A DNA stretch of 60,640 bases from an uncultured SAR86 cluster bacterium (GTDB lineage: Bacteria > Pseudomonadota > Gammaproteobacteria > Magnimaribacterales > AG-339-G14), in assembly GCA_902624765.1 (NCBI GenBank), contig CACNYO010000003.1, positions 1 to 60,640 on the forward strand. The letters are read 5' to 3'. Under the pieces are notes generated by a model. It had not been told where the DNA came from, made no database searches, and saw nothing but the letters and a program-made list of their open reading frames with translations. The stretch's first letter is position 1, and each line of letters begins with the position of its first letter. Made by a program: the position numbers and the translations under genes. Of the stretch, positions 1 to 60,640 are shown piece by piece.

Positions 1-1093
1 TGGCATATGCAACTAATGATCCTGCTCCTGACCCCCTTCCTGGACCAACAGGCACATCATTCTCTTTGGCCCAGTTAACAAAGTCTGCAACAATTAAAAA
101 GTAGCCTGAATATCCCATCTTTTGAATTACGCTTAATTCAAAATCAAGTCTTGAAAGATAATCTTCTTTAACCTCGTTACCAAAAATTTTGTGTAGGCCT
201 TCGATAGATATTTTTTTTAAGTAGTCATCTTCTGTTTCACCGTTAGGTGTTTCAAAGTCAGGTAGAATATATTTGCCTAGCTCAATTTCAAGGTTACATT
301 TTTGAGAAATCAAATAAGAATTTTCTAAAGCTTCTGGCATATCTTTAAATAATTCAAACATTTCTTCTGTTGATTTGAAGTATTGAGTTGATAAGTAATT
401 CTTTTTTCTCGTAGGATCGCTAAGAACATTTCCATTTTGAATACATACTCTTGTTTCATGAGCTTCAAATTCTTCTTCTTCCATGAATCTAACCTGATTG
501 GTTGCTACAAGGGGTATTTTTGCTTTAGCTGCCATAGTTGAAACAGTATCAATGTAATCTTCTTCCCTTTCTCTTCCTAGCCTAGAAATCTCAATGAAGA
601 AATCCTCACTAAATATTTTTTTAAAAAAATCTAATCTTGCTTCGGCTAGCTCAAAATTATTTTTTAGAATTGCATCAGCGATGTGTCCTTCCATATCACC
701 TGACAATAAAATTAATCCTTCATTGAAATCTTTAAGCCACTCCAACTTAAGGTGAGGAGTCGACCTAATTCTTCCTTCTATATGAGATTTCGAGACTAAC
801 TTTGTTAAGTTTCTGTAGCCTTTAAAATTTTTTGCATAAAGAGTTAATTTGCCAGACTCAGAATTATCGCTAATGTCTTTCACTGAATTAAAATTTACTC
901 CGCAAATTGGCTTAATGCCTTTGTCGCGCATTTCTTTATAAAATTTTACAAATCCAAACAAATTTGAATCATCTGTTATTGCAATAGATTCAAAGTTTAA
1001 ATCTTTTGCTTTGCTCGAAAGCTCATCTAATCTCACCAAGCCATCAGAGATTGAGTATTGAGAATGTATATTTAAGTGTGAAAATTTATTCAT
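1..1093 (-). CDS. dnaE: DNA polymerase III alpha subunit, N-terminal part (runs off the window)
   Basis: Not in the ORF track. Manual translation from ATG at 1093 gives [21 protein letters not shown] (PHP domain). Near base 1 it reads [34 protein letters not shown]. Overlaps the rnhB stop by 8 nt. Confidence 0.95.
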
Positions 1094-1643
1094 TTAGAAA
1101 TTGCTTAATTGGCTTGAAAGATTTTCTATGAATATTTGTAATTCCATATTTCTTAATCATACTCTTATGAAGTTTGGTTGAGTAACCTTTGTGTTTGTGA
1201 AAAAAAAAGCCTTTAAATTTATTTTCTAGTTCTATCATATATTCATCTCTGTAGACTTTTGCAATTATAGAGGCGGCCATCACTTCCCTAATTTTAGTAT
1301 CAGCTTTGATTATAAATTCTACGTATTTATCATTAAAGAAATTATCGTTTCCATCAATAATTATTTTTGAGAAAGGTTTATTTACTTTACTTATTGCCCT
1401 TATCATTGAAAGCTTCGTAGCTTCTCGAATATTATATTTATCTATTTCCTCCACAGAAGATAATCCAATAGACCAATCGAGAGATAGTTCCTTAATTTGA
1501 TTAGAATATTCTATGCGCTTTCTTTCTGAAAGATCTTTGGAGTCCTTAAGCCCAGAAATTTTATTTTCTTCTAAAATAACCGCAGCTGACACAACTGGGC
1601 CGGCAATGGATCCTCTTCCAACTTCGTCCACCCCAAGAATCAT
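1086..1643 (-). CDS. rnhB: Ribonuclease HII
   Basis: [25 protein letters not shown] and HRKSF motifs; lies between lpxB and dnaE. Confidence 0.96.
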
Positions 1644-2755
1644 GCTAAGTCAAAAAGACAGTTGAATTTATCTTCTTGATTTACTTTCAAAGAATTATGA
1701 ATCTCATAGAATTTCATTTTTATTCGATCTAAGTTTTTGGCCTTATTTATATCAAGCAGCTCTTTTTCTATTTGATCGGTATTTACTAAACTTTGTCTCA
1801 ATTCTGGGATTAATTCCTCCTCTGCAAGAATATTTGGAAGTGAAATGTAATTTGTTTTTAAAAATTGATTTAAAAGAAAGTTATTAAAAAAATTTGTTTT
1901 GTAACAAACTACTGAAGGAACCTGATTTAAAAGGCATTCTAGAGAAGCTGTGCCAGACACACAAACTGCTAAATCAGTCGCAGCAAGAACTGAATCTGTC
2001 TTATCAATAAATATTTTGTAAATTTCTGATTTTGAATTACTTAAATTTCTCGAAATTTCGTTTTCATCTTTAAAGGGAATCACAAATTGATAATTACCCT
2101 TTTTACAAAGTGAATTAATAGTTTCAATCATCACGGGTAAATGAGCTTTAATTTCTGACTTTCTACTCCCAGGTAAAAAAGAGAGTACTTCTAAATCAGA
2201 ATCCAGGTCTAATTCATTTTTATATTTTGATTTATCAATATTTGTTGAAATACGGGATGCTTTAGGGTGACCAACATAAACTGAATTAACGCTGAAATTT
2301 TGAAGAAAACTTTTTTCAAAAGGGAACAAATTTAGAACAAGATCTAAAAAATCATTAAATTTTTTTGCTCTATTTGGTCTCCATGCCCAAACCTGAGGAC
2401 AAACATACTGTACTGTTTTGATGTTGGACTTTTTTTTTAAAATTCGTGAAATTCCTAAATTTAATGAAGGACTATCGATTCCTATAAATATATCTATGTT
2501 TTGGTCTAATAGGTGATCAATTAGTTCGTTTCTTTTTTTAAGAATTTTATTAATTTTAAATATTGGATCAATCAATCCCATTACTTGAAACACATCGTTG
2601 GATTCAAATGAGTTAAACCCTTCTTTTTGCATTTCAGAACCACCAAGACCGAAAAACTCTATAGATGAGTCTTTAGTTTTAAGATTTCTTATCAAATCTG
2701 AGCCGAGAATATCTCCAGATGATTCTGTGGCACATAATCCCACTTTAATTGTCAT
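1640..2755 (-). CDS. lpxB: Lipid-A-disaccharide synthase
   Basis: ESSGD, IDSP, YVCPQVWAWR, FPFE, VGHP, LPGSR, SGTASLE and SLPNILA motifs. Confidence 0.96.
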   Translation of the reverse strand: MTIKVGLCATESSGDILGSDLIRNLKTKDSSIEFFGLGGSEMQKEGFNSFESNDVFQVMGLIDPIFKINKILKKRNELIDHLLDQNIDIFIGIDSPSLNLGISRILKKKSNIKTVQYVCPQVWAWRPNRAKKFNDFLDLVLNLFPFEKSFLQNFSVNSVYVGHPKASRISTNIDKSKYKNELDLDSDLEVLSFLPGSRKSEIKAHLPVMIETINSLCKKGNYQFVIPFKDENEISRNLSNSKSEIYKIFIDKTDSVLAATDLAVCVSGTASLECLLNQVPSVVCYKTNFFNNFLLNQFLKTNYISLPNILAEEELIPELRQSLVNTDQIEKELLDINKAKNLDRIKMKFYEIHNSLKVNQEDKFNCLFDLA

Positions 2756-3525
2756 TATCGGACAATGCCTCGATCAGAATCTTTGATTGAATCAAGAAAA
2801 AGTTTTCCTTCATCAAAATTGGAAACTTCTTTTTCAATCTTCGAAATGGCTTGATCGAGTTTAAGTTTTCTTAGATATACAAGCTTATAAAATTTTTTTA
2901 AAAGTAATGACTGATCTTTACCAAGTTCTAATCTTTGAATTCCAATTACATTAAGTCCTCTTGGTATTGCAGGATTACCACTAACTCTAACAAAGGCAGG
3001 AATATCTTTAGAAACAGCAGATCCCATAGCACAAAAACTATATGGGCCAATATTGCAAAATTGATGAACTAAAGTATAGCCTCCTAGTCTTGCTCCTTTT
3101 TCAATATTTACAACTCCTGCCAAAGCAACATTGTTAACTAAAACAATATCATCATCCAAAGTGCAGTCATGAGCTACATGAGAATAAGCCATAAAAAGAT
3201 TATTGTTTCCAATTGTTGTTAATCCTTTCTCTTGAACAGTCCCCCTATTTATAGTGACTCCCTCTCTTATTTGATTATTGTTACCAATCTTAAGGTAAGT
3301 TTCTTCATCTTCGTATTTTAAATCTTGAGGATCTCCTCCAACGCTAGCAAAAGGATATATATGATTATTTTTTCCTAGCTTTGAATTTTTATGGATGACC
3401 ACATTCGATTCAATTATAGTTCCTGAACCAATCTCAACACCTTTTCCAACAGAGGAATAGGCACCAACAGTGACATTTTTGGCTATTTTTGCAGAAGGAT
3501 CTATTATTGCAGTTTCATGAATCAT
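2755..3525 (-). CDS. lpxA: UDP-N-acetylglucosamine O-acyltransferase
   Basis: Hexapeptide repeats, PQDLKY, HVAHDC and VHQF. Start moved to ATG 3525 (MIHETAIIDP), which overlaps the fabZ stop as ATGA. Confidence 0.96.
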   Translation of the reverse strand: MIHETAIIDPSAKIAKNVTVGAYSSVGKGVEIGSGTIIESNVVIHKNSKLGKNNHIYPFASVGGDPQDLKYEDEETYLKIGNNNQIREGVTINRGTVQEKGLTTIGNNNLFMAYSHVAHDCTLDDDIVLVNNVALAGVVNIEKGARLGGYTLVHQFCNIGPYSFCAMGSAVSKDIPAFVRVSGNPAIPRGLNVIGIQRLELGKDQSLLLKKFYKLVYLRKLKLDQAISKIEKEVSNFDEGKLFLDSIKDSDRGIVR

Positions 3526-3959
3526 TTCGGTCTGTCTGCACATAAAATAGTGGCAGAACAGACTAAATTCTCTTCCATTGAGGCTTTGCAGTCAAACTTC
3601 CATATACCTCGCCTATCCTGTATTTTCTTAGATTCCAGCGTCAATATGCTTGGAGGGACTACTGGGGATCTAAAGCGAACATTATCAGCTCCAACAAAAT
3701 AGTAAATTGAACCCTCTTCAGGTGTCTTATTCATAGTTACAAATCCTAAAATTCCTGAAACTTGTGCTAATGCCTCAATTATTATTACTCCCGGGAGTAT
3801 AGGGTTATCAGGAAAATGGCCTTTAAAATAAAACTCTTCTGCTTTAACTTCTTTAAAACCCTTTATGTATTCATCTTTAATTATTTCAGTCACGCCATCA
3901 ACAAACAAAAAAGGTTCTCTGTGAGGAAGGTATTTCTTTATTTCTTGCTTTTCAATCAT
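3522..3959 (-). CDS. fabZ: 3-hydroxyacyl-ACP dehydratase FabZ
   Basis: LPHREPFLFVD and FKGHFPDNPILPGVIIIEALAQ. Confidence 0.96.
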   Translation of the reverse strand: MIEKQEIKKYLPHREPFLFVDGVTEIIKDEYIKGFKEVKAEEFYFKGHFPDNPILPGVIIIEALAQVSGILGFVTMNKTPEEGSIYYFVGADNVRFRSPVVPPSILTLESKKIQDRRGIWKFDCKASMEENLVCSATILCADRPK

Positions 3960-4900
3960 TTATCTTTTTTTGATATCTGTTTATAAGATGCTGAAGCTTT
4001 CAACCAATCTTTCCTTGGCATCAATGGAGCTGAACCTGAATACTTGCCTGATTTTTTGATTGACTTCGAAATAAATGAGACTGGAGATACTATAACTTGA
4101 TCTGTAATAACTAAATTATCTGCAATTCCACAAAGTCCGCCTATCATACAGTTTTCTCCAATTATTGTGCTTCCTCCAATAGTTGCGTTTGCACCCATTA
4201 TTGTAGATTTTCCAATTCTACAATTATGTGCAATGTGCACTTGATCATCTAATTTCACATTTTCTTCAATTATTGTGTCATCAAGAACTCCTCTATCGAT
4301 AGTGCAATTGGATCCTATCTCGACGTCATTTCTTATTATCACTTTTCCTAAGTGATTTATTTTTTTCCATTGATCATTTTCGTCTTTAGCAAACCCAAGT
4401 CCATCCGAACCAATGACCGTACCAGAGTGGATAATACAATTTTTCCCAATTGATACATTTGAAAGTACAGTTACATTGGGGAATAAAATGGAACCTTTTC
4501 CAATCACGACATTTTTTTCTATCACGCACCCAGGGCCTACACGAACATCATCAGGTAATCTTGATTCTTTACTAATAAATGCGTCTGGGGAAAGACCTTT
4601 TTTTTCAGATATGAAAGTTGATTCAGCAAATAAATCAGTAGCTTTTGCATAAGCAAGATGAACGTTATCTATTATTAATTTATTTCCTTTAAAGTATTTT
4701 GAGTTTGTTTTATCAGTAATAACAGCACCTGCATTGGTTTTTGAAAGTTCTTCTTTGAACTTATTACTGTAAAAAAATGAAATATCTTTATTAGATGCTG
4801 AAGATAGAGATTTCATAGATGATATTTCAATATCATCTCCATCTAATGAAGCACCGATATATTTTGCTATGTAACTAAGCTTATATGGCTTTGAAGACAA
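3956..4900 (-). CDS. lpxD: UDP-3-O-acylglucosamine N-acyltransferase
   Basis: IGSDGLGF, TIDRG, QVHIAHN and hexapeptide repeats; TTG start. Confidence 0.95.
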   Translation of the reverse strand: MSSKPYKLSYIAKYIGASLDGDDIEISSMKSLSSASNKDISFFYSNKFKEELSKTNAGAVITDKTNSKYFKGNKLIIDNVHLAYAKATDLFAESTFISEKKGLSPDAFISKESRLPDDVRVGPGCVIEKNVVIGKGSILFPNVTVLSNVSIGKNCIIHSGTVIGSDGLGFAKDENDQWKKINHLGKVIIRNDVEIGSNCTIDRGVLDDTIIEENVKLDDQVHIAHNCRIGKSTIMGANATIGGSTIIGENCMIGGLCGIADNLVITDQVIVSPVSFISKSIKKSGKYSGSAPLMPRKDWLKASASYKQISKKDK

Positions 4901-4909
4901 AATTTAATC

Positions 4910-5440
4910 TTATTCTTCGCTTTCTTGATTTATAAGCTCAATCACTTCAGGTGTAATGTTAATGAGTGGATTGGTACCCTCAAATGCTGCCAAAGCCTCT
5001 CTTCTGAATAGAAGCTTTATTTTTTTGGCAATAATGAGCTCATTAACAACTTTTTGAACTGTTTCTGCTTGATCGGCTTGTAATTTTTGACCTAATTCTT
5101 GCTCCAATGCTCCCCTCTTTTGAGCTAAAAACTGCAAATCTTGAGTTAAAGATTGAATCTTTTTATAAAGATCAGCTTTTTCAGATTCTGACATTGTAGG
5201 CCCATCTTTTTCAAGCTTATCTGCAGCATCCTTTCTTTCTCCATCTTTTAAGGCAATGTCATCCGAGATTTCTTTGTATTCATCAGACTCTTGAAGCTCC
5301 TCAAACGCCTGTCTTGCTGCATCAGTTCCAAAAAAGATTGCTTGATAGTCAATAACAGCCATTCCATCGGTATTCGCTAGTAAAGAGCTACCAAAAAAAA
5401 GTTGGGAAACTAAAATTAAAGCGGAAGTAATTTTTTTCAT
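4910..5440 (-). CDS. skp: OmpH/Skp periplasmic chaperone
   Basis: Signal peptide, AVIDYQAI, coiled-coil body and C-terminal NITPEVIELIN; lies between bamA and lpxD. Confidence 0.85.
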   Translation of the reverse strand: MKKITSALILVSQLFFGSSLLANTDGMAVIDYQAIFFGTDAARQAFEELQESDEYKEISDDIALKDGERKDAADKLEKDGPTMSESEKADLYKKIQSLTQDLQFLAQKRGALEQELGQKLQADQAETVQKVVNELIIAKKIKLLFRREALAAFEGTNPLINITPEVIELINQESEE

Positions 5441-5517
5441 AATATGCCTTATATATTAATTTTATAAATTTGTCGGCAAGTTTACATGATTGCAGGGTAA
5501 ATTATCCAATAAATATT

Positions 5518-7896
5518 TTAGAATTGCGTACCAATTTCAAATTGAAATTGCTCTATTTCTTCAAGAGGATCCCTATTAAATACTTGAGAAATTGCAAATG
5601 ACAAAGGACCTAGTTGTGTAATCCAAGTCACAGCTAAACCAACAGAATATCTTAGATTTTTCGTATCGAATTTAAAGCAATTTCTTTCGTATGCTTTGCA
5701 ACCATCGCTAAATACATTTCCGTAATCGAAGAAAACAGAGCTTCTCACAGATCGATTATCCTGACTGATAGGTAATGGGAATATCCAGTCTACTCCACCT
5801 TCTAGAGAATATTGTCCACCTATAGGTCTTCTTTCATAAAAGTAATAAGGATTTGGGATTGGGTTCCCGTCTGAATCAGTTACGATTTGACCATTAGAAT
5901 CTATGACATATTCACTGGCTTCCGACCTTGGCCCTAGCGTATTTGCTCTAAATCCACGGACCGAGTTCATTCCACCGGCATAGAAATGTTCAAAAAATGG
6001 TGGCGTAGAGGTATCTCCGTATGCTGCAAGAATTCCAATCTGATTCCTGAAAGAAAAGACCCAATCATTCCCCATGGGAGCATAGTATTTCATTCTATAA
6101 ATTAGTTTTCCGTAGTTTAAGCTGCTGCCTGGAAGTGAGGTTTGAATGCTTACGGCATGAGATTGACCTGCTGTTGGAAAAATACCTCTGTTTAAAGTAA
6201 CTCTAGACCATGTTGTAGTTAATTTATAAGTTTCAAATGTATCTCCTTCCTGATTGACAAAGTCATTCAATTGCAGAGAAGAAAAATTACCTGCATCTAG
6301 CTTAGTGTTATCGTAGGATATGTTAAGGTTTAATCTTTCAATTTCACTTATTGGGAAGCCAAATTGAGCTCCTAAACCATAAGAGTCTGTCGAGTAAGAA
6401 GCAAGATTATAAGAACCAAAGTCCGATGATCTGTAAAAGGCGTTGTATCCAAGGCTTACTGCATCTATGGTGTAATAAGGATCAAAAAAATTAAAGTTAT
6501 AACTTGTTTGCCAAGCATTTTTATTTATTCCGATCACCAATCTGTTGCCTGTGCCAAAAGCATTATTCTCTGAGTAATTTGCACCTAAAGTTAGTCCCCA
6601 TGCTCCATACCCGATTGACCCTCCAATTGAACCAGAGAATTCTTCCTCTACGGTATATTCAATGTCGACTTGATCACTGATACCCGGCACCGGCTTAGTT
6701 TCAACCTCGACTTGTTTAAAAAATCCAAGTCTCTCTAGTCGAAGTTTTGAATTTTCAATTAGTGCATTGGAAGCCCATGCTCCCTCCATTTGTCGCATCT
6801 CTCTCCTAAGAACAACATCATAAGTCCTTTCGTTTCCAATAAATTCAATCCTTCTTACATACGTTCTTTGGCCTGGCTCAACAAAAAAAGTAAGGTTTAC
6901 CGCTTCTTCATCCTCTAATATCTCAGGTACACCGGATACTTCTGCAAAAGCATACCCTTCGTTCCCAAGTGTATTCGTAATAAATTCCTCAGATGCCGTT
7001 ACTAGCTCTTGTGAGAATACTGTATCTGGCTTTACGAAAATTAAGTTTCTTAGATTATCTTTTGATAAAGGGAGATCGCCTGCTAATTTAGTCTCTTTAA
7101 CTTTATAGACTCCTCCTTCTCTAACCCCAATAGTTATAAAGACCGATTTTTTATCTGGAGATACGCTAACAACTCTAGAGTCAATTGAGAATTTTACGTA
7201 CCCTCGATTCTTATAAAAGGATTCAAGTGATTCAAGGTCTCCTCTCAACTTTTCTTGGGCATATTTATTGTCATTTGTGATAAAAGATAGCCAATTACCT
7301 TTGCTCAGCTCAAAATCTCTCAAAAGTTCTTCGTCCGTAAAAGTATTATTGCCGACAATATTTATGTCTTTAATTTGGGCGACTTCACCTTCATCGACTT
7401 CGATTAAGATCGCGACTCTATTTCTCGGTAAATTATTACTTTCTACCTTAACCTCTGCACCGTATCTGCCCTGAGCAACATATTGTCTTTCTAGTTCAAC
7501 ACTTAACCCTTCTACAATTGATCTTCTATAAAGTTGACCTTCATAAAGATCAGAGTTTCTAAGTCCTTCAAGTAATGCTTCTGTCTTAATTGCCTTGTTA
7601 CCTTGAATATCTATAGATGCAATGGAGGGCCTTTCAACTAAGTTAATTAATAAGGCACCTCCATCCCTTCCAATTTCTATATCATCAAATTTACCAGTAT
7701 TAAAAATTGACTTAGCAATGAGTTGAATTTCTCTTTGATCTATTTCGTCACCTACAGATACTGGCATTGAGGCAAATACTGATCCTGCCGAAACTCTTTG
7801 AAGGCCAGTAACTCTTATGTCTTCTATCACCCAAGAATCTGCAAAAATATTAATAGAATATAAAAATAAGAAAAGGGATAATAATCTTCTCATCAA
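5518..7896 (-). CDS. bamA: Outer membrane protein assembly factor BamA
   Basis: POTRA motif DIRVTGLQRV, VLRREMRQMEG, loop-6 VRGF and C-terminal FQFEIGTQF. Confidence 0.97.
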   Translation of the reverse strand: MMRRLLSLFLFLYSINIFADSWVIEDIRVTGLQRVSAGSVFASMPVSVGDEIDQREIQLIAKSIFNTGKFDDIEIGRDGGALLINLVERPSIASIDIQGNKAIKTEALLEGLRNSDLYEGQLYRRSIVEGLSVELERQYVAQGRYGAEVKVESNNLPRNRVAILIEVDEGEVAQIKDINIVGNNTFTDEELLRDFELSKGNWLSFITNDNKYAQEKLRGDLESLESFYKNRGYVKFSIDSRVVSVSPDKKSVFITIGVREGGVYKVKETKLAGDLPLSKDNLRNLIFVKPDTVFSQELVTASEEFITNTLGNEGYAFAEVSGVPEILEDEEAVNLTFFVEPGQRTYVRRIEFIGNERTYDVVLRREMRQMEGAWASNALIENSKLRLERLGFFKQVEVETKPVPGISDQVDIEYTVEEEFSGSIGGSIGYGAWGLTLGANYSENNAFGTGNRLVIGINKNAWQTSYNFNFFDPYYTIDAVSLGYNAFYRSSDFGSYNLASYSTDSYGLGAQFGFPISEIERLNLNISYDNTKLDAGNFSSLQLNDFVNQEGDTFETYKLTTTWSRVTLNRGIFPTAGQSHAVSIQTSLPGSSLNYGKLIYRMKYYAPMGNDWVFSFRNQIGILAAYGDTSTPPFFEHFYAGGMNSVRGFRANTLGPRSEASEYVIDSNGQIVTDSDGNPIPNPYYFYERRPIGGQYSLEGGVDWIFPLPISQDNRSVRSSVFFDYGNVFSDGCKAYERNCFKFDTKNLRYSVGLAVTWITQLGPLSFAISQVFNRDPLEEIEQFQFEIGTQF

Positions 7897-9224
7897 AAAA
7901 TCCTAGAAAGGTCATTAAAAAATGTAAAGATCATCAGGCATACAATAAATGCAATGCCTAGCCTATATGTTATGCCTACAAAATTTTCAGAAAGCGGTGA
8001 GCCTTTTATTTTTTCTAAAGTCATCATTACAACTTGGCCACCATCTAGGACGGGAATAGGCAATAGATTAATAATACCCAATCCGATACTAATTAAAGCC
8101 ATCAACATTAAGAAAGAAAAGAGACCGCCATATTTAATTGAATCTCCAGCATACTGGCCAATCATAACCGGCCCACCTAGATTTCGTGGCGAAATCAAGC
8201 CTTGGACCATCTTTTTTAAAAAAATTAATGATTCTGCAGATTTGGAATAGGTATCTTTTAAGGCTTTTACCGAGCCTTCAACAAGACCGTACCTTTTTTT
8301 TATTATCGAAGAAGGAAGAATCTTCAAATTTGCTGCAATTCCAATTAACCATGTAGCTTCAGGAGATTCTTTATATTCAGGCTGAATAACGTAATCGAAG
8401 TTGGAGTTATTTCTTGAAATGCTTACCAATATTTCTTTTCCTTCAGATGAATTGATAAAAAATTTAAGATCTTCCCAAGATTTTATTTCATTGAAATCAA
8501 TAGCATTAATTCTATCCCCTATCATCAATCCAGAATTTGCAGCTGGCCCATTCTCTGTCATTTGGGCTATGATTATCTCTGCAGGTAAATACATTCCTAA
8601 ATCCCTCATTAAATCATTTGGCTCCTGCCCTTTAAGCCAATCAGAAATATATATCTGATGCGATGAAGTAGTGCCTTGAAAATCTTCCGTTTCAATATTA
8701 ATGATGCCTGTTTCCCCTAGCCTTCTTAATAAAGCAGATTGAACCTCCATTCTGGTTTCAACAAAGGATTCATCAATGCGGATTAGCTTGGTTCCTGACT
8801 CTATTCCAGCGTTATAAGCAGGACTATCCTTTTTTACCTGTCCAATATCAGAAGATATTTCTTGAATTCCATAGAGGTTTAAACCAACAAAAATTATAAA
8901 AGCCAAAATAAAATTAGCCATAGGACCAGCAAGAACTATGAATAATCTTTGATAATATGATTTTGATTGAAAGGAATCTTTTTCTGAGGAGTTTTCACCC
9001 TCTCCTAGCATTTGAACGAATCCTCCAATGGGTAAAATTCTTATATTGTAATTTGTCTGATATTTGTCCTGTTTTTGGAAGATCGATGGTCCCATACCCA
9101 CTGAGAAATCTAAAACTTTTACCCTACAAACTCTTGCAGCAAAAAAGTGGCCTGATTCATGAATGATTGTTATCACCGAAATCAGTACAACAAAGGCTAT
9201 TAAGTATGTTAAAACAGCTGTCAT
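7893..9224 (-). CDS. rseP: RIP zinc metalloprotease RseP
   Basis: HESGH, two PDZ-like segments and NLLPIPVLDGG. Confidence 0.95.
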   Translation of the reverse strand: MTAVLTYLIAFVVLISVITIIHESGHFFAARVCRVKVLDFSVGMGPSIFQKQDKYQTNYNIRILPIGGFVQMLGEGENSSEKDSFQSKSYYQRLFIVLAGPMANFILAFIIFVGLNLYGIQEISSDIGQVKKDSPAYNAGIESGTKLIRIDESFVETRMEVQSALLRRLGETGIINIETEDFQGTTSSHQIYISDWLKGQEPNDLMRDLGMYLPAEIIIAQMTENGPAANSGLMIGDRINAIDFNEIKSWEDLKFFINSSEGKEILVSISRNNSNFDYVIQPEYKESPEATWLIGIAANLKILPSSIIKKRYGLVEGSVKALKDTYSKSAESLIFLKKMVQGLISPRNLGGPVMIGQYAGDSIKYGGLFSFLMLMALISIGLGIINLLPIPVLDGGQVVMMTLEKIKGSPLSENFVGITYRLGIAFIVCLMIFTFFNDLSRIF

Positions 9225-9226
9225 AA

Positions 9227-10390
9227 TCAGAAAGTATATCTCTCTGCAAAAACTTTAGCCTGTTTTTTAGATAAGGCTTGTAAATGAAAGATATCGTCAA
9301 CAGTATCAAATTTTACATTTGTATCTATGTTATCTATCGCGTCAAAAGCATGACTAATCAATTGAAAGATATTTAAATAATTTATTTTTTCTTGCAAGAA
9401 AAGATCAACCGCGACTTCATTGAATGAATTAAGAATTAAAGGGAAGTTCCCTCCTAAAGATAAAGCTTTTTTTGCATAATCTAAAGTAGGAAATTTTTTA
9501 CGATCGGGCTCAAAAAAATTAAGTGAAAGATCAGAAAAAGATAATTTTTCTATTCCAGATTCAATTCTTTTAGGAAATCCTAGTCCATATGATATCGAGG
9601 CCTTCATGTCGGGAGCTGATAGATTGGAAATTATTGAGCCATCTTTAAACTCAACCATTGAATGAACGATATGCTGAGGATGAATCACTACGTCTATTTT
9701 ATTTGAATCTACCCCAAATAAAACCGATGCCTCTATGATCTCCAAAGATTTATTCATCAAAGTTGAAGAATCAATTGATATTTTTTCTCCCATTTTCCAA
9801 ATAGGATGGTCCAATGCTTCTTTGACAGTTATTTTTTCAAAAGATTCAATTTTTTTATCCCAAAATGGGCCTCCTGAACAACATAATATGATTTTATTTA
9901 CATCATCTTTAGAAGATCCTTGCAGGCATTGAAAAATAGCAGAATGCTCAGAGTCTAGAGGTATTATTTCTGATTGATATTTCTTAGCCTCATCCAATAA
10001 GAATTCGCCGCACATTACCAACGGTTCCTTATTAGCAATCAATACTCTTTTTCCAGTTTTTATAGCCTCATGAGTTGCCTCAAGACCAATTGCACCTGAA
10101 ATTCCAACAATAACGATGTCTGCATTGATATCTCTTATCATTTCACTTTGACCATCAGAACCTCTATAAATTTTGATATCTGAGTTCTCTTCTATATTGA
10201 ATCCTGAGGGGCCGCCCTCCTGTATGCAAATATTTTTAACTGAATATTTGTTCGCCTGTGCATGCAAAGCTTGAAAATTTTTATTTGCACTCAAGCCGAT
10301 ACACTTAAAATTATCCTTATGCAGATCCAGGACTTCTAATGTACTTTTCCCAATAGATCCAGTCGATCCTAGAACGAGCACTGTTTTCAT
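9227..10390 (-). CDS. dxr: 1-deoxy-D-xylulose-5-phosphate reductoisomerase
   Basis: LGSTGSIG, ANKE, PLDSEHSAIFQ and HPIWKMGEKISIDS. Confidence 0.97.
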   Translation of the reverse strand: MKTVLVLGSTGSIGKSTLEVLDLHKDNFKCIGLSANKNFQALHAQANKYSVKNICIQEGGPSGFNIEENSDIKIYRGSDGQSEMIRDINADIVIVGISGAIGLEATHEAIKTGKRVLIANKEPLVMCGEFLLDEAKKYQSEIIPLDSEHSAIFQCLQGSSKDDVNKIILCCSGGPFWDKKIESFEKITVKEALDHPIWKMGEKISIDSSTLMNKSLEIIEASVLFGVDSNKIDVVIHPQHIVHSMVEFKDGSIISNLSAPDMKASISYGLGFPKRIESGIEKLSFSDLSLNFFEPDRKKFPTLDYAKKALSLGGNFPLILNSFNEVAVDLFLQEKINYLNIFQLISHAFDAIDNIDTNVKFDTVDDIFHLQALSKKQAKVFAERYTF

Positions 10391-11010
10391 TGAAGAGCCT
10401 CAAATAAGAAAAAAAATACTGGAATACATAAGAGGTGACTATCAATGCGATCTAAAAGCCCACCATGACCAGGTATAAGGTTCCCTGTATCTTTTAAATT
10501 AGCTTGTCTTTTGACAGAGCTTATTAAAAGGTCGCCAAAGACTGATGCTGCTGCGGAGATTAACATAATGAGAATGAGCAAGAAACTATCAAAAGTTTTC
10601 AATGAGCTTTGGAAGATCAGAATTACCAGTAGAGTATTAATCAAGACTGATGCAACTATTCCTCCGATAGTCCCCTCTAAAGTTTTATTGGGACTAATGC
10701 CAGGAAATATTTTATTTCTGCCAAATGCTTTACCTGCGAAGAATGCAAATGCATCAGTCGTAACTGAGATCAGAACAGCTATTAAGATTAAAAATCGTTC
10801 CAACTCATAAAAATATAAACATAAGATAGCTGTAACTAGAAAAATAAAAGACAAAAAAGATTGTAGAGATAAAACTCTTAACTTAAATAATTCATATAAT
10901 GCAATGACAAATATAGTGATCAGCCCAAAATTGAATAAGAAGTTAGGAGATAAAAGTATGTATGCAAGAAAAAGGAATCCTAAACCTATGCCCGATATCC
11001 ATCTAATCAT
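10387..11010 (-). CDS. cdsA: Phosphatidate cytidylyltransferase (short form)
   Basis: ISPNKTLEG and KDTGNLIPGHGGLLDRIDS. Confidence 0.95.
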   Translation of the reverse strand: MIRWISGIGLGFLFLAYILLSPNFLFNFGLITIFVIALYELFKLRVLSLQSFLSFIFLVTAILCLYFYELERFLILIAVLISVTTDAFAFFAGKAFGRNKIFPGISPNKTLEGTIGGIVASVLINTLLVILIFQSSLKTFDSFLLILIMLISAAASVFGDLLISSVKRQANLKDTGNLIPGHGGLLDRIDSHLLCIPVFFFLFEALQ

Positions 11011-11012
11011 TT

Positions 11013-11717
11013 TTATTCCTTTCCATATCTTCTATCTCTTGTAGAAAATTTTTTTAATGCTGATTTAAAATTAGATATTTTAAAATCAGGCCATAGTAAT
11101 TTCGAAAAATAAAGTTCAGAGTATGATATCTGCCAAAGAAAAAAATTACTTATTCGAACTTCGTTTCCAGTTCTTATCAACAAATCTGGATCAGGAAAAT
11201 TAGAAGTTGATAAGAGATTAGAAAAGTCATCTTCATTTATTTTATGAACATTTATTTTATGTTCTTTCAATCTTTTTATAGCACTCAGAATATCCCATCT
11301 TCCTCCATAACTTATGGCCACATTAAGATTAAGGTTTGGTTTCTTGGCTTGAGTATCCTTCATGGCAGAATTAATTTGGGATACAAGAGATTTAGAGAAA
11401 CGAGGGATGTCACCAATAAAATTTAGCTGAACCTTGTTTTCAATTAATTCTGGAACTTCTTTAATGATTGATTGAAGAAAGAGTTTCATTAAATCTGAAA
11501 CGTCTGAAGCAGATCTTTTCCAATTTTCTGTGCTAAAAGCAAATACAGATAAATGGGTTATTTCAGATTTTGCAGAATATTTAACAATATCTCTTAATCG
11601 ATTTACTCCCTGCTTATGACCTTCAATTGTCTTCAGATTCCGTTGCCTTGCCCATCGTGAGTTTCCATCCATTATTATGGCCACATGACCAATCTTATTG
11701 GATGAATTGCTCGTCAT
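11013..11717 (-). CDS. uppS: Undecaprenyl diphosphate synthase
   Basis: HVAIIMDGNSRWA, AFSTENWKR and DLLIRTGNEVRISNFFLWQ. Confidence 0.97.
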   Translation of the reverse strand: MTSNSSNKIGHVAIIMDGNSRWARQRNLKTIEGHKQGVNRLRDIVKYSAKSEITHLSVFAFSTENWKRSASDVSDLMKLFLQSIIKEVPELIENKVQLNFIGDIPRFSKSLVSQINSAMKDTQAKKPNLNLNVAISYGGRWDILSAIKRLKEHKINVHKINEDDFSNLLSTSNFPDPDLLIRTGNEVRISNFFLWQISYSELYFSKLLWPDFKISNFKSALKKFSTRDRRYGKE

Positions 11718-11722
11718 AGAAA

Positions 11723-12280
11723 CTAAATTTCAAGTAAGTCTTTCTCTTTTAATTCAAGTAATTGCTCAACCTTGGAAATAAAATCGTCAGTTAGATTCTG
11801 AATAATTTCTTGACCCCGCCTTTCATCATCTTCACTAATTTCTTTTTCTTTAAGATATTCTTTGAGCAGCCCGTTGGCGTCTCTTCTCTGATTCCTTAAA
11901 GCGATTTTTGAATTTTCTGCTTCCGATTTTGCTATCTTGATAAGATCCCTTCTGGTTTCTTCAGTTAAATCGGGAAGAATGACTCTAATGACATCACCTG
12001 AAGTAGCTGGATTGATACCTAAGTCAGATGACTGAATTGCTTTCTCTATGTCAGGTACTAAGTTTTTTTCCCAAGGAGAAATCAACAATGTTTTTGCATC
12101 TTGAACAGAAATGTTACTTACTTGAGAAAGTGGCGTCATATTCCCATAATAATCAATTTGTATGGCGTCTAGCAGAGAAGGATTAGCCCTGCCCGTTCTT
12201 ATTTTTTGTAATGAACTTTCAAGAGATGAAATGCTTTTTTCCATTCTCTCTAGAGTCTCTTGTTTTATTTCTTCTAACAT
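11723..12280 (-). CDS. frr: Ribosome recycling factor
   Basis: IRTGRANPSLLD and LTEETRRDL; 185 aa. Confidence 0.97.
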   Translation of the reverse strand: MLEEIKQETLERMEKSISSLESSLQKIRTGRANPSLLDAIQIDYYGNMTPLSQVSNISVQDAKTLLISPWEKNLVPDIEKAIQSSDLGINPATSGDVIRVILPDLTEETRRDLIKIAKSEAENSKIALRNQRRDANGLLKEYLKEKEISEDDERRGQEIIQNLTDDFISKVEQLLELKEKDLLEI

Positions 12281-12281
12281 A

Positions 12282-12992
12282 TTAATTTTTAAGTAATGTA
12301 CCTATTTCTTCCCCAGATATTGCTTTTTCAAATCCGTCCTTTTCATCAGCATTGAATACTCTAACTTGTAAATTATTATCTCTGCAAAAGCAAAGGGCAG
12401 TTTGATCCATTACTTGAAGGTTTTGATTAATTGCATCATCAAAAGTTAAGTTTTCAAATTTTTTGGCCTTTGGATTCTCTTTTGGATCCGTATCATAAAC
12501 TCCATTTACGTTGGTTGCTTTTAACATAAAATCTACTTCCAGTTCATTTGCTCTTATGCTTGCAGTTGAATCCGTGGTGAAAAGGGGATTTCCTATTCCC
12601 CCAACTAAGAGGACAACTTTTTGGTTCATGAGAGCATTTAAAGCATCTTCGGTATTATAAGCTTGAACAAAGTTTCCAATAGCAAATGAAGAGAAAAGTT
12701 TATTCGAATGGCCTTTTTCTCTAAGGAAGTTTGATAAAGCTATCCCATTCATAATAGTAGATAACATTCCTATGTAGTCTGCAGACACTCTATCGATTTT
12801 TATGTCTTTGAGATCTCTTCCTCGAAAGATATTTCCTCCTCCTAAAACTATCCCTAGTTGAATTTTTTTTTGTTTAGTAAAGTCTATAGCTGAAGATATT
12901 CTTTCAAAAGTTTTTTCATCAAAACCTTTTTCCTTTTTCCCAGCAAACCACTCTCCACTGAGCTTTAGAAGAACGCGTTTTGCTGATGCCAT
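12282..12992 (-). CDS. pyrH: UMP kinase
   Basis: RVLLKLSGE, GGGNIFRG, GNPLFTTD and GVYDTDP. Confidence 0.96.
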   Translation of the reverse strand: MASAKRVLLKLSGEWFAGKKEKGFDEKTFERISSAIDFTKQKKIQLGIVLGGGNIFRGRDLKDIKIDRVSADYIGMLSTIMNGIALSNFLREKGHSNKLFSSFAIGNFVQAYNTEDALNALMNQKVVLLVGGIGNPLFTTDSTASIRANELEVDFMLKATNVNGVYDTDPKENPKAKKFENLTFDDAINQNLQVMDQTALCFCRDNNLQVRVFNADEKDGFEKAISGEEIGTLLKN

Positions 12993-13835
12993 TTAAGAAT
13001 TTTGGAGTTGTGCTTGGACTTCGGAGGCAAAGTCCTTTTGCTCTACTTCTATTCCCTCGCCTACTTCTATACGTGTAAATTCAACAATAGAGTTCTTATG
13101 ATCATTAAGAATATTTTCAATTGAAATTGAAGGATCTTTAACAAAAGGCTGTTTAAGAAGACTTATTTCAGATAGAAATTTATTTAATCTACCCTCGATC
13201 ATTTTCTCGATAATTTCTTCTGGCTTATTTGTATCTTCAACCTGAGCCTTTAAAATTTGTTTTTCTTTCTCGATTGTTTCAGAGTCTACGTCTTCTGGAG
13301 ATAGAAACTTAGGATTGGATGCTGTGACGTGCATGGCAATATCCTTTCCTAATTCTTCATTGTCATCCTTAAGAGAAACTAGAGCACCGACCTTTCCATT
13401 GCTATGGATGTATGAATACAAATTATCTCCTCCAATAGATTCCTTTTTTCTAATGATTACATTTTCTCCAACCTTTTGAACAAGCCTTTGTCTTTCTGAT
13501 TCAAGGTCATCAGATATTTCTTCGATAGACTTTGAATCATTCTCTAAACAGTAATTTAAAACTTCCTGGCAAAAGGTTTTAAAGTTTTCATCTTTAGCAA
13601 CGAAATCAGTCTCGCAGTTAACTTCAATCATAAGATTGTTGGCTGTTAGCAATAATCCTTCAACAGCTGTTCTGGAAGCTTTTTTCTCTGCTTTTAAGTT
13701 GCTATTTATTTTTAGATATTCCACCGCCTCATCAAGGTTTCCACCTGTTTCCTTGAGGGCGGCCTTACATTCCATAATTCCTAGACCAGTTTTATCTCTC
13801 AGAGTTTTTACATCTGTAGCTTTGATTTCAGTCAT
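12993..13835 (-). CDS. tsf: Elongation factor Ts
   Basis: VKTLRDKTGLGIMECK, EVNCETDFVA and DIAMHV. Confidence 0.97.
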   Translation of the reverse strand: MTEIKATDVKTLRDKTGLGIMECKAALKETGGNLDEAVEYLKINSNLKAEKKASRTAVEGLLLTANNLMIEVNCETDFVAKDENFKTFCQEVLNYCLENDSKSIEEISDDLESERQRLVQKVGENVIIRKKESIGGDNLYSYIHSNGKVGALVSLKDDNEELGKDIAMHVTASNPKFLSPEDVDSETIEKEKQILKAQVEDTNKPEEIIEKMIEGRLNKFLSEISLLKQPFVKDPSISIENILNDHKNSIVEFTRIEVGEGIEVEQKDFASEVQAQLQNS

Positions 13836-14710
13836 TCTTTTACCTCATTAGATTCTTCCTTTTCGATTTCAGAGTCATTTTCCTCTGAAATATTCTCAGC
13901 TGGAGATTCTTCCTTTACTTCCTTTTTTTCCTTTGGTTCTTCTGAAGTTTTGGAATCTGATTTTTCTTTTTTATCAAGGTCGGATTTCTTTACAATCACT
14001 GGCCCATCACCATCGCCTCTTATACCCGTAGCTTTCTCAGCACCTTCGAGACATGCATTTGAAACTAATCTAGCAAGTAAAGAAATTGATCTTATGGCAT
14101 CATCATTTCCTGGAATAATATAGTCTACTGAATCAGGGTCGGAGTTTGTATCTACAAGACCAACAATAGGAATTCCCATTTTCTTGGCCTCTGCAACAGC
14201 AATTTTCTCATTCTCCACATCAACTATGAATAAAGCTTCTGGAAGTCCTCCCATGTTTTTTATTCCTCCAATGGATCTTTCTAGTTTATCCATTTCCTTT
14301 TTGAGCTTTAAAACTTCTTTTTTTGTATATTGATTAAACTTACCCTCTTCTTCCTGAGAAACTAAAAATTCATATCTTCTTATTGAAGCTCTTATTGTTT
14401 TATAATTCGTCAGCATTCCTCCCAGCCATCTATGGTTTACATAAGGCATACCGCACCTCTCTGCTTCTTGCCTAATTACCTCTCTTGCTGACCTCTTGGT
14501 TCCAACAAATAAAATTCTATTGTTCGAGGATGCAATTTTTTTGCAAAAGTCTAGGGATGGTTCCAAACAATCTAAAGTCTTTTGTAAGTCGATTATGTGT
14601 ACCTTATTCCTGGAGCCAAAAATAAATTTCTCCATCTTAGGATTCCAAAATCTAGTTTGATGTCCAAAATGGACACCTGCTTTAAGCATCTGTTCTATGG
14701 ATATTTCCAT
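13832..14710 (-). CDS. rpsB: 30S ribosomal protein uS2 with a charged C-terminal tail
   Basis: AGVHFGHQTRFWNPKM, RWLGGMLTN and IPGNDDAIRS. Confidence 0.98.
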   Translation of the reverse strand: MEISIEQMLKAGVHFGHQTRFWNPKMEKFIFGSRNKVHIIDLQKTLDCLEPSLDFCKKIASSNNRILFVGTKRSAREVIRQEAERCGMPYVNHRWLGGMLTNYKTIRASIRRYEFLVSQEEEGKFNQYTKKEVLKLKKEMDKLERSIGGIKNMGGLPEALFIVDVENEKIAVAEAKKMGIPIVGLVDTNSDPDSVDYIIPGNDDAIRSISLLARLVSNACLEGAEKATGIRGDGDGPVIVKKSDLDKKEKSDSKTSEEPKEKKEVKEESPAENISEENDSEIEKEESNEVKE

Positions 14711-14736
14711 ATTTAGCTCCTTTTGTTATAGGCATG

Positions 14737-14825
14737 ACGCCGGGTTATTCTTCCCTGGATCAAATAATTAACTGCTTCGAAGCAAAGCAGCACCCAAATA
14801 TTTGATTTATCCAAGTGTATTTTTA
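14737..14825 (-). promoter_or_regulatory. rpsB 5' leader (S2-autoregulatory, t44-type RNA element)
   Basis: Minus strand reads ATACAC-TTGGAT...GGGTG...ATCCAGGGAAG-AATAACCC. This matches the layout of the S2 leader: a long stem with a GGGU loop that can pair with downstream ACCC. Confidence 0.75.
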
Positions 14826-14840
14826 AGCTTTCGCGTGAGT

Positions 14841-14851
14841 TTTATATCACA
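14841..14851 (-). promoter_or_regulatory. Extended -10 promoter of rpsB-tsf
   Basis: TGTGATATAAA, resembling the TGTGGTATAAA extended -10 known for gammaproteobacterial rpsB. Confidence 0.65.
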
Positions 14852-14869
14852 TCTCAATATAAAGGAAAA

Positions 14870-15589
14870 CTAATTATTCAATGCATCGTCTACTGAATAG
14901 ACTCCAGGAGTTTTACAATGAATCCATTCAATTAATCTTAGTGCCCCAAAAGCAAATGCATTTCTATCAAAAGCTTTATGTTCGATTGATAAAATCTCAT
15001 TTTCTAAATAAAAATTAATCTTATGTGTTCCAATAGAGGACTCATCTCGATTTGAAATAATTTCAATATCTTTAATTTTGAGTATGTCTTTCAACTGCTC
15101 TTTTAACATTAATGCGGTACCTGAAGGAGTATCAATTTTTTTATTATGATGAGTTTCTTCAATATTTATTTTTTTTAAAGATAGTTTTTTTTCAGAAACA
15201 TAAGTCAATAAATTAACTAAGAAAGCTATCCCAAAACTTAAATTTGGTGCCTCTAAGATAGGAATAGTAAGACTTTCTTTATTAATAATTTCACGAAAAT
15301 CTCCTTTTCCGGTTGAAGCAATAATTAGGCTTGCATTAATTTCCTCACATTTTTCTATGATTTTTGCTAAATCTAAAGAAGTTGAACAATCAATAATAGC
15401 ATCGGCCTCTTTAAGCTCATTTAAGTCTGAAATGATTTTGATTCCTTGCAAGCTAGGACTTGAATTTGGAGAATCAATTTTTCCACTGACTAAGCCTCCA
15501 ATTAAGCTGATGCTAGATGATTTTCTTACCTCATCAACTATACTTGAACCTAGACGTCCTGAAATTCCGCATATGAATAACTTAATCAT
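14870..15589 (-). CDS. dapB: 4-hydroxy-tetrahydrodipicolinate reductase
   Basis: [30 protein letters not shown] and FAFGA; follows dnaJ. Confidence 0.93.
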
Positions 15590-16665
15590 TGTCCTCTCAT
15601 GAAGTCCCTAGCATTCTCAAACCAAGACTTTTCTTTAGGTGAATTTTTACCCTTATCGAATGATTCTTTTAACTGTTCAAGAAGTTTTCTTTGCTGAGAA
15701 GATATATTAATTGGAGTTTCAATCTGTACTCTAACTAAAATATCTCCTTTAGATGCTCCATTAATAGGCCTGATGCCCTTACCTTTTAGTCTCATCAATT
15801 TATGACTTTGTGTACCAGAAGGGATTTTTAGCTTAACTTTTCCTTCTAAAGTTGGTACTTCAACGTACCCTCCAAGAACCGCATCGATGTAATTGATTGG
15901 TATCTCGCAATAAAGGTGTCTTCCATCTCTTTGAAATATTTTATGTTCCTGAATTTCGACAGTGATAAAGAGATCTCCATTAGGATTATTCCCATAACCA
16001 GGTTCGCCCTCTCCGGACAGTCTTATTCTGTCACCCGAATCAATTCCTGCCGGAATTTTCACTGACAAAGTTTTATCTTTTTTGATATATCCCTGACCAT
16101 GACAAAGATTGCAGTTAGGATCATGAATCTCACCTTCTCCTCTACATTGGGGACAAGTTTGCTGCATCGAAAAAAAACCTTGTTGCATCCTGACTACTCC
16201 TGCCCCAGAACAATAAGAACAAGCAGAAAATTTACCCGAACATCTTTGCTTAGATGGAATTTGAAGATTGACTTCGGTTCCCCTTACAGCTTCCTCTAAT
16301 GTAATGCTTAAATTATATGCTAGATCTGCACCGCTCGATCTTGACCTACCCCTAGAAGATCCGCCAAAGATATCCGAAAAAATATCTCCAAAGATATCGC
16401 TAAATGCATCTGCGGCACCTTGCGCACTTGAATATTGTGAATTTACTCCTTGATGACCGAAATTATCGTAAGCTTGTCTTTTTTGATCATCTGAAAGAAT
16501 TTCATAGGCTTCTGATAATTCCTTAAATTTATCCGCGGCCTCTTTATCATCTGGATTTCTATCCGGATGATATTTCATAGCTAATTTTCTATAAGATTTT
16601 TTTAGTTCATCTTTTGAAGAAGACCTTGAGACCCCTAAAACGTCATAGTAGTCTCGTTTACTCAT
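15586..16665 (-). CDS. dnaJ: Chaperone DnaJ with an atypical zinc finger
   Basis: J domain with HPD, three DIF motifs, three intact CxxCxGxG repeats and C-terminal domains. Confidence 0.97.
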
Positions 16666-16681
16666 GGAAACTAGTGAAAAT

Positions 16682-18604
16682 CTATCTAGATTCTTCTTTT
16701 ACTTCTTCAAAATCAGCATCAACAACATTCTCTTCATTTGATCCTTGGTCATTATTATCTGCACCTTGATCAGCTCCTTGTGATTCTTGTTGTTGTTCGG
16801 CATAAAGTCTTTGTGCCATTGCTGAAGAAGCATCCGTTAGAGCTTTAGTTTTCTCTTCTATAATATCTTTATCATCTCCTTTAAGGGCTTCCTCTAATTC
16901 TGAAATAGCAGCTTCTATGGCAGACTTTTCTTCATCTGATACTTTATCTTTAGATTCCTCTATAGTTTTTTTACATCCGTGAATAAGAGTATCTGCTGTG
17001 TTTCTTGCATTAACCAATTCCTCAAATTTCTTATCGATATCTGCATTTGCCTCAGCATCGGTGACCATTTTTTCTATCTCATCTTCAGATAATCCGCCAG
17101 ATGCCTGGATAGTAATCTTTTGTTCTTTGCCTGTTGCTTTGTCTTTTGCCGAAACGTTTAAAATTCCATTGGCGTCGATATCAAAAGCTACTTCAATCTG
17201 AGGCATGCCTCTGGGGGCAGGCGCTATACCATCCAGGTTAAAAAGACCCAATTGCTTGTTATCTGCAGCTTGTTTTCTTTCGCCTTGAACTACATTGACA
17301 GTCACAGCTGTTTGATTATCTTCTGCTGTAGAGAAAATTTGAGATTTATTAGTGGGGATAGTCGTGTTTTTGTCAATCAAAGGAGTAGCAACGCCACCTA
17401 AAGTTTCAATCCCAAGAGTTAATGGGGTTACATCTAGTAAAAGGATGTCAGTAACATCTCCTGCTAAAACTGCACCTTGGACTGCTGCACCCATGGCAAC
17501 TGCTTCGTCAGGATTTATGTCTTGTCTTGGTTCTTTTCCGAAAAATTCCTTAACTTTTTCTTGAACGAGAGGCATTCTTGTTTGTCCGCCCACTAAGATA
17601 ACATCAGATATATCAGATGGAGACAAACCAGCATCCTTCATAGCTATCTCAACAGGTTTAATACTTCTTTCTATCAATTCTGATACTAAGGATTCAAATT
17701 TAGCTCTTGTGATTTTGTAGAGCAAATGTTTTGGTCCTGAAGAGTCAGCAGTCACGTAAGGAAGATTAATTTCAGTTTGTTGATTAGATGATAATTCTAT
17801 CTTAGCTTTTTCAGCGGCTTCTTTAAGTCTCTGCAGAGCAGCTGGATCAGCTTTCAAATCCACGCCCTGATCTTTCTTAAATTCGTCTACTAAGAAATCT
17901 ATAATTGCGATGTCGAAATCCTCACCTCCAAGGAAAGTATCCCCATTTGTCGAAAGTACCTCAAATTGCTTTTCTCCTTCAACTTCAGCTAGTTCAATGA
18001 TAGAGATATCAAATGTTCCACCACCTAAATCGTAGACAGCTATTTTCTGATCAGAAGTTTTCTTATCCAAACCAAAAGCAAGTGCTGCCGCAGTAGGCTC
18101 GTTTATAATTCTTTTAACCTCCAAACCAGCTATCTTTCCAGCATCTTTGGTTGCCTGACGTTGAGAATCATTAAAATAAGCTGGAACAGTTATTACTGCT
18201 TCTTTAACTTCTTGCCCAAGGTATTCTTCCGCTCTCTTTTTTAAAGTTCTAAGAATTTCCGCAGAAACTTGTTGAGGTGCTAAACCTTTTCCATCAGCTT
18301 CGACCCATGCATCCCCGTTGTCAGCCTTAATGATTTTGAATGGCACCATATCTTTGTCTTTTTTAACAACATCATCATCAAATCTTCTACCAATGAGCCT
18401 TTTAATTGCATAAAGAGTATTTTCAGGATTAGTTACAGATTGCCTTTTAGCACTCATACCAACAAGAATCTCATCTGTGTAAGCCACAACAGATGGAGTT
18501 GTCCTTGAACCTTCTGAATTTTCAATAACTTTAGCCTGGTTACCTTCCATTACAGCAACGCAAGAATTTGTGGTTCCAAGGTCTATTCCTATAATTTTAG
18601 ACAT
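16682..18604 (-). CDS. dnaK: Chaperone DnaK
   Basis: [11 protein letters not shown] and DLGGGTFD; AGGAG Shine-Dalgarno upstream. Confidence 0.99.
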
Positions 18605-18656
18605 AACTTTTATCTCCTTTTATCCATACATATGGCTTTTTTAGGAAAAAACAAGC

Positions 18657-19199
18657 TTAATGAGGGATTTTATTAACTACAACTAGCGCGGGCCTAATAA
18701 GTCGGTCATTAAGTGTGCAGCCCTTTTGTGCAACGGATAAAATAGTATTATTTCCTTTTTCTTTATCGCTAGAAGTTGATATTGCTTCATGTAATTTGGG
18801 ATCAAATTCCTCTCCTAATGGATCTAAGAGAATTATTCCGTTCTTGCTCAAGACGTTCTCTAATTCTCTCAAAATTAACTCATATCCATCTGCAGGAATA
18901 GTATTTTCTTCTGTTTTAAAATCCAGGTTTCTAAATAAATTATCTATGACCGAGAGCAAGTCTTTCATGAATGCTTCTAAGCCAAATATTCTTGCACGCA
19001 CGATATCATTTTGAGCTGACTTTTGAGTATTGATCATTTCTGCTTGGAGTCTGAGGATTTGATCCTCTAAGAAGGAAATCTTATCTTCAAGAGACGCATC
19101 TTCCTCATTTGAAGAAGATTCTAATTCGGGATTCTCTTGGATTTCTTCTTCAGATGGTGTTGCATCATTTGATTCGTCAGAACCTTTTTTTTTATTCAT
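18657..19199 (-). CDS. grpE: Nucleotide exchange factor GrpE
   Basis: LRLQAEMIN, FDPKLHEA and QKGCTLNDRLIRPALVVV. Start placed at ATG 19199 (after GAGGAAG), overlapping the fur stop. Confidence 0.93.
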   Translation of the reverse strand: MNKKKGSDESNDATPSEEEIQENPELESSSNEEDASLEDKISFLEDQILRLQAEMINTQKSAQNDIVRARIFGLEAFMKDLLSVIDNLFRNLDFKTEENTIPADGYELILRELENVLSKNGIILLDPLGEEFDPKLHEAISTSSDKEKGNNTILSVAQKGCTLNDRLIRPALVVVNKIPH

Positions 19200-19617
19200 C
19201 TTCCTCTTTTGGCTCAACGTAAAGAACTAAATTATGATCGATTAATCTATAGCCATGAGAGTCAGCAAGTTTCTTTTGTATCTCAGCAATAGTTTCATCA
19301 TTAAATTCAATTACTTTTCCGGTTTTAATACATACCATATGATCATGATGTTCATCATAATCAGGATTTGAGACCGGTTCGTAAACAGACTGTCCAGATT
19401 CAAAATTTCTTTTGACTAAAATTCCAGCAGCTTCAAATTGAGTCAAAACCCTATAAACTGTTGCAAGACCGATTTCGTCTCCAGAATCCATTATTTTTTT
19501 ATAAACATCATCAGCGCTCAGATGTCTCTCGCTTGACTGATCAAATATTTCTAAAATTCTAACTCTTGGAAGTGTGACTCTTAATCCAGCTTCTCTAATA
19601 TTTTTATCTTTTACCAT
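19192..19617 (-). CDS. fur: Ferric uptake regulator
   Basis: AGLRVTLPRVRIL, HLSADDVY, GLATVYRVLTQF and HHDHMVC. Confidence 0.96.
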   Translation of the reverse strand: MVKDKNIREAGLRVTLPRVRILEIFDQSSERHLSADDVYKKIMDSGDEIGLATVYRVLTQFEAAGILVKRNFESGQSVYEPVSNPDYDEHHDHMVCIKTGKVIEFNDETIAEIQKKLADSHGYRLIDHNLVLYVEPKEEDE

Positions 19618-19654
19618 TTTAATATGTTATTTCCCTATTATAATTGGGATTTCT

Positions 19655-19981
19655 ATGAATAATTCAATAAAATTAATTCTAGTTGGACTTTTGGTAATTT
19701 CATGCAGCGACCGATTTTATAGGGTTGTTGTTCCACAAGGTAACCTCGTCACTGACGAAATGATCCAACAATTAGAAGTTGGAATGACAGAAGCACAAGT
19801 TAATTTTATTATGGGCACTCCTCTTATAAGAGATCCTTTAGAAAGAGATAGATGGGAGTATTATCGTCAGATAATTCATGGAGAAAAGCTTTTAGGTAAA
19901 ACAAGCTTCACCCTAAATTTTGATTCGGGTAGGCTTCTCTCATGGACTAACAATCTAGAACAGAGCAAAAACAAAGACTAA
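19655..19981 (+). CDS. bamE: Outer membrane assembly lipoprotein BamE (SmpA/OmlA)
   Basis: Lipobox LVISC, QGN and GMTEAQVNFIMGTPL...RWEY; divergent from fur. Start moved to ATG 19655. Confidence 0.93.
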   Translation: MNNSIKLILVGLLVISCSDRFYRVVVPQGNLVTDEMIQQLEVGMTEAQVNFIMGTPLIRDPLERDRWEYYRQIIHGEKLLGKTSFTLNFDSGRLLSWTNNLEQSKNKD

Positions 19982-21298
19982 TCCAATTAAGATTGGAGCG
20001 ACATATTTAGTCAGATTTATCCAAATTTTCCAATAAACTTCGTTTTTAATCTTCAACTCGTCTCTTACAAAACTCTCTGAAAGAACCCATCCGACTAATA
20101 GGGCAATGAATAAACCACCTAATGGCAACATGATTGAATTAGTTAAAAAATCCATGAAATCTAAGAAAGACATAGAGAAAATTTGAAAGTCTGCAATCAA
20201 ATTAAATGAGAATAAACTTCCAAGTCCCAGTAGCCAAGCAATAATTCCAAGAATAGATACAGCATAAGTTCTTGGAATTTTGAATCTATCCTCCATCCAA
20301 GCTGTGCTTGGTTCAATCAAAGATACAGACGAGCTTAAAGCAGCCAAAGATACAAGAATAAAAAATAAAGCTGATGCAAAAGAACTGAAGGGAATACCAA
20401 AAAAAGCTATGGGCAGCGTCTCAAAAAATAGTGATGGACCAGCGGTTGGCGTGAGCTCAGGGTTAGCAAAAACGATTGGAAAGATAATTATTCCTGCAAT
20501 AATTGCTACAAAAGTATCTAGAAAAATTATCAAGCTTACAGTTTTGGTCAAGTTTTGTTCCTCAGGAATGTATGCTCCATATGCCATAATTGCTCCCATG
20601 CCTAAACTCAGAGTAAAAAATGCTTGTCCCATGGCAGCAATAATTACACTCGAGGAAATCTTAGAAAAGTCAGGCATGAAAAGAAAACTTATAGCTTTTT
20701 CGATTTCTCCTGTGAATGATGAGTAAATTGATAGAAGAATTATTAAAAAAAATAATGTTGGCATAATTACCTTGATAGTAGCTCCAATTCCATCTACTAC
20801 TCCTTTCGCAACAATGAAACAAGTTAAAATCAAAAAAAGGCTATGCCAAAAGATCATTTTTATTGGAGAGGATTGAAATTGGGAAAAAAAATCAACCGAG
20901 TATTTAGAAGGATTTAGTGAGTCAGCAGGAATTGGGCTAAAAATATAGGCCAAAGAAATTCCTGCAAAGACGCTGTAGTAAGATAAGATCATTAAACCTG
21001 CTAAGGCGCCAAACCAACCTAGCAAAACCCAATATGATGAAATTCCCTTTAGGGAAACAAATTTTTTCATTGTGTATACAGGGCTTGATCTTCCATACTT
21101 TCCTAAGAAAATCTCAGACATCATCACAGGAAATCCAATTAATACAATGCAGGCTAAATAAATTATTACAAATGCTCCTCCTCCGTTTTCACCCGCCATG
21201 TAAGGAAATTTCCAAATATTTCCAAGTCCTACAGCGGATCCTGCTGCAGCTAAGATAAAAGTCCAATTGCCTTTCCAGATTTTTGAATTATTTGCCAT
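19955..21298 (-). CDS. Sodium-dependent transporter, NSS/SNF (LeuT-like) family
   Basis: AAGSAVGLGNIWKFPY, NGGGAF and GQAFFTLSLG; multiple transmembrane segments. Confidence 0.93.
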   Translation of the reverse strand: MANNSKIWKGNWTFILAAAGSAVGLGNIWKFPYMAGENGGGAFVIIYLACIVLIGFPVMMSEIFLGKYGRSSPVYTMKKFVSLKGISSYWVLLGWFGALAGLMILSYYSVFAGISLAYIFSPIPADSLNPSKYSVDFFSQFQSSPIKMIFWHSLFLILTCFIVAKGVVDGIGATIKVIMPTLFFLIILLSIYSSFTGEIEKAISFLFMPDFSKISSSVIIAAMGQAFFTLSLGMGAIMAYGAYIPEEQNLTKTVSLIIFLDTFVAIIAGIIIFPIVFANPELTPTAGPSLFFETLPIAFFGIPFSSFASALFFILVSLAALSSSVSLIEPSTAWMEDRFKIPRTYAVSILGIIAWLLGLGSLFSFNLIADFQIFSMSFLDFMDFLTNSIMLPLGGLFIALLVGWVLSESFVRDELKIKNEVYWKIWINLTKYVAPILIGLVFVFALF

Positions 21299-21346
21299 AT
21301 GTAGACGTTTCTAAAAGAATCATTACTTAATAGTTATACTACATCA

Positions 21347-21814
21347 ATGAATACTTCCAAAAAAAGTAACTTGCGACCAACAATTGAAAATCGACAAGCA
21401 AGATTTAATTATGAGCTTTTAGATGATTTTGAAGCAGGAATTTCTTTGGAAGGCTGGGAGGTAAAAAGCATCAGAAATGGGCAGATAGAATTAAAAAATG
21501 CTTACGTTGTTTTAAAAAAAGGAGAAGCTTGGATTATTGGATTGAAGATTCTTCCTATGAAAGAGATCACTTACGAAGTTTCATCAGAGAGATCTAGAAA
21601 GCTTTTACTTACGAAAGCAGAGTTATCTAAGCTTTTCAAACAAACAAATGAAAAAGGATTGAGTTGTGTTCCCATAAAAATTTTTTGGAAAAATAATTTA
21701 GTTAAAGTAAAAATTTCTGTGGCTCGAGGTAAATCAAAATATGATAAGAGACACTCGATGAAAAATAAGGAGTGGAGAAAGGAAAAATCTTCGTTAGAAA
21801 ATTTTTCTAACTGA
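21347..21814 (+). CDS. smpB: SsrA-binding protein
   Basis: NRQARFNY, EAGISLEGWEVKSIR, RKLLL and GKSKYDKR; adjacent to tmRNA. Confidence 0.96.
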   Translation: MNTSKKSNLRPTIENRQARFNYELLDDFEAGISLEGWEVKSIRNGQIELKNAYVVLKKGEAWIIGLKILPMKEITYEVSSERSRKLLLTKAELSKLFKQTNEKGLSCVPIKIFWKNNLVKVKISVARGKSKYDKRHSMKNKEWRKEKSSLENFSN

Positions 21815-21844
21815 TGATCATTAGATACAATTACTTGCTTTTTT

Positions 21845-22193
21845 GGGGGCGAACAGGATTAGACATCTTTCTTTCGAACCTTAAGTGCATGTCGAGATTG
21901 AGACGTTCTCGTTAAACAATTCTCAAAAAAATTAGTTGGCAAAAACAACTACGCACTAGCTGCATAATTAAGCTAGCTTCCTTACCCTGACTTCTACTAA
22001 GGGATAAGCGAAGTCGACTAGTAGAATGCTTGAAATGTGTTGTTCAGACGCATTTTGATAAGACTTTTCTGAGCTTACTCTTCTAATCCCTTTTCATCGG
22101 GCCATGGAAGTAAAAGAAAATTGATGAAATAAGCATGTAGATCTGAAGGTAAGAGTAAGTTGGACGCGGGTTCGATACCCGCCGCCTCCACCA
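21845..22193 (+). ncRNA. ssrA: tmRNA; tag reading frame 21938-21967 encodes GKNNYALAA*
   Basis: 5' GGGGGCG pairs with 3' CGCCTCC-ACCA, including the G3:U70 Ala determinant. T-arm GCGGG-TTCGATA-CCCGC. Internal frame ends YALAA-TAA after the resume context TTAGTT. Confidence 0.96.
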
Positions 22194-22210
22194 AAATTAA
22201 ATTGATTAAT

Positions 22211-24340
22211 CTATTTTATTGATAATCTATTTTCTATATTTCCCAGGATGAATGAAAAGATTTCCGAATAGGAATCCAAAATTATCTCAGTTGGAGTACC
22301 TGCACCATGTCCTGCTTCAGTTTCAATTCTAATGAGGATAGGATTATCTCCTCTTTGTAATTCCTGCAGAGAGGCAGCAAACTTATATGAATGAGCTGGC
22401 ACTACCCTATCATCATGATCCCCTGTTGTTATCAATGTTGCTGGATAAGAGACTTCTTTGATATTGTGCAATGGTGAATAAGATAAAAGGTAATTGAACA
22501 TCTCTTCACTTTCATCCGATGTACCATAATCATAAGCCCAGCCTGCGCCGGCAGTAAATTTGTGATATCTGAGCATATCTAGAACACCCACTGCAGGAAG
22601 AGCAACCCTAGCAAGCTGAGGTTCTTGGGTCATAACAGCGCCAACTAAAAGACCTCCATTTGAACCTCCTCTCAAAATTAAGTTTTCTGATTTTGTATAA
22701 CCCTCAGAAAAAAGAAATCTCGCGGCATAGATAAAATCATCAAATACATTTTGCTTTTTCATTTTTGTCCCAGAAAGATGCCATTTCTTTCCATATTCTC
22801 CGCCTCCTCTGATATTTGGAACCGCATAAACTCCACCTTTTTCTAGCCAATAAGCCATAATGCTACTGAAATTTGGAGTGAGAGAAATATTAAAACCTCC
22901 ATATCCATATAGGATTGTTGGATTTTTGCCATTTTTACTCAAACCCTTTTTATATGTGATGATCATTGGAACTTTTGTTCCGTCTTTAGAGGTATAAAAA
23001 ATCTGCTCCGATATAAATTTTTCAGGGTCAAAATTTATCTTTGGCTTAAAGTAAATTTTTGATTGACCATTCTTAGGATTGAAGCTGTAGATTGTGGGAG
23101 GTGTATGGTAGTTGGAGAAAGAATAGAAAAGCTCTTTATCCTCTTTTTTTCCTGAGATTGGAGAAACACTACCTATACCCGGTAGATCCACTTCTCTAAT
23201 GAGCTTTCCAGAAAAATCATATTGAAAAGTCTTTGAAATTGCATTCTGCATTAACTCTATAAATATGTATCCTCCTGAAGAGCTTGGACTCATTACAGAA
23301 TCCTGTTCTGGAATTAAATCCTTGGATCTATCTAAAGAAGGTTCTTGGGCTTGAACGGAAATAATTTTTTGATTATCAGCATTATTATTAGTTACTAAAA
23401 AAAGTTCATCATCTAGACTATCCAATAAATAAACATCGATAGAAAGATCGTCATTTATAGTTTTAATTTCTGGATTTTCATCTAAATGATTTATTAAATA
23501 GAGCTCATTTCCAGATGTCGAATTTGCGGCAGATATGATTAAGTATTTTTCATCCTCTGTTACGGAGGATGAAACATATCTTCTTTTTTGTTCAGCCTTG
23601 TTTCCAAAGATAATTTGATCTTTCTCTTGAGTATTTCCTAATTTATGAAAATAAAGTTTATGATTATTGTTCAAAGAACTTAATTCACTTCCTTCAGGAG
23701 CATCGTAAGTTGAATAGTAGATACCCTCATTACTTTTCCAACTTAATGAAGAAAACTTAACGTTGATTAGAGAATCTGATAACAATGATTTGGTTTCTGC
23801 ATCTAAAAAAAATACCTTCCTCCAATCACTTCCTCCATCAGAAATTGCATAAGCAGCAACACTTCCATCTTTACTAAAACTTATATCAGATAAAGAGATA
23901 GTTCCATCTTCACTAAACGAATTAGGATCTAAAAAGACTTCCTCAACTCCTTGAGAGTCTTTTCGGTAAAGCACTGATTGATTTTGAAGGCCACTATTCT
24001 TGAAAAAATAAGTGTAATTTCCTTCTCTGAAGGGCGAAGAAAATTTCTCATAGTCCCAAATTTGTTTTAATCCGTCTTTTATTTGCGCTTTTAATCCTAA
24101 ACTTTCGAAGTATTTATCAGTAAAGAGATTTTGATCTTCTATCCAACTCTTTGTCTCTTTATTCAGATCATCCTCAAGCCATCTATATGGATCTTGAATT
24201 TCTTTTGAAAAATATAAATCAGAGGTATTAACTTTTTTAGTCATGGGATAAATTGATTTCAAATTATTATTATTATTCATGCTTAACTGCTCGCACGATA
24301 ACAAACTAATGGAAATAAGGATTAGGGCTAGTTTTCGCAT
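22211..24340 (-). CDS. Prolyl oligopeptidase (S9A), predicted lipoprotein
   Basis: DPYRWLED, catalytic GGSNGG, DHDDRV and AGHGAG; N-terminal lipobox LLSC. Confidence 0.95.
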   Translation of the reverse strand: MRKLALILISISLLSCEQLSMNNNNNLKSIYPMTKKVNTSDLYFSKEIQDPYRWLEDDLNKETKSWIEDQNLFTDKYFESLGLKAQIKDGLKQIWDYEKFSSPFREGNYTYFFKNSGLQNQSVLYRKDSQGVEEVFLDPNSFSEDGTISLSDISFSKDGSVAAYAISDGGSDWRKVFFLDAETKSLLSDSLINVKFSSLSWKSNEGIYYSTYDAPEGSELSSLNNNHKLYFHKLGNTQEKDQIIFGNKAEQKRRYVSSSVTEDEKYLIISAANSTSGNELYLINHLDENPEIKTINDDLSIDVYLLDSLDDELFLVTNNNADNQKIISVQAQEPSLDRSKDLIPEQDSVMSPSSSGGYIFIELMQNAISKTFQYDFSGKLIREVDLPGIGSVSPISGKKEDKELFYSFSNYHTPPTIYSFNPKNGQSKIYFKPKINFDPEKFISEQIFYTSKDGTKVPMIITYKKGLSKNGKNPTILYGYGGFNISLTPNFSSIMAYWLEKGGVYAVPNIRGGGEYGKKWHLSGTKMKKQNVFDDFIYAARFLFSEGYTKSENLILRGGSNGGLLVGAVMTQEPQLARVALPAVGVLDMLRYHKFTAGAGWAYDYGTSDESEEMFNYLLSYSPLHNIKEVSYPATLITTGDHDDRVVPAHSYKFAASLQELQRGDNPILIRIETEAGHGAGTPTEIILDSYSEIFSFILGNIENRLSIK

Positions 24341-24367
24341 GAATGAATAAACTCTTTAAGTATTATA

Positions 24368-24396
24368 TTGACAAATTAGGTTGTTATCTTCATCAT
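24368..24396 (+). promoter_or_regulatory. Sigma70 promoter of rpsT
   Basis: TTGACA, 17 nt spacer, CATCAT; 9 nt before the ATG. Confidence 0.6.
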
Positions 24397-24405
24397 TCCG
24401 CTCCT

Positions 24406-24675
24406 ATGGCAAACATTAAATCAGCAATTAAAAGAGCTAGGCAAGCTAATAGAAGGAATGCCCTTAAGAGCTCTCAACGTGCTTCTGCGAGGACAAGCAT
24501 TAAGGCTTTTGAAAAAGCACTTGATGATAAAGATATTGAAGCTGCTGGGAATGAGTTTAAGAAAACTCAGAAACTGATGGACAAACTTGCAAATAAAAAA
24601 GTTCTTCCCAAAAATCACGTTGCAAGAACTAAATCAAGACTCAACAAAAAATTAAAAGCTCTTAAGTCAAATTAA
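24406..24675 (+). CDS. rpsT: 30S ribosomal protein bS20
   Basis: MANIKSAIKRARQ...KNHVARTKSRL; start moved to ATG 24406. Confidence 0.96.
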   Translation: MANIKSAIKRARQANRRNALKSSQRASARTSIKAFEKALDDKDIEAAGNEFKKTQKLMDKLANKKVLPKNHVARTKSRLNKKLKALKSN

Positions 24676-25437
24676 TTTCAATCTAGTTCTCTTTTTTTGG
24701 TTTTGCAGTGAAACAAATAAATCCTTTTCATGACCGCTTAGGATATAGCCTGTCCTTTGATTATTGATTAAGAAAATTTTCATAGCCGATAATTTAGTTT
24801 TCATGCCTCCTCTTCCTAACTTACCGGAATCTCCAAAAATAATTTTTTGATTTGAAAGTGCTTTGAGGCTGACTTCGTCAATAAGTACTGCGTCCTTATT
24901 TTCTCTTGGATCTTTTGAATATAAACCCTTTTGGTCTGTGTAAAGAATAAGTTTTTTTGAACTAATAAGATTTGCTAGTTTTGCACTTAATTGATCATTA
25001 TCTCCTTTCTCAATTTCTTCTGTTGATACAGAATCATTTTCATTGACTATTGGCGTTATACCCCATCTGAGGAGGTTATTAATGCTGGATTTAATATTGT
25101 TGGATTTTGTTTCAGATTTAAAATCACTATGACTGAGGAGAACTTGAGCAACCTCTATTTTGAATTTATCAAAATTTATCTGGTAGTCATTAATAAGCCC
25201 TATTTGGCCAACAGCTGATAATGATTGAAGTTGTTTAATATTCTTTGGTTTTTTTTCTATACCTCTTTTCTTCATTCCATAGGAAATTGCGCCAGATGAG
25301 ACTAAAACTACATCAAAGTCATTTTCTCTGAATTTCTGAATGCACTTGGCGAGTCTTTTAAAAAAAGCTGAATTTTCTCGACTTCCTTGAGAAATTAAGG
25401 AGGATCCTACTTTTATTACTACTACTGAATTACTCAT
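24667..25437 (-). CDS. proB: Glutamate 5-kinase (no PUA domain)
   Basis: VIKVGSS, VSSGA, AVGQ, PIVNENDSV, GDNDQLSA and GRGGMKTKL. Confidence 0.95.
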   Translation of the reverse strand: MSNSVVVIKVGSSLISQGSRENSAFFKRLAKCIQKFRENDFDVVLVSSGAISYGMKKRGIEKKPKNIKQLQSLSAVGQIGLINDYQINFDKFKIEVAQVLLSHSDFKSETKSNNIKSSINNLLRWGITPIVNENDSVSTEEIEKGDNDQLSAKLANLISSKKLILYTDQKGLYSKDPRENKDAVLIDEVSLKALSNQKIIFGDSGKLGRGGMKTKLSAMKIFLINNQRTGYILSGHEKDLFVSLQNQKKRTRLKLI

Positions 25438-26440
25438 TACTGTTAATCTCTATGATTTTTGTGCTGACCTTTTTGACTAGTTCGCTTAATCCTTCCCCAG
25501 TTATAGAAGATATTAAAAAAACTTCATTGTTGTATACCTTTTTTGCCTCAGATAAATAATCATTCTTCGACTCTGATTTTGTGTCTGCTTTAGTTAAAAC
25601 AATCCATTGTTCTAGCTTAGATAAAGATTCGTCAAATTCTTTTAGCTCTATATCTAAGGAATTCTTTTTTTCCTCTAAATCTTCAGGTTTGATTTCTGAT
25701 AAGTCAATTAGATGAAGTAACAACTTTACTCTAGATAAATGCTTTAAAAATCTTATCCCAAGTCCTGCTCCTTTGGCAGCTCCCGGAATTAATCCTGGAA
25801 TATCTGCTATTACATATGGATTGAGAGATTTAGCCTCAACCACTCCAAGATTGGGGGTTAGAGTAGTAAACGGATAGTCTGCTATTTTGGGTTTTGCCTC
25901 AGATATTCTTGAAATTAAGGTAGATTTTCCTGCATTTGGAAATCCTAAGAGACCAACATCAGCTATTAATCTTAGCTCTAACTGAAGCGATAGCTCTTCT
26001 CCCTTTTGTCCTTCTGTAGTTTTTCTGGGGGCTCTATTGGTAGATGACTTGAATCTTGCATTCCCTAATCCACCCTTTCCTCCAGAAACAACTTCAAAAA
26101 GATCGCCATCTTTTTTTAAGTCAGCTATCTCTTCTTCAGTTGATTCTTCAAAAACGACAGTACCAACGGGAACTTTTAAAATTATGTCACTGGCATCCTT
26201 GCCATGTTTATTTTTACCCTCGCCAGGAGAACCATTTTTAGCTTGGTATTTTTTTTGTAATCTAAAGTCTTGCAGCGTTGTTAAAGAGCTATCAGCTTTA
26301 AGAAAAATGCTTCCGCCTTTTCCTCCGTCGCCACCATCGGGACCACCCTTAGGAATAAATTTTTCTCTTCTGAAGCTCAAACATCCGTTTCCACCAGAGC
26401 CAGCTATTAATTGAATAGCAGCTTCGTCAATGAAGCTCAT
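25430..26440 (-). CDS. obgE: GTPase ObgE/CgtA
   Basis: GGNGCLSFRREKFIPKGGPDGGDGG, GFPNAGKST, YPFTT and DIPG. Confidence 0.97.
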   Translation of the reverse strand: MSFIDEAAIQLIAGSGGNGCLSFRREKFIPKGGPDGGDGGKGGSIFLKADSSLTTLQDFRLQKKYQAKNGSPGEGKNKHGKDASDIILKVPVGTVVFEESTEEEIADLKKDGDLFEVVSGGKGGLGNARFKSSTNRAPRKTTEGQKGEELSLQLELRLIADVGLLGFPNAGKSTLISRISEAKPKIADYPFTTLTPNLGVVEAKSLNPYVIADIPGLIPGAAKGAGLGIRFLKHLSRVKLLLHLIDLSEIKPEDLEEKKNSLDIELKEFDESLSKLEQWIVLTKADTKSESKNDYLSEAKKVYNNEVFLISSITGEGLSELVKKVSTKIIEINSNE

Positions 26441-26443
26441 TTT

Positions 26444-26704
26444 TTAATCTGCGGGAGTGATATTTATGAATTGTCTAAGATTCCTACCTTTTTTGCTGAA
26501 AGATACAGTGCCGTCAATTTTTGCAAAAAGTGTATGATCTTTTCCAATTCCAACATTTGTGCCAGGATGAAACTTTGTGCCCCTTTGCCTGACTAGAATA
26601 GAGCCAGCAGATACCAGTTGGCCGCCGTACCTTTTAACGCCCAGCCTTTTAGATTCAGAATCTCTTCCGTTTCTACTGCTACCACCTGCTTTTTTATGTG
26701 CCAT
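26444..26704 (-). CDS. rpmA: 50S ribosomal protein bL27
   Basis: [16 protein letters not shown]. Confidence 0.98.
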
Positions 26705-26706
26705 AC

Positions 26707-27018
26707 TTAAACCGAGATTTGCTCTATTTGAATTTCACTAAAATTTTGACGATGACCTTGCTTTTTCCTGTAATCTTTCCTTCTTTTCATCTTGATAATC
26801 GTTACTTTATCTTCCTTCCCATGTCGTAGGATTTTTGCAGTTACTTTTGCCCCTTCAATAAAAGGAGAGCCAAGAGTAACTTCGCCGTCTTTCTCAATTA
26901 AAAGCACATCAGTAATGTCAAAAGGTTCTCCTTCAGAAGCTTTAAGTTTCTCAACTTTAAGAATTTCTCCTTCAGCTACTTTATGCTGTTTACCACCTGT
27001 TTTGATTACTGCGTACAT
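26707..27018 (-). CDS. rplU: 50S ribosomal protein bL21
   Basis: [14 protein letters not shown] and GHRQ. Confidence 0.98.
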
Positions 27019-27041
27019 ATTTATATCAAAATTGAGGTCGA

Positions 27042-27070
27042 ATGATATCTAAATAAGTTCTTTGTCGCAA
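27042..27070 (-). promoter_or_regulatory. Sigma70 promoter of rplU-rpmA-obgE-proB
   Basis: TTGCGA, 17 nt spacer, TATCAT on the minus strand. Confidence 0.55.
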
Positions 27071-27114
27071 TAGATTCAATAAATCAACTATGATAGTTTG
27101 TACTTGAGAGATAG

Positions 27115-27636
27115 ATGAAATTTACAGAAAAGAATTCTTTCACCAAAGAAGAACTTCAACTTTGCTCGAAAGGAAAGCTATTTCATGAAAATGATGGAAA
27201 GCTTCCAAGCAGCAATATGCTGATGTTAGATAGGATTACTTCAATATCAGGAGATCAGGGTAATTACTCAAATGGACTAATAGAGGCAGAACTTGATATC
27301 AATGAGAATCTTTGGTTTTTTGATTGTCATTTCAAAGATGATCCGGTTATGCCCGGGTGCTTGGGTTTGGACGCAATGTGGCAAATTTTAGGTTTTTATT
27401 TACTTTGGTCTGGCAATCATGGAATAGGAAGAGCTCTTGGTGCCGGGCAGGTTAAATTTTATGGTCAAGTGCTTCCTCATGCTAAAACGGTTAAATATGA
27501 GATACATGTAAAAAGATTGCTCTCAACAAAAACTGTTCTTGGAGTTGCAGACGGATTAATGTATGTTGATGGGAAGGAAATTTATTCAGCGAAGAACTTA
27601 AAAGTTGGTCTTTTTGAGAACCCTAGTAATTTTTGA
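27115..27636 (+). CDS. fabA: 3-hydroxydecanoyl-ACP dehydratase/isomerase
   Basis: [24 protein letters not shown] and LKVGLF. Confidence 0.96.
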
Positions 27637-28862
27637 TGAGCACTTTAAAAAGAGCAGTAATAACTGGAATTGGCGCCATATCTTGCATTGGTAACAATAT
27701 TTCTGAAATAACTAAATCTCTTAAACTGGGTACATCAGGGATACGTTTCAATGAATCGTACAAAGAACTAGGTATGCGAAGTCAGATTTCCGGCTCCATT
27801 AATTTAAATCTGAAGGATCTCATTGATAGAAAACATTTGAGATTTATGGGAGAAGCAGCAAGCTATGCCTATTTAAGCACTGCGGAGGCTATAAAAGACT
27901 CAGGCTTGGATCTATCAAGGTTTTCATCACAAGACGTCGGAGTAATTGCAGGTTCCGGCGGGGCATCTTCTAGAAGTCAGGTTGAAGCAGCAGATATAGT
28001 TAAGAGTAAAGGAGTTAAAAGAATAGGACCTTACAGAGTTACTCAAACAATGGGAAATACCGTCTCAGCAGCTCTTGCAACTTTTTTTGGCATCAAAGGG
28101 GTAAATTTCTCTATTTCTTCTGCATGCTCAACAAGCGCACATTGTATTGGATCAGCTCTGGAACAAATTCAATTGGGAAAACAAAAAATAATATTGGCTG
28201 GTGGCGCTGAAGATGAGCATTGGACAATGTCTAGTATGTTTGATGCCATGGGAGCGCTGTCTTCTTCATATAATGAGATTCCTGAGAAAGCATCAAGGCC
28301 TTTTGATAAAGACAGAGACGGTTTTGTTATAGCAGGAGGAGCAGGCATGCTCGTCGTTGAAGAATTAGATCATGCTCTAGAAAGAAACGCTGATATTTAT
28401 GCTGAAATTACGGGATATGGAGCTACTTCTGATGGAGATGATATGGTCCATCCATCCGGAGAAGGAGCAACTAATTGCATGCTAAAGGCTGTTGAAATGC
28501 ATGGAAAAGATAATATTGATTACATCAATGCTCACGGAACTTCAACTCCTGCTGGAGATCCCGTCGAGTTAGAATCTATAAAAAAAGTTTTCAAAGATAA
28601 AATTCCTCCCATAAGCTCTACAAAATCACAGACTGGACATACCCTTGGTGCCGCTGGATCCTTAGAAAGTATTTTTTCACTGTTAATGTTAAAAAATAGT
28701 TTTATATCAAAAACCCTTAATCTTTCTAACTTGATTGATGAAGGTGAAGGTTTAGACTTAGTTTCAGAAGTCAGAAATCAGGACTTGGATGCTGTAATGA
28801 ATAATAGTTTTGGCTTTGGGGGAACTAACGTTAGTTTAGTTTTTGAAAAGTTAAAATCCTAA
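27636..28862 (+). CDS. fabB: Beta-ketoacyl-ACP synthase I
   Basis: [18 protein letters not shown] and NSFGFGGTN; follows fabA through a TGATG overlap. Confidence 0.95.
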
Positions 28863-29290
28863 AAAGGAATTTCATCGTCTATGAGCCCCTCCTCAGGTTG
28901 AGGACTAGAGCTATTCATCTGAGGGCTCTGATCCATATTATCTTCAGATCTTCGTCCCCCTAACATTTGCATTTCTCTTCCGATAATCTCTGTTGTATAT
29001 CTCTTATTTCCTTGATCGTCTTCCCAATCTCTTGTTCTTAATGATCCTTCAATATAAACAGAAGAACCCTTTTTTAAATACTCCCCACAAACTTCTGCAA
29101 TTCTTCTAAAAAAAACAACTCTATGCCACTCAGTTTTTTCCTTTTTTTCTCCAGTTTGATTATCGTTCCAGCTTTCAGATGTGGCTATACTCAAATTTGC
29201 AACTGCATCTCCTCCCGCCGTATACCTCATGTCAGGATCTTTCCCGAGATTACCAACTAATATAACCTTATTTATTCCGCTTCGAGCCAT
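28859..29290 (-). CDS. ssb: Single-stranded DNA-binding protein
   Basis: [24 protein letters not shown] and C-terminal DDEIPF; start moved to ATG 29290. Confidence 0.97.
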
Positions 29291-29351
29291 AATGCACCTT
29301 ATTTTTAATGTAAATTCATTATAATCCATCTGAAAGACTATTTATAAATAA

Positions 29352-32165
29352 ATGAAAAATATCGAAGTCAAAGGTGCTAAACAGCATAATCTTAAAAACA
29401 TCGATGTGATAATTCCTCGAGATAAACTTACCGTTATCACTGGGCTTTCTGGATCAGGAAAGTCTTCTTTAGCATTTGATACTTTGTATGCTGAAGGTCA
29501 AAGAAGATATGTTGAATCATTGTCTTCTTATGCGAGACAATTTTTGTCTGTCATGGATAAGCCTGATGTCGATCATATAAATGGTTTGTCCCCCGCCATT
29601 TCAATAGAGCAAAAATCCACATCTCATAATCCAAGGTCTACGGTTGGGACTGTTACTGAAATATATGACTATTTGAGACTGCTTTATGCAAGGGTCGGTA
29701 CCCCTTTTTGCCCAGATCATGGAATCTCCCTTGAGTCACAAAGCATCGATCAGATAGTCGATAAACTTTTTAAAGATGAGGAAAATGAAAGAGCTATTAT
29801 CTTATGTCCTATAGTAAGTCAGCAAAAAGGTGAGCACTTAATCCTACTTAATGACCTTAAGGTGCGAGGATTTATTAGAGCAAAAATTAACGGAGAAATC
29901 ATTGATCTGGATAATCTGCCTCAACTTAATAAAAATAAAAAACATGATATTGATATTGTCATTGATAGGTTATCTATATCGAAGAAAAATAAATCAAGAT
30001 TGTCTGAATCAATAGAAGCTGCGTTGAGAGAGTCAGATGGAATAGTAACTATCTCTTTCCTGGATGAATCTAAAAAAGACATAACATTTTCAACAAAAAT
30101 GGCCTGCACCGAATGTGGTTTCAGCATTGCTTCGTTAGAACCTAGACTATTTTCTTTCAATAGCCCTTCTGGAGCTTGCGATGATTGCGATGGATTAGGT
30201 CAGAAGTCTCAAGTTGATAGAAGAAAAGTTATTGTGAGACCTGAATTAAGTTTAAATCAAGGAGCAATTGAAGGATGGGATTCAAGTCAGATGTATCATC
30301 ACTATCTTCTCAACAGAGTTGCAAAACACTATGGCATTTCCTTGGACAAACCCTTCGAGGATTTGTCTGAAAATATAAAAGAAAAAATACTGAATGGTAG
30401 TTCAGGGGAAATTATAGATTTTAGTTATGTTTCTAAAAGAGGGAATCTCAGAGAATCATTTAAACCATTCGAAGGTGTTCTTAATAATATTGAAAGAAGA
30501 TTTAGGGAGAGTGAATCAGCTTTTTCTAGAGAGTATTTATCCAAATATATGACCAATACTGTTTGTATGTCATGTGAAGGCTCAAGATTAAATAAAGAGG
30601 CAAGATCTGTGAAGATAGATGGGAAAGAGCTTTGGGAAATAACAAACATGACCATTGATGATTGTCTTGATTTTTTTAATAACTTGAATTTAAAGGGCAA
30701 AAAGGGAGCTATCGCAGAGAAGGTAGTAAAAGAGCTGAAAGAAAGATTAAAGTTTTTATCTGATGTCGGGCTTAATTATCTAACATTATCAAGAAGTGCC
30801 GAAACTTTAAGTGGAGGAGAAGCACAAAGAATAAGACTTGCCAGTCAAATAGGTGCTGGGTTAGTTGGAGTTACCTATATTCTTGATGAGCCATCAATTG
30901 GCCTTCATCAAAGAGATAATAAGAGACTTCTATCTACTTTATTTAGATTAAAAGATTTAGGAAATACGGTTATCGTCGTTGAGCATGATAAAGAGACAAT
31001 AGAATGTGCTGATCATATTATTGATATCGGTCCAGGGGCAGGTATTCATGGAGGGTTTGTCAGTTTTGCGGGCAATTATAAAGAAATCTTGAAACAAGAT
31101 AGTTCATTAACCGGACAATATTTATCCGGAAAAAAAGATATTAAGATTGATAAATTTAAGAAATCTGAGAAAGGTTCTCTTTGTATTAATGGATGCAATG
31201 GGAATAATCTTAAGAATGTTAATTTAAATTTACCTTTAGGAAAAATTATCAGTATTACTGGAGTTTCTGGTTCAGGAAAATCTACGCTGATTAATCAAAC
31301 TTTATACCCTGCTCTGGCAAATAAGATTCAAAAATCTAACTATGACTGTCAAGAATTTGAAAATATTTCAGGTGAAAAAAAATTAGATAAAATTATTGAG
31401 ATTAGTCAGTCCCCAATAGGAAGGACTCCAAGATCAAATCCTGTTACTTACACGGGAATATTCACGCCTATTAGGGAGCTGTTTTCAGAAACGGAAGAAG
31501 CAAGAGCACGAGGCTATAAGCCAGGAAGGTTCAGCTTCAATGTTAAAGGAGGCAGATGTGAAACTTGCCAAGGAGACGGTTTAATTAAAGTAGAAATGCA
31601 TTTTCTGCCTGATGTCTATGTTAAATGTGATGTCTGCGATGGTAAAAGATACAACAAAGAAACGCTTGAGGTGAAATTTAAGGGGAAAAATATCTTTGAG
31701 GTTCTTGATATGAACGTTGAAGAATCCTTGAAATTTTTTGATTCGATTCCAACCATCAAAAGAAAGTTACAAACTCTTTATGATGTGGGATTGAGTTATA
31801 TCAAAATTGGCCAGCCCGCTACTACGTTATCTGGTGGAGAAGCCCAAAGAGTAAAACTTGCCAAAGAGCTTGGTAAGGTAGCCACAGGGGATACTCTTTA
31901 CCTTCTAGACGAACCAACAACTGGTCTTCATTTCCATGATGTAAACCTACTATTAAAAGTGATCAATAAATTAAATGAACAAGGCAACACTGTTGTCATC
32001 ATCGAGCATAACCTAGATGTGATTGTTAATTCTGATTGGATAATAGATCTTGGTCCTGAAGGTGGATCGGGTGGTGGAGAAATTATTGGAGAAGGGACTC
32101 CAGAAGAAATTTCAAAAATTAAAAAGTCTCATACTGGGAAATTTCTTAAGGAAATGTTGAATTAA
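29352..32165 (+). CDS. uvrA: Excinuclease ABC subunit A
   Basis: Two Walker A motifs ([16 protein letters not shown]), two LSGGEAQR signatures and zinc-finger cysteines. Confidence 0.98.
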
Positions 32166-32554
32166 TCTTCTTGAGATATCTCTTCAGAAGAATTCTCAGA
32201 CTTATCGGTAAGCTCTACAAAAGCCATTGGGGCTGCGTCACCGGGTCTTGGTCCCATCTTAATAATTCTAAGATATCCGCCAGGTCTATCTTTAAATCTA
32301 GGTCCTAGGTCTGAAAAAAGTTTTCCAACCGCAGAATCATTTCTGAGTTTTGAAAAGGCTCTTCTTCTGTTGGCAACAGAATCTACTTTAGCCAATGTAA
32401 CTAATGGCTCAAAGACACCTCTGAGTTCCTTTGCCTTTGGAACAGTGGTTTTTAAAGATTCAGTCTCAATCAAAGAAATAACCATGTTTTTAAACATAGC
32501 TTTTCTCTGATCGCTTGTGCGACCAAATTTTCTTCCTGTTTTTTGGTGTCTCAT
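32162..32554 (-). CDS. rplQ: 50S ribosomal protein bL17
   Basis: [12 protein letters not shown] and RPGGYLRI. Confidence 0.98.
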
Positions 32555-32557
32555 CTA

Positions 32558-33550
32558 TTAACCTTCAACATTTGACGGGGGCCAATTCTCGAGCTCTAAA
32601 CCTAAAGATAATCCTCTAGCTGCTAGAACTTCTTTGATTTCATTTAGTGACTTTCTACCTAGATTAGGAGTTCTTAACAGGTCAGATTCCTTTCGGGTTA
32701 CTAAGTCTCCAATATAATGGATCTTTTCTACTTTTAAACAATTAGCTGATCTCACTGTTAATTCAAGTTCATCTACAGGCCTCAGCATAATTGGATCAAC
32801 AGGAGGAGTTTCATCTTCCTCTGGTTCTTCGGTTTCAAACCCTAATTCAGCAAAAGCCATTAATTGTCTTTGTAAAATAGTCGCTGCTAACCTAACAATC
32901 TCTTCAGGATCGATTGTTCCATTGGTTTCAACCTCAAGAATAAGCTTGTCTAGGTCAGTTCTATTTTCTACCCTTGCATTTTCAACTGAATAAGAAACTT
33001 TTTTAATTGGACTGTATGAAGCATCAATCTTAAGTGACCCAACCTCAGTATCTTCGCTCTCAGCCAAGGCTATGATATCCACAGGAACATAACCCCTACC
33101 CTTGGTAACTTTTGCCGTCATCTCTAGGGAGCCTTTGTCAGCGAGAGTAGCAACTACGTGATCAGGATTTACAATCTCAACTCCAGCAGGAAGCTCAAAA
33201 TCACTACCTTTGATATCTCCTGATCCTGACTTATTAACTGATATTTCGACTTCTTCTTGATCTGAAAGTCTTACAGAAAGACCTTTTAAATTTAAAAGGA
33301 TATTAATTACATCCTCTTTAACTCCATCAATAGAGCCAAACTCGTGGAGAACCCCATTAATTTTTGCTTCAGAAACAGCCGCACCAGGGATTGAAGATAA
33401 AATTATCCTCCTAAGAGCATTTCCCAAGGTATGTCCAAAGCCTCTTTCAAGAGGTTCTAGTACTATTTTTGAATTGTTTGAATCAACTTCTTCTACCAAA
33501 ATTTCTTTGGGAGTTAAGAAGTCTTTGATCATATCGAAATTATCTGTCAT
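32558..33550 (-). CDS. rpoA: RNA polymerase alpha subunit
   Basis: [26 protein letters not shown] and [11 protein letters not shown]. Confidence 0.98.
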
Positions 33551-33568
33551 AGAATATCCTCTTTAAAA

Positions 33569-34189
33569 TTATCTTGAATAAAGCTCAACAATAAAACTTT
33601 CATTAATTTCACTGCTAAGCAAATCTCTGTCTGGAGTATTTTTGTAAATGCCTGAAAAGTTATCGTGGTTAACCTCAATCCATTCACAAGGCTCTCTTGT
33701 TTTAAAAATCTCAAAAGATTGAGAAATTCTTTTTTGATTTCTTGATTTCTCAGAAATACTTATCTCGTCTCCTTCCGCTACTTGATAAGAAGGAATGTTT
33801 ACTTTTTTTCCATTAACCAAAACTGATTTATGGTTAACCAATTGTCTTGCTTCGGCACGCGTAGCAGCAAATCCCATTCTATAGACCACGTTATCTAATC
33901 TAGCCTCCAAAAATTGAAGGAGATTTGTTCCTGTCTCACCTCTGCTGCTAGCTGCAGCCTTGTAGTAATTTCTAAATTGTCTTTCTAAAACTCCATACAT
34001 TCTTTTTACTTTTTGCTTTTCTCTCAATTGCAAGCCATAGTCTGAAGTTCTAATTCTTTTTGCTCCATGGTGTCCTGGAGGATTTTCAGATCTGATTTTG
34101 GATTCGTATGACCTATACCCACTTGTTAAAAGCAGATCAGTCCCTTCCCTACGAGATAATTTATTTCTTGGTCCTCTATATCTTGCCAC
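33569..34189 (-). CDS. rpsD: 30S ribosomal protein uS4
   Basis: ARYRGP, QLREKQK and [11 protein letters not shown]; GTG start at 34189, 1 nt after the rpsK stop. Confidence 0.97.
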
Positions 34190-34190
34190 T

Positions 34191-34577
34191 TTACACCCTT
34201 CTCTTTTTTGGAGGACGACACCCATTGTGAGGAATAGGAGTTACATCCGAAATTTTTGTAATCTTAAAACCGCAACCATTCAAAGCTCTTACCGCTGATT
34301 CTCGACCCGCTCCAGGTCCGGAAACTTCAATTTCCAAATTGTTTATTCCGAAGTTTTTAGCAGCGTCTCCAGCTTTGGAAGCTGCTACCTGAGCCGCAAA
34401 AGGAGTACTTTTTCTTGATCCTTTAAAACCTGATCCACCAGCACTTGCCCAAGTTAAAGTATTTCCCTGTTTGTCCGTAATATTGATGATGGTGTTATTA
34501 AATGTAGCGTATATATGCGCAACAGCATCGTTGTATGTTCGGCTATTTTTTTTAGATTTTGTCCCTTGTTTTGCCAT
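34191..34577 (-). CDS. rpsK: 30S ribosomal protein uS11
   Basis: [12 protein letters not shown] and [18 protein letters not shown]. Confidence 0.98.
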
Positions 34578-34579
34578 AT

Positions 34580-34936
34580 TTATCTTCTAATAGGTTTTCT
34601 AGGCCCTTTTCTGGTTCTAGCGTTAGTTTTTGTTCTTTGTCCTCTAACAGGTAAATGTTTCCTGTGTCTCATTCCCCTCAAGGTTCCCAAATCCATAAGT
34701 CTTTTTATATTGGTACTTATTTCTCTTCTTAAATCTCCTTCTACAAGAAACTCATTTACAGCTTTTCGAAGTTTTTCTAAATCTTCCTCGCTTAAACTTC
34801 CTATCAAAGAAGTTTTTTCAATGCCCAATTGATCACAAATAGACAACGCTCTCGTTCTGCCGATACCAAAAATATGAGTTAAAGAAACCCAAGCTTGTTT
34901 TTTATCTGGAATATTTACACCTGCTACCCTAGCCAT
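34580..34936 (-). CDS. rpsM: 30S ribosomal protein uS13
   Basis: [10 protein letters not shown] and [17 protein letters not shown]. Confidence 0.98.
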
Positions 34937-34941
34937 ATTTA

Positions 34942-35058
34942 TTACCCCTGCCTCTGTTTGTGTCTTGGTTCATTGCTACAGATAACAAAAACGGTGCCGT
35001 GTCTTTTAATTATCTTGCAATCCTTACACATTTTTTTTACTGAAGCTCTTACTTTCAT
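34942..35058 (-). CDS. rpmJ: 50S ribosomal protein bL36, Zn-binding form
   Basis: Not in the ORF track; manual translation gives [38 protein letters not shown]. Confidence 0.97.
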
Positions 35059-35060
35059 AA

Positions 35061-36368
35061 TTACCTTCTATAATTTTTTAAATTAGCTTTTTTCATTAAA
35101 GACTCATATTGACTAGATAAAAGGTGCGATTGTACCTGAGCCATGAAGTCCATGACTACTACCACAGCAATTAAAAGTGATGTCCCCCCTAGATAAAAAG
35201 GTACATTTGCAGAAACAATTAAGAATTGAGGAAGTAAACATACTGCAATCATGTATATTGATCCCCACACTGTTAATCTAGACATTACACTGTCAATATA
35301 GCCTTCTGTTTGATCGCCGGGTCTTATTCCAGGTAAGAATCCTCCAGATCTTTTAAGATTATCTGAAATATCTTTTGCTGGAAATTGAATGGCGGTGTAA
35401 AAGAAACAAAAATAAGCTATCAAAACTGCAAAAACTATTACATACAAGGGTTGCCCAGGGCTTAAAGCCAATGATATCTCTTGCAACCACTCAAAACCTT
35501 CAGATTGTCCAAACCAAGTACTAATTGAGGCTGGAAAAAGAACTATCGATGAAGCAAAGATCGCAGGAATTACTCCTGACATATTTACTTTCAATGGAAC
35601 ATGAGAAGTTTGGCCCATAGCCATCTGGTTGCCGATTTGTCTCTTAGCATAATTAACCGAAACTCTTCTTTGCGCCCTTTCTACCCAAACAATAAAAGCA
35701 ATAGCCAATATTGCAAGAAGAGCAACAGATAAAAGTACAATTAAGTTGATTTCTCCTTGTCTAGCTCCCTCAAATGACTGGCCTATTGCTCTCGGCAATC
35801 CAGAAACAATACTGGCAAAAATAATAAGAGATATTCCATTGCCGATGCCTCTCTCATTAACCTGCTCCCCAAGCCATACCAAAAACATTGTTCCAGTAAC
35901 GAAAGAAATAACTGCAGTAACAATGAACATATTTCCAGGAGTGCTAGCTAGCCCTTGACTCGATAATGCTATCGCAAAACCACTCGATTGAATGATTGCA
36001 AGCCCTAAAGTACCTAGGCGAACATAGTTGGTCCTTTTTCTTCTCCCAACTTCTCCTTCCTGTCTAAACATTTTTTTTAGGCTTGGAGTTGTAGCCTCTA
36101 ATAGATTCATCACAATAGCAGCAGTGATATAAGGAACAACATTTAAAGCCATGATGCTCATCCTTTCTAGCGCACCTCCGGAAAACATATTAAATAAGCC
36201 TAGAAGAGTTCCTTGATTTTGATCAAATAAAGAAGAAAGTTTCATAGGATCAATGCCTGGAACAGGAATATGAGTTCCAATCCTATAGATAATTATTGCG
36301 TAAAGAACAAATCTAAGCCTTGCCCAAAGTTCAGACAATCCAGATGATTTGGCTGGGTTTCTAGCCAC
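35061..36368 (-). CDS. secY: Preprotein translocase SecY
   Basis: [36 protein letters not shown] and GGTSLLI; GTG start. Confidence 0.98.
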
Positions 36369-36798
36369 TTATAATCTCTCCACCTAGTTTATTAATTAAT
36401 TCCTCAACAGATTTAGAAACGGATAAACCCTCAATTTTCACTGTTTTTGTCAGTTCGCCGCCGTTAATGATCTTCACTTTTTTTATCTTGTTTGAAATAA
36501 TTTTATTTTTCTTCAAAACATCCAAAGTAATATGATCTTCATCAAGCTTTTCTATATCTCTGAGTTTTATATGTGTTCTGTACTGTTTTTGTCTAGAAGT
36601 GAATCCAAACTTTGGAAGTCTTTGTTGGATAGGCATTTGACCTCCTTCAAATCCAGGTCTTATGGAAGCTCCAGATCTTGCCTTTTGACCTTTATGACCT
36701 CTTCCTGATGTTTTTCCTGAGCCAGATCCTGTTCCTCTACCAATACGCTTAGAGACTTTATTTTTGTTTGTTCTTTGAAGGCTATTAAGTTTTAGCAT
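36361..36798 (-). CDS. rplO: 50S ribosomal protein uL15
   Basis: [21 protein letters not shown] and GFEGGQMP. Confidence 0.98.
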
Positions 36799-36981
36799 TT
36801 AATCTAAGACCTCCAGCAGATGATGAGCTTTCTTGATCATACCTAGATTTTCAGGCGTTTTTTGAACCTCAACTACTTGGTTAATTTTTTTTAGTCCCAA
36901 TCCTCTTACGGAGAGCCTCTGATTTTTCATCGAGCCTGCTAAACCTCTCTTTAATTTAACTCTAATCATTTCGTTAGACAT
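36799..36981 (-). CDS. rpmD: 50S ribosomal protein uL30
   Basis: GLGLKKIN and GMIKKAHHLL; lies between rpsE and rplO. Confidence 0.93.
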   Translation of the reverse strand: MSNEMIRVKLKRGLAGSMKNQRLSVRGLGLKKINQVVEVQKTPENLGMIKKAHHLLEVLD

Positions 36982-36990
36982 TTCTTCCTC

Positions 36991-37473
36991 TTAAGATCTC
37001 CTTTCTGCAACCTGTTCCGGCGATTCAACGCTTGCTAATCCCTTCACAGTCGCTCTAACAACATTAATAGGATTGGTTGAGCCATATGTTTTGGCTAAAA
37101 CATCTTTAATGCCAGCTAACTCAAGGACGGCTCGCATCGCACCACCTGCAATGACACCAGTACCTGGAGAAGCCGGTTGCATATAAACAGTTGAACTTCC
37201 ATGAGTTGATTTAACTGGGTAATGGAGAGTAGAACCTTTAAGTTCAATCTTGATCATATTTTTTCTAGCATTTTCTAATGCTTTTTGAATAGCCATAGGA
37301 ACTTCTCTGGCTTTTCCTCTTCCGAAACCAACCTTGCCTGCTCCATCTCCTACAACGGTAAGGGCTGTGAACCCAAAGATTCTTCCACCTTTTACAACTT
37401 TCGCTACTCTATTAACTCCTACAAGTTTTTCTTCTAGAGCTTCGTTACTAAACTGATCTATATTTTCTTCCAT
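36991..37473 (-). CDS. rpsE: 30S ribosomal protein uS5
   Basis: [12 protein letters not shown] and GTGVIAGG. Confidence 0.98.
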
Positions 37474-37479
37474 AATTCC

Positions 37480-37830
37480 TCAAAATTCTAAGCCTGCTTC
37501 ACGTGCAGATTCAGCAAGACTCTTTACACGACCATGATATTTATATCCCGATCTATCAAACGTAACCTTTTTAATGCCTTTCTCGATAGCTCTTTTAGCA
37601 ACCAATTCTCCAACTTTTTTTGCAGCTTCTTGGTTTCCACCTTTATCAAGTTTTGCTTCTTTATCTGCAGAAGAAGCATGCGCAAGCACTTCTTTTCCAT
37701 CAGAAGAAAAAACTTGAGCGTAAATCTGATTGTTGGATCTAAAAATAGATAACCTATGATTACTCATTTCTTTAGTCTTAGACCTAAGTTTTCTAGATCT
37801 TCTTTGTCTTGCGGTAAATTTATCACTCAT
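37480..37830 (-). CDS. rplR: 50S ribosomal protein uL18
   Basis: [12 protein letters not shown] and AREAGLEF. Confidence 0.97.
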
Positions 37831-37832
37831 GC

Positions 37833-38366
37833 TTAAGCCTTCTTAGATTCTTTGCGTTTGATTCTTTCTTCGGCATATTTTACCCCTTTCCCTTTATAAG
37901 GTTCTGGAGGTCTAAATGATCTAATTTTTGCTGCAGTTTCTCCTAAAAGTTGCTTATTAGCTGACTTTAAAATAACTTCAGTTTGAGATGGCACATCGGC
38001 GTTTATCCCTTCAGGTAGTTGGTAAATAACTGGATGAGAGAATCCTAGTGAGAGTTCTAATTTATCTCCAGAAAGCTTTGCTCTGTAACCAACACCATTA
38101 ATTTCTAATTTTTTTTCGAAACCGTCTGAAACTCCTTTAATCATATTTATCGCTAAAGCCCTCATTGTCCCTACCATTGCGATAGATTCCTTCGTTTCTT
38201 CTTTAGGAGAAAATAGTAATTCTTTCTCGGGAGTGGTAACCATTACTGACGGATGAATAGACATTGATAAGTCTCCATTCTTGCCAGAAACTTTAAGCAA
38301 GTTTTCAGCAAGGGATATTTCTATACCATCTTGAATTGAAATTGGTCTCTCAGTGTTTCTAGCCAT
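37833..38366 (-). CDS. rplF: 50S ribosomal protein uL6
   Basis: GVGYRA, LGFSH and [10 protein letters not shown]. Confidence 0.97.
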
Positions 38367-38368
38367 AA

Positions 38369-38764
38369 TTAAAATACAGTGCAGATTAATTCTCCGCCTA
38401 CCCCATGTTCTCTAGCTTCTTTGTCTGTCAAAACTCCTTTACTTGTTGTAATGATTCCAACCCCTAAACCATTTCTGACTGAAGGAATTTCTTTAGATGA
38501 AAAGTATTTTCTTAATCCAGGTTTGCTTATCCTTTTCAATTCTCTGATAACCGGCGATTCTTGATGGTATTTGAGGGAAACTAAAATAGTTTTTTTGCTC
38601 TCCTCACCCTCAATCTTAAAAGATGATATGAATCCTTCTTTCTCTAATACAGAACAAATGGCGTTTTTAATTTTGGAAGATGAAAAGCTAACCGTTGCAT
38701 GCCCTCTAGCTTGAGCATTCATCACTCTAGAAATCATGTCAGAAATTGGATCTTGCATACTCAT
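38369..38764 (-). CDS. rpsH: 30S ribosomal protein uS8
   Basis: MSMQDPISDM, SKPGLR and VGGE. Confidence 0.97.
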   Translation of the reverse strand: MSMQDPISDMISRVMNAQARGHATVSFSSSKIKNAICSVLEKEGFISSFKIEGEESKKTILVSLKYHQESPVIRELKRISKPGLRKYFSSKEIPSVRNGLGVGIITTSKGVLTDKEAREHGVGGELICTVF

Positions 38765-38773
38765 TAATAACCT

Positions 38774-39079
38774 CTACCAACTTGATTTAACTAATCCTGG
38801 AACATCTCCATTCATAGCCAATTCTCTTAATTTATTTCTTGAAAGGCCAAACCTTCTGTAAACAGCGTGTGGTCTTCCAGTTATTTGACATCTTCTTTGG
38901 AGACGAACAGGACTTGCATCTCTTGGAAGTTTTTGAAGTTTTAATCTTGCCTCATATCTTTCTTCATCAGATAGATTCATATCTGAGATAGCTTTTTTAA
39001 GCTCCTCTCTTTTTTTTGCAAACTTTTGAACCATCTTGATTCTTTTGTTCTCTCTAGCAATCATTGAAACTTTAGCCAT
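38774..39079 (-). CDS. rpsN: 30S ribosomal protein uS14 (101 aa, non-Zn form)
   Basis: [13 protein letters not shown] and PGLVKSSW. Confidence 0.97.
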
Positions 39080-39090
39080 AATTTCTACCT

Positions 39091-39633
39091 TTAACTTTTA
39101 AATGGGAAGTTTAATTTTGATAATAGGGCAAAACCTTCTTTATCATTAGTGGCGGATGTTGTAATACAAATATCCATGCCGCGTATTTTTTCAACTTTGT
39201 CGTAATCAATTTCAGGGAAGATAATGTGTTCTTTTATTCCCAATGAGTAATTACCTTGACCGTCGAATGATTTTGGATTCAATCCTCTAAAATCTCTTTC
39301 CCTTGGAATTGCTATAGACAATAACCTGTCTAAAAATTCATACATTCTGTTACCTCTTAAAGTAACTTTGCATCCAATTGGAAATCCCTCTCTTATTTTA
39401 AAACTAGCTACCGACTTCCTTGCAAAAGTCTTTATAGGTTTTTGACCTGCGATTAATTCAAGGTCCGCAATAGCATCATCAACTGACTTTCTGTTATTAA
39501 GTGCATCTGGTCCTAACCCCATATTTACTGTGATTTTTGTAATTTTGGGGACAGCCATGGAGCTTTTTACACCCAGCTCATCTTTAAGTGAGCTAATGAC
39601 GTTATCCTGATAGTTTGTTTTAGTAATAGACAT
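39091..39633 (-). CDS. rplE: 50S ribosomal protein uL5
   Basis: GQKP, FKIREG, RDFRG and IFPEIDYD. Confidence 0.98.
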
Positions 39634-39635
39634 TC

Positions 39636-39947
39636 CTATTTGACTTCCTTATTAGTTGATTTAGAAACTCTGATCTTTCCTTTTTTCTCATCTAAATTAA
39701 TTTGTAATTTATCTCTCTTTTTTGCACTGGTATTGTAAAAAGCAATATTGGATATGTTGATAAAGGACTCCTTTTCTATAATCCCTCCAGGTTCATTAAT
39801 TTGAGGATTTGGTTTCACGTGTTTTTTTACTAGTTTTATCCCAGACACTAAACATCTATCACCTTTAATTTTTGTTAGAGTTCCAGTTTTTCCTTTATCT
39901 TTTCCGGATATCACAATCACTTCATCACCAGTTCTTAATTTATTCAT
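39636..39947 (-). CDS. rplX: 50S ribosomal protein uL24
   Basis: [14 protein letters not shown] and GGIIEKE. Confidence 0.97.
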
Positions 39948-40315
39948 TAGATTACCTCTGGTGCTAGAGAAATTATTTTCATGAAATTATTAGATCTCAG
40001 CTCTCTGGAAACAGGGCCAAAAATCCTTGTTCCAATCGGTTGCTGTTGGTTATTTATGAGCACAGCTGCATTGTCATCAAATCTAACGATTGATCCATCT
40101 TCCCTGCGAATATCTTTTTTAGTCCTGACTACAACTGCATCTGCAACCTGACCTTTCTTAACCCTGCCTGTTGGGATGGCTTCTTTAATTGCCACTTTGA
40201 TAACGTCGCCGACTCTTGCGTAACGTCTTTTAGATCCACCAAGTACTTTGATACACATCACTTTTCGTGCACCGCTGTTATCAGCAACTTCTAAGATAGT
40301 TTCTGTTTGAATCAT
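39947..40315 (-). CDS. rplN: 50S ribosomal protein uL14
   Basis: [15 protein letters not shown] and SLAPEV. Confidence 0.98.
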
Positions 40316-40569
40316 GACTTAGCCTCTTTGAGTATTTCTACCAAAGTCCAAGATTTTGTTTTTGAAATTGGTCGACACTCTTTGATAGTTACTTTGTCCC
40401 CAAGAGAACAAACATTTGCCTCATCATGGAAACTAATCTTCGAGGATCTTCTAATAATTTTTCCTAATTTGGGGTGTTTAACTTTTCTATCAATTTTTGC
40501 AACTGCAGTTTTGTTAGAATTACAACTTACAACCATTCCAGTCATTGTTCTTATTGCTCTATCAGACAT
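40312..40569 (-). CDS. rpsQ: 30S ribosomal protein uS17
   Basis: HPKLGK, HDE and [11 protein letters not shown]; start placed at ATG 40569. Confidence 0.96.
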
Positions 40570-40756
40570 TTGCATCCTCTTGTTGTTTAAGTTGTTTAAG
40601 CGAAGTCAAAATTCTTGCAACAGCCTTTTTTTTCTCTCTTAAAAGGTGTGTCTGCTGAAGAGAAGCAGATGAACTTTTTAGTTTTAAATCTAATAATTCA
40701 GATCTAGTTTTCTCTAGATCTTTTATTAAATCTGCATGAGATGGATTTTTAGCCAT
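40562..40756 (-). CDS. rpmC: 50S ribosomal protein uL29 (divergent)
   Basis: LQQTHLLR...VARILT; lies between rplP and rpsQ. Confidence 0.88.
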   Translation of the reverse strand: MAKNPSHADLIKDLEKTRSELLDLKLKSSSASLQQTHLLREKKKAVARILTSLKQLKQQEDANV

Positions 40757-41169
40757 TAGATAACCTTCCTAGAGATAAATTGAGTTGAGACAGGAAGTTT
40801 TGCAGCTGCTAGAGAAAAAGCTTCTCTTGCCAAGGCTTCGTCAACACCTTCCATTTCATAAAGAATTTTTCCTGGTTTAATTGGTGAAACCCAATATTCT
40901 ACGTTTCCTTTTCCTTTTCCTTGCCTGACTTCAAGAGGTTTTTTGGTAATTGGTTTATCTGGAAAAATTCTAATCCAGATTTTTGCTCCACGTTTTACGT
41001 GTCTAGTCATGGCTCTTCTTGCAGCCTCAATTTGACGAGATGTGATTTGACCTCTTGATGTAGCTTTCAAACCAAATGTACCGAAATCTAAAGAATTAGA
41101 TCTCTGTGCAAGGCCTCGATTTCGACCTTTCATTTGCTTTCTGTATTTAGTCCTTTTTGGCTGAAACAT
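40756..41169 (-). CDS. rplP: 50S ribosomal protein uL16
   Basis: [15 protein letters not shown] and GKGKG. Confidence 0.98.
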
Positions 41170-41828
41170 TAGCTTTCCTTATCTTTTTCTTTGACTTTTT
41201 TATCAATTAATTCGCCTCTGAAAATCCATACCTTCACACCAATAATTCCGTAAGTAGTCTTTGCTTCGGCCAAGCCGTAATCAACATCTGCTCTTAATGT
41301 ATGAAGAGGCACTCTCCCTTCTTTATGCCACTCAGATCTTGCAATCTCAGCTCCGCCTAATCTGCCAGAAACTTTTATTTTCACACCAAGTGCTCCCTGT
41401 CTCATGGTGTTTTGAGCTGCCCTCTTCATGACCCTTCGAAACATAGCTCTTTTTTCAAGTTGAAGTGCTATGTTTGCAGCAACTAGCTGAGCATCAAGAT
41501 CAGGTTTTCTTATTTCTTGAATATTCAGACTAACCGGTACATTCATGATTTGCGTTAGCTTCTCTCTTAGTCGATCGATATCTTCGCCTCGTTTTCCTAT
41601 AATCATTCCAGGTCTTGCAGTATGGATTGTGACTTTTGCACTTTGTGCAGGCCTTTCTATGTGGATTTTGCTAACAAATGCATTATCAAGTTCTTTTTTT
41701 AGAAACTCTCTAACTTCAAAATCATTAAAAAGAATATCTCTATATTTATCTTTTTCAGCAAACCACACAGAGTTATGATCTCTGGAGATGCCTAGTCTGA
41801 TTCCAATTGGATTAACTTTTTGTCCCAC
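41169..41828 (-). CDS. rpsC: 30S ribosomal protein uS3
   Basis: [12 protein letters not shown] and [10 protein letters not shown]; GTG start. Confidence 0.98.
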
Positions 41829-41837
41829 TTATTCTCC

Positions 41838-42170
41838 TTAATTACTTAGTTTTAGGTTTATATGGCATGTCTTTTTTTCGATACGATCTGCCCTTCCACG
41901 AGCTCTTGCCCTTATTCTTTTCATGATCAAGGCTTCATCAACAGAAATGTGGCTGACAAACAAAGTATCAATATCTAAACCATAATTATTCTCTGCAGAG
42001 GAAATAGCTGAGTCCAAAAGTTTTTTTAAATTTCTGGAACCAGACTTAGGACTAAAAGTAAGAATATCCAGTGCCTCATCAACTTTTTTGCCACGAATTT
42101 GATCTGCCAATAGTCTTATCTTTGAAGCTGAAGACTTAAATCTAGATAATTTTGCTGATACTTCTGTCAT
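41838..42170 (-). CDS. rplV: 50S ribosomal protein uL22
   Basis: [11 protein letters not shown] and RARGRA. Confidence 0.97.
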
Positions 42171-42439
42171 TAAGCTTTCCTGTCGCCTGAGTGTTGTTTA
42201 AAAGTTCTGGTTGGAACAAATTCACCTAACTTATGTCCCACCATGTCCTCTTGAATGAATATAGGTACGTGTTGCCTGCCGTTATGAATGGAGATTGTTA
42301 AACCGACCATTTCTGGAGAGATCAGTGATCTTCTAGACCATGTCTTGATAGGTCTCTTGTCTTTAGACTCTACAGCTTTTGAGACTTTATCCATCAAATG
42401 ATGGTCGATAAATGGACCTTTTTTTATTGAGCGTGGCAT
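42170..42439 (-). CDS. rpsS: 30S ribosomal protein uS19
   Basis: [14 protein letters not shown] and GHKLGEF. Confidence 0.98.
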
Positions 42440-42441
42440 TT

Positions 42442-43266
42442 CTATTTCTTCCTTCTTCTGATGATTTGTTTATCTGTTCTCTTATTGCTTCTTGTTCTGT
42501 AGCCTTTCGTGGGAACTCCCCAAGGCGATACTGGGTGCCTACCTCCAGAAGTTCTTCCTTCTCCACCACCATGAGGATGATCTATAGGGTTCATTGCAAC
42601 ACCTCTAACGGTGGGTCTTACCCCCAACCATCTTTTTGCTCCTGCTTTACCAATAGATTTTAAAGAATGCTCAGAATTAGACACAGTTCCAAGAACAGCC
42701 CTACATTCAACAGGCACTCTTCTTACCTCTCCGCTTTTCATTCTTAGGGTTGCTGTATTTCCTTCTTTTGCAACAAATTGAACATAGGATCCAGCACTTC
42801 TTGCTATTTGAGCACCTTTTTTCGGTTTGAGCTCTACACAATGTATTGTGGAACCAACAGGAATAGCATTAAGATCAAGAGCATTTCCTACTTTGATGGG
42901 AGCATCGTTACCAGATTGAACCGTATCTCCTTTTTTTAGGCCAGAGGGAGCAATAATGTATCTTCGCTCACCATCCGAATATAACAATAAAGCTATATGA
43001 GCTGATCTATTAGGATCGTATTCAATTCTTTCTACAATGGCGGGTATCCCGTCTTTTGTTCTTTTAAAATCAATGATTCTGTAATGTTGTTTATGTCCAC
43101 CACCTTGATGTCTTACGGTTATTCTTCCTCTATTGTTTCTACCCCCATTCTTACTTTTTGTAGCCAATAATGGTGCATGAGGTTTACCTTTATGAATGTT
43201 CTGGTCTACTTGAAAGCTTCTAAATCTTCTTCCCGCAGATGTTGGTTTTGCTCTAACTACAGTCAT
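42442..43266 (-). CDS. rplB: 50S ribosomal protein uL2
   Basis: EYDPNRSA and [17 protein letters not shown]. Confidence 0.99.
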
Positions 43267-43268
43267 TA

Positions 43269-43565
43269 TTATTCAATTGATAAATCTATTTGATTGCCTT
43301 CCTTTAGAAATACATAAGCTTTTTTCCAATCACTTTTTTTTCTAATTTTATTCTTCAGTGTTCTTTTTGTTTTCCCTTTGACGTTCACAATATTTACTTT
43401 TTCAACTTCAACTTTGTATAAAGATTCTATTGCTTTTTTTACTTGAAGCTTGTTAGCAGAGGAAGAAACTTTAAAAACATAACTATTTGCGTTCTGAATA
43501 GCTAAAGAAGCTTTCTCAGAAAGATGGGATGAATTTAATACTTTTAAAGGGTGCAATTGACTCAT
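43269..43565 (-). CDS. rplW: 50S ribosomal protein uL23
   Basis: SEKA, KGKTKR and WKKAYV. Confidence 0.95.
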
Positions 43566-44167
43566 GAATATGCCCCTATGATTTTTTCTAAAGATTTATC
43601 TGTGAGTAGGATTTTTTCATGTGAAATTAAATCTACCGGATTGATTTGATCAGCCGTAGTGATACCAATATTTTTTAAATTCCTAGAAGCTAAATGAAGA
43701 TTTTCAGATATCTCATCTAAAATTATCGTTATAGAAGAAATCTCAAATGGAGAGATTAATTCTAATAATTTTTTTGTTTTTGGTTCATCTAAAGAAAAAT
43801 CTTTTACCATGATTATTCTTTCTTCTTTAGCTAATTTAGATAGGATTGATTTAATACCATTTTTGAACATCTTTTTATTTATTTTTTTCTTTGTAATTTG
43901 CGGTCTAGCAGCAAATGTAACACCACCTGATCTCCAAATCGGACCACGAGTTGTTCCGGCTCTAGCTCTTCCAGTTCCTTTTTGTCTCCAAGGTTTTTTC
44001 CCACCACCGCTGACATCAGATCTGTTTTTTTGAGATTTTGTGCCGCTATGATTATTTGAAATTACAGTGTTTACTAATTGATGAACAAGATCCTCGTTAA
44101 AATCTTGTTCAAATATAGTCTCAGGCAAATCTGCTGATGTTTTTTCTTTGTAATAGGATAGCTGCAT
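43562..44167 (-). CDS. rplD: 50S ribosomal protein uL4
   Basis: SGGGKKPWRQKGTGRARAG. Confidence 0.98.
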   Translation of the reverse strand: MQLSYYKEKTSADLPETIFEQDFNEDLVHQLVNTVISNNHSGTKSQKNRSDVSGGGKKPWRQKGTGRARAGTTRGPIWRSGGVTFAARPQITKKKINKKMFKNGIKSILSKLAKEERIIMVKDFSLDEPKTKKLLELISPFEISSITIILDEISENLHLASRNLKNIGITTADQINPVDLISHEKILLTDKSLEKIIGAYS

Positions 44168-44169
44168 AA

Positions 44170-44805
44170 TTAGTTTTTAATTGCTGGCTTTATAATAACG
44201 GGTGAACCTTTAGATCCAGGTAGAGCACCTTTTACTAAAATAAGATTATTTTCTGTATCTATTTTTTGTATTTTTAAATTCTGTGTTGTTTGGCGGGTGT
44301 TTCCTAGATGACCTGCCATCTTTTTTCCTTTCCAAACTCTTCCAGGAGTTTGACATTGACCAATAGATCCAGGTTTCCTGTGTGCTAAAGAATTTCCATG
44401 TGTTGCATCTTGTGTTGCAAAATTCCAACGTTTGACCGTACCAGCAAAGCCTTTGCCTTTGGTTGTACCGGTAACGTCGATAATCTGACCCTCCTCAAAC
44501 ATGTTTAGTTCCAATGATTGACCTAGTTCAATATTTTCTAAGTCTGATTCTTGGATTCTAAATTCCTTAATTGTTTTAGCTGAGGGGGTGTTTGATTTAT
44601 TGAGATGGGCTATTTCGGGTTTTGTGAGATGTTTTTCTTTTTTGGTTCCGGTAGATATTTGTACTGATGAGTAACCTTCTGAATCAACTTTTTTTATTTG
44701 GGTCACAACATTGGAGTCGATTTTTACCACGGTAACAGGCACAGAATTTCCATCTTCTGTGAAAACCCGGGACATTCCCTCTTTTATGCCTATCAATCCA
44801 ATCAT
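44170..44805 (-). CDS. rplC: 50S ribosomal protein uL3
   Basis: KGKGFAG, HGNS and PGRVWKGKKMAG. Confidence 0.98.
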   Translation of the reverse strand: MIGLIGIKEGMSRVFTEDGNSVPVTVVKIDSNVVTQIKKVDSEGYSSVQISTGTKKEKHLTKPEIAHLNKSNTPSAKTIKEFRIQESDLENIELGQSLELNMFEEGQIIDVTGTTKGKGFAGTVKRWNFATQDATHGNSLAHRKPGSIGQCQTPGRVWKGKKMAGHLGNTRQTTQNLKIQKIDTENNLILVKGALPGSKGSPVIIKPAIKN

Positions 44806-44806
44806 T

Positions 44807-45130
44807 TTATTTACTTAACTCATCTAATGAGATTTGAACGTCAACCCCAGCGGAAAGATCTAGCTTCATTAAAGCATCGACAGTTTTTTCAGTGGGCTTG
44901 ATGATATCCATCACTCTTTTATAGGTTCTAATTTCATATTGATCTCTTGCATCTTTATCCTTGTGAGGCGAGATTAATATAGTAGTGCGACTTTTTTTGA
45001 CAGGCATTGGTATTGGTCCTTTAACAACCGCGCCAGTTCTTTTAACAGTATCAACAATTTCTCTTGCCGATTTATCAATTAATTTATTGTCAAAAGCTTT
45101 GAGCCGAATTCTAATATTCTGGTCTTGCAA
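44807..45130 (-). CDS. rpsJ: 30S ribosomal protein uS10
   Basis: [13 protein letters not shown] and SPHKDKDAR; TTG start at 45130, 5 nt after GGAGG. Confidence 0.97.
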
Positions 45131-45216
45131 ACCAACCTCCAAAAGTAATAAATATCTGTTAAAGAACTAATCGATTTATCCGTAAATCAATTCATCCATC
45201 TCACGGACGAGCGGCA

Positions 45217-45245
45217 ATTCTATTGGGACATCGATGCGATGTCAA
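45217..45245 (-). promoter_or_regulatory. Sigma70 promoter of the S10(-spc-alpha) operon
   Basis: TTGACA (45245-45240), 17 nt spacer, TAGAAT (45222-45217), followed by the GC-rich discriminator TGCCGC. Confidence 0.85.
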
Positions 45246-45253
45246 CAAGCGTA

Positions 45254-47371
45254 TTAGCTTTTATTTATGATGGATTCTGCAACGTTATTGGGGACTTCAG
45301 CGTACTTTAGAGGCTCCATAGTAAACGTTGCTCTACCTTGGGTTGCAGATCTTAAATCAGTTGCATATCCAAACATTTCAGCAAGGGGAACTTCTCCATT
45401 GAGAGCCTTACCAGATGGTATATCATTCATTCCCTGGACAATTCCTCTTCTTCTATTTAAGTCTCCAACGACATCTCCCATGTATTCTTCTGGAGTCACA
45501 ACTTCTAGCTTCATAATCGGTTCAAGTAAAACCGGCTTAGCTCTCATAGCTCCATCTTTTAAAGCCTGTGAAGCAGCAACTTTAAAAGCTATCTCACTTG
45601 AATCTACATCATGGAAAGAACCATCATAGAGCGTTACTTTTACATCGATTAAAGGATAGCCAGCAATTACACCAGCTTCCATTTGTTCTTTGACACCCTT
45701 GTCTACAGCTGGGATGAATTCTCTTGGAATGGTTCCACCAACTATAGAATTAACAAATTCATAGATATCTTTATCTTCTTCTTCCGTCTCTTCGTGAACT
45801 AAGGGTTCAATTTTTATCCAAACGTGTCCGTATTGACCTTTACCGCCCGATTGTCTTACAAACTTTCCTTCAGATTCAACCATTTGTCTGATAGTTTCTC
45901 TATAGGCTACCTGAGGCTTACCAATATTAGCTTCGACATCAAACTCTCGTTTCATTCTGTCAACAATCACGTCTAAGTGAAGCTCCCCCATACCGGATAT
46001 TATTGTTTGACCTGATTCTTCATCACTATTCACTCTAAAAGATGGATCCTCTTGAGCAAGCCTTCCTAACGCGGTAGACATTTTTTCCTGGTCTGTTTTA
46101 GTTTTTGGTTCAACGGCAACTGAAATCACTGGCTCTGGGAATGTCATCTTTTCCAAGATGATAGCCTTATCTCTATCGCAAAGAGTTTCTCCTGTGCTGA
46201 CGTCTTTCAGACCTATGACTGCACATATATCACCTGCCCTTACTTCAGATATTTCTGTTCTGTTGTTAGCGTGCATCTGCAACATCCTACCGATTCTTTC
46301 TTTGGATCTTCGAGATGGTGAATAAACAGAATCTCCAGATGATAAAACACCTGAATAAACTCTTATAAAGGTTAAGGTACCTACAAATGGATCTGTAGCA
46401 ATCTTGAAAGCAAGAGCTGAGAATGGCTCCTCGTCGCTAGAAGATCTCTGATCTTCAGTTTCTTCGTCTTCCAAAACACCTTTTATAGCTTCAACCTCAT
46501 CAGGAGATGGCAGATAATTGATTACCGCGTCTAGTACACATTGAACTCCTTTGTTTTTAAATGCTGAACCACATAGACATAAAACTATTTCATTAGATAA
46601 GGTTCTTTGTCTAAGTCCTGCTATGATTTCATCTTCTGTAAGATCTCCATTTTCGAGGTACTTATCCATTAAATCTTCCGACGCCTCAGCGGCAGATTCA
46701 AGCATCTGCTCTCTGTAATCTTCACATTCAGCTAACATTGATTCAGGGATATCTTCTTCTCTATAGGATTTACCCATATCATCGAGATCAAAATAAAGAG
46801 CTTTCATAGAAATTAAATCAACCATTCCTTCAAAGTCATCTTCAGCACCTATTGGAAGGTTGATAGGAACTGGTGAGGCACCTAATCTATCTTTCATTTG
46901 TTGAACAACATTAAGAAAGTTTGCTCCGGCTCTATCCATTTTGTTAATGAAAGCAATTCTAGGAACCTTGTAACGATTTGCTTGTCTCCAAACTGTTTCG
47001 GACTGGGGTTCAACTCCTGAGCTGCCGCAGAAAACAACAACTGCTCCATCCAATACTCTCAATGATCTTTCAACTTCAATAGTAAAATCTACGTGGCCAG
47101 GTGTATCAATAATATTAACTCGGTGTTCATCAAATTGTTGTTTCATCCCCTTCCAGAAACAAGTTGTAGCAGCTGAAGTTATCGTAATACCTCTTTCTTG
47201 CTCCTGCTCCATCCAATCCATTGTTGCAGCACCATCATGGACTTCTCCAATTTTGTGAGAAATACCTGTGTAATATAGAACCCTTTCTGTAGTTGTTGTT
47301 TTTCCGGCATCTACGTGGGCGCAAATACCGATGTTTCTATATAGTTTAAGTGGAACTTTTCTGCCGCTCAT
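45254..47371 (-). CDS. fusA: Elongation factor G
   Basis: [22 protein letters not shown] and NKMDR; 705 aa. Confidence 0.99.
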
Positions 47372-47392
47372 ATTTAAATTGTGTTTATCTTA

Positions 47393-47863
47393 TTAAAATC
47401 TGAAATGTGAAAATGCTTTATTTGCATCAGCCATTTTGTGGGTATCTTGTCTCTTTTTAACTGCTTCTCCCCTACCGTCTGACGCGTCTAGTAATTCGTT
47501 AGCTAACTTGTCAGCCATTTTCTTTTCTGATCTTTTTTTCGCACTGGTCACTAACCATCTCATAGCAAGGGCCATTTTTCTGGAAGACTTTACTTCTATT
47601 GGAACTTGGTAAGTTGCCCCACCTACTCTTCTGGATTTAACTTCAACTTGAGGAGCAACTTGGTCTAATGCATCATCAAATACCTTTAAAGGATCTTGTT
47701 TAGATTTAGCAGAGATTTGATCTAAAGCAGAGTACATTATTTTCTCAGCAACACTTTTTTTTCCACGTTGCATAATCTGATTAATAAACTTTGCAACTTT
47801 AATGCTGTTAAATTTTGGATCAGCAAGTATGTCTCTTTTAGGAACTGGACCTTTTCTTGGCAT
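47393..47863 (-). CDS. rpsG: 30S ribosomal protein uS7
   Basis: [12 protein letters not shown] and ANKAFSH. Confidence 0.98.
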
Positions 47864-47872
47864 ATTTTTGAA

Positions 47873-48244
47873 TTATTTAGGTTTTTTGGATCCGTATTTA
47901 GATCTTCTTTGCTTTCTGTCATCAACTCCCGAAGTATCAAGAGTACCTCTAACGGTGTGGTATCTAACACCGGGTAGGTCTTTGACTCTTCCGCCTCTTA
48001 GAAGAACAACAGAGTGCTCTTGCAAGTTGTGACCTTCACCACCAATGTAAGAAATAACTTCGTAACCTGATGTCAATCTGACTTTACAAACTTTTCTAAG
48101 AGCTGAATTAGGCTTCTTTGGAGTCGTAGTATAAACACGAGTGCAGACACCTCTCCTTTGTGGACATCTGTTTAAAGCTGGAACATCCGACTTTGCAGAT
48201 TTGCTCTTTCTCGGTTTTTTTATAAGTTGATTAACAGTAGCCAT
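47873..48244 (-). CDS. rpsL: 30S ribosomal protein uS12
   Basis: [11 protein letters not shown] and [12 protein letters not shown]. Confidence 0.99.
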
Positions 48245-48255
48245 TTTGGTGTGCG

Positions 48256-48284
48256 ATTTTAGATATGATGATAGTCTAGGTCAA
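48256..48284 (-). promoter_or_regulatory. Sigma70 promoter of rpsL-rpsG-fusA
   Basis: TTGACC, 17 nt spacer, TAAAAT; 11 nt before the ATG. Confidence 0.75.
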
Positions 48285-48295
48285 ACATTATTTAA

Positions 48296-51200
48296 TTATT
48301 CCTCAGAGACCTCTGTTCCTTCCATAGCTTCAGCTAGCTCCATTTCCAAATTAGACTCAATTTCATCTTTTTCAGCATAGAAACCAGTACCTGCAGGAAT
48401 TAATTTACCAATAATCACATTTTCTTTGAGTCCTCTAAGCTTATCGATTTTGCCAGTCACAGCCGCTTCTGTTAGAACTCTTGTTGTTTCTTGGAAAGAT
48501 GCAGCTGATACGAATGAGTCAGTAGCTAGTGAAGCCTTGGTAATTCCAAGAAGAATTCTGTCAAATTCAATTAAAGCTTTTCCATCTTCAGAAAGAGTTT
48601 TATTTTTTTCAGCAACTGCAGATAGTTCGGCCTGTTCACCTAAAATAAAGTCAGAATCGCCAGGATCAGTAATTTCGACTTTTCTTAGCATCTGTCTCAA
48701 AATCACTTCTATGTGTTTATCAGATATCTCAACTCCTTGGAGTCTATAAACATCTTGTATTTCATTCACAACATAATCGGTGAGCTCTTCAACTCCTTTT
48801 AGGGCAAGAATATCGTGAGGGCTTAAAGGTCCATCACTTACTACATCTCCTTTGCTAACCATCTCTCCTTCGAAAACATTAATATTTCTTGTTTTAGGAA
48901 TAAGCGTCTCTGAAGTTACTTCCTCCTTGCCATCCATTTTTGTTATGACTAATCTTCTTTTTCCTTTAGTTTCCTTGCCCCAAGAAACCACCCCAGACAT
49001 ATCGGCTAGAATTGCTTCCTCTTTAGGTTTTCTAGCTTCAAATAAATCTGCAACTCTTGGTAAACCACCAGTAATATCTCTAGTTTTAGATGACTCTTTA
49101 GGAATACGAGCAATAACATCGCCAACTTTTATTTTTGAGTTATTTGTCAAGCCAAGAATAGAGTTACCTTCGAGAGAATATACAGCAGCATGCTTGCCTC
49201 CAGGCAAAGTAACTTCTTTTCCTTTTTCATCCATAATGCTTACAGATGGACTTAGCTCCTTACCTGATGAAGATCTTTCAGAAACATCCAAGACTTGAGT
49301 GCTACTCAATCCCGTTAAATCATCCTGTATGGTCTTGACTGTGATGCTTTCTTCCATATCGGATAATTTAACTTTACCTTCAACTTCAGAAATTATTGGT
49401 CTCGTATGAGGATCCCAGGATGCAATAATATCTCCTGCCTTAGCTTGATCTCCGTCGTTAACAGAAATAATAGCTCCGTAAGGAACCTTATATCTTTCTT
49501 TTTCCTGACCATTTTCATCCGATACCGAAATCTCAGCTGATCTTGAAATACATACATTTTTCTTTTCTCTATTTACAAGTGAATTAAGATTTGTGTATTT
49601 GACACTACCATCGTATTTAATTTGAACTTTATCTTCTTCAGAAGACCTCGATGCTGCTCCTCCGATGTGAAAAGTTCTCATTGTTAATTGTGTGCCTGGC
49701 TCACCTATTGATTGAGCAGCTACAATTCCTACAGCTTCTCCAGGGTCAACAAGATTCCCTCTTCCCAAGTCTCTTCCGTAACACATTGAGCATATTCCGT
49801 ATGCTGTTTGGCAAGTTATAGGAGATCTAACAAAGATTGAATCGATAGAATGATTTCCTAATTCTTGTGCAATAGCTTCATCGATAACATTATTTGCAGG
49901 CAACTTAAATGCTCCATCTGCTGAAGAAACTTCTTTTGCTGTGACTCTACCTAAAACTCTATCTTTAAGCTCAAGTACAGTTTCACCTCCTTCGATAATT
50001 GATTTAATTTCAATACCTTTTTTAGTCTCACAATCAACTTCTCTCACCACTAAATCTTGTGCTACATCAACTAATCTTCTAGTTAAGTAACCAGAATTAG
50101 CAGTTTTCAGAGCAGTATCTGCCAACCCTTTTCTTGCCCCATGAGTAGAGGTGAAATATTGCAATACTGTCAATCCTTCCCTGAAATTCGCAGTTATAGG
50201 AGTTTCAATAATTGATCCGTCTGGCTTAGCCATAAGACCTCTCATTCCTGCAAGCTGTCTTACTTGTGCGGGTGAACTTCTTGCACCCGAATCCAGGTAC
50301 ATATAAACAGAGTTAAAGGAATCTTGATCAACCTCTTTTCCATCTTTGTTTGTAACTTTTTCTTTTGAGATAGTATCCATTAGAGAGTTTGCTACTTTTT
50401 CATTAGCACGGGACCAAATATCAATGACCTTATTGTATTTTTCACCTTGGGTCACTAAACCAGATGAGTATTGAGCCTCTATATCTTTTACCTCTTGTTC
50501 AGATTTTTCAATAATTTCGGCCTTATCCTCTGGGATTAAACAATCATCAACACAAATAGAAGAGCCAGATTTAGTTGAGTATTCATAACCTTGATACATG
50601 AGTTGATCTGCAAAAATTACAGTATCTTTCAAACCACAATCTCTGTAGCAAGTGTTTATTAGATCGGAAATGCCTTTGCTGGTTAAAGTCTTATTAAAAT
50701 GTTCAAAATTTAATCCATCTGGGGAGATTTGATAAAGTAATGCTCTTCCAACTGTAGTATCTTTAAGTTCAGTTTGACTTTCTTTATCTTTGATCCTTAC
50801 TTTAACTTTTGCTTGAAGTTCAACTGCATTTGTTTCAAAAGCTCTAGATACTTCTTTAACGTCTGCAAATATAGATCCCTCACCTTTTGCATTAATTTTT
50901 TCTCTTGTCATGTAGTAAATTCCTAAAACAACATCTTGGGATGGATCTATGATTGGCCTACCATTTGAGGGTGAAAGAATATTGTTACTAGCCATAAGCA
51001 GGGCACGGCATTCAAGTTGAGCTTCTAAAGTTAGCGGAACGTGAACAGCCATTTGATCCCCATCGAAATCTGCGTTGTAAGCTTTACAAACTAGAGGATG
51101 TAATTGGATGGCTTTACCTTCAATAAGTAATGGTTCAAAAGCTTGGATTCCCAATCTATGGAGTGTTGGAGCTCTATTTAAAAGAATAGGATGTTCCTTT

Positions 51201-52444
51201 ATAACGTCGGCTAAAATATCCCAAACAACGGGCTCCTCTCTCTCAACCATCCTTTTTGCACCTTTGATAGTAGTTGCTAGCTCCAGATTTTGAAGCTTCC
51301 CAAACACAAATGGTTTGAAAAGTTCAAGAGCCATTTTTTTAGGTAGGCCACATTGATGCAATTTTAAAGTAGGTCCGACCACGATCACTGAACGGCCAGA
51401 ATAATCAACCCTTTTTCCTAAAAGGTTTTGTCTAAATCTTCCTTGCTTACCTTTTATCATGTCAGCTAAAGATTTGAGAGGTCTTTTGTTCGAACCAGTT
51501 ATGGCTCTTCCTCTTCTTCCATTATCTAAAAGAGCGTCAACTGATTCCTGGAGCATTCTTTTTTCATTTCTGACAATAATTTCAGGAGCATTGAGTTCCA
51601 TTAGTCTTTTAAGCCTATTGTTTCTGTTTATAACTCTTCTATACAAGTCGTTGAGATCTGAAGTAGCAAATCTTCCTCCTTCAAGAGGAACCAAAGGTCT
51701 TAAGTCTGGAGGCAATACAGGCAACACATCGAGGATCATCCATTCAGGCTTATTGGAAGAATTACTGAATGATTTTATGATTTTCATTCTTTTAGAAAGT
51801 TTTTTTATTTTTGCTTCAGACTTGGTTTCTGTCATTTGTTGTTCAATCAAAATAATTTCTTCTTCTAAATCCATCTCCATTAGCAGTATCTTGACTGCTT
51901 CTGCTCCCATTCCTGCTCTGAATTCTTCACCATAATTTTCAAGAGCCTCGTAATACTCTTCTTCATCTAAAATCTGACAGCTTTCAAGATCTGTCATTCC
52001 TGGATCAGTAACTACGAAAGATTCAAAATAAAGAATTCTTTCTAATTCTCTTAGCGTCATATCTAAAAGTAGAGCAATTCTTGAAGGTAGAGATTTTAGA
52101 AACCAAATGTGGGCAACGGGCGCAGCCAGTTCAATATGCCCCATTCTTTCTCTTCTAACTTTAGCAAGTGTGACTTCAACTCCACATTTTTCACAAACTA
52201 CTCCCCTATGCTTCATCCTTTTGTATTTGCCGCAAATGCATTCGTAATCCTTTATAGGTCCAAAAATCTTTGCGCAAAAAAGGCCGTCTCTTTCAGGCTT
52301 AAATGTTCTGTAGTTTATTGTTTCTGGTTTTTTTACTTCCCCAAAAGACCATGATCTAATTTGTTGGGGTGAAGCCAAACCTGCTTTGATGGCATTGAAA
52401 TCTTCTTGTTCGCCTTGGTTGAATAATTTTAATAAATCTTTCAT
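48296..52444 (-). CDS. rpoC: RNA polymerase beta' subunit
   Basis: [12 protein letters not shown], zinc-finger cysteines and [12 protein letters not shown]; start moved to ATG 52444 (MKDLL). Confidence 0.99.
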
Positions 52445-52448
52445 TAGA

Positions 52449-55400
52449 TCAAACCTCCTCGAAATCAATATCAATCGCTAAAGATCGAATTTCTTTTGTT
52501 AAAACATTATAGGATTCTGGTATTCCAGCTTCCATTTCATAAGAACCATCGACTATATTTTTATAGATTTTTGTTCTTCCGTAGACATCATCAGACTTAA
52601 CAGTGAGCATTTCTTGAAGAGTATGAGAAGCACCATAAGCTTCAAGAGCCCAAACTTCCATCTCTCCGAGTCTTTGTCCACCGAATTGTGCTTTTCCTCC
52701 AAGCGGTTGCTGAGTAACTAAGCTGTAAGACCCTGTGGAACGAGCATGCATTTTATCTTCGATAAGATGATTAAGCTTGAGCATATACATGTACCCAACA
52801 GTGACCGAGCGATCAAATTTATCCCCTGTTCTTCCATCATAAAGAGTAGTTTGTCCAGTTTCAGGAAGGTTGGCTAACTTCAACATCTCTTTAATTTCTG
52901 CCTCTTTAGCTCCATCGAAAACTGGGGTTGCCATAGGAACACCGTTTCTAAGATTGTGGCAAAGCTCTAAGAATTCACTATCATTTAGAGAACTAATATC
53001 TTGATTCATCCCTGATTTAACATAAATTTTATCTATGAATGATCTTAGGGCTTTTAAATCCTTATAATTTTCGAGCATCTTAGATATTTCATCTCCAAGA
53101 CCTTTTGCAGCTGATCCAAGATGAACTTCAAGAAGTTGTCCAACGTTCATTCTTGATGGCACTCCTAATGGATTCAATACTAAATCAACTGGCTCGCCAT
53201 TTTCATCATATGGCATATCTTCGACAGGCATAATTACAGATATGACTCCTTTGTTACCATGCCTACCCGCTAATTTATCGCCTGGTTGGATTCTCCTTTT
53301 AATCGCAAGATAAACTTTAATTACTTGTTGCACTCCTGGAGGTAAATCATCTCCGGAAACAATTTTTTTCTTCTTAGCTTCAAATCTATTTTTGAGCATT
53401 TTTTCATATGCTTTCAAATTATCTTTGGAATCTTTTAACTGATCATTAATATCTTCGCTTTGCATTCTCAATTTGAACCACTCATCGGAAGCAAGGTTAT
53501 CTAGAAACTCTTTAGATATTGTTTCCCCTTTGGATATGCCTCTTCCAGATATCACTTTTTGACCTGTCAAAACAGACCTTAAAGAGTTAATGGTCGCATT
53601 TGTAACGATCTCCAGCTCTTCATCAAGATCTTTTTGAATTTCTGCTAAAGAGACAGATTCAATAACAGAAGCTCTTGGATTTTTTTCTAATCCCTCTCTT
53701 GTATAAATTTGAACATCAATTACTGTACCATCGGCACCGCTTGGGACTCTTAGAGAGGTATCTTTTACATCTGCTGCTTTTTCTCCGAAAATTGCTCTAA
53801 GAAGTTTCTCTTCAGGTGAAAGTTGAGTTTCCCCTTTTGGTGTAACTTTTCCAACTAAAATATCTCCCGCCTTAACTTGTGCTCCAATGTGAACAACTCC
53901 ACACTCATCAAGTTTCCCTAATGCGGACTCTCCTACATTGGGAATGTCAGCTGTGATTTCATCTGGTCCTAATTTTGTATCTCTAGCTGTACAAGTAAGT
54001 TCTTGTATGTGAATACTTGTAAGCTTATCTTCTTTTACAAGTTTGTCAGAAATAAGAATTGAGTCCTCAAAGTTGTATCCGTGCCAAGGCATAAAAGCAA
54101 TTTTGATATTTTGACCAAGTGCTAGCTCTCCTAAATCAATTGAAGAGCCATCAGCCAAGATATCGCCTTTAGCAACTTTATCTCCAACTTTAACTATTGG
54201 TTTTTGATTCATGCATGTATTTTGATTAGACCTTGTGTACTTAGTGAGGTTGTATATATCTACAGCTGAGTTAGTTGAAGAGATTTCTTTCATATCTTTT
54301 CTGACCACTATTCTTCCAGAATCAACCTTTTCAACAGTCCCTTTGTTTTCTGCGATTACACAATCTCCTGAATCTTTGGCAATCAATCTTTCCATTCCAG
54401 TTCCAACAAGAGGAGCCTCTGTCTTCAAGGTAGGAACTGCCTGTCTCATCATGTTAGAGCCCATTAAAGCCCTGTTAGCATCGTCATGCTCTAGGAAAGG
54501 TATTAGTGATGCAGCAATAGATACTACCTGCTGCGGAGATACATCCATTAGCTCAACTCTATCTGCTGACATAAGTTCAAATTCATTTTTAAATCGAACA
54601 GGAACGAGTTCGTCTACAAATTTATTATTTTTATCAAGCAGCGCACTTGCTTGTGCAATAACAAATTCGCCTTCTTCTATTGCAGAAATATACTTAATGT
54701 CTTCAGTCACTTTGCCATTAATTACTTGTCTATATGGCGTCTCAATAAATCCAAAATCATTGACCTTGGCAAAAACAGATAAAGAATTTATTAGACCAAT
54801 ATTGGGTCCTTCTGGGGTTTCTATTGGACAAACTCTTCCGTAATGACTTGGGTGAACGTCCCTAACCTCAAAGCCAGCTCTTTCTCTTGTTAAACCCCCT
54901 GGACCAAGTGCTGAAACTCTTCTTTTGTGAGTAATTGCTGCAAGTGGATTATTCTGATCCATGAATTGTGACAGTTGACTTGAACCAAAAAATTCATTTA
55001 TTGCAGCAGTTACAGGCTTTGCGTTGATTAAATCTGCTGGCCCAAAGCCCTCAGCTTCAGCTACATTCAATCTTTCTCTGACAGCTCTTTCCACTCTTAG
55101 AAGACCAACTCTAACTTGGTTCGATACCATTTCGCCAACTGATCTTATTCGTCTGTTTCCTAAATGATCTATATCGTCACAATCTTGCTTTCCATTTCTT
55201 ATATCAACAAGAGTTTTTGTCACATCAATGATGTCTTCCTTACTTAATATTCCAGGCCCTTGAAGGTCTTCCCTTCCAAGACGACGGTTGAATTTCATTC
55301 TTCCAACATCAGAAAGATCGTACTTCTCTGAATTAAAAAATAAATTTTCAAAAAGATTTGTTGCTGCTTCTTTAGTTGGAGGCTCTCCAGGTCTCATCAT

Positions 55401-56528
55401 TCTGTAGATCTCAGCTAAAGAATCTAATTGTGAAGTGGTAGTATCAGACCTCAAAGTTTCTGAAATGTAAGGCCCTGATTCAAGCTCATTAATGTATAAA
55501 ACTTTAATTTCTTTGAGTTTCTGCTCTTGGATAGCTTTAACAATTGTTTCATCGATAACAGAATTACATGATATGAGAAGCTCTCCTGTTTCTTTATTAA
55601 TGATATCTTCAGCAGTGATTAATCCATTCAAGCCTTCAGAATCCAAAGATATTGTTTTAATTTTATTGGAATCAATAAGCCTAATGTGTCTTGCAGTAAT
55701 TCTTTGGCCTTTTTCAACAATAGTTTCTTTGCCATCTTTATCCTTTATTTCAACTGGGGATATCCTTCCCATCAGTCTTCTAGAGTTGATTTTAAGAGAG
55801 AATCCTTGTGGAGTTACAGAATAAGTTTCTGATTCATAAAACGTTTCTAATATCTCCTGATTAGACATTCCTAAAGCCTTAAGCAGAATTGAAGCTAAAA
55901 GCTTTCTTCTTCTGTCTATTCTTATGTAAACAAGATCTTTATGATCAAATTCGAAATCAAGCCAGGATCCTCTATATGGAATTACTCTTGAAGCGTAAAG
56001 TAATTTTCCTGAAGAATGCGTTTTACCTTTGTCATGATCGAAAATTAACCCAGGGGATCTGTGTAATTGAGAAACTACAACTCTTTCGACACCGTTTATG
56101 ACGAATGTTCCATAAGTAGTCATTAGAGGTATGGTCCCCATGTAGACCTTCTCTTCTCGAGCTGATTTTAGAATTTCCTCTCCAGTAGTTTTATCCAGGA
56201 AAGAAATCCTACATATAATTCTCATGGTTGATTCATATGTAGTGCCTCTGGCAATACATTCGCTTACATCAAATTCTGGCTCATCAAGCTCATATCCCAG
56301 ATATTCGATTTTTGCATTACCCGAAACACTGATTATGGGGAAAATAGAGTGAAATACTCCATGAAGACCCTGCTTTTGCCTTTCATCTGGCGAAAGGTGA
56401 GATTGTAAAAATTCCTTGTAAGAGTTTGTTTGAACTTCAAGAATGTCAGGAAAATCCATGACGCTTGAAATTTTTTCAAAACTATTTCTTATTCTTTTCT
56501 TTTCAGCAAAACTATATTTATTTGGCAT
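52449..56528 (-). CDS. rpoB: RNA polymerase beta subunit
   Basis: [21 protein letters not shown] and [17 protein letters not shown]. Confidence 0.99.
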
Positions 56529-56549
56529 AAAAATTATATGTATTTAAAG

Positions 56550-56933
56550 TTATTTAAGTTCGACAGTAGCTCCAGCTTCTTCTAATTGAGATTTAGCTTG
56601 TTCAGCTTCATCTTTATTGGCCCCTTCTTTTAATGATGAAGGTGCTCCATCAACAAGTGCTTTAGCTTCTTTTAATCCGAGACCAGTAATGGTCCTTACA
56701 ACTTTAATTACATCAATTTTCTTATCACCAACTTCAGCAAGGAAAATCTCAAATTCAGATTTTTCTTCTGCAGCTTCACCAGCTGCATCTCCTGCTGGAG
56801 CTGCTGCTACTGCAGCGACAGGTGCTGCGGCAGTGACTCCAAATTTATCTTCCATAAGTTTAATTAGATCAACCATATCCATGACACTCATGTCGGATAT
56901 TGCATCTAATATTTCTTCTTTTGATAGCGCCAT
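56550..56933 (-). CDS. rplL: 50S ribosomal protein bL12 (L7/L12)
   Basis: Ala-rich hinge, GLGLKEAK and [11 protein letters not shown]. Confidence 0.98.
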
Positions 56934-56957
56934 TACTACTCCTTTTAAAGTTTAAAA

Positions 56958-57476
56958 TTAAGATTTAGTTTCTTTTACCGCATCCAAAGTTCTGACAAAG
57001 TTTGAAGGTAGATTCTGTAAACCGCCTGCAAATTTCTGAATTGGGCTTTGAAGTACGCTCATTAGCATAGAAATTGCTTCTTCCTTTGTGGGCAGTGCAG
57101 CCAGTCTATCTAGCTCACTTGCATCTAAAAGGCCTTCTCCTACTGATAATCCTTTTACGCTAAAAGACTCATGAGACTTCGAGAAATCTTTTACGAGTTT
57201 TGCAGCACTTTGAAAATCATCAAGAGAAAAAGCAAACAAACTAGGTCCTGTAAGAATTTCGTTGATTGAATCAAACTTAGTTCCTTCAAGCGCTCTTTTA
57301 GCTAATGTATTCTTTATAACTCTAAGATATACCGAACTAGAAGAGGCATCTTTTCTTAACAATGTTAAGTCAGGTACGTTAGTTCCTCTATAATCAACAA
57401 CGACAGCTGATAAGGCTTCATCAGCAACCTTCTTCAACTCATCTACTACTAATTTCTTTTCTTCTAAACGTGACAT
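56958..57476 (-). CDS. rplJ: 50S ribosomal protein uL10
   Basis: DYRG, VIKNTLAKRA and LAALPT; start moved to ATG 57476 after GAGG. Confidence 0.97.
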   Translation of the reverse strand: MSRLEEKKLVVDELKKVADEALSAVVVDYRGTNVPDLTLLRKDASSSSVYLRVIKNTLAKRALEGTKFDSINEILTGPSLFAFSLDDFQSAAKLVKDFSKSHESFSVKGLSVGEGLLDASELDRLAALPTKEEAISMLMSVLQSPIQKFAGGLQNLPSNFVRTLDAVKETKS

Positions 57477-57536
57477 TAAATAAACCTCTCTTTTGTAAAG
57501 TGAGAGAACTTCCAACCAAGGCCTAAAAGACTTGGT

Positions 57537-57600
57537 ACATCTACGCATGAAATTAAGTTTTTATGGCAAAAACCAAAAAACACATGCGGTCTAAGACAAT
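57537..57600 (-). promoter_or_regulatory. L10 leader (L10-L12 autoregulatory RNA element)
   Basis: Minus strand AGACCGCATG...CTTAAT..CATGCGTAGA follows the AGACcGCAGG...UUAA...CCUGCGuAGA pattern of L10 leaders, with a compensatory stem change. Confidence 0.8.
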
Positions 57601-57657
57601 CGCGAAAACGCAAATGCTTATTTAAATGTTCTGGACCGCGCATCATACAGGAAAAAA

Positions 57658-58353
57658 TCAGAAATTGAGAGAGGAAATATCAATTTCTAATCCAGGTCCC
57701 ATAGTTGATGACATCGAAACTTTTGAAATAAAAACTCCTTTGGATGATGGAGGTTTTGATTTTTTTAGATCTGATAATAAATATTGTAAGTTACTTTTTA
57801 TTTCTTCCTTACTCTGAGTTATTTGACCTATCCTACAATGAACAATTCCCTGCTTATCTGACTTAAATCTCACCTGACCAGCCTTAGCATTTTTTACTGC
57901 ACTAGAGACATCTTTTGTCACAGTTTCGGACTTAGGATTAGGCATTAATCCTTTGGGTCCTAAAATTTGACCTAGTGGGCTTACAACTTTCATCGTATCA
58001 GGAGTAGCAACTATGACATCATAGTCTATTTCCCCAGATTTCATTTCATCAGCGAGATCTTCCATGCCCACTTTATCTGCTCCTGCTTCAAGAGCACTTT
58101 TAGCCTCTTCACCCTCTGCAAAGACAGCAACCTTATATGAACGGCCAGTGCCGTGAGGGAGATTAGATGCTCCCCTAACATTTTGATCTGACTTCGATGG
58201 ATCCACTCCTAAGTTGATACTTACATCCACTGACTCAGTAAATTTTTCAGACTTATGTTCAAACAAAATATCTAAAGCTTCTTCCAAATTGTAGGACATT
58301 GCTTCTACTAACTTTTCTCTTAAAGGTTTATTTTTCTTAGATGTTTTAGCCAT
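57658..58353 (-). CDS. rplA: 50S ribosomal protein uL1
   Basis: LPHGTG, LGPKGLMPNPK and STMGPG. Confidence 0.98.
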   Translation of the reverse strand: MAKTSKKNKPLREKLVEAMSYNLEEALDILFEHKSEKFTESVDVSINLGVDPSKSDQNVRGASNLPHGTGRSYKVAVFAEGEEAKSALEAGADKVGMEDLADEMKSGEIDYDVIVATPDTMKVVSPLGQILGPKGLMPNPKSETVTKDVSSAVKNAKAGQVRFKSDKQGIVHCRIGQITQSKEEIKSNLQYLLSDLKKSKPPSSKGVFISKVSMSSTMGPGLEIDISSLNF

Positions 58354-58784
58354 TAATCTATTACCTCTATTCCCATACTTCTGGCACTTCCAGAAATAAT
58401 TTTTACTGCAGCATCCATATCAGCAGCATTAAGATCCTGCATTTTCTTTTCTGCTATTTCCTCAACTTGAGCCCTAGTTACTTTTCCTACTTTTAATGAG
58501 TTTGGCGTAGGGCTACCCTTATCGAGTCCAGCAGCCTTTTTAAGAAGAATGCTTGCAGGAGTTGTCTTTACTATGAAATCAAAACTTTTGTCTTCGTAAA
58601 CTGTAATAACAACAGGTACGGGAACATTCTTTTCCATGTCGTTAGTCTTAGAATTAAATGCATTACAAAAGTCCATTAAGTTTACACCGTGTTGACCCAG
58701 GGCAGGTCCAACAGGAGGACTAGGAGAGGCAGCGCCAGCAGGTACTTGAAGTTTAATATATGTATCTATCTTTTTGTCTGCCAT
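58353..58784 (-). CDS. rplK: 50S ribosomal protein uL11
   Basis: [13 protein letters not shown] and GSARSMGI. Confidence 0.98.
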
Positions 58785-59318
58785 TTATGCTCTCTCAATT
58801 TGATTGAAATCTAATTCGACCGGAGTTGATCTTCCAAAGATCATCACCGCTACTTTTACTTTTCCTTTTTCTGAATCGACTTCTTCAATCACACCACTAA
58901 AATCATTAAAAGGTCCATCAATAACTCTAATCATTTCACCGGCTTCATAAATATTTTGTTGCGAAGTGGTTTCAACTCCAGATTCTATTTGGTTTAAGAT
59001 TCTGTTTGCTTCGTTTTCTGAAATTGGTCTTGGATTGGTTTTAGTGCCTCCAATGAAACCCAAAACCCTTGGAGTCTCTTTGACAAGGTGCCACGTATCG
59101 TCATTCATTTCCATCTCAACCAAAATGTAACCTGGGAAAAATTTCTTTTGTATAGTTTTTTCCTTTCCTCCTTTCATTTCAGTTATTTCTTCGGAAGGTA
59201 CTTCTATCTTTCCAAAGAAATCCTCCATGCCGTTGAGAGTTATTCTTTCTAAAAGCTGTTCCTTGGCCTTATTTTCGTAACCAGAATAAGAATTAAGAAC
59301 ATACCAAGATTTCGACAT
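58785..59318 (-). CDS. nusG: Transcription elongation factor NusG
   Basis: WYVLNSYSGYE, FPGYILV, KOW motif DGPFNDF and IFGRSTPVEL; start moved to ATG 59318. Confidence 0.97.
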   Translation of the reverse strand: MSKSWYVLNSYSGYENKAKEQLLERITLNGMEDFFGKIEVPSEEITEMKGGKEKTIQKKFFPGYILVEMEMNDDTWHLVKETPRVLGFIGGTKTNPRPISENEANRILNQIESGVETTSQQNIYEAGEMIRVIDGPFNDFSGVIEEVDSEKGKVKVAVMIFGRSTPVELDFNQIERA

Positions 59319-59320
59319 TT

Positions 59321-59668
59321 CTACCCCAATAATAAATTTAACCCGAAGGAGAAAAGAGAATCCAAGCCCCATAACAACAGAGAAGCAGCAATTACTGCAG
59401 CTAAAACAATAAGAGTTGTTTGAGTCGTCTCAGTTCTATTAGGCCAGACTACTTTTCTAATTTCAGTTAGTGAAGTAACAATTAAGTTGTATGCGGAATT
59501 ACCGAAAATTGTAAATCTAATTATTGCTAAACCCAGAATCAATAGAGCAATCACAATCAAGGTTCTGTATAAGAGAGCAACTTCAGAGTAATAAGAATTC
59601 CCCCAGACAGCAATCAGGATAACTGCTGAGCCAAGGATCCATAAAATTTTACTGCTAACTGAAGTCAT
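59321..59668 (-). CDS. secE: Preprotein translocase SecE (three-TM type)
   Basis: EIRKVVWP signature; upstream of nusG. Confidence 0.95.
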   Translation of the reverse strand: MTSVSSKILWILGSAVILIAVWGNSYYSEVALLYRTLIVIALLILGLAIIRFTIFGNSAYNLIVTSLTEIRKVVWPNRTETTQTTLIVLAAVIAASLLLWGLDSLFSFGLNLLLG

Positions 59669-59694
59669 ATTGTTTTATCTTATATCCATCTCCG

Positions 59695-59770
59695 TGGCAG
59701 GCCAGGAGGGAATCGAACCCCCAACCTGCGGTTTTGGAGACCGCCGCTCTACCAATTGAGCTACTGGCCT
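59695..59770 (-). tRNA. trpT: tRNA-Trp (CCA), 76 nt, with encoded 3' CCA
   Basis: Cloverleaf: acceptor AGGCCAG/CTGGCCT, D arm GCTC/GAGC, anticodon arm GCGGT-CTCCAAA-ACCGC, T arm GGGGG-TTCGATT-CCCTC, discriminator G73 then CCA. Confidence 0.98.
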
Positions 59771-60640
59771 ATTGAACGATTTTGGATACTACTCCGGAAC
59801 CAACAGTTCTGCCACCTTCTCTAATAGCAAAACGCATTCCTTCTTCCATAGCGATGGGTGATATCAACTCAACATTGATCGCGACATCATCACCTGGCAT
59901 GACCATCTCGACTCCATCAGGAAGAATGACTTCACCAGTCACATCGGTTGTCCTTACATAAAACTGTGGTCTGTAGCCTTTGAAGAAAGGTGTATGTCTA
60001 CCACCTTCTTCTTTGTTTAATACATAGACTTGTGCTTCAAACTTAGTATGAGGAGTTATTGAACCAGGCTTAGACAGTACCTGACCTCTTTCAACTTCTT
60101 CTCTTTTTGTACCTCTTAGAAGAACACCAACATTTTCACCTGCACGACCTTCATCAAGAAGTTTTCTGAACATCTCTACACCAGTGCAAGTAGTTTTTTC
60201 CGTATCCTTAATTCCAACAATTTCCATTTCATCATTGACAGAAACCATACCTCTTTCAATTCTTCCAGTAACAACAGTTCCTCTTCCTTGAATTGAAAAG
60301 ATATCTTCAATAGGCATCAAGAAAGGCTTGTCTAGATCTCTAACTGGCTCAGGAATATGACTGTCCAATGACTCAACCAATTTAAGAATGGCTTCTTTTC
60401 CGTGTTCACCTTCATCGCCTTCTAGAGCCTTTAAAGCAGATCCAATGGTGATGGGAGTATCATCTCCAGGGAAATCGTACTCATTTAAAAGATCTCTGAT
60501 TTCTACTTCTACTAACTCAATTAACTCAGCATCATCTACCTGATCAGCTTTGTTTAAAAAGACTACGATATGCTCAACACCTACCTGTCTCGCTAATAAG
60601 ATGTGCTCTCTAGTTTGAGGCATAGGTCCATCTGCGGCAT
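59769..60640 (-). CDS. tuf: Elongation factor Tu, C-terminal part (5' end outside the window)
   Basis: [27 protein letters not shown] and [11 protein letters not shown]; tufB-type position before tRNA-Trp-secE-nusG. Confidence 0.99.

Follow-up and report, generated by a model that had tools for sequence, protein, structure and literature searches.

The window, that is, the whole stretch of 60,640 nucleotides of DNA that was analysed, reaches at its far end into tuf, the gene encoding EF-Tu. The 3′ 870 nt of the gene, in a tufB-type position, are located at 59769..60638 on the minus strand; the 5′ part lies beyond the window edge (60640), and the region upstream of tuf is outside the window. 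The 5′-open ORF was assigned by Pfam, with the GTP-binding domain (GTP_EFTU), D2 and D3 reaching residue 287 of 289, and by its match to a related locus, L001. A tRNA-Trp gene of 76 nt (anticodon CCA) follows on the same strand at 59695..59770. In the ARAGORN cloverleaf it has a 7-bp acceptor stem, from A1-T72 to G7-C66, followed by G73 and an encoded CCA, and Rfam RF00005 matches 59698..59770 with 72.6 bits (gathering score 29) over model positions 1–71 of 71. Both methods place the 5′ end of the tRNA at 59770.

The stop codon of tuf, TAG, occupies 59771-59769, and the minus strand at the junction reads ...TCC AAA ATC GTT CAA TAG GCCAGTAGC... The T is position −1 of the tRNA, and the A and G are its nucleotides 1 and 2. 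The two genes overlap by 2 nt (59770-59769), i.e. the spacer is −2, and a Pfam-positive upstream CDS has its 3′ end inside a tRNA of the same strand. The earlier note had claimed this anatomy, including the length of 76 nt and the G73-CCA end, and the ORF list, ARAGORN and Rfam bear it out; the tRNA-boundary check that it had proposed was run and gave these same ends. The features of an RNase P substrate are all present at the junction: the 7-bp acceptor stem, A1-U72, the encoded G73-CCA and a U at −1, the base that RNase P prefers there.

Two misreadings of the junction were ruled out. A misplaced tRNA 5′ end is incompatible with the agreement of the two programs and with the related loci, in which all 72 plus-strand tRNA-Trp genes start with AGG and end with TGCCA. 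An EF-Tu C-terminus running on into the tRNA is incompatible with the length of the protein, which is the same as in relatives (...KIVQ vs ...KIIE). Since the C-terminus is not extended, the overlap arose by complete loss of the spacer.

Downstream of tRNA-Trp, a spacer of 26 nt (59669..59694) leads to secE (59321..59668, minus strand, 115 aa; Pfam SecE, 8.3e-17). Then comes nusG (58785..59318, minus strand, Pfam NusG and KOW), which encodes 177 aa from an internal ATG at 59318 of a listed ORF that extends up to 59372. From 32165 to 60640 the genes are contiguous, in the order tufB, tRNA-Trp-secE-nusG, rplKAJL-rpoBC-str-S10-spc-alpha, which is also the gene order of Pseudomonas (PMC8765398). 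The absence of tufA after fusA, reported in the earlier note, was confirmed: the next gene after fusA (45254-47371) is rpsJ, at a distance of 111 nt, and tufA does not intervene. The window also encodes, on the plus strand, the tmRNA (21845..22193; ARAGORN; Rfam RF00023, 166.7 bits), with the tag reading frame GKNNYALAA according to ARAGORN, and its partner smpB 30 nt upstream (21347..21814; Pfam SmpB, 1.4e-50). Genes are packed tightly in the window: the same-strand gap has a median of 2 nt, and overlap is seen in 19 of 55 adjacent ORF pairs. This compactness makes the loss of a spacer in character for this genome.

Comparison with related loci

Spacing between tuf and tRNA-Trp was scorable in 57 of 80 related loci; the sequences of the other 23 were without the tuf C-terminus and/or tRNA-Trp and were left out. 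L001, the only close relative found, is also the only one that shares the overlap (1/57). The spacer measures 13–161 nt in 56 of the 57, with a median of 75 over all 57, and the three shortest, of 13, 14 and 19 nt, make the window the extreme of a continuum. A U at position −1 of tRNA-Trp is the commonest state among these loci (30/57), and TAA is the predominant tuf stop codon (41/57). TAG is not an unusual stop for the genome of the window, in which 12 of 67 ORFs end with it.

In L001 the junction has the same TAG|G, with the stop codon at 2531-2533 and the tRNA starting at 2532. The two loci are deeply diverged: 239 of 289 amino acids of EF-Tu and 640 of 867 nucleotides (74% over tuf) are identical, and the last tuf codons differ (ATT ATC GAG in L001, ATC GTT CAA in the window). 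The tRNA-Trp genes are identical at 76 of 76 nt, the tRNA-Trp/secE spacer of L001 is 21 nt long, and its nusG starts at the ATG equivalent to the internal ATG of the window. L001 also covers the region ahead of tuf, where a tufB-type layout is found: a promoter-like site (TTGACA-17-GAGAAT, 979-1007) is located just 5′ of tRNA-Tyr (1021-1104) and is followed by tRNA-Thr (1225-1300) and by tuf, which starts at 1340. In L001 tuf thus lies between two tRNA genes, with 39 nt before it and −2 nt after it.

The presence of the same overlap in the diverged L001 implies that it is real and has been tolerated over a long time. A false overlap due to an indel from assembly (named in the earlier note as a refutation) or from base calling was considered, since the window appears to derive from an uncultured organism and tuf regions are frequent assembly break points, with many of the related contigs breaking off within the gene or close to it. 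This explanation is rejected as extremely improbable: L001, which belongs to another organism and was assembled independently, has the identical junction, the EF-Tu C-terminus has its normal length, and the tRNA-Trp is intact in both. The overlap in the window and in L001 could be convergent. Its retention in two lineages shows tolerance and not function. Annotators should keep the CDS/tRNA overlap at this locus as it stands, since it is genuine and needs no "correction".

Known systems resembling the junction

Overlaps of this kind have been surveyed by Hudson, Lau & Williams (2014, PMC4131195), whose count over 115,660 t(m)RNA genes gave 250 upstream-CDS overlaps and who propose CDS/tRNA overlaps as high-frequency sources of non-stop mRNA. 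Their examples include a CDS of the FtsW/RodA family overlapping tRNA-Ile-CAT in 44 Helicobacter genomes and smpB overlapping ssrA in Carsonella. As in that class, a Pfam-positive CDS runs here into a valid downstream tRNA of the same strand, found by more than one method, and maturation of the tRNA should remove the stop codon of the mRNA; the class is likewise rare and limited to few lineages. The difference lies in the gene, since the overlap section of that paper names tuf only for CDSs spanning tRNA-Sec, in the host, which is a streamlined marine gammaproteobacterium of free-living type, and in the minimal extent of the overlap, 2 nt of a stop codon. The tuf/tRNA-Trp overlap is thus real, conserved in one relative, rare and of an already described kind. 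Of the interpretation in the earlier note, the anatomy and its logical consequence, removal of the stop codon by cleavage where the mature tRNA begins, hold, but the novelty that it implied does not, since the idea of such overlaps as a non-stop mRNA source is already in print.

In E. coli, a single RNase P cut separates the secG mRNA from leuU, and the released mRNA has a half-life under 30 s, with PNPase- and PAP I-dependent decay (Mohanty & Kushner, PMC2241853). The arrangement is alike in that the message is immediately followed by a tRNA, and one cut would both generate the tRNA 5′ end and release the tuf mRNA. It differs in that the E. coli secG mRNA retains its stop codon by virtue of a 14-nt spacer, whereas the tuf transcript, with its spacer of −2, would keep neither stop codon nor spacer tail and would be cut inside the stop. 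Moreover, the secG-leuU steps were shown by experiment, whereas those proposed for tuf/tRNA-Trp are predicted from sequence.

Animal mitochondria offer another parallel, as excision of tRNAs frees their mRNAs and incomplete T or TA stops are completed to UAA by polyadenylation. The tuf message is similarly bounded by a tRNA and, once cut, would end in a U that could be completed to UAA. In contrast to mitochondrial T/TA stops, tuf DNA carries a complete TAG, which is functional before cleavage; in addition, bacterial polyadenylation is destabilising and the RNase P here would be a ribonucleoprotein. In a literature search on tRNA punctuation and bacteria, the matches listed were all on mitochondria.

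The gene order itself corresponds to the tufB-secE junction described by Brandis, Cao & Hughes (2019, PMC6735719), according to whom tRNA-Trp belonged ancestrally to the gammaproteobacterial secE operon beside tufB. The order tRNAs-tufB, tRNA-Trp-secE-nusG, rplKAJL-rpoBC-str-S10-spc-alpha is shared, the tRNAs upstream of tuf being seen in L001. That work also describes adjoining operons as physically interlocked: in Salmonella a terminator and a promoter overlap in a real intergenic region from which the tRNA has been lost, whereas here a stop codon and a tRNA interlock with no intergenic region at all. A search for work linking tRNA-Trp, secE, nusG and tuf found none.

Transcription across the junction and fate of the tuf message

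The distance of −2 nt from the tuf stop codon to tRNA-Trp leaves no room for a terminator in either the window or L001, and hence no translatable tuf transcript can lack the beginning of the tRNA. The scan found no terminator-like site common to the two loci and none in the 26-nt tRNA-Trp/secE spacer, which is also too short for a standard sigma-70 promoter layout. We infer that tuf transcripts run on into tRNA-Trp and that the two are co-transcribed, in which case an RNase P cut at the mature tRNA 5′ end would leave a tuf mRNA ending in ...CAA-U. A protective 3′ hairpin at the coding end of tuf was considered and rejected: the long stem at about 59840-59796 in the window is absent from L001, where the fold at the tuf 3′ end is no better than that of shuffled sequences (z = −0.57), and the z of −2.70 obtained for the window belongs to a fold that takes in the tRNA cloverleaf.

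We propose, with a probability of about 55%, that the overlap is a tolerated by-product of genome streamlining and that maturation of the tRNA is the terminal, inactivating step in the life of the tuf mRNA. The spacer found in other Gammaproteobacteria would have been wholly deleted, so that tuf abuts tRNA-Trp with a 2-nt overlap. A single RNA would comprise tuf, tRNA-Trp, secE and nusG, transcribed from a tufB-type promoter upstream of tRNA-Tyr and tRNA-Thr, as seen only in L001. While the tRNA is still attached, termination would occur normally at the intact UAG, and folding of the tRNA would be delayed by a ribosome on or close to the stop, since it would cover the acceptor stem's 5′ strand. 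Once the cloverleaf forms, RNase P would cut between U(−1) and A(+1), and this one cut would yield both tRNA-Trp's mature 5′ end and a tuf mRNA lacking a stop codon and a protective 3′ hairpin. The cut tuf RNA would be rapidly degraded by 3′ exonucleases, and ribosomes left on it would be cleared by the window-encoded tmRNA-SmpB. Were RNase P cleavage as rapid here as in secG-leuU, a majority of the ribosomes translating each tuf mRNA would run to the stop-less end; tagging of EF-Tu on that scale looks too costly to last, and extra protection of the tuf mRNA, or rescue without tagging, may be needed.

Alternatively, the overlap may be silent, with tRNA-Trp, secE and nusG expressed mostly from a promoter in the 3′ part of tuf, so that read-through tuf RNA is minor or poorly processed and EF-Tu is made from mRNA with an intact UAG. 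We regard this as unlikely, although the ancestral place of tRNA-Trp in the secE operon (PMC6735719) agrees with it. A strict script also finds promoter-like matches in 9 of 56 spacers of relatives, and terminator-like matches in 8 of 56; on these numbers, the presence of both elements in the ancestral spacer cannot be claimed. No sigma-70-like site of E. coli-type consensus was found on the coding strand upstream of the tRNA, either in the final ~460 nt of the window's tuf or in the final ~900 nt of that of L001; the counts of the promoter scan are at chance level (3 found vs 4.6 expected; 5 vs 5.2). Promoters of an AT-rich genome can evade a consensus scan, and one of non-consensus type could still lie within tuf. 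The frequency of identical codons between the window and L001, two sequences only, is 0.50 in the last 30 codons and 0.47 overall, which gives no sign of a conserved promoter embedded in the 3′ end of the gene. A tRNA-Trp promoter inside tuf had been named in the earlier note as evidence against its reading; neither of these tests, both weak, points to one. In any case tuf transcripts cannot stop before the tRNA, and would still bear a complete, canonical RNase P substrate.

Two other explanations grant the cut and make its product harmless. Repair of the tRNA-punctuated message by poly(A) polymerase or PNPase would need only two A residues, as the cut leaves exactly the U of a UAA, and the processed tuf mRNA would then be translatable. 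The PAP I-dependent handling of RNase P-released secG mRNA (PMC2241853) and the position of tuf between tRNA genes in L001 are consistent with this. It is nevertheless improbable: bacterial poly(A) tails favour decay over stability, as the short life of the cleaved secG mRNA illustrates, the DNA encodes a complete stop, no poly(A) polymerase gene was found by Pfam among 44 ORFs of the 60-kb window, and a literature search found no work joining bacterial incomplete stop codons with polyadenylation. The other explanation is that ArfA/RF2 or ArfB, besides tmRNA, frees the ribosomes untagged. As the cut RNA would end one base beyond the final sense codon, hydrolytic release would give a complete, functional EF-Tu (...KIVQ), and the overlap would be cheap, a low cost for which its long persistence also argues; ArfA and ArfB are called back-ups of this kind in PMC4131195. 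This too is improbable: neither arfA nor arfB was found by Pfam among the same 44 ORFs, and tmRNA-SmpB, which is present, is seen as the main route of rescue (PMC3985003).

The reading preferred here, in which tRNA maturation would end the life of the tuf message, leaves beside it a bolder one that we hold as a long shot. It supposes that the main, and possibly only, EF-Tu mRNA would be obligatorily tRNA-punctuated and would lose its stop codon at each maturation of tRNA-Trp, yet would produce EF-Tu efficiently, through A-tailing to UAA or stop-independent rescue; or else the passage of ribosomes across the stop codon would gate the access of RNase P. Few bacterial proteins are as abundant as EF-Tu, which itself delivers alanyl-tmRNA to stalled ribosomes. 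If A-tailing or rescue operated, the locus would be a counterpart, in a free-living bacterium, of the incomplete stop codons of mitochondria; if ribosomes gated the cut, the output of tuf, tRNA-Trp, secE and nusG would be coupled to the translation rate. Should the tuf mRNA be routinely stop-less, the organism would provide a natural test of how much non-stop translation a cell can afford, of whether ribosome traffic shields an embedded tRNA from RNase P, and of salvage by bacterial A-tailing or stop-independent release.

The tuf/tRNA-Trp junction and its occurrence in relatives

The tuf reading frame, open from the window edge, ends on the minus strand with ...GGA GTA GTA TCC AAA ATC GTT CAA TAG GCCAGTAGCTCAATTGG..., and its stop codon TAG occupies positions 59771-59769. 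It contains three EF-Tu Pfam domains, with domain 3 reaching residue 287 of 289. On the same strand, ARAGORN places a 76-nt tRNA-Trp (anticodon CCA) at 59695..59770, which presents a cloverleaf with a 7-bp acceptor stem (A1-T72 to G7-C66), G73 and an encoded CCA. The Rfam tRNA model, an independent method, matched 59698..59770 (model positions 1-71 of 71; 72.6 bits, gathering score 29), giving the same 5′ end. Since all 72 plus-strand tRNA-Trp genes of the fetched relatives begin with AGG and end with TGCCA, this 5′ boundary is beyond doubt. It follows that the first two nucleotides of the tRNA are the A and G of the stop codon, whose T is position -1, exactly as the earlier note had read the junction, and the tRNA boundaries it assumed were reproduced by ARAGORN and, at the 5′ end, by Rfam.

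To place the junction among relatives, species-representative genomes were scanned with the window NusG and the best 80 of 538 confirmed matches were taken. The tuf stop was located by tblastn with the window EF-Tu C-terminus as query, and ARAGORN gave the tRNA-Trp start. This left 57 scorable loci; in the retrieved DNA the other 23 lack the tuf C-terminus and/or tRNA-Trp, mostly because the contig ends there. The same overlap was found in one of the 57, the locus L001 of the metagenome-assembled genome (MAG) Gammaproteobacteria bacterium MED-G141, where tuf ends in ATT ATC GAG TAG and the tRNA begins at the A. This is the sole close relative among the best 80 of 538 matches, with a NusG identity to the window of 80% against 62% or less for all others. 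The two EF-Tu sequences are identical at 239 of 289 amino acids and 640 of 867 nucleotides and differ in the last three sense codons of tuf, and the tRNA-Trp genes are identical (76/76 nt). Because a different organism has the same junction, the overlap is not an assembly error, and the indel artefact that the earlier note had considered is set aside. The overlap would thus have been tolerated across a long divergence, or else arose twice. As EF-Tu has a C-terminus of normal length (...KIVQ vs ...KIIE in L001), the overlap arose through loss of the whole spacer, and extension of the gene is ruled out.

In the remaining 56 of the 57 loci a spacer separates the two genes; it ranges from 13 to 161 nt, and the median over all 57 loci is 75. 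The shortest, of 13, 14 and 19 nt, belong to Hahella sp. NBU794, a Hahellaceae MAG and a betaproteobacterial MAG (L007, L022 and L071), and our own script found no terminator-like match in these three spacers. They look like intermediates, similar to the E. coli secG-leuU co-transcript, between the usual spacer of ~75 nt and the overlap. In three further relatives (L057, L062 (Oceanobacter) and L066), ~2.5-3 kb upstream of nusG is present without the tuf C-terminus; tRNA-Trp is still present in L057 and L062, so the tuf-tRNA-Trp linkage is broken in some relatives.

Transcription and gene arrangement

A translatable tuf mRNA must hold the TAG and therefore the first two tRNA nucleotides, so a terminator can lie only in or after the tRNA. 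Consensus scans revealed no terminator-like site common to the window and L001, and no sigma-70-like site on the coding strand upstream of the tRNA within ~460 nt (window) or ~900 nt (L001). The tRNA-secE spacer, of 26 nt in the window and 21 nt in L001, cannot accommodate a promoter with the standard layout. Identical codons at same-residue positions amount to 0.50 in the last 30 codons vs 0.47 overall, so nothing points to a conserved element within the tuf end. The scans and the codon comparison are weak tests, with an E. coli-type consensus, counts at chance level and only two sequences compared. From these tests and the geometry, co-transcription of tuf, tRNA-Trp, secE and nusG is the most economical reading.

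In L001, a promoter-like TTGACA-17-GAGAAT (979-1007) lies 14 nt before tRNA-Tyr (1021-1104), and tRNA-Thr(ggt) (1225-1300) is followed 39 nt further on by the tuf start codon (1340). At the other end, tRNA-Trp stands at a spacing of -2 to tuf, with secE 21 nt beyond it. The L001 tuf is thus bracketed by tRNA genes on both sides, and neither junction fits promoters or terminators.

The window is very compact, with a median gap of 2 nt and 19 overlaps among 55 adjacent same-strand ORF pairs. The genes tuf, tRNA-Trp, secE, nusG, rplKAJL, rpoBC, rpsL-rpsG-fusA and those of the S10, spc and alpha operons run uninterrupted from 60640 to 32165 on the minus strand; the gene names rest on Pfam for part of the ORFs and on size and order for the others. 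No foreign insertions interrupt this single-strand cluster, and its tuf is of the tufB type. It is the ancestral gammaproteobacterial supercluster described by Brandis et al., who count tRNA-Trp within the secE operon (PMC6735719). In the str region (fusA then rpsJ, 44807-47371, minus strand), the operon ends with fusA and rpsJ follows after 111 nt, so tufA is missing there, which bears out, within the 60-kb window, the absence noticed earlier. The classical inter-operon junctions are very short (e.g. rplL-rpoB 21 nt, rpoC-rpsL 51 nt, fusA-rpsJ 111 nt) and therefore leave little room for the usual terminators, promoters and attenuators. Ribosomal-protein leader families (e.g. of the L10, S10, spc and alpha operons) gave no Rfam match at gathering thresholds in the whole window; the only such matches were tmRNA and the tRNA, though those operons are all present. 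Two listed minus-strand ORFs extend into the genes upstream of them. The nusG ORF overlaps secE by 52 nt (59319-59372), and its true start is probably an internal ATG at 59318, the equivalent of the L001 start; the rpoC ORF, which has a TTG start, overlaps rpoB by 26 nt (52449-52474).

Proposed RNase P processing and fate of the tuf message

The junction has the features of a standard bacterial RNase P substrate, namely the 7-bp acceptor stem, G73-CCA and U at -1. RNase P prefers U(-1), which is also the commonest base there among the relatives (30/57). For both the window and L001, the minimum-energy fold of the junction contains the cloverleaf. The predicted fold also pairs U(-1) with G73, which is not special given that all the relatives have G73 and U(-1) is frequent among them. 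A long imperfect hairpin at the tuf coding end (~59840-59796, minus strand; part of a fold of -58.9 kcal/mol), part of which the scan flagged as terminator-like with 3 G-C pairs only, was rejected as a functional element and taken as chance because it is not conserved in L001.

The best-characterised analogue is secG-leuU, in which one RNase P cut yields the tRNA 5′ end and a secG mRNA that keeps a 14-nt tail. Half-lives are below 30 s for this mRNA as well as for the co-transcript, and decay depends chiefly on PNPase and poly(A) polymerase I (PMC2241853). Unlike that tailed product, the tuf mRNA would end ...CAA-U after a cut at the mature tRNA 5′ end. By analogy, EF-Tu would be made from transcripts with tRNA-Trp still attached. 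Given the established geometry of the ribosome footprint, ribosomes near the tuf stop would prevent the 5′ strand of the acceptor stem from folding and thereby postpone the cut. RNase P cleavage would be the last event, maturing tRNA-Trp and condemning the tuf mRNA, and tmRNA-SmpB would clear trailing ribosomes from the stop-less message. The window encodes smpB and, adjacent to it at a distance of 30 nt, the tmRNA gene with the tag reading frame GKNNYALAA (21347-22193, plus strand). The next gene downstream, on the opposite strand, encodes a prolyl oligopeptidase-family protein, not RNase R. The logic of the earlier claim, that tRNA processing would remove the EF-Tu stop codon, is sound and consistent with every test run, and from it we infer a stop-less tuf mRNA.

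The weak point of this mechanism is its cost. Were cleavage as fast as in secG-leuU, each message would lead many ribosomes to an end without a stop codon, and tagging of EF-Tu on that scale appears difficult to sustain; three other explanations therefore stay alive. An undetected promoter inside tuf, combined with poorly processed read-through RNA, is one of them; against it, the weak E. coli-type consensus scan of the window and L001 found no sigma-70-like site, so the internal promoter that the earlier note had opposed to its own claim did not appear. Alternatively, A-tailing could complete the tuf U to UAA, or stop-independent release could give full-length, untagged EF-Tu. Neither poly(A) polymerase nor Arf genes were found among the 44 ORFs of the 60-kb window scanned with Pfam. 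The literature search returned no paper in which polyadenylation repairs incomplete stop codons in bacteria, and the matches listed for 'tRNA punctuation' in bacteria were all mitochondrial.

Relation to known CDS/tRNA overlaps

The idea of a non-stop mRNA through CDS/tRNA overlap is already in print. Hudson, Lau and Williams asked how many mRNAs turn non-stop via maturation of an overlapping tRNA or tmRNA gene, and examined 115,660 valid t(m)RNA genes from 2031 bacterial genome projects. They counted 379 overlaps in the same orientation, 250 of them with the CDS upstream, or ~1 in 15,000 mRNAs (PMC4131195). These overlaps stem from few evolutionary events, such as those of a FtsW/RodA-family CDS with tRNA-Ile in 44 Helicobacter genomes and of smpB with ssrA in Carsonella; in the section on these overlaps, EF-Tu-family CDSs are named only for cases spanning tRNA-Sec (PMC4131195). 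The tuf/tRNA-Trp case may be one of the 250, and our literature search found no paper on this overlap.

The tuf/tRNA-Trp overlap is confirmed and conserved in the two genomes compared, and belongs to this known, rare class. What makes it notable is the gene involved, tuf, and the persistence of the arrangement in a streamlined lineage of free-living type. In the boldest reading, which we consider quite unlikely, the junction would be a bacterial equivalent of stop-codon completion in mitochondria, or an RNase P switch gated by ribosomes; if true, either would be of high interest.
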